A stretch of DNA of 64,000 nucleotides, taken from contig OU015567.1 in assembly GCA_907165135.1 (NCBI GenBank), positions 8,370,001-8,434,000 of the forward strand, in the 5' to 3' direction. The notes beneath the pieces are model-generated. The model saw nothing but the letters and a program-made list of their open reading frames with translations, was not told the origin of the DNA and made no database searches. Positions 1-64,000 of the stretch are shown here, piece by piece. Both the position numbers and the translations under genes were made by a program. How positions within the stretch are numbered: position 1 is the stretch's first letter; each line of letters begins with the position of its first letter. This DNA comes from Oikopleura dioica. Taxonomy: Eukaryota; Animalia; Chordata.

Positions 1-191
1 TCATCAACCCGTTTCCTTTACTGCCCCAAATTTTTTTCTATTTAAAATTTCACGAACCTAGTCACACGAACCTAGTTATCAACCCATTTCCCTTACTGCC
101 CCAAAATATAGGCCGATTTCAATACTCTGGCAGAACCCACCACGAACCTAGTCACACGAACCTAGTCCTCACGAACCTAGTCGTCATTCCC
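1..191. repeat. Subterminal repeat array, probably the right end of a DNA transposon that extends beyond the window
   Basis: Five copies of CACGAACCTAG(T) at ~51, 65, 141, 155 and 170, plus two copies of TCAACCC(G/A)TTTCC(T/C)TTACTGCCCCAAA. The array ends ...TTCCC followed by TTAA (192-195). Confidence 0.6.
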
Positions 192-299
192 TTAAAAATT
201 GAGAATCCGCAGGTTCAAGATTTGAAAATTTTGAAAAATGAATATGGTTAGTAAAGATGCGGTCGGACTGCCCCAGGAACACGTCAAATAACTGTCTTG

Positions 300-600
300 T
301 CAGGGTCGGACTTCTTTGCTCCGCGGTCGTCGGGTGCACCTGACGCTGCCCAGTTCTACGTTTCATCCATTTTTAAGTCTGTAAAATTGAACCTGTAAAA
401 AGCAAGGTCAAAACAACAACAGCAACCAGTACCGCTCAATCGACGAAGTCAAAATGGCGCTGATTGCAAAGGCTCATTCCGGCGTTCCAAGAACTAAAGC
501 GAGCTTCGCCAACTATCTCAAATGCTCGATGCCGAAAAAAGTCAGCAAGGAATGGAATCACCAACTCTGGAACTGGGCGAAAAAACGATTTGAACTATAA
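300..600 (+). pseudogene. Possible degraded C-terminal fragment of a Tc1/mariner-type transposase
   Basis: Translates (across a stop and a frameshift) to GAPDAAQFYVSSIFKSVKLNL*...QYRSIDEVKMAL, loosely like mariner SPDLAPSD..LF..L...L....F.S.EEV. Weak, by-eye similarity only. Confidence 0.2.
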
Positions 601-1559
601 CAATTTCAAAAGTTCGCAAAAAATAAAGATTTGAAATCTGACTGTATCAAATGTGACTGTATCATGATTTTTTTAATATATTTCTGAAATAAATTCATTT
701 TTTTATGAAAAAATTTTTTATTAAATTTTTTATTAAATAAAATGATCTCTAAACTGATTGAACCATAAAGATGGAGCGAAAAGATGAGTGCTTTTCTAGG
801 GTAGATCTTTTGACGATAAGACTTAAATGGACTGTGAAATCATCTGTCCTTGACTATAAAACGACCTTTGCCGATTCAAATTCACGGCATTGAGATTTAA
901 AATGAAGACTTTTGGCGCGTTAATGTATATTAGAGTGTAGTCTACCCCCAATAGTATTCCTTAATACTTTTTCTTTCAAATGGATCCTTATGTATTTCTG
1001 TTCTTATCTGAAACATAATGTTAATAAACTCGAATAGACGAACTTGTTGTATTACTACAAGAGAGATTGCCGTAACTGTCAACCTTTCATGAAGCTCTCA
1101 ATTATTTCATCTACTTGTTTGAGCAGCTCATAAACTCGATTTATCAGCACGGACATAACTGTCCTGACACATTTCAAATTGCTCAATATTCGGTTATTCG
1201 AAATGATAGTCCACGTGACTCAAGCTAAACCAACAGAAATCAAACCGCTGGTTTTTCAGTTTTGATGATTTTTTTAGTTTATCAGGGCGTTGAAGTTGAG
1301 TGTTCTTTTTTAGAGCTCACGCGGATATTGTGATTATGGAAGTTTTATGGGCGCGCCCGAGTGAAATTTCGCCTTTCTACCGTTTATTATCTGTTGACAT
1401 GTTTGGCGATTTGAGTCGATAAATTCCACAGAATTTCATTAGCAGGAACTTTTTTCATAAAGCTCCCTTATCTCGAGCACGCTTCACGTGAACTCTGTTT
1501 CGGCGAAAATAACACGATTATTTATAAGAAAAATTAATTGAAAAATATTCGAGACTTTT

Positions 1560-2193
1560 TCAAATTTCAGGATATTTTCGGCGATAAGCATCGATCAATT
1601 TTCTAGCGTAGAATTCCGGGCTTTCTTCTTGAGGCGATTCGAAAGGTGGTAAGACAGATTGATGCTTCAAAGTTTGATTTTTCGGAGTAAGGTGCTGTTT
1701 GATAATTATTTTTTGAATCAGGTCGTTTATTTCTGCCTGTGACCGGAGCTCAGCTTGAAGGTGTGTTTCAAGTTTTTGAACCTTCAATGTTAGACTTTCT
1801 ATCAGACTGTTTTGCTCGAAAATGAGCTGTTTATTTGACTTTATCATTGCCAAGAGCTCTTGGTTGATGTCTTTTCTTTCAGCTGTTGGCGGCGGAGTTG
1901 GAAAGTCCACCATTGTTGCATTCACTGGTTTTGGTAAGTCAAAAATGCCTTCGTCTAGGGCTACTTGTTCAAACGGAAGAGGCTTAAATTTTTAAGGAAC
2001 TGAATATCATCGAACATACCTTGAAACTGCGATAGTCTTGATTTAGTTTTGGGTAAACAGTTGTTTCTTCGGGATCAGGATATGGATACGTTTTTATGAG
2101 AAGGTTCCGCTTTTTATCTTTTTTGGGCTTCTTCGGCTTTTTCTCCTTCTTTGGCTCTTTTTTCGGAGGTGGTTTTGAAGGCTCGTTTCCCAT
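1560..2193 (-). CDS. Orphan coiled-coil protein (~198 aa) with N-terminal MGNEPS and a polybasic segment; 2 exons
   Basis: Exons 2193-2020 and 1982-1560 are joined in frame by a 37-nt GT-AG intron (2019-1983). The C-terminus shares two motifs with the ORF at 3176-3658. Confidence 0.75.
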
Positions 2194-3090
2194 CTTTTGA
2201 TGTAAAAGAAGTATTCTTTTTTGACGCTCTTTCGAAGATCTTCTATCAGTATTTACGCCCTGTCACACTATTGTATGAAAAGTCAGTTTCTATCAAAGAA
2301 AAACAATTCCATTTCGATACTGAAAGAGTGCCCCGGCGGGTTTTTAGAGGTGGTTGAGCAAGGTCCGATCTAACAGGTGGTTAAGTCCCTTGCGAGGCGA
2401 GTGAAATCAAAATAACCAAATGTGGCATGGTCAGAACCTACCGCTCGGTGACATAAGATGACCGCCGATCGAGAGGGCAGGCAAACATTTACCGTCTCCA
2501 GGAGATCTTCCTCGGCGAGATAACCCGACCAGAATCATTATTTTTCGATGGAGAAAGAGGCCAAGTTATCCGTCCAAAATATTTTCCGGATGGAAAGTCG
2601 ATTAGGCAAAAAACTCTTTCGGAGTCTGTTTTTCAAAATAGAAGCAAAAGAAGCAGCGCCCGACTTCCGGAAAAATTATGCCCCACGTCGTGAGGGAATA
2701 ATCCGTTTCTTCCCGCTCGCCTGTCAGTCTTTCTGCTCGAGCCTAACGGAGCTTGAGATATTCACTTTCACAGGCTTCATTAGAATTATTCAAATGAGTG
2801 ACTGCTTTACCCTATCTTGCGTTTTTTTGCACCCTAAATACACACATTTTCTCACGTGTCTAAAAAATGCCTCATGAGAAATCCAAGGAATCGGTAGGAA
2901 AATTGAGATCGAATTGTACTTGATAGAGTTTGGCATTCAATCACTGAAGGTAAACAAGGAGATTTGCTTCTGACAGGTAGTAACAGATAAAAATTCTGGA
3001 GACAGTTCAGTCTGATTTATGCGTGTTATGGACTCTGTGCATATTGCTTCTCTAAGAGCTGTTGCAAGAAGAAGGAAAAGAAGCTGACAA

Positions 3091-3658
3091 ATGACCAGAA
3101 ACCGAACAAGCGTCTTTCAAGTAGGTTTGCAAACGATATTCTTTCACTCATTGAACTCTTTAGAACTTCAAAAAAATGGTGAAATTGATGAAGAAAGACC
3201 TCGAATCTCTTACTCAAAAAGTAGATAGGCTAGAAAAAGAGTTCGAATCGCCGGTGGAAACTGAGAATAGAAAATTCATTGATAATCTGACTCAAAGAGT
3301 TGAGGATCTGGAGCACAAACATCAATTGCAAGTGGAAATGAACGTCAAAGAACTCAAAAATGTTATCCAGAAATTAGAGACATTGGAGCGAGCGAAAATC
3401 GACGATATGAAACTGACTCACAGTCTTGCTGAAAAAGTAGATAATCTTCAGGATCGCCTTAAATTGCAAGAAGAAATAAGCGATCTCATGCAAAAAATCA
3501 TCATCAAACAATTTGCATCCTCTCCTTCTCATGATATCCAGCTTCGCGTCGTACCGGCTGTTGAAGAAGATGTTGTTTTCTACGCAAGAAAATTGATTGA
3601 GTCTTACCGATGGAAAAACCCTAACCCTGTCATATTGGGAATCCCCACCAAAAAATAA
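3091..3658 (+). CDS. Orphan coiled-coil protein, paralog of the 1560-2193 gene; 5' end uncertain
   Basis: 160-aa heptad-rich ORF. QEEISDLMQKIIIKQ...FYARKLIESYRWKNP matches QAEINDLIQKIIIKQ...FYARKLIDAYRRKYP of the neighbour. Possible first exon 3091-3120 with a 43-nt intron 3121-3163. An AATAAA overlaps the stop codon. Confidence 0.7.
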
Positions 3659-6600
3659 AATCCGAGTTCCAAAGCATTTTGTAAAGAAAGCGTAAACGAG
3701 ATAACTTCCGGTTTAGGCGAGAAACCGCTGCTTTTTGAACGGCGGTGGAGGTTCAATTTTAGAACTGCGCGGTCTAACTCAATTACTTTCAGCGGCTGCT
3801 TCCGAATTGGATAATGACACCCGCAGGAACTGTAACAGCACTCTTTGTAAATCCATCTGGCTTCGGCTCTTTTCGACACGAGATTAGAGGTAGCACTGAA
3901 AATTCAACCCAGAAAAAAATACTATACAGAATCTTCAATGCTTATTTTTTTAATGAAAGATTATGTGTTCCACCACGCTTTCTATTCTGTTTGATCTCTT
4001 CCCGTGCTGTTTTTGCTTTCGAGGCTGAACTTAAGTTGTCCTCTCTTATCTTTAAATTTTAATCCCTCCTGGGTAACTCGACCTTTCTTTCGCTTAACTG
4101 CCTATTAAAATTGACGTCAGCTTGTTCCTTTAAAAAGAATTGAAAGCAAAAACATTCTGAACCGAAGAAAAAACCGCATCGGTAGATGTTTCTTTATCTC
4201 CAAGGTCAGTTCGGTTATCAGCTATCTATTCGAACTCCTGCATTTTCGGCTGATTGAATCCGGATCTACAAGCTGTCCTTATGCAGGAATTTAGCGGCGA
4301 TAACAACGCACTAACTGATGACCCGCCAGCTAAATGGACACGTCTCCCTCATCGCTCTTTTGCTTAGACTTTGGAAAAAATTTCTGGGCTTCCTGAGCCG
4401 CGGCCAGAAATTTGAATAAAACGTTCCAAATATTTTGAAGCGCGGCAATTTGGAAAGCCGAAAATTGAGCCGTCTGTACCTTTCTTTCATAAACAGCGAT
4501 GCGTTTAGCTTTTCAAGCTATAGTAACTCGAAACGGGCGAAAACAGTGATTACGAAAAAAAATTGGCACTCGGCAGTTGACGCCTTAGTTTTTGTAAGAT
4601 AATGCTTCCGAGACTGAGAGACCACTCTGTCCTGTTTCTATCTGTCTCTAGCACTTGAGTGCTTGGCTAATATTTTGCGGACGAATCTTATCAAAGACAA
4701 ACCTGACTTCTTACGAAATCGCTGATTAAACAAAAAGAATCAGGTTTTTCAGACAGTAATTTTCAAAAGAAAAATTACTGAGAAGAAAGAGAATCACGTG
4801 ATACAAATACAGAGTCTTGAAAATATTAAATTACTTAGTTGAAGAAAAAAGAAGCTGGGCAAACTCGTCAGGGAGGAGGCGTTCCCGCAGCGTCAGCGGA
4901 CGCCACGGGGTTGACCGCCGCTGTGCGACCACAATTTTATCAAAAAGTGGCAAAATTGGATTTTCTTGAACGGGGCGCCAAGCCTGGCTCGGATGCAGTT
5001 GTGCGTTAGGCGTTGCGCAAAGCCGTCGCCAACTCGATTATTATTTTCGGCCGCAGCCGCTAACGCACGCAAAACGGAAATGAACCGTAATTCTGCGCAC
5101 ATGAGCAGTTTTTTTAGAATGTGAGCGAAGGAAACATGCTTACGAAGAAAATATGGCTCTAAAAAAGCGAGTTTCGATCTTGATAGTAATCGACAATAAC
5201 GTAGAATTTTAGAAGAACAAAAATTCATTGAAGCACGGTCCAGAAATTACCGAGGATCAAAGGATTGAGCAAATCAAACGGTGGATTCGAAATATGAAGC
5301 ACTTTCACAGAAGCTCATAGTGGACAAGTGAGATTACTAGTTAGAAGTTTACTGCCAATTTCAAGGATTTCCGGGATTCGACGTTCAAATTTAGAATTTT
5401 TGTTTCATCAATTTTGATGGCAAAAAGCTAAAACCAGGCGAAAATGACTGAATCTATAAAAGAGAAAGGCCTTGTCCTGCATAAACTCCACTTCCAAAAG
5501 AACATTAAACAACATGAAGCTATTTTCAAGGCGGCACTTAGCTTTGCCCATAAAAATGCTCCACGGTCGTTGTCTCTTTAGAAAGAGCGCTGTAATCTGA
5601 CAATAATATATTATCAAGCACAGAATAGTATTTTTGAGGAATTTTTTGTTTCGTCGTTCACAAGAAGGTTGAAAGGTTAGTTGCGAAATTTTCATACTCT
5701 AGTAGTTTTATTTTAATTGATTCGGGAAGACTCGTGGAAGTTTTTTTCGTTCACCAATAAATTATCAAATGATTTGACGCAGCAGTTCGCGACCCGTGGA
5801 ATTACGAACGGAAGCGGGTCAAGTCGGACTGACGCTGTGCGGGATTATTATCTGCGGTGGGTAGCAGTGGGCAAGTATTGTTGTTGGACACCGTTTCGTC
5901 ATTAGGGTTTGGTGTTTTGGAAAATTTTAAAAGTTCTCAAACATCAAACCCCCACCTAAAATCATTTCTATTCTTTGCAATCTGGGGATCCGATGTTGCG
6001 AGTTAATTCCACGTGACTTTGAAAAGCGATGTTGTTGAAAATAGCTGCCATGTGCTCCCGTTGGCTATGAATAGCGCGAATTTTCCTTGAAGCGATGCGG
6101 GGATTAAAATCAAATCTATGCAAAATAGGCTTCATAAGAGGCAACTCTGGGTGACTTGATATCCATTGGCGTGCGTAATTATGCCGGATCGGATGCGGTT
6201 TTGACCCCCGTGCGGGTTCCACTCAATACGAAATTCATTCGCAAAAGAAATATCTATTTATACAACTGGTTTTTTCTATCAATTTTTATCAAAAACAATT
6301 TTGAAATATTCAAACAAGAAACAACTCAAAATTGAATAAGACTAAAGCTCATTTCCTTTAACAATAAACAGTTTGGTCAGGATTTATTATTCTAGCGCCG
6401 AGTAAATACGGCTTTAGTTATTATGAGAGGGAAACAGCACGGAGGAACCAGCGTGTGCCGCAAAAATCACTTACCAATGTCGCTCCGACCAGTGCAGCAT
6501 CCCGCGGGAAAGCGTCTGAAGAAAACAGTTGGTCGGAAGTAGCGGTCATGTATTTTCAATTAAGGCGCTCCAATCAGTAATGGACGGGGTGATACGATAT

Positions 6601-9600
6601 TCAGCACAGTCCCCCTTGAAAAAACGAGCCACTTCCAGATTGTTTTGTACATTGCTTCCGTGGGCACCTCCTAACTTTTATGATCTAACATCTTTTGGCT
6701 TGTTAGGCAACATTTCTCGCTGGAAAAAAATGAGGGGCGTGTTAATTCCCCTTTTTCTGAAACCATGAAAACGTGATCGAACTCTGTCTATTTTATAAAC
6801 ATACATTTGAGCAAAAGATGAATGTAGAATTGAAACTATTTCTTTAAAAAAGAACAACACAGCTTAAATTTAAAATTTGTCATGTCAGAAATATATATTA
6901 ACCGCGCTGGTGTCCCTTAATTCAGCAATTTTTCGGTGAAATTGAGGGACCGCCTTTCATGAATTTTTCTAAAGATCAAATACATGAATGACGCAAATGA
7001 TAAAACAGCAGAGTTCACGTAAAATGAGCCAAAAAGCATAATTACGAAGACATTCTAACAAGACATGTTACAAGCATTAGCAAATTAGCAAATTATTAGC
7101 GTGTTACTTGTCCCTGTTGAAAACGTTTCTGTAAACATGGATTATTCTTATCAACAAATTAGGTTCATTGTTACTAGATTAATTTTGAGCTAGACATAAT
7201 GTAATTTACAGGATTCAGAAATATGAGTCAGGAGCCATCCCGGTTAACCTCTGTGATAAAAATTTCACGAAAACAGAGCTGCAAACGGGAAAATTAAAAC
7301 TAAGGACCTCCCACTTCAGCCGGCTTCTTTCAGGAAGTCGACTCAACGGGCATAATTACGTTTGGAACAACGCAATATTCACGTAAATCGCTCTTACTTT
7401 CTTTCTTTCTTGCGCAAGAATGTATAGAAACGAGACACAGTTTTTTCGGTCAAAAAAGGTCAACAACCGATTCAGCTTATCTAGCAGGAATTCTATAATC
7501 TTCTTCGAAAAAGTCACGATCCGCAGTACAGCTGGCTTACGTGTGAGTAAATTTCACCCCTCCGTCGTCAAAAAAAAATCTAATCGGATCAAGCATTATC
7601 CGAACTGTCGTGGGTAGCCCTATCGATTTCGTTTTTTTTCTCTCGCGCGAGTAATTTTGAAAAACCAACAAAATAAGGCATTGAAAAGATCATTACCTCG
7701 AAGTTTTTGCAGTCAACCTCGGTATCGAAACTCTTGAAAAGCGAGTCGGATAGTGACTTGAAGTAGTTGACTTTAACTTGATCGTTACTCTGAAAGAAAT
7801 GTGAAAGTACGTGATCGTCAGCTTGAAATTCGGACTTCTCGATTCCTGAGTTTTGATTGGCTGGTAGGCCAAATACAGCAATCTTATTGGCGATCCGAAA
7901 ATGCTACTTAAAAAATTATATTTTCCATATTTTTACTTGAATATTTTGGTTTATACCTAGTTTTACTGTCAAGTTACAGTGCGAGTCAGAAAGAACCTTG
8001 TAAAATTCTTTAAGAAGATTTAAACAAGTCAGAACAGACTTTCGAAAAATGTTTCGAAAATGAAGGTCCTGTCGGCCATCGCTAGTAGGAACAGAAAAAT
8101 TCACCGAGGCTGTCAGTGAATTCATCAACATCTGTCCGACAGCGACCAAAGAAAAGGGGATGAAAACGTGATGTTTACAATTCCTGAACAAAAGCACACA
8201 CACGGGCGCGGTACTTTGTTGCTTGAGCGATAAACAATTTCAAGGGCTTTGAAATTCGCGAACAAAGAATTCGAAAATTCGCCACTTACCGAAATCGACT
8301 GTTGGCTTGGGTTTAGACGCTGGTTTTTGATCATTGTTTCGTAATTTTTCAGCACGATTTTTTGACCTAAAAAAGAGGTTTTTGAATTTCGAGTTTCGTA
8401 ATTGAGATTGTTGATCCGCTCAAAATGACACTAGATGAACTTGAAATGTGACTCGCAAAGCAAAAGCATGATAATACTCGGTGATATTTTCGGGGCAATG
8501 CGCAACCCTCTCACGCAATAACCGGAAAAAGGAGTGTTTTAGAAACGCTGGAGAAGCGTTATTTTCTGATTTCAGAAATGTCAGGTCAGTTGGTTCAACC
8601 TTATTATTCCCAAGTTCTAAACTCACTCGAAAGTAAGCGCCATTTTTCGAATAATTTGGACCTTGAGAAGCTGTCCAAAATTTACGGTATTTTACGGGAG
8701 CCAGTTTTCCGCTGTTTTATCAACAAAATTGGATACGCGAGCGTTTAAAGTTCCAAGCTCAGCGCTTTGGTGCTTTATGTACGCCATCCTTTCGGCACGG
8801 CTATCTCATCGTAAAAGGGAAGTCTTTAAAGACCTGTGAAAACACCGTAATCAGTCCCTTCCTGACGTGTTCTATGAATTCCCAAATGCTCCGATTTCGC
8901 GGAGCCCGGCCTTGACTCGCGCCACGGATCATTATCACCAGGGATGGGATCAACGGGAAATAATCCTTTCCGGGGAGTGCTTCAACACCTAAACAGACCA
9001 CTTGATTTCACCTTGATCGATTAAGACTTGAGAATTTACGTGGTTCCAGGGAAGCATCATTTAATATCGAGTGGATTAGGATGCTCGCTTTTAGCGCACT
9101 CCTTGGCTAACCGGTTATGATGGAAAAATGACGCCAAAAACTGTATTTTCAATAAAGAGTTTTTGAATGAGAAGATTGAAAATTGAAAATGAGCACCTTT
9201 TCTTTTTGAAAAGAAAGATTGCAAGTTCTTACGGCGGTAAAGCAAGCTGCATCTCTATCCATCATCAATTTAACACTTTGAAAAGGACCCTGCTGCGTTT
9301 TCGAATTCTTTAGAACGAGCTCAGCTGCAGACTTATCCGCCGTAACGTTTCAGTGTCTTATCAAGCTTGCTCTGGATCGACCTTAGATGATTCTAACTTT
9401 TAATTTACTCTGGCTTTTTTTTTAGTTTATGACAAAAACATCTCTAAAATCAAAGTTTTCTAAAAGCACAAAAAGAGCCGCCCGGTCCAATTTGATTCCG
9501 CTTTACCGAGGTACCCGCCGCAGATCGACAAAATTCCTCGAGATCACGTTAGAGCCTCAGTGGGATGAAATAATAGCTGTCATTTCGCGCTCATTGCGCA

Positions 9601-11750
9601 GCTGCATCAAATTCGCATTACAGCCCTTCACGTAACGAGCGAGAGCTCGGACCGGAGCCAGCACCCTCTAAAATGATCACCTGGGCGCCCGAGTTTTGCT
9701 TAAAATTACATTCTTGTTTGATGAAAACATATCAATATTTACTGAAATGGCGCTCATCAACTTGGTGAAGCACTGGCAGATCCGACAAAGAGTGACATAA
9801 ACATAAGAGAACAGAATACTTCCACAAAACACACCTGATGATTCCCTCGCAAAGTTTAAGGGTATACACGCATTTCCCAGGCCCTCTGCGTGTAGCAGAT
9901 GTGCTAAATGATGAACCATGTAATAAATATTGCCCGAAAAGAAACGATAGTTCTGCGAAAAAAAGTGTAATCCCTCCATTCAATTTTCTGCCCATAACAG
10001 CCGGAAAACTCAATTAGCTGAAAACTCCTTTTGCTCGCGAATAGCAGGCGTTGCTTTGTAAACGAAACATTATAAATGACAACATGAAAACAGTCTGTAT
10101 TTCGATTTTGAGTCCTTTATTTGAGACCAATTAAAGACCATTTATTAATCGACAGTTGCAAATTTAATTGACGAAAAAGCTTATTGTTTTTATCCACGAT
10201 TTAGTTAGCTAAAGCGTTGATGGTATAAATACAAAATAGATGATTCTGCGAAAGATAGGAAGAAGAAGATGGGAAATATGAAACAGATTGACGTGGAACG
10301 TGATCACTAGAATTTCAGAAAACACATGCCACTTGCTTGGGTGTGAATTTCTGACAAATCCCCTGATCATGTTTTTTCCAGGTTTTGGAATTTGACTCAG
10401 AATTCTCCACGAGGAAAAAAACTTGCTTACAGTAAGTTTATAAGATCACGTTTTTCTCCGCGAAGTAGCAATTTTAATTTCATCTACTTGGCTGGAACGA
10501 GAAAACATTGCTTGAAAATATCTATTGGCACCCTCTTTTGCGGAAAGAAAAACAAGCAGTAATCTAAAAAAGCGCTGGTCCAGTAATAGGCATGTTGCGA
10601 GTCACCAATTTCGATTTCTTGGGGAAGATCACTCATAACACCCGCTGGTTAGTAGCAGAAGGAAATAAACCTCGAAAAATATTCATGGGAGCCAACAAAT
10701 GCGATAATGCCCGGTCTAGGCAGAGGAAAGAAGAAAAGAGCCAAATTATCGAAGCTAGAAATTTTGAGGAAATGACTGCTTGTCGCTTGTGAAAGGATAG
10801 GGCAAGGACGGATGATTAATTTTCAAGCGAGCGAAAGAGTCGAGTTCCACAGAACACGTCAGGAAGAGGGGCATTACCGAAACTACTCGGAGACACTCAA
10901 ATTGAGTCACTGACAGAATGAAATGGTCGACATTGTAAAAAATTGAGATAAGAGAATGAAGACACGCAATCCCTAAAAAATAACGGATTTTGGAAGCTCT
11001 TTGAGCGGAGCTTTTTCTGGAGATCTGCTAAGACTAAATACAGACGTCTTGAGACATCATTTTTTTGCAGCCATGCAAGATTCCAGTAAACATCATCAGA
11101 AATAAACAAGCTTGAAGCACCGAAATTTGCTTACAGTACTCTTGGCCGAATAACTTAAGCCGTTTAACAGCACCATTTTAGGCTTTTGCGGATAATAACA
11201 TACTAGCTCGAGTACGTGGAAATAGTGCAGAAGGAAGCATGTGATGAAATAGTGTTTTAGCCGTTACTCGGTGGAATGTTTTAACGCAAGAGAACATCCC
11301 ACAAGACCTCAAAAATGTGTGCATCAGAAAGCAAAAAAAGAGAACAAAGTTTGATTTTGCCCGGAATTATGTTATTAGACAATCATGTTTCAGAATCGAA
11401 CATGGCATGTCAGAGAAAACGCTGTTAAAATGTCGAACAAGACAAAAAAGTTTTTCTCTCAAATTTCCGTTTTCAAAAAGGTCAAAAATCACTTGGCTTC
11501 AAAATCACGTTTCATCGCTACGTCATTTTTCGACTCGCTAAAAATCAGAAAAGAACGAAAAGATCAGCTTTGAAAAGGTTGTCTTCCATGTTTGGCAAGA
11601 TTCTAATAAAATGCTCTAAGTCAGAGTTGAACGAGGTCCAGAGCTTCTTTTTTCTGTTATTCGAAAGAATCTGGCTGCTCTCAAGCGCGACAAGACTTGA
11701 ACACTTGATTTGTTCGATTATCATCAATTTCAAAGCATGAATCCAATTAA

Positions 11751-12280
11751 CCGCATGGGCCAGATCGGGGGATAGAGGCGCTGGGACAAAAGGTGCATTC
11801 CACTGCACTTAAGAAAACTACTGGTCGGATGGACTTGAAAATTTCAGTCAATACTAATTCTGGGCCGTAGATTTCAGATCTGTTGGCAAAAATAGCGTAG
11901 AAAATTTTATTATTGATAAAAAATAGAAATTATTCAAGGCCTGATTCCAAAAAAATTTTTTTCGATGGTATTTAAGCAAAGTTAAGCATATATTCGAAAT
12001 CTCCATGATCGAAAACATATAAAAACCCTTTGAAATCACAAAAATCCTACATTTGGTTCGGTTCCCCTGTGCAAACACTCGGCGGGAGGGATAAAGCGCT
12101 GTACTTAATCCGGTGTAGAGCTCAGCTGGTGAGCGATAATTTCTCGAAATTCAGAATTTAGGGCGACAAATGGCACAAGAAATCCTACTTTAATTTTTAG
12201 CTCAATTGGATTTGTAGTCTTTGAGATATTGACCTTCAAAGTCTTAAATGACAGTGGAATGCACCTTCTGTCCCATGCGG
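11751..12280. mobile_element. MITE (~530 bp) with TTAA target site, piggyBac-like
   Basis: TTAA|CCGCATGGG...ACAAAAGGTGCATTCCACTG on the left and CAGTGGAATGCACCTTCTGTCCCATGCGG|TTAA on the right. The left TIR carries a ~26-bp insertion. No transposase. Confidence 0.75.
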
Positions 12281-12690
12281 TTAAGTAAAGCCTTTTCGCG
12301 CGTTTGAAGCCTCTATTTTGCTTGATAACGCACTCGAGTTTACATAAACTTCTGATAGATTTAGAACTTCCATGAACAGCTTTGCATTATAAAATCAGAA
12401 ATAGAATACGCCCCGCTACTTTTGATAGAAAAAAACTTCAACAAAGTAAGTTCAATGATGAATTTAGTTTTCAAAAGAATGCGACCAGCTCAATAAAATT
12501 CCAGCGGCGGGCGGAACATGAAAATAAACTCGTATATGTTGGGCGGTTAATTCAATCCCATTTCCTCCTTGGAACTGAGTGGGATATCTTTTGTGGCCTA
12601 GTGCAGCGAGATCGGCTGCGTTTTATGTGGCGCGATAACTAGCTCCGTTGACCACATCGAAGTCTAGCTTCTGGGCTTTGTAGTGTTATC

Positions 12691-13584
12691 TCAGCCCCAA
12701 AAAGCGACTTCAAAAGAAGATTGCTTTTTCGACAGACCTTGTGCCTCGTACTGGAGCTTGTTTAGTTGCTCTTGCTGGTCGGCTTCTTCTTCTTTGATTA
12801 ATTCTGAAATCAATCATCAGATATTATGAAAGCGAATCGAGAATTTTAGAAAATCGCTGCGAACTTTAGAAAACGTCAATAAAAAGTGGGTTTTCTTTCG
12901 TTCAATATTGAAGTTTTCGAGAATTTCAATAAGTGGACAGCTAATTTCCTTGTAAATTTGACCTTGTCGCTTGTATCTAAAATAAACTTACCGATGTAAT
13001 CAATAGTTTTGGAGAGGATCGTGGCTTTGGACAATTTCGTTGTTGTCAATTGATTCTTCCCTTCGACGCATGCAGGCACTGGAAATAGTCATTGAAACGC
13101 TTGTTTGAATAAGTTGTTTTATTAATTCGATATTTAGACATTTGTTTGAGCTGTTATTAGCAATGAATGAAAATGTAAATAAGTCCAGGTAGGAAAAACC
13201 AAGTGGCTCTTGATTAACGCTATGTCTGTACATTTGTACCCATGGAATCGATGCTTCGGTCTTAAAAGGTATTATGGCCGTGAAAATGCCACCTGTGGAG
13301 GCTATCAGCCACCCTTGTGGCATTGGATAACTTTTTGGATAAACCACGAACCTAAAACACCCAAGTCGTCGTAGCCACGTCGAATCGCATCACGCCGTTT
13401 CTTCTCCGCAGCGGTGTGAGCCTAAAGCAGACTTCATGACTCGATCCATAAATTTGCAAACAAATTAATGTGCAAGTCCAAGTTCGCACTTTTTAAGTCA
13501 CGGCTATTTTCGGTGAAAATATTTATATGATGATATTACCTGTTTGCGTGCCATTTCACGTGTCAGTAATTGCCCTAGCTCCAT
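12691..13584 (-). CDS. MLX: Max-like protein X (MLX)-family bHLH-ZIP transcription factor; 3' end uncertain
   Basis: Exons 13584-13540, 13421-13361, (13301-13293?), 13078-12992 and 12803-~12691 give ARKQAHTAAEKKRRDAIRRGYDDL...VPAC...KLSKATILSKTIDYIELIKEEEADQQEQLNKLQYEAQGL. This closely resembles the MLX bHLH-ZIP (AHTQAEQKRRDAIKRGYDDL...KLSKAIVLQKTIDYI). Confidence 0.85.
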
Positions 13585-13668
13585 ATTATCTTCGGTATTA
13601 TCGGGATGGTGTCTGGAACCGACAAAAAAATTTCGACAAATTTTGCGTAGGCGGCTACTCGGCTGCTG

Positions 13669-13703
13669 ATTGGCCGCTTAGCCGAATCCAGGCTTCTGAT
13701 TGG
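13669..13703 (-). promoter_or_regulatory. Pair of CCAAT boxes (NF-Y-type) upstream of the MLX-like gene
   Basis: TGATTGG occurs twice, 30 bp apart (ATTGG at 13669 and 13699), 85-120 bp upstream of the ATG at 13584. Confidence 0.5.
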
Positions 13704-13993
13704 TTGAAAATTTCGACGCAATAAATAAATATATTTATCTTCGCCTTTTTCTAGAGCTCTTTTACGAGTAACTTTCTCTATTTTCTTCGAAAAAAAAATC
13801 AAGCCCGGACCTTGATCATGTTGAATATCTTTCTCAGCGATCATATCGGCAGTGTCAAAACTCTTTTAAAAATAAAATAAACGTTTTAAATTTTAATTTT
13901 TGAAAAAAAATATATAAGGATGAGCTAACTGGTTATTAAAAGTACATTTCACAGACAGAAGAGAGTCTGTTGCGTAATAGAGAAGTACAGAAC

Positions 13994-14271
13994 TGTTGGG
14001 TTCTGTTGGAAGCCTCGATCTCTGCCCCGCGGCGCCGTGTAGGCGCATTCACCCCGCTCGAAAAGCGCGACCGAGCAATTCGGTCACATTCTGTTTTTCT
14101 ACCAGTTCAGGGCTGCACACTTTCCGATTTTTGAAATACAATGATTTATAGAGATTAACTACTTGACTATTTATTCAGCATGGCAAGTAGACTAGAATAT
14201 GATGGGTACATCGGGCGATCGGTGTTTACGCCGTAAGCCTGACAATAAGACTTCCAGCACCGAACCCATTA
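13994..14271 (+). repeat. 5' LTR
   Basis: Identical to 17792-18069 except T14164 vs C17962. Imperfect terminal inverted repeat TGTTGGGTTC/GAACCCATTA. Confidence 0.95.
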
Positions 14272-14272
14272 G

Positions 14273-14281
14273 TGGTGTCAG
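14273..14281 (+). promoter_or_regulatory. Primer-binding site TGGTGTCAG (tRNA-Leu type)
   Basis: Lies one nt after the 5' LTR and is complementary to ...CUGACACCA, the 3' end of eukaryotic tRNA-Leu(CAA/CAG). Confidence 0.75.
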
Positions 14282-14921
14282 TTAAATTAAAATTTTTTTT
14301 TCTAGTTCTAGCCATGACTAAACATGTTAAAATCAATAAAAAAAAAATATATATAAGAATAAGTGAAAAATAACGGAGAGAAGCCGCCCCCGGGAATCAA
14401 AGATAAATAAAATGAATATATTATAAAAGTTGACTTCAAAACAAAGATACGAACAAAAATACAAAAAAATTAAATGGTGGTTGGCCATAAGCCACCAGGG
14501 TGAGTTAGAGGGCCTGTTATAGGGCGGAAGCAAGCCGCAAAGCGGCTCCCCCTATAATATAAGACAAATCTGCTCATTCCGCCCGACGAAGGGTCCATAC
14601 TTTCGATCAGCAGAAAAATGATAAAACAATGATAAAGTCAACGGCGCTTGTGATGGTTCGTTCTAACTGTCGACAAATCTAGTTCGAACCACTCTGAATA
14701 AAACACATGGCGCTCACCGCGGATAGGGGCGATCATGATGTATGGCCAATGATAATTACAAAAGACAATGATAATGATATACAACGATAGATATAAAGCG
14801 CCAAGAGTTGGCGAAAGCCTTCTCTACCCACACACAGATCTCCCGGGCGGCAAAAGTTTCTCTTCGACCAATATGACACGCAACGACAATAATTAAAAAA
14901 AAAAAAAGAAAATAAAAATAA

Positions 14922-15722
14922 AAATATTATAATTTTTGGAAAGCAGTCCCGGTAGAACAGGATCATTCTCCTTCCGAACCTAACCTCCAACAACAAATAG
15001 CAGCTTTTTCACCTTTTTCTTCATCAACACTGGCTTCTTATCCATTGATGCTGCCGACGGGGCGAATATTCATAAGAAGCAATATGAATGTCTATCGTTA
15101 CTCTATTACTTTCGACAGCATCGACGGCCATCCAGCCAGTAACCGACTTGATCACAACCGGGGCGCTCCTTACAGGGGTGTACCGCGTCGTTATCATTCC
15201 GGTAATTTCTACCGCGGTCAACCATGATGCGCGAATTTTTACCGCAGTCAATCACGACATGCGAATTTCTATCCACGTGCTCAGTCTCGGGGCGCTTCTC
15301 GAGGCGGGTACAACGGTCAAGGTTACCGTTGCGATAATCACCACGGCAGCATTGGCTACAACAGTAACAACGGAAACGGTTACAACAATCACGGCAACGC
15401 TCACTACACTCAAAACGACTATGATTCCCGAACCTACGGCGTTAACGCCGCATTTGAGGAAGCATACGTGCTGATACCGTTCTCCGAACCAGAACAGATC
15501 ACTACTCAGCCTGAGCAGTTCACTCAAGCTGAAGAACGCGAACAACTTGATTACAGTTAGCCACAGTCAGAAAGCTACCCGGCCGCCTACCAGCAGCCAG
15601 ATGCCCATGACAGCGCTTACTACTCGGATCTCTCTTACACTAAGTACGATCCTAGCTACGCTGCTTACGACACTCAACTCTCATCGCACGCAGAAGCCGC
15701 TGATAAGCCGTCAAAAAACTGA
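14922..15722 (+). pseudogene. Decayed gag-like frame (RG/N/Y-rich)
   Basis: One frame reads RGAPYRGVPRRYHSGNFYRGQP*CANFYRSQSRHANFYPRAQSRGASRGGYNGQGY...DKPSKN* with internal stops at 15225 (TGA) and 15558 (TAG). It ends at the frameshift heptamer. Confidence 0.65.
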
Positions 15723-15745
15723 GTGCTTCCGGTGGTGCCACCGGA
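15713..15745 (+). promoter_or_regulatory. -1 programmed ribosomal frameshift signal (gag-pro junction)
   Basis: A_AAA_AAC (15713-15719) sits in the gag frame directly before TGA, followed by an 8-nt spacer and the perfect inverted repeat TCCGGTGG-TG-CCACCGGA (15728-15745). The -1 frame is the protease frame. Confidence 0.8.
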
Positions 15746-15820
15746 TAGAATTCTACTACACATTCCACCATCTTTAATCCGAATCCATTTGGCAATTCGG
15801 AAGCGACATATTTACCTGTC

Positions 15821-16135
15821 ATGTTCGGGTCAACCGGCATGTGGGTACCAACCTTATATGATCCCGGCTCATTCGTAAGTCTAGTACCCGAACGAGTCGT
15901 CCAGGACTTGAATTTAAAAATCGAGCCTACCGACCGAACAGCACGCTGCATTGTAAGCCACAATTCCTGTCTTGGTAAGGTAGTTTCCGACACCCGAGTC
16001 GGTACGAATTCACGCTGGCCGGCAACGGTCTGGTTCGTTTTACCTTTCCCTTCGTTTTTGATTCTGGGAAGGAACCCAATGCTCGAAAGATGCTCGAAAA
16101 TAAAGCAAAACTTGAATAACCAAACCATGTTCTGA
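15821..16135 (+). CDS. Retropepsin-like aspartic protease of the LTR element, probably non-functional
   Basis: TLYDPGSFVSLV (catalytic D-[TS]-G position, here DPG) and FLILGRN (ILGRD-type motif). An in-frame TAG at 15746 separates it from the frameshift site, and pol ends at 16135. Confidence 0.75.
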   Translation: MFGSTGMWVPTLYDPGSFVSLVPERVVQDLNLKIEPTDRTARCIVSHNSCLGKVVSDTRVGTNSRWPATVWFVLPFPSFLILGRNPMLERCSKIKQNLNNQTMF

Positions 16136-16441
16136 CTATATTGATGACGAACGTCTGAAGCACGACGATTCCTGAGATCATACTGTCTCGGGGCGTATCT
16201 CAGCCTCGGGGCGCAACTATCAGACAGTCTGATCGCATGAATCGACTCATTGATAATTCGATAGACAGTAAGAGTCGACAGCAAGGACGACAATTGTCAA
16301 TAAGCATGATTCATCACTCGTCTATTTATTTGTTCAATTGAACACAGTTTTGTCGATATTATTCTCTATCATTTATTCAAGTTATATTTTATCAATTGTT
16401 ATGCTGTTTCATTAGAATTTTAATCATTTTAGTGTTCAAGA

Positions 16442-17634
16442 ATGGTCGCATTTAATAACCATTCTTATTTAGACCTAGAAATGGAAGCCTCGACGCTCGA
16501 AAATAGCGTTCAAGACCTCGAAAATGAGCGCGACTTGCTGAAGCAGATGCTCAAAGAACTCGACGAGGAAGAATCGTCCTGTACAAGCAACGCCGGATGC
16601 TCGGCTCAAATTCCCTCGGAATCTGAACCGGTCATTCGACCTTCGACATACTCACCATCACGCTCGCAGATCCGAGCTCTCGCTACTCCGTCAACACACA
16701 GATCCGATCTTGACAGACGATTAGCAGAGATCTTCGGTCAGCCAAATGAGCCACAAAACGACGAGGAAGATTCAGAAGAAACGGACAGCTTTTTGACGAC
16801 CGGCAATGAATCGCCACCGCCAAAACATCCGGTACAGAGCCCAAAAGCCCTGTGCCGACCAATAAACCAGCTTATCACAGCACTCCGGATCGTTCGGTAC
16901 ACATTCCTAGTGAATCTGCCCCGAAAATTCGTTATCAAGAGGAGTTCGACGATGACGAAAAATCCGTCGCCTTAAATACCATAGACATCGGTTTCAAGGA
17001 TCTCCATCAAGACGAATACCAGGCGAAATTGCATCTCGCGAAGCAGGAAGACAAGCACGTTATGCACAAAGGCATGCTCGTGCCTACCAAGAAGACCAAC
17101 TTACGCGTGAAAATACTCCTCCACGAGCAGAATATTCTGCTGCAAAAATCCGCTTCCCTCATGAGCAAAAACTGCTTTCATCGAACCAGAGAATACCGTC
17201 AAATCGTCTCTTTGACCAAAAAGCTGCACGACCGATCGTCAAAATACGCTTATGCAGCCCATGTGATACTTTCCGGCTCAAAAGAAAGTATCAAAGAATT
17301 CATCCAGCGAGAGCGTAACGCTGAGAACGATGCTTCGTCGCAAAACGTCTCTCGGGGCGCCACTGGGACTTCCGGTGCCGCCTCGACCTCCGGTTACAAT
17401 CAGGGTAGTTCTGCACGTTCGGATATTACCCCGACCAATCGACCGCAGCCCATTTTCAACCGCGGAAGCGCTCGCTCCTCGGGCCCTTCTCGTGACCAAA
17501 ATACGGCTAGCCCATCGTCCGAATCTGGACATTCATCGCGCTACGGACCTAGCGGACGTGTGATGGATGCTCGTCGCTCTCGGGGCGGCCGCACTCGCCC
17601 GTATCAGCCTCGCGGCATGCGGGGACGATATTAA
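16442..17634 (+). CDS. Accessory gene of the LTR element, unknown function; two overlapping ORFs joined by a -1 shift
   Basis: ORFs 16442-16975 and 16852-17634 overlap in the -1 configuration. Joined, they give an N-terminal acidic coiled coil, a P/S/E-rich linker, a basic helical domain and an S/G/R-rich tail ending RGGRTRPYQPRGMRGRY. No signal peptide or TM segment is visible. Confidence 0.65.
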
Positions 17635-17782
17635 GTCACTGCGATCATTGGACTTGCCAATTTCTGAATGCCACCTGCGAATTTACAATTCCAAATTTCT
17701 TCACTCTATTTGCTTAGGACTACTGCCTTGGAATTATCTTCACTGCTCAATGCTTAGGACCGCCGCGGACAGAATATCTCGG

Positions 17783-17791
17783 CTCGGGGCG
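17783..17791 (+). promoter_or_regulatory. PPT-like element CTCGGGGCG
   Basis: G-rich tract immediately abutting the 3' LTR. Confidence 0.6.
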
Positions 17792-18069
17792 TGTTGGGTT
17801 CTGTTGGAAGCCTCGATCTCTGCCCCGCGGCGCCGTGTAGGCGCATTCACCCCGCTCGAAAAGCGCGACCGAGCAATTCGGTCACATTCTGTTTTTCTAC
17901 CAGTTCAGGGCTGCACACTTTCCGATTTTTGAAATACAATGATTTATAGAGATTAACTACTCGACTATTTATTCAGCATGGCAAGTAGACTAGAATATGA
18001 TGGGTACATCGGGCGATCGGTGTTTACGCCGTAAGCCTGACAATAAGACTTCCAGCACCGAACCCATTA
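17792..18069 (+). repeat. 3' LTR
   Basis: 277/278 identical to the 5' LTR; followed by TSD GAAC. Confidence 0.95.
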
Positions 18070-18699
18070 GAACTGTACTTTTGAAAAGCGCGCATGGGAA
18101 ATTCCTTACGAAGAAAATATTCAAGAAATTTTAATCATTACGTTTGGATCGTTTTTTTTTCTTTCGCAGGGAAGGGTCGTCACCTTACAAGATTCCTTGG
18201 CGACGCATGTCCCCGTAAGTCCACCCGAGTGACAACATTGCCAAAGGAATTTTCGAATTCTTCGTCCGTCGACTGACGCGGCTGATTTTGTCTGTTTCTG
18301 TGGAAGTTTTACGCTAAAATGAGCAAAAAGAAGAAAAGTCGGAAACAAGCTGATCCAGAGCAAGGCTCACCTTCCGACGCATAAATCGGTTTGCATAGTT
18401 TTGAGATATTTCGACCAAAATATGTAAATCGCGTTTGGCCTGATGATGTCACAAAATTGACGCGGCGGATCATACGGTTAGATTTTATGCGATAATCTTC
18501 GTCAAAATTTCGGGCCTTGACGCAATTCAATTTAGAGCTTGCTAAAGCCGCGCATTATCGAACCGCGAGTGAGTAGCAGTTGTTGTTTTTTTGTGCTGCT
18601 GTAGCTGGCACTCGGGGTCGACATTAATCGGGCGTACTCTATCAGGTTAAAAAACGCAAGTGAATGATTTCTAAATTGAACAGAAAATTGAAAGCCCCA

Positions 18700-20100
18700 A
18701 GTTTCATTCGAATTTCAGGCTCATGAAGTCTTTCAAAAAGAAAAGTCGTTTTCGATGAATATAAGCTTCCGTGTCCTACTTGACAAACTACACCGGCGAT
18801 TAGGAACTTCCTTCTTTCATGATGATCTTTTGCTTACCTACACACTTTTAAGCCATCCGATTTTAAAGTACCTTGATGCTTCATTCAACGAAATGAAAAT
18901 TTGAACAAGAAAAAACTCGAGAAAATGATTAAAGATGTACGAGCTTACAAGTAAAGGAATGTCGCGGCATGAGCAATGGGCATTTATGCACGTGGCCACC
19001 ATTTCTTGATGGATTGGAAGGGTTGGAAAAATTCCGATCGGGCGGGAAGAGCACTTTTACATGGATTCATTGATGCTCATTTTGGAAAGCGCAAATCGTG
19101 CATTTTTCGTAGCGAAAAATTATCCAGCTTCCAAAAGCTACTGTATCGTCATCCACGGTCACCTTTAGGCACGGTTAATTGAATAGAATCCGCAGAACAC
19201 GAGCCCAGATTCCGAGCGACAGCGCAGGGCCGTGATAACCGCTGGAGAAACTACTACCGACTTTGTAAGACGACTTTGTCAAGAATGCCGGCCCAATACT
19301 GAGTGATACGCGAGGACATTCGCAAGTACCTCCAAGCTCAAGTACTCCATATTCGTCTACGTATTGAATTAGCACAGCAAGCGGGACTGTTTTGCGGGTC
19401 TTTTGTTCATCTCCTCGTGGATTTACCCAGCTCCAAAACTACGACATCGCTCAAAACTCTGGTCTCACTAAACGCTCAAAAAGCACATCTGATTTTCACT
19501 TGGGTCACATCTGCGCGCCGACCGGTTAAGATAGAGACACACTTTTACGCGCCTGCGAAGACTAGCAGTCTGTAAGAAGCTGCCACGCACCCACGTTGAT
19601 AATTACAGAGAAGGGTGCCTCTACTAGTCAAAGCGAAATTAGCGAGCTTAGCTAACGTGCGACCCAGACCTCCGGGTCAACAATTAACCACGCTCACGGT
19701 CTTGAAGGAAGCTCAAATGCTCATTCAATGTCGCTGAGTAATACAAAGTCAAAGGCGAAGCACAAATCCAGCGCTAGAATTCTTCAACAGACTCCTTCTT
19801 ATTCCTGAACTCGATTCGCCGGAGAAGAGACGCCACTCAAGACGACGCTAAAACTCTGAAATGAAGGAAACATCGATAAGAAAAATTCAAAGCTCGAGTA
19901 CACGTTGTGATGGGCGCCTAATTCCCGCGTAATGCACTCATCGTGTTGATCCGCAGATGAGTGTTTTCTAATCGGGGGAAAAGTGTGATGATGATCCCCA
20001 TCATCTTAAGCCTCCTCGGCTTGAAAATGACGTTGGAACTGCTTAAAACCGAAGGCAGAAGTAGAAAGATCGTAAATATTTTGACCAGCATTTGAGATAG
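18700..20100 (+). pseudogene. Possible heavily degraded DNA-transposase (hAT-like) remnant
   Basis: Coding-like composition with many stops. Fragments DNRWRNYYRLCK (~19234) and VMMIPI...LKMTLELL (~19985-20045) loosely recall the hAT RW motif and C-terminal dimerisation region. Confidence 0.2.
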
Positions 20101-21755
20101 CCTGATAAGCAACGCGAGTTTTCATAACGTCGATAAGTTTCTTATTCGCGACGGCGTGATTTGGGTACAGATCGACGAAAATACGCGAATCAATTTGATA
20201 AACGAAATGTTACAAGCAATTCATTTTAACTCAACTGGGTCACGCGAAAAATCATTCTTTTCCAGATATCGTCAAAAACAAGTCGACAAACAGATTTAAA
20301 ACAATCTGAAGATATCTCAAACAACGACCTTTAAAACCACCTGCCACTGCCCTTTTCAACAACGCTATCAAGATTTTCCTGCTATCTTTACACTTTAAAA
20401 CATGACCCAAAAAGACGCCACATTCCAACTGTTGTTGGAAAACATAACATTAAAAAAAATCCGAGCAACGAAATTAGCGAAACGATTTCTGAAGCAAATG
20501 GAACAGATGTAAAGAATGCGAATTTACGCAACCGCTCGTTTCCCTCGGAATAAGTTAAAGAAAGACTGGGACGGTGCTCATTTGCATTCGTAAAATCCGA
20601 GTCGCACACGCCCCTTTGCTCAACTATTTTCCAAGACCCAAAGAAAAATCAATTTTCTGCAGCTGCTGGCGAATTATGTTTTTGATTTTCTGGGTCAGGT
20701 AATAATAATAACAGAGGGGTAATTCAAGAGGCATTGAATTATTGAACTGTCAAATTTTTTCTTGAGCTAGATTGGCGAGTAAAATGCGGCTCGACTAAAA
20801 GAATTCGATGAGTTAGCATTCGATAACTAGTAGATCGGAAGGCGAAATTATGAGATGCGCTATCTCCAATTAAAGCAGCTTAGTAAATATTCCAATAGAT
20901 AGAGTTAACGTAGTTGAGTTTACTAAGTTGAGTATTTACTAAAGCGGCAGTGACGCATGTTTTTGAGGATCTTGACATTGCGAGTATGCGCCAGCCGCAC
21001 ACCTTCTAAAGAGCTTCAGCGCGTCGTTCAACGTATTACAAAGAATGCAGAATGTAGACCGTTTAACACGGCCACAGTTGAATTTTGAAGCTGCAGATTT
21101 TCGTTAACTTCTCCGTAGAAATCTCACGAGGTCATTTCCATGCTTCCATTTGAAATCAAGTCGTAAAAAGAGCAGATGAGAAACTCTTTTTGTTTATAAA
21201 TTATGTTTCTCTAAAAATAAGTCTCGTGTCTACCCCCGCAGTGGCGAACTCGGCTCATCCTTGAATTACAGTCCGTCTTACAGCGTCCGACCGCGACATT
21301 TGTTATCGCACTCTCGAAACTGTTTTCAGCCCGCTCTTTCGCACGCAACTTTGGTTACTCTACTGTAAACAGAAACCATTTGAGAGTTCTTTCTTTTTTT
21401 GAAACTGTTAGTCAATATCACGGGTTTACCAAGAACAGTAAAAAAGTGCTGATCAGTTCCAAAGAAAAATTCTTCACAAATCAAATTAGCCGCTTTTCGC
21501 CGTCAAAGAAAAATTCGCGCGACGATAATCCGCAAGTAATGAAAATATACTACGGTGATCAAATATATAGTTCATATTTACTCGTTCGTGCTGGGGGTGA
21601 CTTCTTGTGGCTTTCGCAATTAGGCTTTTTTCAATGGAACGTCGTCGTTGATGAAATTTTCATTTTTCGGCTGAAAGATATTCACGCCGGCCAGTTGCGC
21701 CACGTACTGTGAAAATTCAATTTAGGGGTGAATTTACCCGTACTATTCTATTTGA

Positions 21756-22040
21756 CGTAGAGAGGGGTTATCATTCGAGCTGCCCCTAACCCTTAACCTA
21801 ACCCCCCACACAAGGCCTAAACCGAGCCCCCCCCCCCCGGACCCCCTAGTTCCTATTCCCTAACCCTGACCACTAGGCTAGTGGCACTAGCCCAGATTCT
21901 AGAGATATACGATGGCGCAAATCATAGTCTCTCATAGGAACTCTTAAGAGGGGTCCGGGGGGGCGCGCCCCCTGGTTTAGGCCTCAGGTGGGGGTTAGGT
22001 TTAGGGTTAGGGGCAGCTCGAATGATAACCCCTTACTACC
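21756..22040. mobile_element. 285-bp MITE with 8-bp TSD (Merlin- or hAT-like) containing telomere-like repeats
   Basis: TSD CTATTTGA (21748-21755 and 22041-22048). Long imperfect TIRs CGTAGAGAGGGGTTATCATTCGAGCTGCCCCTAACCC / GGGTTAGGGGCAGCTCGAATGATAACCCCTTACTACC. Confidence 0.85.
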
Positions 22041-24569
22041 CTATTTGATGCTATCTGATATCATAGAAATTTGGAAACACTCGAAAATTCTTGGTCGTAG
22101 TTGGAAGAAAATGTTTGGAATGTTGCTGTTTAATTATATTTTATTGAAGAATTCTTCAAAAACCCTGCAGAACAGCATTTTTCTCGCCTTAGTTCCAAAT
22201 GCAAAGAGCCAAATTCCACACACTTACAGCACAATTGCTAGTCCAAAACGCGGTTCTCAAAACTGGTTTAGAACGTTTATCCGAAAAAATGCGCGAATAT
22301 TTCTCGAAAGAAATTGACGTGAATAGAGCACAACCACTGGGGGTTTGTATCCCTACGGAATGTGGCAATATTTCTGTGGCGAGAGTTCGCATTCATGTGG
22401 CGATCAATAAGGTCGCGAGAGGGAAAAAACGATGCGTGTGTCCTTCTCTTTGTCGGTAGGACGAGAAAAAGGTCAGTCGGGGAACACTTTTGGTCGGAAG
22501 AATATCCGGTTTTCGTGAGTATAAGAAGAATGGAAAAATGACGTGTTGCAGGAAGAAGAGTCGTTTTTCCCATCAATTCAACTGTTTTCACCTCAATCTT
22601 GGATTTAAATGCCCTCCAATTAGCCATTTTATCAACAAAAGAGAAAATGAGAGAAATCGGTTTAACTTTGTTTTGCCAATTGAAATTGGGTCTTATGATG
22701 TCACAAAAGTTGTTTCTCCCAAAATTGTCACTGCGGGTATTTTCGCTGGCAATTACCCATTATTTTGGAATAAATCAACCGCATGGACTTTTCAAACAAT
22801 GTTTCTAGGGCGCTTCCTCCAAACCTCGGCGGATTTCTTTCTGAATCTGACGGTCGGCTAAGCGTCCAAGGAATCAGCCACACGGAAGGGATTACACCTC
22901 GGAGATAAGCAAGAACTTATTCGGCTGCCGAAAATCATCGTCTTCAACGAGCTTCGATTCTGATTGGTTTACATTGGCACCTGTGGATAAGCGTTCAGAC
23001 TAATTTTATCGTCAAATGGTTTATATTTGACTACTGCTCATCTTTTTACTAGCACTTTTGCGCGAATTTCACTGAATTTACGCATAGAGGTCCCTGAAGG
23101 GTCCTCCAAAGCTCTGAACATCAATCTGGACTTGTTGAAAAACCGCGCTGCCAGCTGATGACGAGTCTGTGATCCTTCACTTACGAATTATCATTTTTCT
23201 ACCAGCCACTTCTATAACCAGAAGTACAGAATGAAGATAGAAGCTCTTCTCCTGATTCCTACATGCTTAGACATTTGCACCTGCTTCGACATGACATTTG
23301 CGACGGGCGACACTGACTACTGCGACATTTGAACATGGGGCGGGAGAAATCAAAATCAAAATTCAAGGGGTTATGGAGACAGGCACCCGTTGATAGTCAA
23401 GGCTACGTTCAAGCCCTTATCTCAAGCTGAAAGACCGCCAAAGTGCTTAAGTATTCGCACGAAGTCCAGCAGCAGAATTAGCGTTCGAACTCGTATTTCA
23501 AGAGGAATTGTACTTAGCCGCGATCCTGGATCAGAGATAGTGCAAATGCAGACAAAAAACACATTTGATTTTTATTTTAAATACGCGGCGTTGAAAACAA
23601 AGCCAGTCGGAAAACAACCGCCGACCACCTCAAATGACCTTTTCCAAGGCACGCCGAAAAACTCGTGGTCGCCCGACGCTGCTGGCTGACGATCAGATTT
23701 GGGTCAAGCCGAGGACTCCCTCAGAAGATTATAAATAAAGAGATCTACTTCTAAAAAACACCTCTTTATCAATTCGAAAAATAAGAGTTAGGCATTCTTC
23801 AACCTAAATGGCTTTACTAGAAAAGCTAAAAATTGAAATTGCAAAAGTGTCTACCCACTTTGCCAAGTAATTATGTCCACCAAAAAGGGCGCTTTGGAGT
23901 TCCACCTCCAAAACCCTATTGTAAGGTCTTGAACCATCCTATTTTCATAATCCCAAAGAAAAAATGTGGATAACTGTTGCGGAAAATCATCTTGTGTATC
24001 TGAATACAGATTCGAAAAAAGCTTATTTAATGAAAAATCGAGCCACGTTATGTTTAATATAAATATGAGCCACGTTAAGGTTATGTCATTATATAGACAA
24101 TTTGAAGAGGCTTGAGTAATTAAAGATATATAGGAACAACTAGCAGAAGGTGAAAGATGAGCGGCCTTATTTGTAAAGACACGAGAACTCAAGCACTTTC
24201 ACAAAAACCCAAGCGGAACCCTCTAATCTCACCGTGGGCTTGTTGCATCCACGTGCATCCTTGCCATGGTAAATTGTATGTTTTCTCAGGTCCCATTGAA
24301 TTGGCACTTCCGATACTACTGCCACATGCGATTCTACCAACGTGCATGTTTACGGCACCGATTCGAGGAAAACTCAAATTCCTGGAGCACAACAACATCT
24401 TTCAATCCTGCAAATTAAAATGAACTTTTTAAATAATATGATCATGTCCGAAATTAACCCTAACCCCAAATAAAGAATATTGGAATTTAGACTCCTCGAA
24501 ATAAAATCAAAGAAATCAGATTACTTTCCTGGTTTCCGAAACAGCGACACTTGTAGTCAATATTTATGT

Positions 24570-25555
24570 ACGATCCAAGAGCCACCCTGTTTTTATCTTC
24601 AAGATGAAATCGCCTCCCTCCTTTTCCTCGTCTTCCTGAAAGCGATGTGGTTGAAATTCTGAAAAAAGAAGCGTTCGAAAATTGCAGCTCGAAAAATAAT
24701 TGCCATTCATTAACAGACGTTGCTTTCATAACTCCTGCCGAAACACGTAAAATTTCCGAGTCACAAATCATCCTGACTTTCCCCAAAAGTTTGAAAGCGA
24801 AGATGAAAAAAAAGATGATCGTTGCTCTTATCTAAGTCTAATCGCTTAGGAAAATATTTTTGAAAGTTACTCAAAGTTTCAAACCATTCTTTTCAGTAGC
24901 AGCGCGCGGTTGTTTTTGCACGACATTATCACTTCTTTGCGGCAATTCTTCTTTCTGAAATACGTGTTAACCAACGACTTCAAGGATGGAAATAGCGGTG
25001 GATTCCAGTGGACTTTACAAGCCTGCTTTCGTCGTCATCCGCAACTGATTAAACCGGAAAATATTTAAAAGGATAAATGTTTCTTTCTTTTAGTTGGGAG
25101 ATGGCATGGCCTGGAAACAGGTCCTAGAAATTAATTGGGATATTTGATTCGATCAAGTTGCAGGAAACCAAATTCATAACTCGATCGATTTCATAAAAAT
25201 TAAATTCAGATATTTTCAAGAATCAGCAGAGTCACTCAAAATTCTAAGAAAAACTCTTCATTTGGTAAAAACTGATCGATTTAAAACTTCTTCTCGCTCA
25301 ATTCAAAAAACGATCATTGAACGCGGAAGCCAATTATGCTCGCTCTGCCGGAACTGGAAATCCGGGCAGAGGGTTCTTGAGAGCCTTGTGGCGAGCGATC
25401 TTTTCTATAATATTTATTTCACTGTTGATAAATATTTCCTCTCTGAGAGACGCGGCCAAGGATATTCAGAATTTCAGAACGGGTCTTGCTTTCATCGAAA
25501 AGATAGTTTGTCATGAGCCGAGCTTACAGAGACCCTTGACTGAAAAATACAGTAA
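24570..25555 (+). other. Probable multi-exon gene or pseudogene of unknown function
   Basis: A succession of short open segments bounded by AG/GT sites, e.g. acceptors at 24897, 25092 and 25209 and donors at 25121, 25265 and 25552. No family recognised. Confidence 0.3.
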
Positions 25556-26802
25556 GTCAAACTCGTCAAATTCAATCACTTTTCCATAAATTGTTTGACA
25601 GAAAACGTGTGCTATCTCCATCCCCTCTGTCAAATCACTTAGCTGTGGCGTGAGTCTTGTCGCTGGTGCTTAGAGATTACCCCAAAAAAATCAAAGAAAA
25701 AGCTCCTGGTGAATTATGCGGTCATATTTGTTCATTGCTCCAGTGAAGAGGGAGGTCCGGGTATTGGATGATCTTTGGAGAAAAAAACACGTGGGTTTCA
25801 GCTTTTGGAATAAAAACTTTTTTGATGAAACCAGACGGTTGGTACGTCATGACGATAAATTCCAAGCTGAAGAGTTATTAAACTCGCTTCAAGAAAAAAC
25901 CCAGTTTTCATCATCTCTCTGGAAAGATTCCAGGATAAATTTACTGATAATCAGTTTCACAGTATTATGAACAAGGAAGTAGGAATGTTACGAGTTTGGG
26001 GGACTTAACGAATCGAAACAAAGAGGCAAGGCCAGCGAAGGAAGGAGAGTCCGGTTTATCAAACAAGCGCTAATGGTTCCCGACAGGTCGACCTGTAGCA
26101 CGAATTCTTCCCCCTCATTTTCAGAACCTCGTTAACCCAAGAAAGGAATCATTCTGTGAGGACAGGTGATTAGCTTCACTCAGCATTTTTTAAATATTTA
26201 AAGATTTCAGCAAGGAAAATTTTTAGTCTTGCAACCTCATTTTGACACGTGTGATACAATATTTGAACGTTGATCATTTTTCTAGAGCCTCTGACTGACA
26301 CTTGATTCAGGACTTTAATTTCAAGTGTTGGTTGATCCAATTTTTGAATAAAAAGATAATTTAACACGTCAAGTTTCGTTCTTTTCGACTCATAAAGTTC
26401 AACTCAAAATTATTGTGAAAGATTCCGGTTAGCCCGTTTCGCTGATTTAGCCACTTAGACGTTCATATTTTGCCAATACGAAAATTTTTCGCAGGGTAAT
26501 TTTAATTGACTGCCACGTTTCAGAAAAAAAAATGAGTGAGAAAAATAGATTTCTACGGAACTTACAAGGAGAACTGAGCGAAAAATGATTACCATCTGAA
26601 GAGGCGGAAACATGAGCTAGGATGATGAATATTTCATCGCTCTCGCCAATGTTCAAATCACTATCTTTTACGAAGTCATTGTTTGAAACTCAATCTCAAG
26701 TAGGATCGTCTAACCCAAAAAAAAATAAGGTGAGGCTCATGGTGAAATCGATTATTTTTCCAAATTTCCGAAGACTGAAAAAAGACTCTTCTTCCCTGTT
26801 AA

Positions 26803-27185
26803 GGGGGTAGATATCAAGAATCGGATTTCCCGTCAGTGTTTTCTCAATTTTTTTACATAGTGACCCCCTTATTTTTTCTGCTCAAAATTGATTTCAGACA
26901 ATTATCTATTTCCTATGGAAGCCAAAAATTTAGATTTCTTGAGCTTTCGAGGTGCTACAATGCAAATCTGGCACCTCCGATTGTCGCCAAAATGACCATT
27001 TTAGGAAAGTTAGCAATCTTTGACGAAAAATTTTGTTAAAAATTTTTTTGAAATTCGAAATTTTAGCTTCCATAGGAAATAGAGAAAGGTCTAAAGTTTC
27101 GTTTCCAAAGAAAAATAAGGGTGTCACTATTTTAACTTTGGGAGAAAAGTCTGACAGAAAATCCCGATTCTTGATATCTACCTCC
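26803..27185. mobile_element. 383-bp MITE with TTAA target site and GG termini (Kolobok-like)
   Basis: TTAA|GGGGGTAGATATCAAGAATCGG ... CCGATTCTTGATATCTACCTCC|TTAA, with further internal inverted blocks (ATAGTGAC/GTCACTAT; TCTATTTCCTATGGAAGC/GCTTCCATAGGAAATAGA). Confidence 0.85.
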
Positions 27186-27200
27186 TTAAAAGGCTAGAAG

Positions 27201-27286
27201 TTGGGCTCAAAAACTTGAGTCAGGATTTGAAAAAGCTTTGATAAAACCTGGCTCTTTCGAATCCTGAGTCAGGTTTTCGAGCCCAA
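27201..27286. repeat. Short palindromic dispersed repeat, family copy 1
   Basis: TTGGGCTC-AAAAACTTGAGTCAGGATT ... AATCCTGAGTCAGGTTTT-CGAGCCCAA. Confidence 0.7.
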
Positions 27287-29302
27287 GCCGCTAATAGGTC
27301 AGGCTAACCGTTAACGCTGCCTGTCCCCTTAAGTAGCTCGATAAACACCTTGTAATTTGGCGAAAATTTAAGCAGAAGCATTAGCAGAGCGAGCGTCAGG
27401 ACGCACATAAATTATTAGAAACTCTGCCCGGCAAGTTGATAGACGATAACGCTAATTGGCTAAACAACTTGTCAGAAGTATTGCAGGGGTCGCTTATGCA
27501 ATCAGATAAACCGGTTGCCGAGCACCGGTAATTTTCTCACCTTTCTCGACACCTGTACGTTTATCAGACGACTCTTTTCCTGGATTTTTACGCCTCTGTT
27601 CAAGGAAAATGAAAAGATGGAATTATCAGCAAAAGCTGAATTGCTAGTTGTCATTATCTACACGTGAATTGGCACTTTTTGGAACTCCGAGATAGCGAAG
27701 AAAGCAAGTTCCGTGATTTTTACCGTTGTTTTTTTTACTGTAGATTCGCACGTTAAAAATTCCAGGTAATTGTGACTCTGTGATGTAAACATGAGCTGGG
27801 GCGATTCTGGGCTGTGGTGGATAAGCTGGCGATATGATCGGAGGGAATTTTGAATCGACTTTAGGTCGAAAATCCGCCTCAATTGCAGCTGAAGGAGTTT
27901 CTTTCGAGGCTTGATCAGATTCCGACAATATGATAAACTTAGTGACCGTAAAGCACCTCTAAACGGATTTCGCCAGGACCATTATTACCCGCAGCACGGT
28001 TTCGAATAATAGAGGAAAATTTCTCACTTAGAGATTTTTTACTTAGAGATTTCTTAAATTTTAAGCAAATAAAAAGAGGAAAAAACATCGAAAATTATCG
28101 AAAATCAAAATTTGGGAAAATAAAAAATTATAAATTTTATGAAAAAATTAAAAAATAAGAAAATAAATGGAATTTTCAATATTTAGAATCGAAAAAAAGA
28201 GAATTTTTTTCTATATGTTTTTCCCAACGGTAAAAAAATCAGTTGATCGAAATCATTGATTTCGAAGAAATCAAGACCAACCGACTTTCTTTTTTTATTG
28301 CAATAAATCTTTCAGTTCAACTCCCGCTGAGTTCGATTTTAATTCGAATCAGCAAAAATAAAACAAAATTGAAGAACAAAAAATTCTAAATAAACGAAAG
28401 AGAAAGCGCTAATTAACAAAACGTGATTAAGTCGAAGTGAAAGAAAATCTTTTGCAAAGCGGGGTTTATTTAAGAATCGATGTAAGAGCTCTTTAACTAG
28501 GCCAATTGATCACAATACTACTGTTTCAAAACAAACAAGCCTCGTCCTAACCTTCCTTGGCCCTCGCTGTTAGGTTGAGGCTCCCTGCCAGCTCGCGAGC
28601 GGCCCCTTGGTCTTTTAATGGCGTCGTGGCGCCACCAAGCATTGCTCAAGTTGTGTCCCTTAATCGCCGCCGGCCACGAAAAAGAGCTCCGACCCGCCTC
28701 AACTGAGCGACCCCAGCAAGAAGCTTCACCATCCTTGGTGCATAATATTTTCGTGAAAAATATAAACCGAAGCATTTCCCATTTTCGATATTTTTTTAAA
28801 ACGATTGACAGACACCTGATTCTTAGAGATTTGAAAAGAAGAAGAACAGAGAATGAATAGCCGACACTGAATGCTACTAGGACCGGGTTTATGACGATTC
28901 CATAGAATTAATTTTTGTTAATTCAAAAAAATAAATTCTTTAATTTTCTCATGAAAAAATTGAGAAAAAATATTTTTATTTGGCAATCAACATTTAAATA
29001 AAAACAAAATTAATATTTGGGAATTTAATAAAATGAAAATAATTGAATTATTTTATTTAAATTAAATAAGATGAAGAAAAAATATATTTTTATAATGTAA
29101 CGAATTAATTTTTAATTAGAATATATTTTTTCGATTATTTTTTTTACATAATTTCGTAAAAAGATTATTTTTAATTTTTTTTTTAAATCATTTTTTTTGA
29201 AATGACAAGAACCCTAAATCAGCGTTATTAAACGAAGATGCAGAAAAGTAATTTTCGATAAAAGAAAAGAAGCAAGAAACAGAGAGAAAGAAGAAAACAG
29301 AA

Positions 29303-30367
29303 ATGAGTGAGCCCGAAACTGGGCAGCTTCGGGGAGACGCGCCCAGCGGCGTGTCTCCTACCATCGCCAACGCCACGTGCTCATTGACAGAAGACTTCTA
29401 TCAGCCATTGGACTCGATCTTTTACTTTCGAGATGGAGATGGAAAAATAGTCGATATTTACGAATCAGTCGCGCCGGTGGATACGCAAGTTGTCTTTGAA
29501 TGCAAAGTTAAGGGTATACAATGCATTATCAAAATTAAATGCGCCCCTTCTTTTTCTGTTGGATATTGATTTTGAATGAACCCTTGCTCTAAAGGAAGAA
29601 GAAAAATAGTCGAAAAATATTTAGATTTCTGCAATAAAGGGAAAAGAGTCGAGGCTTTCTGGCAATAATTGTAAAAGAAACAATTCGATGAAAAATTTTG
29701 AGACAAGTTGAATATTTTTGAGACCATGTCAAAATTTATTTTCCCGATAATTTTTATACTCTTTTGACACCCTTAATAATATTTACTAATTATTTGCAAA
29801 TTCAGGATTGAGAATCTCAAATTTAAGATCACGTGATTCTAAAAATCACCATTTGATCTAGATTTCTAGTGTTTTTATGGTTTTCTTTCGAATGAGATAT
29901 TGAAAAAGGCATCTAAAGATTGCACTTGGTAATCATTAATCAAAAACCTCTAAAACCCCCGTCTAAATTGGGGATTACTCACTGTTCTTAATATCAAAGG
30001 GGCGCTAATTTTCAACCCTTGGAAAGATTCGAAGGCGAAGACAGCCTTCAGAAGATGCCAATCCGATGGAACTTGGTCAACTCAAAGTCAAGCAATTTCC
30101 TGCGACAAGTGGCGTTACTGGGCGGCAGTGATCGCTGCTGCTACCAGTGCCGTTATTGTCGTCGTTCTTTTAATTTATTTTACATGTTCTGCGTATAACA
30201 AGCGCAAAAAAAGGAAGTATATAGCTAGGCAGGAGCGCGTGCGCGAGCAGGATCACGTGATGATGCGCAACGAGAATTTTGTACGAACGAATTTCCGATC
30301 ACTTCCACTCTCACTTCATCCAGACGCCTCTGCCCCGGAAGAGGAGGAAGTCGTTGTTCAAAATTGA
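29303..30367 (+). CDS. Single Sushi/CCP-domain transmembrane protein, SUSD3-like; 2 exons
   Basis: Exons 29303-29513 and 30000-30367 (phase 1) give NATCSL...APVDTQVVFECKVKG...RRCQSDGTWS...SCDK, then TM AAVIAAATSAVIVVVLLIYFTC and stop-transfer KRKKRK. There is no signal peptide, as in SUSD3. Confidence 0.75.
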
Positions 30368-31266
30368 AATTGCTCGCAATTCTGAACTGATTGCCTCCTA
30401 AATCTTCCAAAGCTCGAAACTCGAGCACTGTACATGTAAGTATTTGAAAATGGCCCATCCTGGATGAGTTAGGGTTAGGGTTAGGCCATCCATAAAAATA
30501 ATTCATCATAGATTCCTTATTGAAGACCTCTCTTGTAACTTCTTTCAAAAACAAAAAAGCCGCTTGCGGCTTCGAGCCGACATTCGTAGCGCGGCTTGGA
30601 TAGGTCAAGATTTGAATTAATCGAGTGACACCCTTATTTTTTATTTGGCATGAATTCGAGGAGGAAAAGTTTTTCATTCTTTTATTCTTTTATTTCAAAT
30701 TATGCGAATTCAGTTCTAATATTGAATTTTAGAGATCAAACAAATCACATCGACAACAGCCGGAGCCCAACGTGGACAACTTGTGAAGACAAAAAACTAA
30801 GAAAAAACCAAAGTGAAAACAGATCGATTTCCGAATTGAATCTTTCAACGAAAAAAAATCTCTGAACGAAACTTTCGATAAAAAACGTTTCTTGATGTAA
30901 GATAACACCCCCAATTCTGCACCGTGGAAAACACAGAAAAATTAATAAAATTAAATCGTCCATGTTTCTAGCATGAAAAGCTAGAAGCTGACGATTTTTG
31001 TGCTAAACAACAAACGAGAGTTAGTATTCGGAATGATTGGTATTGCAGGCTTGATTATTGCCAATTCTATAGCGCCAAGTCGAGAAACGGCGCAGTCGGC
31101 AAAGAAGCATTTTAGAAGGCTATTTTGACTCGCAACAAATGGCAAGCATGACAAACTGAATGCTCAATAAAACTGAGTAAAAACATTAGTAAAATAACAA
31201 CGCGCTCTTATTACTAAAAATTCGCAGTATTGAAAGAAAACGCAAGCTTCGGGCAAACCTGTGGAG

Positions 31267-31316
31267 AAAACCTGAGTCAGGATTCAAAAGAGCCGAACGA
31301 TCCTGACTCAGGTTTT
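31267..31316. repeat. Short palindromic dispersed repeat, family copy 2
   Basis: AAAACCTGAGTCAGGAT ... ATCCTGACTCAGGTTTT, a perfect 17-bp inverted repeat. Confidence 0.75.
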
Positions 31317-34300
31317 TAACACTGGTCTACACAGGCCTGGAAGAAAAGATAATGAATAATAACCGATCAAATAACTTTCAAATCAGAAATTTTCCGCAGC
31401 GACGAAAAAATAATGCGAAATTTCATGGGCATGACATTGACAGTCACAGTGTTTCCTGCACGCTGATCCAGCAGCAAAAGCGGCATTGCGCGGATCACAA
31501 ATTCACCAAGACCGCTGCCCCTGAATTTTTCGAATTGAACATCTGAGGAGTTGATCAGGCAGCTTTCGCCTTGAATAAAGGGTCGAAGGAGAGGCCCAGA
31601 AAACATGCGTAAATCCGCTTTGCTGCCTGATGTCATTTCCGCAAAAGGACAACATGGGAGAATCATATTGGATCAAACGCAATCTGATAAATGAGCGAAA
31701 CATGTCCGAGATAATCTTCGACAACGGATCGGATAAATAATTTCAATCATTTAGGGACCGCAATGAAGAATCCGATTCTCGGAAAATGCAGAATATTCTG
31801 GACGAGAATTATATTTATTATTCTGATTGATTTTCAAGTGTCTTTTCTTAAAAAAATTGCTTAAAAATATGCATTTCTGTTCATTCTAAACTGTCTCGCA
31901 ATTCTTTCTGGACATAAAAAACGCCATGCCGCTGCTAAGTTGAGCTCTTTTTCCAACTGCGTCACTAGAAAATTATCCTTCATACCAACTGCAAGTGGTT
32001 CGCCCAGATGCTCAAACACTATGTTTTCTAAGAGAAGTTAGAGTCGAGAAAATTATGAATTTTTGAATTTTAAAAACTATTTTGATGGAAAGCATTTTTG
32101 AACTAAACTGACCAAGTCGACGATCGCCACATTATGAGCGGACATGAGAAACCGGCCATGGTCAGAAGCACTTGATGAAATCGGAGCTACGAGTAAGTTC
32201 CATGCGGCCCAGCTATGCTGTCGGCGTAAGTGTTCGTCTCCCGAGAAGTCAAATATTTTCGCCTTCACGAATCTTTTCCGCGAAAAAAGCTCCATCAATC
32301 AATGAAAAAAATCACTGAAAAATCACTTTCGAAAAATTCCCCGAAAGTTGTCTAAGGGGCACCTCGCAGGGTTCATAAGCCGGTTTCCTTAGGTGTAGAA
32401 AAGCCGCTCAGCGCGGTTGGTCAAAGTCCTGCCGCACTTGAGCCCGAGAGGCTTCGAAAAGCAATGCTGGCTTTAGACGATCGAGCAAAAAAATACTTTT
32501 TGCAGTTCAAAAGAAATCAAAATAGAGTCTTCCTTTGGTGCAATGAAGAAAAAATTCATAGCTAAAATTTTTTTATTTGAGAGTTTTGGAAATCGACTGT
32601 ATTATAAAATTTCGAGGAAAAATTTTATAATAAAAGCTTATCACGCGACTTGGTAAGTGTTAGATTGTCAAGTGGCCAAGAAGAATAGCCAAGTTATCAG
32701 AGCAGATAAATATAATACCCACTTAAAAATAGGAAGTTCTTATCTCTCGTAATAAAATCACTCTTTTTTCATGAGGATTCTTAGTATCAGAAGTCCGCCA
32801 CTTCAGATAATAAAATCAACACTTGGGGAAAAATTCCGCGAAGAAAAAAAAAGACTCTATTAGGAGAAAGTCGACTTCGTGAGGTGAAAATGATTTCATG
32901 CATCGAAACCGATAATTTCATTGTGTTAAATTAATGACGCCTAAAGAGCGAGAAGGTGGAGATCTCTAAGAAACTGATGCAGCTACTAATTCATCGAAGA
33001 ACGGTTTTTCATCGTTGCACTTGGTGCTGGATGGCACTCTATCTCTCATTCGAAGTTCTAAAAGTTCTCCACTCAAATATAGAGTGGCTAATAACTGCTC
33101 AAAGTCGAGCCACGTGCGTAATGGATGGGACTGATCCCAGCGGTACTCTTTTTTTCAAACTCTAAAAGCACTTCCAAAACCAAAAAGAAATCTTTTTTTG
33201 TTTATAGAAAGTATTTCGGGTAAAAGTGCCAGCGATGCTGATAACATGCTCACAAGTCAATGGGGTTATCGCGAGTTTTAAAGGACAAAAGCGAGGAGTT
33301 TTGAACTTTTTATTTTGAAAAAAAGCTTTCTCTAGGTAGGCCCCCTTCTAGGTGCGGTACTGTGCGGAGACGATAATCTCCTGTTATTGAATTATGTCAC
33401 TCTCCTTATCAGTTATCTCCTACATCGGACTCCAATCTACTCTGGAATCCGGGCCTTGACTTTATTCTACCGGAGCCGCAACGAAATTGCCGGACGAAAA
33501 TGACACCGATCAGATCCGTTTATGGGCCCTTCGATTCCTACAATAAAGGAATACCGCGTCCAGTCCGCTACCGGTAGATTAAATCTGATTTTATTGCGAT
33601 CTTGAGGAAATTGAGAGTGGTGCTCACTTAGCCGCGGCGCAGCACTTTGGCATCTAGGATGGTTGATGGCGGGAACGTGGCCACTTCATCGACATGACGG
33701 GAACCGGATGGAGCATCCTCAACGAGCTATCCCGGATGTGGCAGATGGCAATTTTAAGTTCCAAATTGGAAACTAATTCAACATCACTAGCGGTCACAAC
33801 TATCATACCTAGATAACCTGAAAATGCATTTCAAAGTCTAACAGTCAGCAAAAAGCCGACCCCCGATGAGTTATAAAAATAACCGACAGGTGGTTACCAG
33901 TTATTCTACCGCTATTGGCAATAGCCTATTGCGGTGCGGCTAATGAGCCGTAGGTTACGCAGTGAATTAGCGAGATTACCGCGTTTGTTTATCAGTTACT
34001 GTCTTCTCCGGGATCGTCAATTTCGATGATGTTTTCTTTTATCGCTCGTCTTTGAATCATCCTTCTTAATCGGGCTGGGGATGAGCGGCTTAACTTTCTA
34101 AAAAAGCACGTTGGTAACGAGATGCAAGTTTTCTGGACGAAATTATCGGATAAAAATACATTGATAAGAAGCTCGTGAAAGTAGCTTGCCCACTCAAAAG
34201 AAGTACTGTTGGACAAACTTGCGTACTATGTACGAAACGGTGTATTTTAAAATAAAGTCAACGCAAAAAGGAGAGTTCGTCCGTAATCTACAAAAATAGC

Positions 34301-35089
34301 AATTTTACTTTTAGTTTATTTGACGTCATCTTGAGCAAAAGGTGCTCAAGAGTAACTCTTTCAGGGAAAAAACAGACTGTACATTTTCCCTACCAAAGCT
34401 AATACATTCAAAGAATCGAAAAAGCCTGGGTTTCCCGTGTAGTTATCGATGTACATAAGTATGAAGCCCGATAACATGAGGTTTTTCTGATATCTGTGGT
34501 TCCTAGAGCTCAAATGGAAAAAAATTGTATTTGAGATTGTAGATCCTGTACTGCAAACTGTTAATATTCTGGTTTTCCGAAAATAAGCCGAAATTTTTAC
34601 GCAAATAATTTTCTTGCTTTACTGAAGCTACGGCATTCTATCGGACTTCTTCTTAGTTGAAATCGGCTAAATGCGCCATTTCGAGAGCTAAATCCGCAAG
34701 ACGAGCAGAAAATCACGTGCAGAACGAAACCTGTTCACCGAAAATTGCAGCCGCGGATCAACAAAGATCGAGTCCCACTCGAGCAATTGCTCAACCAGAC
34801 GACTCACGCGAAGAAGCTCTTGAGCCAAACATTAAATTAACAGCGAAAGCGTACCATTCTCTCGGAAAAAATATGACTTCAAGATCCAAGAAAAGAAAAA
34901 GGGCGTCGACGTGTTCTTGGAATCACTTAAACTTCTTTGTAACAATTTACTCAAGTCGATTGATGATAAGGTCCCGTGATCAAAACTCGAGGAGGAAGTG
35001 TCGTGACACCCTTAGCTTTTCATTTTCGGGATTCGTTTCCTTTTCTTTGACAGTGGTGACAAACTTACTTATTCAGACTTTTGGATTAA

Positions 35090-35256
35090 TACAAAAAGAG
35101 ACGTTTTTATTACAAAAAAAGACGTTTTTATGCAAGAAGAGACGTTTTTAATACAAAAAGAGACGTTTTTTATACAAAAAGAGACGTTTTCGTTACAAAA
35201 AGAGACGTTTTAAATACAAAAAGAGACGTTTTAAATACAAAAAGAGACGTTTTTAC
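35090..35256. repeat. Minisatellite, ~8 copies of a 21-bp unit
   Basis: Consensus TACAAAAAGAGACGTTTTTAA repeated head to tail without spacers. Confidence 0.9.
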
Positions 35257-38003
35257 AGACTCTGTACTAATTATTTTCGTGAATCATGATTCATGAATCA
35301 TGATGATCTCTTAATTTGTTATCACTTCTTTTTCAATAACATTCGTTACAAGTGCTACCGTACCGAAAAAGATGATATTTCATCATCTCTGCCCAGTTTT
35401 TCGCGCTTGTTCTGGGGCTTTGGAATGGAAGCAAACAGGATAAATAAACGTGACGTCTCTAAAAAATAGGATCCGTGGTCGTCGTGCAAACGCGCTCCGT
35501 CTCGCTTGTTACAAAATCTTCCAAAAGCTAGTTAAGAGCGCGGTACGCCCTTGACCAGCCGGTTCACACTCAATTTTACCGATCTTTTGCCTTTGGATAG
35601 GAACAGTAACAAGCTCGGTTCCACGTCAGATCCGATCTACAATATCGTCAAAAATCGACAAATTCGAGGTCGAGCGTGGAATGCGACAAACGCGGCTAAC
35701 CACTAGGGTTAGTTGTTTTCCACATTCTTATTACCATCAAAAACAACTCACTCTTTCTCAGAAAAATAAGAAAACAATTGACCTTGAAGTAAGCGCAATC
35801 CAGCTATCTAAAGTGTTCAAAAAAGCGGGTAAAACTGTGACCATGATCCCTTATGCTGCGATCAGCGCGTGACGGAAATGAGAAATTTCAAGGTCGAAAT
35901 GTTGGATGAGCTTTTTGCTCATAATTTCGTGAATGTTAGACAAATCCAATTTCAATATTGCTCACTTGTTAAGCAAAAGCTCAAAGCGACGAACAAAAAT
36001 GCCGAATATTACATCTACTCTGACGAAACTACTCATCTAGGACTCTTGAAAGAGAAATGATCGGTTCAAAGAAAGGGAGAAAAGTTCATGAAATGGAAAG
36101 CCGACCGGTCAATTAGCAAGGGCTTCTGACCTGATCGCACGTTAAGAGCGCGCATCGCACATATCCGGCGTTGATGAAGGCACATTGCTTCCAAATGGAG
36201 CCCATTCCAAGAGTAACAAAGAACAGCATAATTGAAATGCTCGAGTGGATGCTCCGTTGTCAGGGAGGAGCTTGACCACGTCCCAATCCAGGCGGATTAA
36301 ACACGTCAGTCTCATTACTCCGTTCATCTCCGAGGAGAGGCCTTGTCTTTCTGATTGGCTGGGGCTCTTCTTTGAGCATTTTGATTGGTCGTTATTCTTT
36401 GAAAACTGACTGACGTTAGCAACACTAGTTTATGCGCAATAAACTAAAGGATAATTTACTTGCATAACAATAAAAAGATGTTTTCGTATTTTGGAACATC
36501 ACAGTCATGAAATTATGGCATCTCATGAGAAAAAAAAAACGAGGGAGAAGCGTAAAAAATATCATTAACAACGTCAAGCGTAGACATTAATACGATTGGC
36601 CCCTCTAAGTAACCTAACAAGCGCATAATTTCTCGAGCTGTTCGAGTTTCCTTGAACAGCGCACTTTGCTTCACGTGAGAGACGTTTCGAGAAAAAAATG
36701 TCGAATGTTTTTTCGAAAGACTCAAAATGCTTGAAATTTAAAAAATTTAAAAACCTTTGCTAGATTGAGTCCCGCGAAAGTGGCCTCACTTATCGGCGAA
36801 AAATTCACTTCCAGTTCAATTTTAAATTAGTGACTATTTTCTAAAGCTAAAGGGATTTGAAATGAAAGAATAACTCGGTCATTATTATAGAATCAAAACT
36901 CGCGATGGTCACTTTTGATGGTAAACCACTTATCCAGTAAATTCGATAAGGAGACGCTCAACTGTAATCAAATCTGAGCGGCTAACATTAAAGAAAGAAC
37001 CGGTTAAACCATAACTTTGAAAGCAAATCCTGGACTTACTGAAACAAAACAACGTTCAAAATAGAAACCAAAAAGGGACGAGGAACGTCATATGCTAAAT
37101 CAATCAACTGCACCACGTCAATACAGTATTTCGCAACGGTTAATCTGATTTCAAGCCTGGACTCCTGGAGCATGACGTATTCACGGAGAAGTTTGGTGGT
37201 GAATTCCGAGTAGTCGAACAAAGAAGACTTTTATTTCAATTTACAACCTTTACCAGGGTCCGACAGCTTACAAGAGAAACCTGAGTCAGGGTCCTGAAGG
37301 CTGCTTACAAACAAAAAAAGAAAGCAGATTTTAGTTGTCTAGTCCCCACGTCAGAAAATTGTCCGAGATGTCGTTGCATCATCATCAAACACGTAAGATA
37401 GTCGAAGAACAAACACTTCCACGATAAGAAGAAGATCTCACGTGGTCCAGACGAGCGGACATATGACGAAAAACTAGATTTTCTTACAACCTCCACGTTA
37501 TTGAGAATGATCTGATTCCCAGCTGCTTCTTTTTCAAGAGTCAGAAAAATTGAATCTCGGAAGAAAATTTGCTCAAAATCAGCCGCAAGCGCTAAAAATT
37601 TTATGAGCGAGATGGAACCGTACTAAAAAGATAAATGCTTGGCATGTTAAATTTTTCTCTCTTCTTTCTGGGGCATTTCGTTCGTTCGATAACACACCAA
37701 GAATGTCATTACCGGAGTATTCTGCGATTAGGGTGAGAAAGTATTTTCTTTTTCGACTTGAAGGAATTCTGCTGATTTGGATTCTAGAGGGCAGCAGGAA
37801 TTTCTCACTGCCGGCAATTTTCAACAATTGTTCGCGTGAAATGCTAACTGAGGGCTTTGAATATGTGTTCGGCATTTTCAAATGACTCTTTGTTCTTAAA
37901 AACGAGCAAAAATCAGAATCTTCGAAAGACAGTTTGCTTTCTTTTTCGTTCAAATGTCAAACAGCATGTCGCAAACGCTCAGATAATCCTTCGATGATCC
38001 TCG

Positions 38004-39864
38004 GATGATTTCAAAAAACTTTTTGCGCGGCCGGAAATCATGAAAAAAGTGCTAGTGCAGTTTTGTCAGGCTCGTCGAGACGAGTCGATTGGTATAGGTC
38101 ACTCTTGAAAATTTTAAGGATTTACCGGTTAACCGGCTGATTACCGGAAATCACGTTGTCAGCTCCCGTTTTTGTTCTAGTCGTCGGATTTTCATTTTTG
38201 AAGGGTCAAAATGATCCTTATGATCAGGGCTACTGTAGCCTCTGAGATGAGCCCCATATCTCAACTCCTGCCGAGCTTATCACTAAAAGTTTGAATTTTA
38301 CGCACTTTTTTCACTTTGAAAGTTCATAACGTAAAATTTTTACGGTAAATACTAATAAATCTTTTGCGGTTTTGATAGACAATTAAAAATTAATAATACC
38401 CACCGTTCAAAACCTTGTAACCAGCCGGTAAAAAAGCGCTGAATCAAAATTATGCCCTCGAAAAGCACTTTTTTGATTAAATTTTTCTCCTCAAAGATCG
38501 GAACTAAAAGCGGGACTTTTTTGCGCAAAATCAATGCTTTTTCTTTAGAAAGAGGATTTTTCGGAGAATAAAGGGGTCTTTTTTAATTTTGGATTCCATA
38601 ACTGGAACTTCTTGTATCACCTTTTCCACTGCTCGCTTTTTTCTCAGGTTGGCCAAGTTTGATTCTTGTAGACATTTGATGCCTTCTAGGACATTTAAGA
38701 TGTTTTGTCGAGCCCCCGGATGAGCAAATCTCTTCTTGGAAAACTCGGCTTTTAGGAAACTACAGTTAACCCTAGCCGGCCAAAAATGATTTTTCTCGGG
38801 TACCGGTCAAGATACTCCATATTTGGCGCCAGGGATTTACGGTAAATCATTTACCTTCAAATAAGACTATACAAATGATAAAGGTCAAATTATACGGTCT
38901 TGGGGAAATACATTAAACCCTGCCTATCAAGATGCAATAGAAAAAAGCTAGCTCTGTAGCAAGTTATGAAACATGTCACAGTGCCCTCCTGAAGCCCAAG
39001 AAGTGCTCCATATCGGAACGCCCGAAGAGGACAAGCCCAAGACTAAATTTATGATTGGCTCATTGCCGACGCAAGATAGCTCAGCTACGATTGTTAGAAG
39101 CTATGTATGGGGCTACGTAGATACTAGAATTTTAGGAGGATTGGCGTCTTAAAGCCGGGATTCACGGTGGAGACGCGAGAATCGACGTTTGAACCACCAG
39201 GACTTTGACGTCTGAAAAGTAAGGATCGAAGTTGTTGAAGCCGGGATTGAAGTGAGTGTAGCCAGGATTTACTGTGGAGTATTCAATAAAATAAAATTAT
39301 ATGATCAATCAATATAAATTAATTCACATCTCTGTTGGGCAAAGTTGGGCAAACAGATATCTAGTTCCGTTCTTTGAGGAGAAAAATTTAATCAAAAAAG
39401 TGCTTTTCGAGGGCATAATTTTGATTCAGCGCTTTTTTACCGGCTGGTTACAAGGTTTTGAACGGTGGGTATTATTAATTTTCAATTGTCTATCAAAACC
39501 GCAAAAGATTTATTAGTATTTACCGTAAAAATTTTACGTTATGAACTTTCAAAGTGAAAAAAGTGCGTAAAATTCAAACTTTTAGTGATAAGCTCGGCAG
39601 GAGTTGAGATATGGGGCTCATCTCAGAGGCTACAGTAGCCCTGATCATAAGGATCATTTTGACCCTTCAAAAATGAAAATCCGACGACTAGAACAAAAAC
39701 GGGAGCTGACAACGTGATTTCCGGTAATCAGCCGGTTAACCGGTAAATCCTTAAAATTTTCAAGAGTGACCTATACCAATCGACTCGTCTCGACGAGCCT
39801 GACAAAACTGCACTAGCACTTTTTTCATGATTTCCGGCCGCGCAAAAAGTTTTTTGAAATCATC
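38004..39864. mobile_element. Non-autonomous DNA element with 503-bp terminal inverted repeats (foldback-like), 1861 bp
   Basis: 38004-38506 is the reverse complement of 39362-39864 (2 mismatches noticed). Both sides are flanked by TCG (38001-38003 and 39865-39867). The ~855-bp core is non-coding. Confidence 0.85.
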
Positions 39865-42218
39865 TCGGAATCAATCAGCTTAGTCCAAATGCATGCCAAA
39901 AATGTTTTGACAAATAAACGTGGAGAGACCAACACTCGAAAACGGCATCCTAAAACTAGGAAAGGGAAATATTTTTTTCCTGGAGAAGAATTTTTAGTTG
40001 AGCGAAAAGTTTCGATCAAATTTGGATGATCGAAATTCGATTGATTTTGTTTGGAAGGCGCCTGAAAGCTCAAAAATAATGGAAAAAGCACGAATCTCAG
40101 AATGGGATTGACCTTGATCTGTTGTTAAATGAACTACTGTTCTCTTTTTCTTTTTGAGAAAAAAGATATGGGAACGTGTGCGACAAGCATCGGGACATTT
40201 GCTTTGAGTTTTAAGCTGTTGGAAAAAGGAAATATTTAACTTGTACGCGGTCTGCACGATTAAACGGGCAAGTATTTAGAAGATAACATATTTTTTATAA
40301 AATGTTTGAACAGAAAATTCGAAGAAAATCTAATAAAACTTATCTGTATTCAAAAATTGTTAATTTTCATCGTATTCTTTCATCTTCAGAAGGAGCAAGA
40401 AGCCAGACAAAGAGGGCAGAAAGTGAACTGATGGAACCGTAATTCTTAGGTAGAGGTTTTTTATCGAGACAGTAATTGTAAGCCTGGCGGGGTCTTTCTA
40501 CCAAGTAATTCTACTGAGCCTCTAGATAAATTTCCAAAGAATTCTATAAAAGAAAATTTTGCTCCAGTCTAACAGGGCATTTCGTAAATACATTACGAGC
40601 TTTGTATTGTCTCTTTGATGGTACGTACTGCTCTATTTTGACCAAAATAAACCAAAAAAAATCGTTGAACAAATTTACCAGTAACAACAGGAAAAGTTTT
40701 ACAACTAAACCAATCTGCGGCTTATCGATTTGTTTCCGACTGAATATTTCTGGTCTGGCGATAAGCAATTGAACGCAAAAATAATTCACACGGACATGGC
40801 ATCTAATTTTGGAGTAACTGAAAATAGAAATTCGCCGTTAGGATACTCAAAACTCCATCGAATTCAACTTTTGAGCCTTATCATTTTAGCGGATCTCTTA
40901 TCGTTATCTTACAAGAGCCTGAAATTATGCCATTCGAGATTTCCTTCGGGAAATTGCCGCCTAGAGAGGAGCCTTCTAGCACTATGTTCGACCAGATCCA
41001 AAGTGCTTCGTCAAAAGACTGTAATTCTTCTTTGGGGGGTCTGGTCTGGAATGAGTTGATTCCGCGTTTCAACAAACATCTCCAAGTCGCGCGTATTATT
41101 CCGCAAAAAAAGGTTATATTAGTCTTCTCCGAGTTCTGCATCAGCGTAAAAATAATTTCATGTTGGACCGTACGTTGGATTTCCGTGGATCAGAAATTCA
41201 ATATTCACTCAAAAATATCACCATTTCGCCATTTCAGGTAAAACAGGAATAGAAGTAACGTGAAGGCACCTGTATCTTCGGGGACTGACATGATGCGATT
41301 AAGGTGATACTTTGGATGATTTTAGCGTGTATTAAAGAGAGTCTTCCCACGCTCTTTATAAAAATTTTCTCCTCTCGCAGCCGAAAATCGCTTCTTTTGA
41401 GAAATCATTCGATTCTAGCACTGACGTGTCCGGTAGAACACTTTTCGTTTCTCTACGACCAAGATAAGGCAAATTCAAGCTCTGTTCTACATTTTTTCTT
41501 TTTGGCCTTTTTCAATTAAGCTCGTTAGCAAAGAAGCTCTGCGGTCGAAAGATAGCGATAGTAGGACTACCAGGACAACGAGGTTGGTTTAATTAATATT
41601 CTAACACTGATGGAAGTAAAATTGGAGATATTGGCCCGCTACAGGAAGGCAAAAAGGAACAAGAAGGTGATAAGCGAAAATCTATAGCGCGATAAAGTGT
41701 ACCCGCAAGTACTCCAATTCATCGCGGAAAATGGAAAGTTTATCTGCTCAATTTTGCACATTCGACATTTACCCAGGAAAGAAGCCGAACATTCTTGTTG
41801 AAAAATTAATTGAAAAGCCGATCTTTTTGAAGACAAACTAAACGACACAACAAGAAACAGAACCCTTCATTTGTAATTATCTCAAATGAAGTGGGCTCCT
41901 AAGAAGACGTCGCGGAATCAAAGAATGAACCGAGTTTTCCCGGTTCGCGCATTTCTACGAGATTCCTCAAAATGTGAACCGAAATCGTTGCGGGCGGATC
42001 TGAAAGACGCTTCAATAATATTTTGGAGAAACGGGCTCTATCACGTTTTTCTAGGGAAGATCGAGCCATGGCATTTTATAAATATCCAGCCAAGAATTCA
42101 GAACTAACTGCTGCTTCTTTTTATGGAATCATGATTTCCAAACATAAAAACGTGGCAATCATAAGGGACTTGGCAAAGATTTATAAATAAAATTGATAAA
42201 TCAGGACCCCCGGAAACT

Positions 42219-42314
42219 TGGGCTCTGCACCTGTTTGAGAAAACCTGAGTCAGGATTCGAAAAAAGATAAAAAGGAATCCTGACTCAGGTTTTCTACAGA
42301 AGTTGCAGAGCCCA
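42219..42314. repeat. Short palindromic dispersed repeat, family copy 3
   Basis: TGGGCTCTGCA...AAAACCTGAGTCAGGATTC ... GAATCCTGACTCAGGTTTT...TGCAGAGCCCA. Confidence 0.75.
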
Positions 42315-44426
42315 GCTGCGGACCAAAAAAAGCAGTTCTTGCAAAGTTAATTTGCAAATTATCAAATTTTCATACCAAGCCTAAACATATCTAATACCAG
42401 TAGTTTTGATGAAATGTCAAATTTGACCCTTGTTTTGAAGCGTCACTTCTTTTCAAAGTAAAGAAGGTCGGCCGCAAACAAGAACGGCTCAAGAAACCCC
42501 GAACGAAAAACAACAAAACTGGAAATGAAAATACAGTAGGAACTCGGAAAAAGCTATTGTGCTCAAAATACATTGTTTTGAGGCGAGCTTAAGGTCGCGT
42601 TAGGGTTAACTTTTGGTGGATTAGGGTCAATTCTATCCCCTCGTAAATATCTTTTCTCAAAAGAAACCTTTTCTTTTGGTTACACAATTTGTTTGCTCCC
42701 GTAATTCCCTGGATAAAAGCAACGGAGAAGATGAAATTTCGAAATTCTAGCGCCAAAAATTAACGGAAAGAATGCCCCCACCATTGTCTCTCAGTAGAGA
42801 TTCAAATCCGTTTTGAATAAAAATTCAGAAGGGTCGAAATTTTACTGTTTCTTCTACCTTTTCCTGTTCAAAATCGAAAATTCAAGGAAGCGGCAAATTC
42901 ATTTCCATCATTCTTTTGCATGAGCCAATTTCCATCTTTGCAATTGTAGACGTTTTCTAATTGCTTGTTTCGGGGTTATATAATTGCTTTAATCGACGTT
43001 GTTCTGCGGCCCGCAGTCGCCTTAAGTTTCCGGCAAATTTACGTATGGCCACTAATTCGGGGTAAAGTAGAAATAACGACCGATTATGAGTTGAAAACTT
43101 GTCATTTTTAAAGGCCTTGCTTTAGTCTTTCTAAAATTGTTCAACAAAAAAATCGGTCTCGATCAATTCTACTTATTAGTAGTAATAGTTCTTTTAAAAC
43201 ACCTCTGGTTTGGAAACAAAAACAGATAAGATAAAACTAAAGCTGTGAAAGCTATTGCCGTTTTTCCAATTTCATAATATTTTCCAACAAAAACCATACG
43301 CCAGTTTGCTTACGATAATAATTATCTCCACTGCTGCTTTCACATTTCTTTAGAAAGACCTATAAAATAGAATCATTCAATTTCTTCTCGAGCCAATTTC
43401 CATTCCAAAAACAACTGTTAGCCATTAATTGAAGTGTCACGTGGTCCCTAAAACGCGCTAGTTTTAGAACTTCAAATTCTTTCACCCATTCCTTCTCGCA
43501 GATTTTATCAACTTGAGGTGAGTGCTACTTTCTCGCACAAGACGATATAATTTATCTTTGATAAATATAAATAGAATCACTATAATTTAAGGAGACGAAA
43601 ATTATATCGGCAAATGGGCTGTATCTGCAGCTGTGCTTGTAATTAATCGACCGGTTCTCAAAGATAGCTTCTCAGGCCACGTCCTTTCCCACGAAAATTA
43701 TCATCAAGAAGGCTGTTCATTAAGAATTTATAAAAATAATAAACAGCCGGGTTTTAAAATCGGTAAAAACGAAGGTCAAAAATGCAAAGAAAACGAATTT
43801 GCAGCGTGTTTTGCAACGATGAATCGTCGAAAATTGCAAAAGTGAAACAAAACAGATAATTAATTGCCTTATTTACTCCAAAAGCAAAGCTCGTCTTGTT
43901 TCGTCTTCTCTCATCCGCCCGTGATTTTGTTTTCTGACCCCCTACGTGGACTACCATCATAATCTGTAGCAGGGGCTTGACATCAACAATCGCATTTTTT
44001 TCAAAGAATCCATTTGCCGACTTTTATTATTTTCGGCCAAAAGTAGGCTTCAAGCTTTATTTTGCTAGCTTTCAATAATTCTATTCCAAAGTCTAAGACA
44101 CCAAGCGTCAAAGCTTCCGCAGAAAAGACGCTTGAAATTCTTTCTTTGCCAAAAGTTTATTTTCTGTAATAGTTTTTCCAAGATACAGAAGGTTAAACAC
44201 AAATGGTAAGGGCACACAAACACAAGATAGGGATTATCATAAAACTTCGTAATTACTTATTTTTCTTGAATTTTTTTAACAGCACCCTTGCGAGGAGCAT
44301 GACAAGCGGCCCGAAGAGTATTTTCACTAGTGGTAGATATTTCGAGTACAGAACAATATTTTGACCGAGATAGAAGAGCGCGAGAAACTTGCACAGGTAA
44401 AGAATTGTTGAAATCTTCATTTTATT

Positions 44427-45703
44427 TTATGATTTTGGGCTGGAGTTGAATAAATGTTCAGTCGTTGCGCTGGAGCTGGAGAAGATTCGATCGCGAGCGT
44501 TGGGCTTTACTTCTGTTTTCTTGTTCGCAGCTTGGTCGGTTTCTGCTTTTTTGAATCCCTCGGAAGACCAGCCCTAGAAAATCTTTTATATTTCTGAAAA
44601 AATTGCAGTTGGGTTATTTCTTCTTTAGAAAACGAACTTCTTTCTAAACAGAAAGTTCAAAATGACTTTGAACCAAAGACGCGAGTTGCTGTATTTTGTC
44701 AACTTGTTTCATGCTTCGGCGTGTCTGAAGAAAAGCGAAAGGCAACTCTCTAGTCGTGAATTATGTTAAACTGAGTTGAGAAAAAGAAATAATCTCTGGT
44801 GGCGCATGAAAATGTTGTTCTGTGGTTATTGCTTTTTTATCGTTACGTAGTAAGCGCGACCCGCCGATTACGCCCGCTCACGCAAGAAAAATGTCTTCAT
44901 CAAAAATAATTGCTTTAGAAAATTGTCAAAAGAATGTTTGAATTAACACCTTCGTAGAAGTTTGCGGAGAATTCTAGAGTGGTTGGATATTTCTTGGTTA
45001 TTTAACAACCGTAGCTTTTCACCGTTTGAGAGGGCTAAAGCCAAAATTACGATTATACCATTATAACGATTAAATTCAGGTAATTTTAAAATAATTACTA
45101 GTATCTTTGCTATTATCAGCGTATTCGCTTGAAACTCATAATAACTACGTATACTCAAGTTCGCACCTGCCGTTTTTTCTTTGAGAAAAAATATTGCTTT
45201 CCTGGATCGGAGAACACGGCAGATTCGTGACTTAGTGTCGCGAAAAACATCACCACCTGACGTAAACTGATAATACATGCTAATGAGGACTAGTAACACT
45301 GCCAAAAGTTCAATAAAACGAGTAAGAAATAAATATTTCTTTCGAGTAAATGTCAGACTTTTTAGTTTATTGCTGGTATTTGTGGTCAAAATAAGCTTCC
45401 GGGAAAATGATGGGCTTTTGTTTTCCTATTTTGTAATCTTTTTTGTTAAGTGCCTCTTTTATTATTAGATCAAATAGACAAGAAAAGTAAAAAAATGTCA
45501 TTACATCATGTAACCTGCCCAAAAATTTAATGTCAAAATGTTAAAATTACCTTTACTGCGTTTCCGTAAGCTAGCGTTTCCCTCAAATAGCTCCCCTCGA
45601 ATTCGAAAATCTGCGATTCGAGCTTCTTCAATTGACTTTTAACCGAATCGACTTCGTCCAACAACTCTGCCTGGATTTTTTCAGTGTCGACAATTTGAGG
45701 CAT
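44427..45703 (-). CDS. MEAF6: Chromatin modification protein MEAF6/Eaf6 (NuA4/MYST complex subunit), 99 aa, 2 exons
   Basis: Exons 45703-45551 and 44573-44427: LKKLESQIFEFEGSYLRETLAYGNAVK|GW...DRIFSSSSAT, the Eaf6 signature (LE.QI..FEGSYL..T..YGN...GW...R.FS.SS.T). Confidence 0.92.
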
Positions 45704-48700
45704 ACTTTGCTTTCTTTCTCCTGTCTGAAAATAAAAAAATTGACTTCGCTTAACAGAAAAGTAAGAGGAAAGTCGCAAGAGATAATTTTTTCCGGAGAGC
45801 GCTAGGTAATCGCATAAAAGTTCCGGGTAATCTCGACAATCGGGCAACGAAATGAGCGAAAAAAGGGGACACGTGACCGTTCTTCGCAGAGATTTTCGAA
45901 CGGTTCTAGTTCAATTTTTCTACATTTAAAACCAAAAAACGCCGGTTTCTAAAATGAAGTCCCCTTTTTAGAAAGGGGGCATCAGATGCATGTAGTACTA
46001 CAGTATCAGGAGTAGCAATTTGTAAATTATAGATAAGAAAAAAGTGCAACGGGGCTATTCAGAGTGGAATCTCGGGGCTTCTAATTAAACTCGTGACCTT
46101 CATTCTCGATCGACTACCGGATAACCTTTCCTTACTTTGTCTATTCTAGCGCAAGTTCTCATGTAAACAGATTTACTGCTAACTCATCTTAACTTCAGAT
46201 ATTATGTTTGAGTCGGCTGGGTTAGGTGCATCATAATCAAAAATTTATCCAAAAACCTCCTTCCCAATTTTGATAATTGCCACGTGACCATGATTTTTTA
46301 CCAACCTCAAGCCTATTTATTGAAAAGACGAGAATGAAAATAACTAAAGAAGATTTTATTGCATTTAAACCCAGGGGCGAAGGAAAATAATAATTAGCTC
46401 TAAAGCTGTTTTGACAAAAAAGGGGCTCTCCAGAATTTTCAATTTATCGAAATCAGCTGATAAGGCAGTCTATCACTACGTTTTGAAAACAGAGCAAATA
46501 AGAACAGGAAGATGGAAAAAATGGATTCTAAAAGAGTAGTCGAATAATCTCTAATCAAGGACTTGTCACCACGCTAGATCCTTTATCGAAGAATAAGGAA
46601 AATAACTGATTACTGAATGAGGAACATGTGAAGGCAGGATCAGAATCAGGGTAAGAGATGGGGAAAGCCCTTATTTAGCCGATAAAGTTCATGACAACGA
46701 GGTGGAGGACGAAATGAGCAAAGAGAAAGTCGCCAAAAGCCCGCTCGTCAGACCACTGGAATTGATCCTTGTTCTCAGGGTTCAGCTGCAGTCGAAGGCT
46801 CACTCCAAGCACTAGAAGTGAGAAGGTAGAGGTTTATAAAAAGGGTAGCTTACCAAAAGAAGTGACGCAGGAGATGAAGCCAGAGAGAAACGCATTGAAG
46901 GGGAAAGTACCGACCAAGCAGCAGTACACGAACTGAATTAAATATTTGAATTTTTGGGAAATATTTCTATAAATCCCGCGGTTTGAAAAAAGTACTTTGG
47001 TACGCGCAGAATTATCTGTATTTCGCAACGTGATAAACGGCGCTACAACTTCGTCTTGTTGTGATCCTAAACAGAGTCTTATCAACTTCTTTTGAATCTC
47101 GATCTCGGGCTGTTCTAATTTGCCTCTCTAAGTTTTGCTAAAGCTTTCGATTTCTGTGCCAAGCTAGAACGCTGAAATTTAAGGGATTCGAAAGACACGC
47201 CCGTCAATTTCGCCTAGGCGGTGTTTTGCTTAAGCCTTCACGGAGCTTAGAATAATCCTAGAATGATTTGTACCAAGTATTGTCTTCTTTAAAAACAAAG
47301 CAAGAAATCTTCAGGTATAATCAGTCATTGTGAAGGAGGATAAATACAGAGACGGGGGAGGACCTTTTGGTTTAAACCTTTTCGTAAATAAACAGAGCAA
47401 ATAAAATTTACTTTCTTTCGATCAGCAGTTACTTTTCAAGTTGTAAGTTAGTGATTATCGTACTAAAGAGTTTCAAACCTAAACGACCCTTAGATTAATC
47501 TTTGTTGTGCTCAATTATCATTTGTTTTTAATACACTCATTACTTGTTGCAAATCATTTCAAGATTAAAGTAAGCCCCGCTGCGGGCTCAAGTTGAAGTA
47601 GAACAGATTGTTCGAGCAAATCACAAACGGATGTTGACAATTTAGTTATAACAATTTTCATCCCGCAATCGCTCATTTTACAAAAGTACTCATTTCAATA
47701 ATAGTAATTCTTTAGGAAAAGGCGATTTCGGCAATCGTATTTATAATAAATAATGCTAATACTGTTCCTAGAATAAAAAGACGCTTCGTCAAAAACCTAG
47801 CTTGACCGAGAGTGAGGAGGCAAGAAAGATAAGATAATATGGTCTCTCATTATCCTGGGCTTGTCAAATGTTCGTGGTCACGTTTTCGAGTACATGATTT
47901 TGAAAATAGGGATAAAGCCGATAACTGAGGCGATTACCTGAATCACTCCAGTGAAGAATGTATATCCAAGATACGCGTCGATCGCTTTCAGCTTTTCAAG
48001 CGGCTCAGAATTTATGAAAATTTATATTGAAGCAATTTTAAAAAGGTAGAAAAAAGTATCGTGGCGTTTTCTCCGAAAGAACTGTTTCATTTTTGTATTC
48101 CCCCTAAACAACAACATCTTAATTTCATCATCATAGCAACCCTCAATCTTTCAATATTGCTTTACTACTCTCTGTGTTTTTATTGAAACAAGATTGATTG
48201 GTAAATTAGACATGATTTGGTACTGTTAGTTATTTCTATTTGCCGCGTTCCTTGACGGGAGTGGATTTCTGATAGTCGTCAAAAAATTTCGATACGATTT
48301 GTCCGAATTCAGAAGCCGCGTTGGTCGACTCTTTTGGAGCGGCTTTGGTAACAGTTTTGGTCGTGGACTTGGTCATTTTTGCTTATACGAATTCTGAAAT
48401 TAATGTCTTTGACCTGCGAAGAAATAACGAGATTTTGGTGTTGTACAAGTTTGAAATATATTATGCCAAGTTGTTTTTTTTTTAAGTAATTTTTTACAGT
48501 GAACATGTAATTTTGTTGGTTTTGCAAAAAGGGGGATTATATACAGTGAGTGGTGAAATTCGTTTAAAAATAGTGGTGAAATAAAAGGTATAAAATAAGC
48601 CGGGCGTGAGTTTTTTTAGAATGAAGAGTCTTCATTGAATACTATTCAATGAATAGGGAATGTGAAAAGTGCCGGGGCAGGTGAGGTGATCTTCGGAATG

Positions 48701-48708
48701 GGGCGAAG

Positions 48709-51494
48709 TTAGATCTCGTAGCTGAAGCCGTAACCGATCGCAGAGCTACAAACATAGTTAGTAACGAAGAAGGCGGAAAGTAAGAATCAAAGTTCAACGA
48801 ATCAAAAGAACAAATCACCTTGATTGATTTCGATCTGTGCGGAGTGTTTTTTACCTTCGGATGTGACGACGACTTCCAAGATTTTCGCCGAACTCTTCGT
48901 AACTTGGTGGCGGCCCTTCGTCGAAGTGAGGAGCTGATTTGATCGATGTGGGTCCGCCAAAGGGAAGATTTTCGGCGCTTTCGAACTCGAGGGAAGCGTT
49001 CGAATCGTTTTCTGAAAGGATGAATTGAGTTGAAATCAAGGAAGAGTACGAAAAGTCAAATATGTAAATCTTGAAGCTTCTAGCTACAAAAATACTTTAC
49101 CTTTGTCTTCAAGAATCGGTTGACAGATTCTATCGTTTTGCTGCTCGACTTCAATTCGCTCATTCTCCGAAAACAGCTTCTTCTTCGGTTTTACCTCCGT
49201 TTTGGCACCTCGCTGTGCAAGAGGAATCCTCGATGGACCTCCTCTTACTGGCTGAGGCGTCCGGAATGTGTTGATCCGAGAAGTTACTTTGGAGAAAACC
49301 TTGGAATATGGTTGGAGAATGTTCGAAGCGGACTTTGATCTGCGTCTGGACTTTTTGGTTAGACGTTGTTCTTGAGGAGGCTGTTCATTCTGAGCTGGGC
49401 GAGCTGGAGCTCCAAATCTACGAGGATAAGTTAGGGAGGAAAATTTATGTTAGGAACTTACGGTCGTCGAAAAGGAGGAATATTTGGAATCCTGGAGAAC
49501 TTCGACTGCGCAGTGATGTCGATTCTTGAGCGCTTTGTATCAGCGAGGCTCATTGTGGAACCAAAGGCCGTTCGTTTCGTAGGAGTTGTTCCGTACGTCT
49601 ATGAAGAAGGGATAAAACAGGTTTTTTTTGAGGTGAACATAAATTGGTGGAGCGTTTTTGAAGGGGTTAGAGACGAGATATTTCAATTCTCTCTTTTGCA
49701 TCTTGTTGGGGAGGGTCTCTAGTGTGTTCTTTGAAAGATTTTCTTACCATTTCTCTGGCTAGTTCAATTTTTTTCTTTTGATTTCTCTCTAGCCTTTCCA
49801 TATTTTTAGACTCGCACACTGCGTCCCACTGCGTCTCGATATACTTTTTGAATCCAACGCCATCGACTTGGAATTCTTTCTCGTTATCCTTCTCCCACTC
49901 GTTGATGTCCGCTTTCAATTGGTTCTCTAGCGTGGTGAGCTGGATCTTGACCTTTTTGAACTCTTTCTGCTTTTTGAGAAGAGCTCCGCCGCGGTTGTTT
50001 TTGAAGCGATTGGGATCTTTGTCCTCTGCGTCCATTACGCGGTACTTTTGGAAAAGCTCATTCCATTGGTCAACGCCTTTGAACATGTTCGCATGCTAGA
50101 ATCGAACGGTTAGTGTTTTTTCTAATGGCTCTCCGAATAAATAGCAGTCTCACCAATCGATTCTCTTCTATGATTTTAAGCGAATTCTTACCTGTGAAAA
50201 TTCCTCCTCTAGTTGTCGAACCATGCTTTCGTGGTCATCCAACAACTGCTCGTTGTAGTTTTCCGAGTAGTATTCGTTGAAAGACTCACGCTGATCCTGG
50301 CTGAAGTACATCTTCTCCCACAGCGTTGCGATATCTTCGCGGCAGGACTCGACCAGCTCCTTGAGCTTGCTCTTTTTCTCCGCTTCCAAACTATTGAGCT
50401 CTTGCTGGAGTCTTTCGAGCCAGCTAGAGCTCAGATCGTGACGCTTGAATTGGTCGACGTATCGCTGCTCTTTCTCAAGTCGACTAGAATAGTCTAGCTA
50501 GTAAAAGAAAATATTAATAAGTACTTACGTTGCCAATCTAACGAGTCTATCCTCGAGAGTGTCTTTCCTCTCTTGTCTCTGATCTCGTTTCGCTTCAATC
50601 GTTTTCTTCCTCGCTTCCATTTTCGTGTTCACATTCTCCTTGAGCACGACAAATGGATCTTCGCCGGCTTCGAGAATGTCTTGCAGCCAGACTTCTTTCG
50701 GCGCCTCGCCAAGGAGATCGAAAGCAGAGGTGATCGCGTATTTGAGTCTTCTGAACTGGTCAAGTCGAGCTTGGACGAGCTTTTCCATCATGTGAATGTT
50801 TTGCTTGATCTGCTCGAGATCGTGAACTTTTGGGACGACTTTCAGCGAGACTGGTACGCTTGCGTACTCTAGTTGCTCACAGAGCTTTTCTTCGATATCT
50901 GAAAATCCCCGTTAGATACAATTGTATTTAGATTTTACTGGCTTGAAATCAACGAAGACTTAAAAAATTCAGCTCCTTGGATTCCAGTGAATCTTTTCAA
51001 AAAAAACCTACTTTTCAATCGATGAAGCTCAATCATCGCCGTCTCCTTCTGTCTCTCGAGCTTCTCCAGCTCCACCTGCACAATTTCAGCCTTCGCGACG
51101 AGCTGCGGCGGTCCATCGTATCTGAAGGGTGGCCTGCCCAGCTCCTCGTTCAGCTCGCGGATGGTCGCAAACGACTTCGCCAGGTCGGCTTTCATCGTCT
51201 CCAGAACATCCTGCTCCTCAATTTTCATCTGATCAAACAGCTGCGAAACGTGCTTGTTTGCCGTTCTTATTCGCTGTTCGATCGCTTCTCTGTCGAAACC
51301 TGAAGACAAAACGTGTTTAGATCAATCTTTTTTATAATTTTACCTAGATCTATCCAGATCTGCGTCAAACTGGCAAAGGTTTCGTCTCTGTGCTCTCCAT
51401 TTAGTCCTGGCTGCTGGTCGACGTGCTCTTTCACAAAACGGTCCATTTTTTCTGGCTCGATGTATGTCGAACTGATATTCAGATCTTCCTCCAT
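48709..51494 (-). CDS. PRC1: Protein regulator of cytokinesis 1 (MAP65/Ase1 family), multi-exon
   Basis: Coiled-coil exons with DPNRFKNNRGGALLKKQKE, REDIATLWEKMYFSQDQRESF and WEKDNEKEFQVDG, followed by an S/T/P-rich tail ending PSYEEF...IRSS. The last exon boundary is inferred. Confidence 0.92.
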
Positions 51495-51661
51495 CTCTTT
51501 TTTCAGCGTTTACGCTCTTTGTCGCCGGTAAACTGCTCTCTCTGACGCCAGAATAACAATTTTCGTTATTTCTATCTAGAAAACAAATCTCTTATTTTCA
51601 AAAGATTTCAATATTCAGATTTTTTAAATAGACTTTTGTTCTACTATTGCGCGCGATCAAT

Positions 51662-51756
51662 TTCAAATTAGGCGCCTCTGGGTGAGACGACGCGCGATTG
51701 GCTATTTGAGTAATTGGGCGGCGCTCATTGGGCAGCCAAGTGGCGCGCCATTTGAA
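51662..51756. promoter_or_regulatory. Cell-cycle (G2/M) promoter of PRC1: CDE/CHR plus three CCAAT boxes, with a second CDE/CHR on the opposite strand
   Basis: Minus strand GGCGC-ctaa-TTTGAA (51676-51662); ATTGG at 51697, 51713 and 51727; plus strand GGCGC-gcca-TTTGAA (51742-51756). Confidence 0.7.
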
Positions 51757-52494
51757 TAGACCCCCTTCACTACACTGAGTAAACTTGGACGCGGGGAAAA
51801 GTAATCAAACGCGAAATCAGAAGTCTCGTAAAAGCTCAACTGTAAAATGTAATGGACCTCGTAAAAAGGTCACCAAGAGCGAAACCGATTGACATCTGCG
51901 ACAAATCCCGTTGTCCGGCGCTTATGAAAGCACGACAATGATGTTTTTGAAAGCGGGAAATTTTTGAATAAGGAAGTTGTAAAAAATCACAGATCAAAGA
52001 AACGAGCAAGTTTTACAGCTTCGAAAGAAGAAAATTTTTTGAAGAAATGGATTATCTTCTTCAAACCTTTTTCTCTAATTGAATTGTTTCAAAGGTCGCC
52101 CGCTAAAACCCGATTATGAAACCCCCAGGCGCCGACTTTTCAAAAAATATACCCGATAAGATTGAAGTTTGAATTGACTTGTATTCTTTATTGTTGAAAG
52201 CTTTTTTCGGTAATAAGGATTTTCATCGCTTGATAGGAAAGTTGAGTTAAGACAGAACACGGAGCACGGGAATAAAAATAATGACAAAAAAGGAAAAATG
52301 GAAATAATATGTTGTAACAAAAAGGTGTAATATAATAAAAATAATTAATTGAATACAAAATGAATCAGTATCAAATATTGCAAAAGCCGCACAGTTTCGT
52401 TTCAAAGTTTTTATTGAAGCCAGAATAAGGAAAGTTGTAGAAAAAGAATTTTTAGAAGAAAGAAAATGGAGGAAATTTAAAAATTTCTTTTTCG

Positions 52495-54052
52495 CTATTT
52501 CTGCTTTTGAGATGTTACATCCGCCACAAACATTCGTGCTGATCTCCACGCATCTTCCACTGTTTTCTCGTCGTATTTCTGAAAAATACTTTATTGGCAA
52601 CGATTGTTTTTTCAAGGGGACTTACCACTGGGCCCATGAAATTTTTGAAGCTGAATAGGGACTTCTCCTTTTCCTTCTTAGCCTCCAGGTGGGCGAAGAT
52701 CGGTCCCGTGTTGAGAGTTTCTGATCGATACCGTCCCAAAGAGTCGATGTGGCCTAAGTACAGGTGGCCACTGAGCGGACGGTAGTAAATCAGTTCTGGG
52801 CGAGAAAACGAGGCAGTCAGGTTGATTCCAGAGCTTTGGAAGGAAAATTATTGACGAAGGAGGATGAAAGACTTACTTTGAGCTTGTGTCGCTTTCCCTG
52901 TTTTTCTGCGGAGCCTTGGAATCAAGATTCAACCCTGCTTGCTCCATGATTCCATTCAGAAAGTTGAGAAACTGCGGTGAGCGCAAAAAGAGCGGTAGAT
53001 AAACTGTTTGTAACGTCGTAAGCGCCTGCAAAAGAAACAATCAACCCGGTTCTAGAACGAGTTACTGACCTGTCGAGCTGGAAGTTTGAATGAGCTTGCT
53101 GATGGATTTTTGAGACCGACTTCGACTTGTTGTTTCACATTGTCAGAAAAGCCGATCGCGCCGAGCTGCTTGAAGATCGTTTTTTGAAGTTGGTCTCGGT
53201 CTTTTTTCGGAATCTCGCGGAAACGAGCCGCGAAGTCTTTCGTATTCAGGTAGAAATCAAGCACTTCTACAAACGGTGATTGTGAAAAGAGGAAAATTTA
53301 ACGAGGGAGAGTTACCTAAAGACTTCTCTTTTGACATGAAATCTCTGAACAATTCTCGACTTTGGTCAAAAGACAGGATTTGATCCAGCGAAATTTCGTG
53401 GTCCGTGAACACTTCCACCAATAATCCTTGAATTTGCATCCTTTTAGTTGTGTTTTTTCGGGAAAAATACCTTTGAACTTTTTCGACGTAAGAAAATCTG
53501 GAATCTTTTTCGAAAGACCGAGTTCGACTAGCTTCGACAAATCGGCGAAATCTTCGTCTACCACTTTCCCTTTTTCAAGCTTTCTTCTCATATTTGAAAC
53601 TGCTTTGGCTTCGAAATTCAATACGTCACTAGAAAATTGAACGAAGATTATCAAGGAATGTGGGGTACCTGTAATGACGAATGATTCTTTGGGCTTCTGC
53701 GTTGAATTCTTCGGCCGTTTTCGCATTTACGTTCACAGAGTCTTGAATGATTTCCGTGACGTTACTGAGCGCAGAAGAGAGGATCTGATCCCGCAGAGCA
53801 TCTTCCGCGCTTTGCTCGCTGTTCTGATTGGCATCCGGGCAGGCAGAGACGGCCACGTTTGACCGGAACTTGCCGATATCTAAAGAAAAATGAAAAGGGG
53901 TTCAGAAAAGATGTTCATACCTTGGTAAAGAGTTAATAATCGTCTGTCATTAGGCTTGAGGTATTCTTGGAAATAAGCTCGGTAAGTGGCGTCATTGAGT
54001 ATATTCTGGATATTCGGCGCCCATTCCCTAAAGCGCGGCATCAACTCCGCAT
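52495..54052 (-). CDS. AKAP10: A-kinase anchor protein 10 (D-AKAP2): two RGS domains plus C-terminal PKA-binding helix; 5' end uncertain
   Basis: RGS motifs IQNILNDATYRAYFQEYL, LDQILSFDQSRELFRDFMSKE..VLDFYL and YLPLFLRSPQF. The C-terminus SPELIYYRPLSGHLYLGHIDSLGRY...EDAWRSARMFVADV resembles AKAP10 DPESLYQRTYAGKMTFGRVSDLGQF...ELAWKIAKMIVSDI. Confidence 0.85.
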
Positions 54053-54318
54053 CTGAAACCAAGAAAAATCAATTCAAGATTCATTTTCAGGAGGCTTTTT
54101 AGTTGCAGACAGATTCAATCTCCATTCAAGATGATCAGATGTAAGAAGGATCATCTCTTTTTTAGTTTGAACTTAGAAATCACGTGATTAGGGGAAACAG
54201 AGATCAGGAAACGGGATTCTTCCACTGTCTTCCTTACTCTCTGCCCCTATCACACGTGACTTATAGATATTGAATAATATATCTTTTTTGTTGACTTCGT
54301 TAATAGATCATATGATTT

Positions 54319-54361
54319 GTATCAAACGTTTTCGTTTATTGGATAAACTTCATCAGGATAC
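54319..54361 (-). ncRNA. Minimal type I hammerhead ribozyme (inverted copy)
   Basis: Exact reverse complement of 56156-56198. Confidence 0.8.
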
Positions 54362-54492
54362 TAAAGTAAATATGAACGAAAAGGAACAGAGGAAAAAGAA
54401 TACTTTTATGTTGAGAGAGCAGTGTGAAATTGCTAACTGAGGAAAACAAAAACAAAATCAAAAAATATGGCTGTTTTTAGTCGAGCGCCAAG

Positions 54493-55998
54493 GTGGCCCA
54501 AGGTGAGCTTAAATTCTCTTGTTCTTCTACTAAAGAATTTAAAAGTGCGTTTACTAAAATCTCACCTCAAATAACATCTGAACATTCTATTTGGAGCGCA
54601 GATGTCGTGTCAATGTATCCATCAATTGACAATTCAAAAGCTATTAACGTTATTATCGATATTCTTTATAAAAATCCTCTTCGATATTTTAGCCCCGAGG
54701 ATCTTCCAGACGGCACAATCAGTTATTTTCCCCCTAAAGATGTTTTTCGATCTATTCTTGTTTCAGTCTTACAAAAGTTCACCGCATTTTCCACGCAAGA
54801 AGGTTACTATAAACAGAAATTCGGGTGCTCAATGGGCTCCCGACTCGCCCCTCTAGTGGCGAATATTTACATTTCTAGCCTGGAAAGTGAATTTCTTACA
54901 ACTGAAATTAAAAAGGGTAATATACTGTTTGTTAGTCGTTACGTCGACGACTACTGTTTTGTAACCAGAACAAGTGCCAAAAAACGAATTTTTAATTGTC
55001 TCAATAAGTTTGATCCGTCCATAAAAATGACCTGTGAAGATATGAAAGACGACTGTCTCCCTTATCTTGATACTTGCATTAAACTTCATGACAACCAATA
55101 TCACTTATTCTTCTATGAGAAAAGTAACAAAAATGACATTCTTCAAAACTTTCGTACTGGAATCGCTCCCCTCAACAAGAAAATATCAACGCTTACCGGC
55201 GAAATCTATCGCAGAAATAATACAACCTCATGTCCGTATGCGTTGAATATTGCTCTTGAACAGTTAACTGATCGCTTTCTTAAGAACTCATATCCGTTTC
55301 ACCTCATAAAACGTAAAATCAATGAAATTAAAAATAATAATTTCGAGCCACTGAAACGTGATGATTCTAAAGTAGTGAAAAAGTTCAACTTATGTTTAGA
55401 TTTTACTAGTGAAAGATGCTACTCTATTGGACTTAGTCTTCAAAAACTCTTCAGAAAAGTAACACCTTCCTTTTGTCTAGTCGTTAGTTGGAAAACCATA
55501 CGACTCGAAAGAGCCCTAGGCAAATTTCTTAAAAGAGTCCCCGAAAAATACGACTTGTGTGATCTGATTTACTCTTGGAAATGTGATTGTAAAGCGCAAT
55601 ACATTGGTCAGTCCAAACGAAGAGCTGGTGTTCGTTGGATTGAACATGTTAATTCAAACAACCAGAATAAAACTGCTTCTTCTTCCATCTTCAAACATTT
55701 TTCCACTTGTAAGACCTTTCAAAAAAGCTATGATTCTTACATCAGTGAGCCAAGCACAAAAAATCTCACGAGTCAATACAAGACTAAAACTGCCCAATCG
55801 AAACTTGCTTTAGAGTCCTTTCACTCTAAAAATCCTCCGAAAATTCGTTACAAATTTTCAAAAATGACTTTGCTTTAAAATATTTTGATGTTCTACAAAC
55901 TAATCTTACTTACGAGAAACGTTGAACAATTTCTTATTTTACTGCATAGACCCTCCCTTAATGAACAATCTGATTTCAAACAGTTCAAAACTTTTTAA
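54493..55998 (+). pseudogene. Penelope reverse transcriptase / GIY-YIG endonuclease ORF, N-truncated and disrupted near the C-terminus
   Basis: RT motifs SADVVSMY, QKFGCSMGSRLAP, RYVDD and LPYLD; endonuclease LIYSWKCDCKAQYIGQS..R..EH. A stop at 55876 precedes the conserved tail VEQFLILLHRPSLNEQ (55921-55998). Confidence 0.9.
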
Positions 55999-56155
55999 TT
56001 TAGTCGAGCACTGTTTTGGGCCACCTTGGCGCTCGACTAAAAACAGCCATATTTTTTGATTTTGTTTTTGTTTTCCTCAGTTAGCAATTTCACACTGCTC
56101 TCTCAACATAAAAGTATTCTTTTTCCTCTGTTCCTTTTCGTTCATATTTACTTTA

Positions 56156-56198
56156 GTATCCTGATGAAGTTTATCCAATAAACGAAAACGTTTGATAC
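56156..56198 (+). ncRNA. Minimal type I hammerhead ribozyme in the Penelope pseudo-LTR
   Basis: Stem I GTATC/GATAC; core CTGATGA(A); stem II GTTTAT-cca-ATAAAC; GAAA; palindromic minimal stem III AACGTT; predicted cleavage after T56193. Confidence 0.8.
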
Positions 56199-56343
56199 AA
56201 ATCATATGATCTATGATATTGAATAATTTACAGATTGAAGCGTTTCTGTAGTGGTAAAAATGATTCGTAAAATGATGTTAAAATGCGATAAATGATTCTT
56301 AGGAAGGTCATTTCTTTAAAATTCTTAGAAGTCTATCTAGCAG

Positions 56344-57636
56344 CAGAGTTCAAAAACCCCGGGCACAGGCGGGCGCGGGCTCGGAATGGAAAAATGGTCG
56401 GGGGCTCAGGCGGGCGCGGGCACAAAATTGATGAAGCTCGGGGGCTCAGGTGGGCGCGGGCCCGAAACTGAAGGTGCCCGCGGGCTTAGGCGGGCGCGGG
56501 CAACAAATTCAAGGTGCCCGCGGGCTCACGCGGGCGCGAGCCCTTGCCCTCCTGCTCGCGCCCGGCCGCGCCCGCGAGCACAAAGGGACCTAATTTCAAT
56601 CGGTATTTTCAGCTTCAATTCGATGACTTGAATAAGTTTGCCGTCAAAAAATATGCGAAAATGATAAAAAAAGTTCGGAAATTCGCGAAAATCTTGATTT
56701 TAGACGAAACTTTGAGCCAATTTTTTGGGGTCATTTTCAAAGAAAACTCTTTTATGGGTTACCGAAAAAAGTCTCAATTTTTATTTAAATTTTCAAAGTT
56801 TTCGGCGAAAATTTCTTCTTCTTTTACGAAAACTGGCCGCGGCCCTGACGGGCTCGGGCGCCTGAGGCCGCGAGGCCCGGGGGCTCAGGCGGGCACGGTG
56901 TAATCATAAAAACTGGCCGCGGCCCTGACGGGCTCGGGCTGGGCTCGGCAAACTGAGCTGTGTAAAAACCTGTCACAGGTCCTGTTTCCTGTTTTTGGGG
57001 AATCTGCCTGAGTACCTGTGTAAAATCGGGTAATAATTTGGGCCTGTCCTGTGTACCTGTGTAAAATTAAGGGGAAAAAATTTCTTTAGCTGTCCCTGTT
57101 CCTGTTTCTGTCTTAAACAGGCCTGTGTTTCCCGCTCAGGTCCTGACCATAGACAGGTTCCTGTGTAACCAGGTCAGGAACTGCATAAGTCAGGGAAAAT
57201 ATTAAAAGAAATCAATCGCGAAAGACGTAAAAAAGAGTTCAACAATCAAAATAACCGATAAATTCGCGTCTTTTTGTTTCTTTGTAATATTTTTTCTCAG
57301 AAATATCCTGTTTTTTGTCCTGTCACAGGGCCTGTTTCCAGTTTTCTGACCTGCTCAGACCTGTTCACGCAGGCCCTGACCTGTGTAACCTGTTTGATAA
57401 GCTGTGTAAAAAAACCTGTCTAAAATCAGGATATTTTTGCTTCCTGACCTGTGTACCTGTGTAAAATATGGGACAGAAATTTTTTTTCCTGTTCCTGTGT
57501 CTGTTCCTGACACAGTTTGCCGAGCCCAGGGCTCGGGCGCTTGAGGCCGCGAGGCCCGGGGGCGCAGGCGGGCAGCGTGCCCGCGCCCGGCCGGCCGCCG
57601 CTCCCCTGCCCGGGAGCCGAAAATTTTTGAACTCTG
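56344..57636. mobile_element. hAT-type MITE (outer element) with GC-rich subterminal repeats
   Basis: TIR CAGAGTTCAAAAA/TTTTTGAACTCTG; 8-bp TSD TCTAGCAG (56336-56343 and 57637-57644); repeated GCGGGCGCGGG motifs. Confidence 0.9.
56939..57529. mobile_element. hAT-type MITE nested inside the outer element
   Basis: 17-bp TIR CTGGGCTCGGCAAACTG/CAGTTTGCCGAGCCCAG; 8-bp TSD GGCTCGGG (56931-56938 and 57530-57537); many CCTGT subterminal motifs. The uninterrupted form of the target motif is visible at ~56841-56870. Confidence 0.88.
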
Positions 57637-58739
57637 TCTAGCAGTACAATTGGTCTGTCCACCGAGCACAAATTTGGAACTGGCTTGAATTCGATGAACT
57701 CGCTCCCCGTGCAAGAGAACCTCTCTTTCCGTGGGAGCCCCAAAACCGCAAAATTTACAACCCCACATTGGCGTTACAGGATGGACAGGAACAGGAGCTC
57801 CTTTGAGCTTCTCGGAAGCTTTTGAGGAGAAAGAGTCAGGAACGATATATACAAGCGAGGAGAAGATTTCGGCGGCGGGGTGATCTCCCAGGTGCACTCC
57901 CAGCGTCGCCGTCTTCGAAGTTCGAAGCGGGCAAATCAAGCAGCGGAACTTATTCATGAAGGGATCAGCGTGTTTCTTTGCGCGGCAGTGGTCTTTTAAG
58001 TTCTTGAGCGGGTGCACATCTCGTAAATGCATCTACAAAGATAAAATGAGAAAGAATTCTCAAAAATATAATCAAACAGGGGCTCTAAAAGGCTCGTTTC
58101 TTTTCTACAAAACCTAACCTGGATAGTGCTGGAAACCGATGGAATAAAATTTGGGCAAAGAAAACATCGAAAGCTCGCTTCGTTGGCTTGAAGTGCTTTT
58201 TCCTGTTCCTCTTCTTCTGAAAGGGCTTTTTTGATCATCACCTTCTTCATCGTTTTCTTCCCTTTTGAGTCTTTATGACCGTGCTTTATATGTACAGTAA
58301 TGTCGGCTTTGTCGAGAAAAACCCGGCCACACGGTTTTCCATCTGGATTGAGCGTTGTGCACTTCCAGCCTTAAATTCGAGTTGAAAATTAGGGGACGGA
58401 AACAAAGGGATGAAAACCTATCTGGCCATCGTTAGGGATTTGAGGTAGTTGCGGAGGGGATTGTACAGGAGGAGATGTTCGATCTCCATTATTGTTGTTG
58501 AGTCGTTCACTCTTTTTTCGGCCGTTTTGAGAACCTGCATTTTCAGTTTTCGGCGGTCGACCTCGCTTCTCAATCTTCCTGTTTGGCATTGTAGAAGCGT
58601 GGCTGACCGATGCATAATGAAGATCCTCTTGCCGAAAGATCTTTGAAGGAGCGGGATGAGGCTGCGTTGGAGGACGCTCAGATTTGCGTTTCGTTTTTAA
58701 CCGAAAGCTGGGCATGACTGCGGATTTTCCACCAAACAT
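57355..58739 (-). CDS. C2H2 zinc-finger protein (~4 fingers); C-terminus now runs into the MITEs
   Basis: Exons ~58739-58419, ~58370-58119 and 58033-. Fingers CTTLNPDGKPC...HIKHGH, CFLC...HLRDVH, CLIC...HLGDH and CKFC...HGERVH; AT-hook-like KRGRPPK. Confidence 0.8.
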
Positions 58740-59042
58740 CTTTTCTCCAGCACCTTATTTTTTGATCAAAATGATAGATTCAAGCCTTCATACTTATATT
58801 CCACGGTGACAGAAAGAAGAATCTACTGGGAGAAAGACACAACTTGCGATGTTTTAAAAGTTGGAATGCTGAGTTTAACTCTTTCCCATTCTAAAGAAAA
58901 TTCGATCAAGAAAAATCTCAAATTGTGAAAAAGAAGATCGAAAATATAGAAATAAATTTTCATTTTTATTAGCATGAATTATTGTGAACTTTCAAAAGTT
59001 TTGACAGAAACGGTTTTTTTATTAAAGAAAAGCTTTGCCTTT

Positions 59043-59684
59043 TTAATTAGTTGGAGCGTCGACGACGATGGCTTTCATTCGGAGGACTCTTCGGCAGACG
59101 AGCATCTAAATACAGCTTCAGGATCGATTCGGACCGATGGAAACTTACGAGGAATTCTCCGTAGTCGATTTCACCATCACCATTGACATCGACGGCATCG
59201 ACCATCATTTGGACCTGGCGGCGGGTGAGAAAGCGGCCGTGGCGAGTCATCCAGTCTTTCAGCTCGTCGCGAGTGATGCTTCCCGAGCCGTCCACATCGT
59301 AGGATAGGAAGGCTCGCTGGACGCCGTTGACGCCATGTTGCTTGAATTTCGAATGATAGAAAGAAAATAAGCGAGTATTGGTTACCTTGACCATGAGAAC
59401 GAGAAACTCGGCGAAATTGAGCGTGCCGCCGTTATCAAGATCGACGCTGTTCATGATTCCTTCGAGGAATTTTTCGACAGCTTCGAGGTCTTGTTCGAAG
59501 AGCTTGTTCAACGATTGGAGGTCGATGTTGCCGCCTTGTTCTGCGTCGAGTGCGCGGAATTGCGCTTTTCTATCTAAACGACGCGCTTTTCAAAACAGAT
59601 TTTCAGGGGAAGGGGAGTCTTACCGTCAGAAGAAAGAGCTTCAACGATCATATTTCTTTCGTAAGCGGATACCGGAAAAGCCAT
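59043..59684 (-). CDS. Calmodulin-like EF-hand protein
   Basis: EF loops DAEQGGNIDLQS (degenerate), DLDNGGTLNFAE, DVDGSGSITRDE and DVNGDGEIDYGE, separated by ~40-50 nt GT-AG introns. Confidence 0.88.
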
Positions 59685-60428
59685 TCGTTTCGAACTACAG
59701 TACGTTAATAAAACCCTCACAAACAAAACAAGTGAGAATAGAAATAACATCTTGAATCCCTTACCCAGCTGTAGCATATCGAAGAGAACGGGCAAGTTGT
59801 CGAAAAGGAAGCATTTTCTCTGTTTTTAAATAAAAAGACTTTTCCACGTTGCCGACTTGATTTACGAAAATGAAGAAAATTAAAACTCGGTTTGCGGACG
59901 ATCGCAAGAGGGAGTATTTTCAGATCAGCGCCGATAACGGTCGGAAATTCAGTTAGTTCACCCTTAGTAGGGTGAGTAGATGTGTTGAAGCTGGTAAATA
60001 CGCAGCTTAGTTTTGCTCAGAGCAGTTGAACATAAAGGTTTTTCATCAACAATAATCAGCAAGAGCTAATATTATTCGTCATTGCCGTACCTTTATCTTT
60101 TTACTAAAACCCAGATTCTAGCCTATGGCTTTTCTTTATGGCTTTTGCGCGAGAAAGAAGTAGAATTCCTTGGATAAATTGAGTTCATTTCATATTGGCA
60201 GTTGGGATAATCAAAACAGTTGCATCAAAACAAGCAGTTTTTAAATAATTGTTTGAATTTTAAAGAATTCTAATTTTTAATTTTAGAAATAATAATTTTC
60301 GTTTCGTCTTGTCCTTCGTTCGAAGAAAGGCTTGAAAGTTGAACCACACAGAAGAAAGAGGGAGAGATGGAGAGAGAATTGACCGTTGCGAGTATGCGTT
60401 GATTTCATCTTTTCTTCGTTTTAAAATT

Positions 60429-63400
60429 TCAAATCTGCGCGCCCATCTTTTGAAACGCGGTGGCACCGGTTGGCGCGTCAGGAGACGCCATCGTTACCGT
60501 TGCTGCTTTCCGTGCCAGGAGCTCGCTCTTCGCCGGCCACGTCGGGAAGTGCTCGCGCGGCTAGAAAGAGATGATTGTAAGGGCTTGATTACAAGAGGGT
60601 ATCAATTAATCTTGAAATCAACAAGGAATTTACAATTTGACGAGTTTTTTATTACTTTTCTATCAAAAATTATACGATAGCGCAGAAATAAATATTTTAA
60701 CCTTTTTTTAAAGCATCGAATTTATGGTTCTTCTAAAAGATTATCTTGCTAGAGAAGTCTTTTCTTAAAAAAAGTTACCGTTGGGATCGGAGTCATCTTG
60801 AGCCAAACGTCCTCCAGCGCGCGCTCGGCAGTCCAGCGCTCATTCGGATCATAGGTTAACAAACTAAATTACAGGTTAATACATCCTTGCAAAAATTCAA
60901 GGTCTGTTGTGGCATCGGATAATGATTGAATTGACAGGGGATGAATACACACCGAACGTGTTCTCGATTTCCTGTAATTTGAATTGTGTCTAAGAGTTTG
61001 TTAATTTTTTGTTCAAAATGCCAGCTAATTACCCATTCAGGAAGTTGTAGCCCTCCTTTTTCATTTGGTCCTTGTAGCGCTTCCGCAGCATGTTTCCTCT
61101 GTTACGCTCCCAGTTGATTTTCTTCGCGTGTGGTAGCTCGGAAAAGCCAGGCCAGACGTTGTCATCTGGGGTTCCAAGTTCCTAGAGGCAATTTTAACTG
61201 GGGCTGGGGATTTATCTGGGGTAATTATCGAGAAATGGGGTTCGTTTTGGGGATAGCCAGCAGTGATTGCCCCAGATAGAGAGTACTCGCATCTGATTGG
61301 CCGAAAAACGTCGATATCCCCGAAAAAGCAAGGTTAAAACTTACCTTGAATATTAATTTACACTGTTCTTGCTCTGTTTTCCCGGGGAAGAGAGGCTTTC
61401 CTTGTAAAAACTCGCCCATGATACAACCACAAGACCATAAATCTGAACAAAGATCATCAATTAACTTCTTCCGACCGTTTATTTTTCCTCACCGATATAA
61501 GTGGAATATTTTTTCTGACCAAGAAGAAGCTCTGGGGAGCGATACCAAAGAGTAACGACGACTTCTGTAAATTCACCGAGTGGGGAGCCATATTCTCTTG
61601 CCAGCCCGAAATCGGCTATTTTTAGCACAGCTGAAGTGCGATTTTTGATCACATATTGCCGGGAAAGTCTACCTTTATGATTTAATAAAAGATTGGAAGT
61701 CTTCAAATCCCGGTGCAAGATCCAGTTATCGTGCAAATGATTGACTCCCCTGAGCAACTGTATCATCAGCGTCTTAACTTCTCCAATGGTGAAGTTTCCC
61801 TTCATCGTTTCCATGAGTGTCTTCATGTCGTGTTCAAGATATTCCATGGCAATGTAGATCTTGTCTTTCGTAGCACCAACGCAGATTTCCAGCACATTTA
61901 TCACATTTTCATGTTTTGCTATGAAAAACATTGAAATCAACAAGGACCAACTCATGAAAATCTACCTTTGAGAAGTGTGACGATTTCTCGTAAAGAGGTG
62001 ATTGGGAAACCGAGCTTTTCTTTCTCCATTTTCAGCTTTTTCAGCGCGACGACTTGTTCAGATCTTTTGTCGACGGCACGGAAGACGACGCCATATGTTC
62101 CTTCTGCTATTCTATTCAGGAATTTATAACTGTCGTCGACTTGCCGACAGCCTTGTATCGATGGATAGTAAAAATCTTAAAATGACACTTATTTTTGGCT
62201 CTTTTCTAAACTCTTACCTAGTCTTCCTCCTTCTGGTTCCTGATCATTTTCCAGCGCCTCTCCATTTTCGTCATAAAGGCCCCCCAAAACATCCTCCTGC
62301 GCTGGAGGCGGCGGAGTCGCCATATGAGCTGGACTGGAGTGTTGAGAAAGAGAACGCGCTGTCATTTCTTGCTGGAGCGATGTCACCGCGGCTGGAAGTG
62401 CTGCAAGTTCTGGTTTGTCTGCTTCATCGTCGCTAGAATCACTTGCCCATTTGGACTTGGTTTTCTCTCGAATGAGGTCGGAATTGACGGAATCTAGCCG
62501 GTTACGGGAATGGTACATTGGTTCGTCGCGCACTGGAGTTAATCTTCTTTCAGATTCAGAAAAGTTTTCTCATACATTTTTGCCAGAATTATTCAAGATT
62601 TGATCTCGATTCCAAACGATTAGTTTTTTCAAAAAAAAAAGGAAGAAGAATCGTCAAAAGTCGTCATTTTTCTGAACCATTCCTGTGAGAATCTCCATTC
62701 TGCGTACTTTTCCTATTCTTGCTGCTTTCCATAATAACATCAGTCACCAATTTCAAATCGTTTTCATTCGTTTCATCATTGATGAGTTCGTTGATCAAAT
62801 CGTCGGCCGTGATTTTTTCATCTTTTATTTCTCCTTCGTCCGATTCCGCGTCAGAATGCGCGTTTCGTTCGCCCCGGCTAATGTTCTTCTCGTATTGCTT
62901 TGTCACGGGATTGAAGACGACTGAGGAAAGGGATGAAAAATGACGAAAATTGAACAAAATTCTTGATAGAAAAAAATTCTATTGAACGCCTCTTTATTGG
63001 CTAGATTTTCATCCCTTTTCAGAAGGCGAAGATCGATCTCTCGAGCTTCTCTTTCTATCTGACTTGTTCGAAATCGTCACAGTCCTTGACGGTCTCGCTC
63101 TTTTTCTCTCATCTTCGCTGGAAGTCCTCGATTTCTTCCGATCTCGATCGTCCCTCTCATCGGAATATTTCCGACTTTTCTTGCTCGATTTTCCGATTTT
63201 CTTTCGCAAATCTTCTCGCAGCTTTTTCAGCTCGTTTTCGCTCATGTTATCTGCGTTTTTCAAATATTCGCCAGCGAAATCATCTGCAATTTCTGAAAAG
63301 ACATTTTCAAGTTGACTTCAATAACTCAAGAATCTTCTAGAACTCTTTCTCTTTTCCAGAATTCGTCCCTTTTCTCTAAAATCAACTAGATTTGTTATTT

Positions 63401-63450
63401 CGAATCTTCTTACCAGAAGCCAAATCGTCCCAGATCGCCTCTTCTGACAT
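60429..63450 (-). CDS. CDK11: Cyclin-dependent kinase 11 (PITSLRE), multi-exon
   Basis: RS/RE-rich N-terminus, [67 protein letters not shown] and C-terminal FPTWPAKSE. Confidence 0.96.
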
Positions 63451-63525
63451 GGAATCGAATCTGAATCGTCTCTAGAACAAATAAGTTACTCGCTTCTGAG
63501 TAATTCTCCTTACGCAGCAATTTTC

Positions 63526-63555
63526 ATTGGCTGAAAGAAGGCGCGCTCAGCCAAT
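63526..63555. promoter_or_regulatory. Inverted pair of CCAAT boxes upstream of CDK11 (possibly a bidirectional promoter)
   Basis: ATTGGCTGA ... TCAGCCAAT 9-bp inverted repeat flanking GGCGCGC, ~75-105 bp upstream of the ATG at 63450. Confidence 0.5.
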
Positions 63556-64000
63556 CATAACCTATACTTTCTTTCAAAATTGGAAAAGGACTTCAAAACG
63601 CGAGACCGATAGTGATGCCTTAAAATGAAGAAGCTGATGTTGTAGCATCCATTGCAAAAATGAAATATATTAAAAACTGACAAGAATAGAGGGATAAAAT
63701 GAAGAAGCAAAACTCCTACTAGTTGACCCGTCAATTGCAATGGTCGATTGCTTATAATCTTACTGAATACCCCTTGCAGTAACTGCCCTAATCGTCGAAT
63801 TGAAATTAACGATTTCCATTATTAATACTTATTTTATATTTTCATTTATCATTTCATTCTTTACTTTTTCTTCAAGCAACTTCAACATCAGGAGACCGAG
63901 ATGTCCTGATTTATCAACAGAGAGGGGCCCTCTGCTACAGTAATTTACTCGAAATAATCTGCATTCGCGGATATAAAAGCAAATATGTCCTGAATAAAGC

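What the first reader, a model, noticed from the sequence alone, without database searches (positions are those of the whole stretch)
13994..18069. Freshly inserted LTR element that has lost RT/RNase H/integrase and carries an unknown accessory gene instead
Seen: the LTRs differ at 1 of 278 nt and the TSD is intact, yet gag has two internal stops, a TAG blocks the protease frame and pol ends right after the protease. The space where RT-RH-IN (or env) would lie holds a nearly intact ~390-codon gene. Known: LTRs are identical at integration, so this copy is very young. Inference: the gag-pro decay predates the insertion, so the element is copied in trans by a helper while keeping its cis signals (PBS, PPT, leader hairpins) and a cargo gene. 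That would make it a parasitic or satellite retroelement family that may supply its own trans-acting product.
Basis: partly seen in the sequence, partly recalled or inferred. Interest (0 to 1): 0.85.

Follow-up and report, generated by a model that had tools for sequence, protein, structure and literature searches.

The report
Crippled tunicate retrotransposon keeps unknown gene
A recently inserted jumping gene in the plankton animal Oikopleura lacks the genes it needs to copy itself, so it was likely copied by a related element, and it keeps an apparently intact extra gene for a protein of no recognised family that is predicted to bind nucleic acid.

Summary
The element is real. It is a 4,076-bp LTR element in Oikopleura dioica with 278-bp LTRs (1 difference, TG..TA ends), a 4-bp target-site duplication, PBS, structured leader, -1 frameshift signal and retropepsin. 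RT, RNase H and integrase are absent, there is no room for a capsid, and gag-pro has three stops. Read contigs confirm the stops and the pol loss. The extra gene's single frameshift is missing from 2 of the 3 runs covering it, so the gene is probably intact. Its protein is not Env. It has a coiled-coil-like start, a confidently predicted helical domain (33% identical, without gaps, to unnamed metagenome proteins) and a basic tail. Three stops are too many for the time since insertion (P 6e-5 to 0.008), so copying in trans is supported. A satellite family is not shown: run X1 shows one hemizygous copy, no same-LTR helper, and one diverged sibling. The PPT motif CTCGGGGCG recurs six times, twice inside the extra gene, so that gene is probably the parent family's own third ORF, kept rather than swapped in. 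Precedent: rotifer TelKA2n. Verdict: new variant of a known kind.

The parts
13990..13993 (+). Left target-site duplication (GAAC)
   Evidence: Tor TSDs are 4 or 5 bases (PMC4402516)
13994..14271 (+). 5' LTR, 278 nt, TG..TA ends with an 8/10 terminal inverted repeat
14273..14281 (+). Primer-binding-site-like TGGTGTCAG, 1 nt after the LTR; tRNA-Leu assignment is recalled, not tested
   Evidence: no tRNA gene in the window to compare
14272..14921 (+). Non-coding leader: G+C-rich hairpins between A-rich spacers, closed by a long-range stem (about 14372-14396 with 14839-14866); likely packaging and translation signal
   Evidence: fold z -5.9, 0 of 20 shuffles as stable; 200-nt window 14394-14593 z -3.6
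14922..15722 (+). gag-like 3' remnant, 266 codons, RG/N/Y-rich, stops at 15225 and 15558, no capsid or CCHC motif found
   Evidence: a sibling element matches 15198-15243
15713..15745 (+). Predicted -1 frameshift signal: A AAA AAC in gag register (15713-15719), 8-nt spacer, 7-bp hairpin (15728-15745)
   Evidence: sequence; hairpin (z -1.7, 10 of 200 shuffles as stable, so modest)
15746..15748 (+). Stop codon in the -1 (pol) frame, just before the protease
   Evidence: present in X1, X2 and X3 contigs
15749..16135 (+). Retropepsin (aspartic protease) frame, 128 codons, DPG and ILGRN motifs; pol ends here
   Evidence: ESM Atlas first hit 0.95, 177 of 256 features shared, 10 of 10 named hits in one clan; Pfam Peptidase_A2B only E 0.18
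16187..16213 (+). Two tandem copies of the PPT motif CTCGGGGCG, about 50 nt after the end of pol
16214..16441 (+). A+T-rich spacer with a 19/23 copy of an LTR stretch (16308-16330 vs 17951-17973) and a T-rich tract ending TTTTAG 9 nt before the ATG; candidate internal promoter and/or splice acceptor
   Evidence: 0 of 300 shuffles reach 19/23; length chosen after seeing the match
16442..17634 (+). Extra gene (ORF3), about 400 codons: coiled-coil-like start, acidic Ser/Pro linker, helical domain (about 16981-17337), basic RG-rich tail; no membrane segment. One frame break in the window inside the overlap 16810-16975, probably an assembly error
17783..17791 (+). PPT-position motif CTCGGGGCG abutting the 3' LTR; further exact copies at 15286, 16187, 16205, 17351, 17579
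17792..18069 (+). 3' LTR
18070..18073 (+). Right target-site duplication (GAAC)

Best explanation
This is a recently inserted, non-autonomous LTR element of Oikopleura dioica, likely a deletion derivative of a Tor (Ty3/gypsy) family, that was likely copied in trans by an autonomous relative and has kept what is probably its parent's own non-envelope third gene. Shown: LTRs, TSD, PBS-like site, structured leader, protease, loss of RT-RH-IN, the stops, the repeated PPT motif and a conserved folded domain in ORF3. Inferred: RNA made from the 5' LTR is packaged through the leader by a helper's Gag. It is then reverse-transcribed from a tRNA at the PBS and from the CTCGGGGCG tract, and integrated by a helper integrase that accepts TG..TA ends. 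ORF3 would be made from a subgenomic RNA (internal promoter as in Tor4b, or the acceptor before its ATG). It would be a soluble, oligomeric nucleic-acid-binding accessory protein (RNA chaperone or export factor, or anti-silencing factor) acting on the element's own RNA or DNA.
For: Youth: 1 of 278 LTR sites differ and the TSD is intact. X1 depth is 72.6 inside, 153.9 on the LTR and 155.4 on a flank contig, and a contig begins exactly at 18069, where filled and empty alleles would merge. This hemizygous pattern is typical of active Tor copies (PMC4402516). Decay before insertion: 3 stops against 0.07-0.41 expected, plus two large losses. A diverged sibling is present in X1 and X2 (depth 48 and 21.5). 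It matches the gag tail (15198-15243) and the protease start (15779-15882) on one contig and runs on beyond both; the loose ends still read as related coding sequence. ORF3 is native to the element: CTCGGGGCG occurs 6 times on the + strand of the 3.5-kb interior, 0 times in the other 59.9 kb, shuffle mean 0.01 and maximum 1 in 1000; two copies lie in ORF3, where they use 2 of its 3 CGG codons out of 25 Arg codons. The spacer before ORF3 resembles the pol-env spacer with an internal promoter in Tor4b. ORF3 is a real protein: phmmer hit E 8.5e-6, 38 of 116 residues identical without gaps to P0004, which also ends in a basic low-complexity tail, and a model with pLDDT 83.8 and pTM 0.70. It is not Env: maximum 19-residue hydropathy 0.49 and 3 Cys in the two pieces scanned.
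Against: No autonomous element carrying this ORF3 was seen. The sibling did not match the LTR or ORF3 at 80% identity, and its RT/IN content could not be read. No element with the same LTR shows in X1. Without RT or IN, Tor membership rests on host, layout and protease only. The genomic context of P0002-P0004 is unknown (ENA contigs of 599-1924 nt). Nucleic-acid binding is inferred from charge and RG repeats alone. X4 agrees with the window at the ORF3 break.
Confidence: 0.6

Rival explanations
1. Self-standing satellite family: the gag-pro remnant is long-dead baggage shared by many copies in the population, and ORF3 is kept by selection because it acts in trans to hijack or tune a distantly related helper (packaging bias, anti-silencing).
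For: Several independent lesions accumulated before this insertion. ORF3 has 0 stops against 3 in gag-pro. No same-LTR helper was found and the only sibling is diverged. Tor insertions are rare and polymorphic, so one copy per animal does not exclude a family (PMC4402516).
Against: One copy in X1, and X2-X4 come from the same study and show the same sequence, with X4 crossing the same left junction. 0 versus 3 stops has P 0.13. The frameshift signal and the protease frame are still well preserved, which suggests a recent origin from an autonomous parent.
Confidence: 0.2
2. One-off dead-on-arrival or post-insertion decay: an autonomous ORF3-bearing element was damaged during its last reverse transcription (template switches, a burst of errors or editing) or afterwards, with the LTRs homogenised by gene conversion.
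For: Single hemizygous copy. Repeated motif copies flank the pol break and could favour template switching.
Against: Three stops and two large losses in one round, or in the time marked by one LTR difference, are unlikely (P 6e-5 to 0.008 for the stops alone). The TSD and LTR ends are perfect.
Confidence: 0.13
3. Transduced cargo: ORF3 was captured from a host or viral gene and replaced RT-RH-IN, as in transducing retroviruses or maize Bs1 (recalled).
For: ORF3 begins about 300 nt after the pol break, behind an acceptor-like TTTTAG, and has homologues of unknown context.
Against: The only O. dioica protein found in three searches is this locus's own chimeric gene model, so no host paralogue was seen. 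ORF3 carries two exact copies of the element's PPT motif.
Confidence: 0.07

Closest known systems
Tor elements of Oikopleura dioica, especially Tor4b (PMC4402516; parts 1-4 of 6 of the text read, supplement not readable)
   Same: Host, near-identical LTRs, 4-5 bp TSD, hemizygous low-copy insertions, a third ORF behind a spacer after pol with a candidate internal promoter
   Different: Described third ORFs are transmembrane Env glycoproteins, and described copies have intact ORFs. This one lacks capsid, RT, RH and IN, and its third ORF is soluble and basic. The word 'non-autonomous' does not occur in that paper's main text.
TelKA2n of the rotifer Adineta vaga (PMC5408684; passages and section 3.6 read)
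   Same: [quoted passage not shown] The same paper shows many non-env ORF3 types, including coiled-coil ones.
   Different: [quoted passage not shown] This element lacks the N-terminal/capsid part, keeps the protease, has an unrelated ORF3, and is so far one copy.
TR-GAG and ORF-less non-autonomous LTR elements of plants (PMC8704663; passages read)
   Same: Transposition in trans without pol, sometimes with no obvious same-family helper
   Different: TR-GAG keeps an intact gag. Here gag is dead and the intact gene is ORF3.

Membership tests
LTR retrotransposon (Ty3/gypsy, Tor group) | Direct LTRs flanked by a 4-5 bp target-site duplication | tested here: met
LTR retrotransposon (Ty3/gypsy, Tor group) | Canonical TG..CA LTR ends | tested here: not met
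   Ends are TG..TA with an 8/10 inverted repeat; whether described Tor LTRs end this way could not be read (supplement closed)
LTR retrotransposon (Ty3/gypsy, Tor group) | tRNA primer-binding site after the 5' LTR | tested here: inconclusive
   TGG-starting 9-mer 1 nt after the LTR; tRNA-Leu match recalled; no tRNA gene in the window
LTR retrotransposon (Ty3/gypsy, Tor group) | G-rich tract abutting the 3' LTR | tested here: met
   CTCGGGGCG at 17783-17791; short and not purely purine
LTR retrotransposon (Ty3/gypsy, Tor group) | gag followed by a retropepsin | tested here: met
   Protease by Atlas; gag by position, frameshift signal and sibling match only
LTR retrotransposon (Ty3/gypsy, Tor group) | RT-RH-IN order and Pol phylogeny, which define Ty3/gypsy and the Tor groups | not testable with these tools
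   The domains are absent from the element, and the sibling contig could not be fetched
Env-bearing Tor3a/3b/4b | Third ORF with a C-terminal transmembrane segment and seven conserved cysteines | tested here: not met
   Maximum hydropathy 0.08 and 0.49, 3 Cys in the two pieces against the features
Non-autonomous LTR family (TelKA2n/TR-GAG kind) | Lacks RT and IN but keeps LTRs, PBS, PPT and leader | tested here: met
Non-autonomous LTR family (TelKA2n/TR-GAG kind) | Inserted after losing coding capacity | tested here: met
   Poisson test; assumes no LTR gene conversion and no mutation burst in the last round
Non-autonomous LTR family (TelKA2n/TR-GAG kind) | Several loci share the same lesions | tested here: inconclusive
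   One hemizygous copy in X1; 4 holder runs, all from one study; other populations not searchable
Non-autonomous LTR family (TelKA2n/TR-GAG kind) | An autonomous partner shares LTR ends and PBS | tested here: inconclusive
   No LTR match at 80% in X1; one diverged sibling whose ends and pol could not be read
TR-GAG | Intact gag as the single ORF | tested here: not met
   gag is a remnant with two stops

The most novel reading that the evidence does not exclude
A satellite retroelement lineage of larvaceans whose only living gene is a new nucleic-acid-binding protein. The protein recognises the CTCGGGGCG motif repeated along the element's own RNA and uses it to win packaging or reverse transcription by distantly related Tor helpers. 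The repeated motif would double as several plus-strand priming sites.
Probability: 0.15. Interest if true: 0.75.

Novelty: new variant of a known kind. Interest (0 to 1): 0.45.

Why it matters
O. dioica is the model for how a very compact animal genome purges mobile DNA, and its Tor elements are described as intact, recently active and env-bearing. This copy indicates that defective Tor-like elements are still moved in trans, and that Tor-like elements carry a second kind of third gene, a soluble protein of no recognised family. It gives a concrete accessory protein and a candidate binding motif to test. It also shows that the public gene model at this locus is a chimera of transposon pieces. 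The general pattern (a non-autonomous LTR element keeping ORF3) is already known from rotifers, which caps the surprise.

Tried and rejected
No whole genome is held for this window, so copy number comes from run contigs only.

Homologue searches. Three word-based searches found nothing beyond this locus's own gene model: ORF3 C-half, 1 of 409 candidates; protease among longer proteins, 0 of 55; ORF3 profile among longer proteins, 1 of 957, which even missed P0004. These are weak negatives. Locus scans found no relative: metagenome contigs, viral contigs (48, 91), prokaryote genomes (85).

Family and fold searches. Pfam gave no match above cut-off for any piece of the element. The PDB sequence search for the protease gave only chance hits. 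The Atlas had no usable hit for the ORF3 core, which shows neither absence nor novelty. The single-sequence model of the ORF3 C-half was poor (pLDDT 46.8) and its fold search meaningless. The good core model had no match at E 0.001 in BFVD or PDB and a best VIA Z of 6.0 (rmsd 3.6, 64 aligned) among generic helical bundles; no family is thereby excluded, and a new fold is not shown.

Expression. No RNA holder was listed. X8 laid only 16 partial reads, all under 90% alike even on host flanks, and X5 laid 0, so expression was not tested.

Artefacts and alternatives set aside. Loose ends in X2 at 14840 and 14961 looked like a longer gag variant but fall at GATC sites and are 27-30 nt, so I read them as ligation chimeras. 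A 5-bp TSD with 277-nt LTRs also fits the letters but breaks the terminal inverted repeat. The 214-codon minus-strand frame 15652-16296 has no Pfam match and is treated as a shadow frame. Programmed readthrough of the stop at 15746 cannot be excluded but would not rescue gag.

Other blanks. Rfam found nothing in the window. Five look-ups of earlier findings gave nothing that bears on this.

Literature. Searches listed no description of a non-autonomous Tor element or a non-env Tor ORF3. Volff et al. 2004 was not seen, and the supplement of PMC4402516 could not be searched; either could describe one.
Full report
Host and setting. The only named protein matching the extra gene is a gene model of Oikopleura dioica chromosome 2. 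Its pieces are letter-identical to parts of the gag-like frame and of both frames of the extra gene, so it is this locus's own chimeric model and the window is O. dioica. LTR elements of this species are dominated by Tor (Ty3/gypsy) elements (PMC8008620, passages). The element sits about 270 nt from a very high-copy short repeat.

Anatomy. The LTRs are 278 nt and differ at one site; a 4-nt duplication flanks them. The ends are TG..TA and form an 8/10 inverted repeat. One base after the 5' LTR comes a PBS-like TGGTGTCAG; its match to tRNA-Leu is from memory. A 650-nt leader folds far better than shuffles (z -5.9, 0 of 20). Next is a 266-codon gag-like frame with two stops and no Pfam match, with no room upstream for a capsid. 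It ends at an in-register A AAA AAC slippery site followed by a hairpin (modest, 10 of 200 shuffles as stable). The -1 frame has a stop right after the hairpin, then 128 codons that the ESM Atlas places among retroviral aspartic proteases (0.95), though Pfam gives only E 0.18. pol ends there. After a 300-nt spacer the extra gene runs from 16442 to 17634, followed by a G-rich tract abutting the 3' LTR.

Are the lesions real? Four DNA runs of one study hold the element; X1 may be the source of the assembly, so none is independent population evidence. In X1 a single 3,580-nt contig spans the interior with 0 substitutions and 1 gap, and X2-X4 contigs also cross the pol break. The stops and the pol loss are therefore real. 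The one gap lies in the overlap of the two frames of the extra gene and is shared by X1 and X2. X4 agrees with the window, but X3 and X4 contigs carry many gaps elsewhere. The extra gene is thus probably an intact frame of about 400 codons (2 of 3 covering runs).

Copy number. X1 depth is 72.6 inside, 153.9 on the collapsed LTR and 155.4 on a flank contig. By hand, depth in bins 13915-14126 (96.6) and 17731-17942 (31.1) is fully explained by those two contigs, so no other LTR at 80% identity or more was laid; 45 rows of the contig table were not shown, and a filter drops some records. A flank contig begins exactly at 18069, the merge point expected if an empty allele exists. This is one hemizygous copy, the usual state of active Tor insertions, which are rare and polymorphic (PMC4402516). 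One diverged sibling is present in X1 and X2: it matches 15198-15243 and 15779-15882 on one contig and continues on both sides below the 80% cut-off. It is a candidate helper, but its pol and ends could not be read.

Did decay precede insertion? One LTR difference gives 0.0018 substitutions per site since insertion (0.010 at the upper 95% bound). That predicts 0.07 (0.41) nonsense changes in gag-pro; 3 are seen, P 6e-5 (0.008). With the two large losses on top, the donor was very probably already unable to make Gag or Pol, so the last step was done in trans. This assumes no gene conversion between LTRs and no mutation burst in the last round. The contrast with the extra gene (0 stops in an equal target) has P 0.13, so selective retention of the cargo is not shown.

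The extra gene. It has no membrane segment and few cysteines, unlike Tor Env. It starts with a coiled-coil-like stretch (weak Pfam hits to unrelated coiled-coil families). An acidic linker and a basic helical domain follow, then an RG-rich basic tail. A search of 1.84 billion representatives gave 2 hits at E 0.001: the locus's own model and P0002 (E 8.5e-6). P0002's cluster has 3 unnamed ENA members; P0004 aligns over 116 residues at 33% identity without gaps and also ends in a basic tail. With these, the core folds at pLDDT 83.8 and pTM 0.70. The protein is therefore real and conserved. Its function is inferred from charge and layout only: most likely an oligomeric nucleic-acid-binding accessory factor.

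An overlooked feature. The PPT-position motif CTCGGGGCG occurs 6 times on the + strand of the interior, never on the - strand and never in the other 59.9 kb; shuffles give 0.01 (maximum 1 in 1000). Copies lie in the gag tail, twice just after the pol break, twice in the extra gene, and at the PPT. In coding copies it reads Ser-Arg-Gly with the otherwise rare CGG codon, so it seems kept at the nucleotide level. It may serve as extra plus-strand priming sites or as a protein-binding site. Either way it marks the extra gene as a long-standing part of the element rather than a fresh capture. The spacer before the gene holds a 19/23 copy of an LTR stretch (0 of 300 shuffles, length chosen after the fact) and an acceptor-like TTTTAG 9 nt before the ATG. 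These match the two routes known for Tor env: an internal promoter in Tor3b/4b and splicing in Tor3a.

Comparison and verdict. It works like a non-autonomous LTR element that kept its third ORF, as TelKA2n does in rotifers (PMC5408684, section 3.6); plant TR-GAG elements show such trans-mobilisation directly (PMC8704663, passages). It is not an env-bearing Tor, and Tor membership by Pol cannot be tested. My searches listed no non-autonomous Tor or non-env Tor ORF3, but Volff et al. 2004 and the supplement of PMC4402516 were not seen. Papers consulted without bearing: PMC13524379, PMC2774666 and PMC13269885 (passages). New variant of a known kind, interest 0.45.

Noticed in passing
window 13590-13720: Very high-copy short repeat with inverted ends (contig depth about 60,000 in X1 against about 150 for unique DNA), probably a MITE, about 270 nt left of the insertion.
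   Followed up: no
window 54303-56214: 465-codon RT frame (Pfam RVT_1, E 5e-6, below cut-off) between perfect 199-nt inverted repeats; looks Penelope-like with a GIY-YIG-like end (recalled). Penelope-like elements are said to be almost absent from this assembly.
   Followed up: partly
window 37995-38506 and 39362-39873: 99% identical 510-nt inverted repeat pair about 850 nt apart; no Rfam match at gathering score.
   Followed up: partly
window 15088-17400: The public gene model at this locus (P0001) is a chimera that splices gag-frame pieces to both frames of the extra gene; it is an annotation artefact, not a host gene.
   Followed up: yes
window about 12876-13088, minus strand: Exon with a bHLH-like stretch (label recalled) about 900 nt left of the insertion, so the element lies upstream of or within a host transcription-factor gene.
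   Followed up: no
window 57355-58032, minus strand: 225-codon frame with several C2H2-like zinc-finger patterns (weak Pfam hit, E 0.09) beside short repeats at 56361-57574.
   Followed up: no
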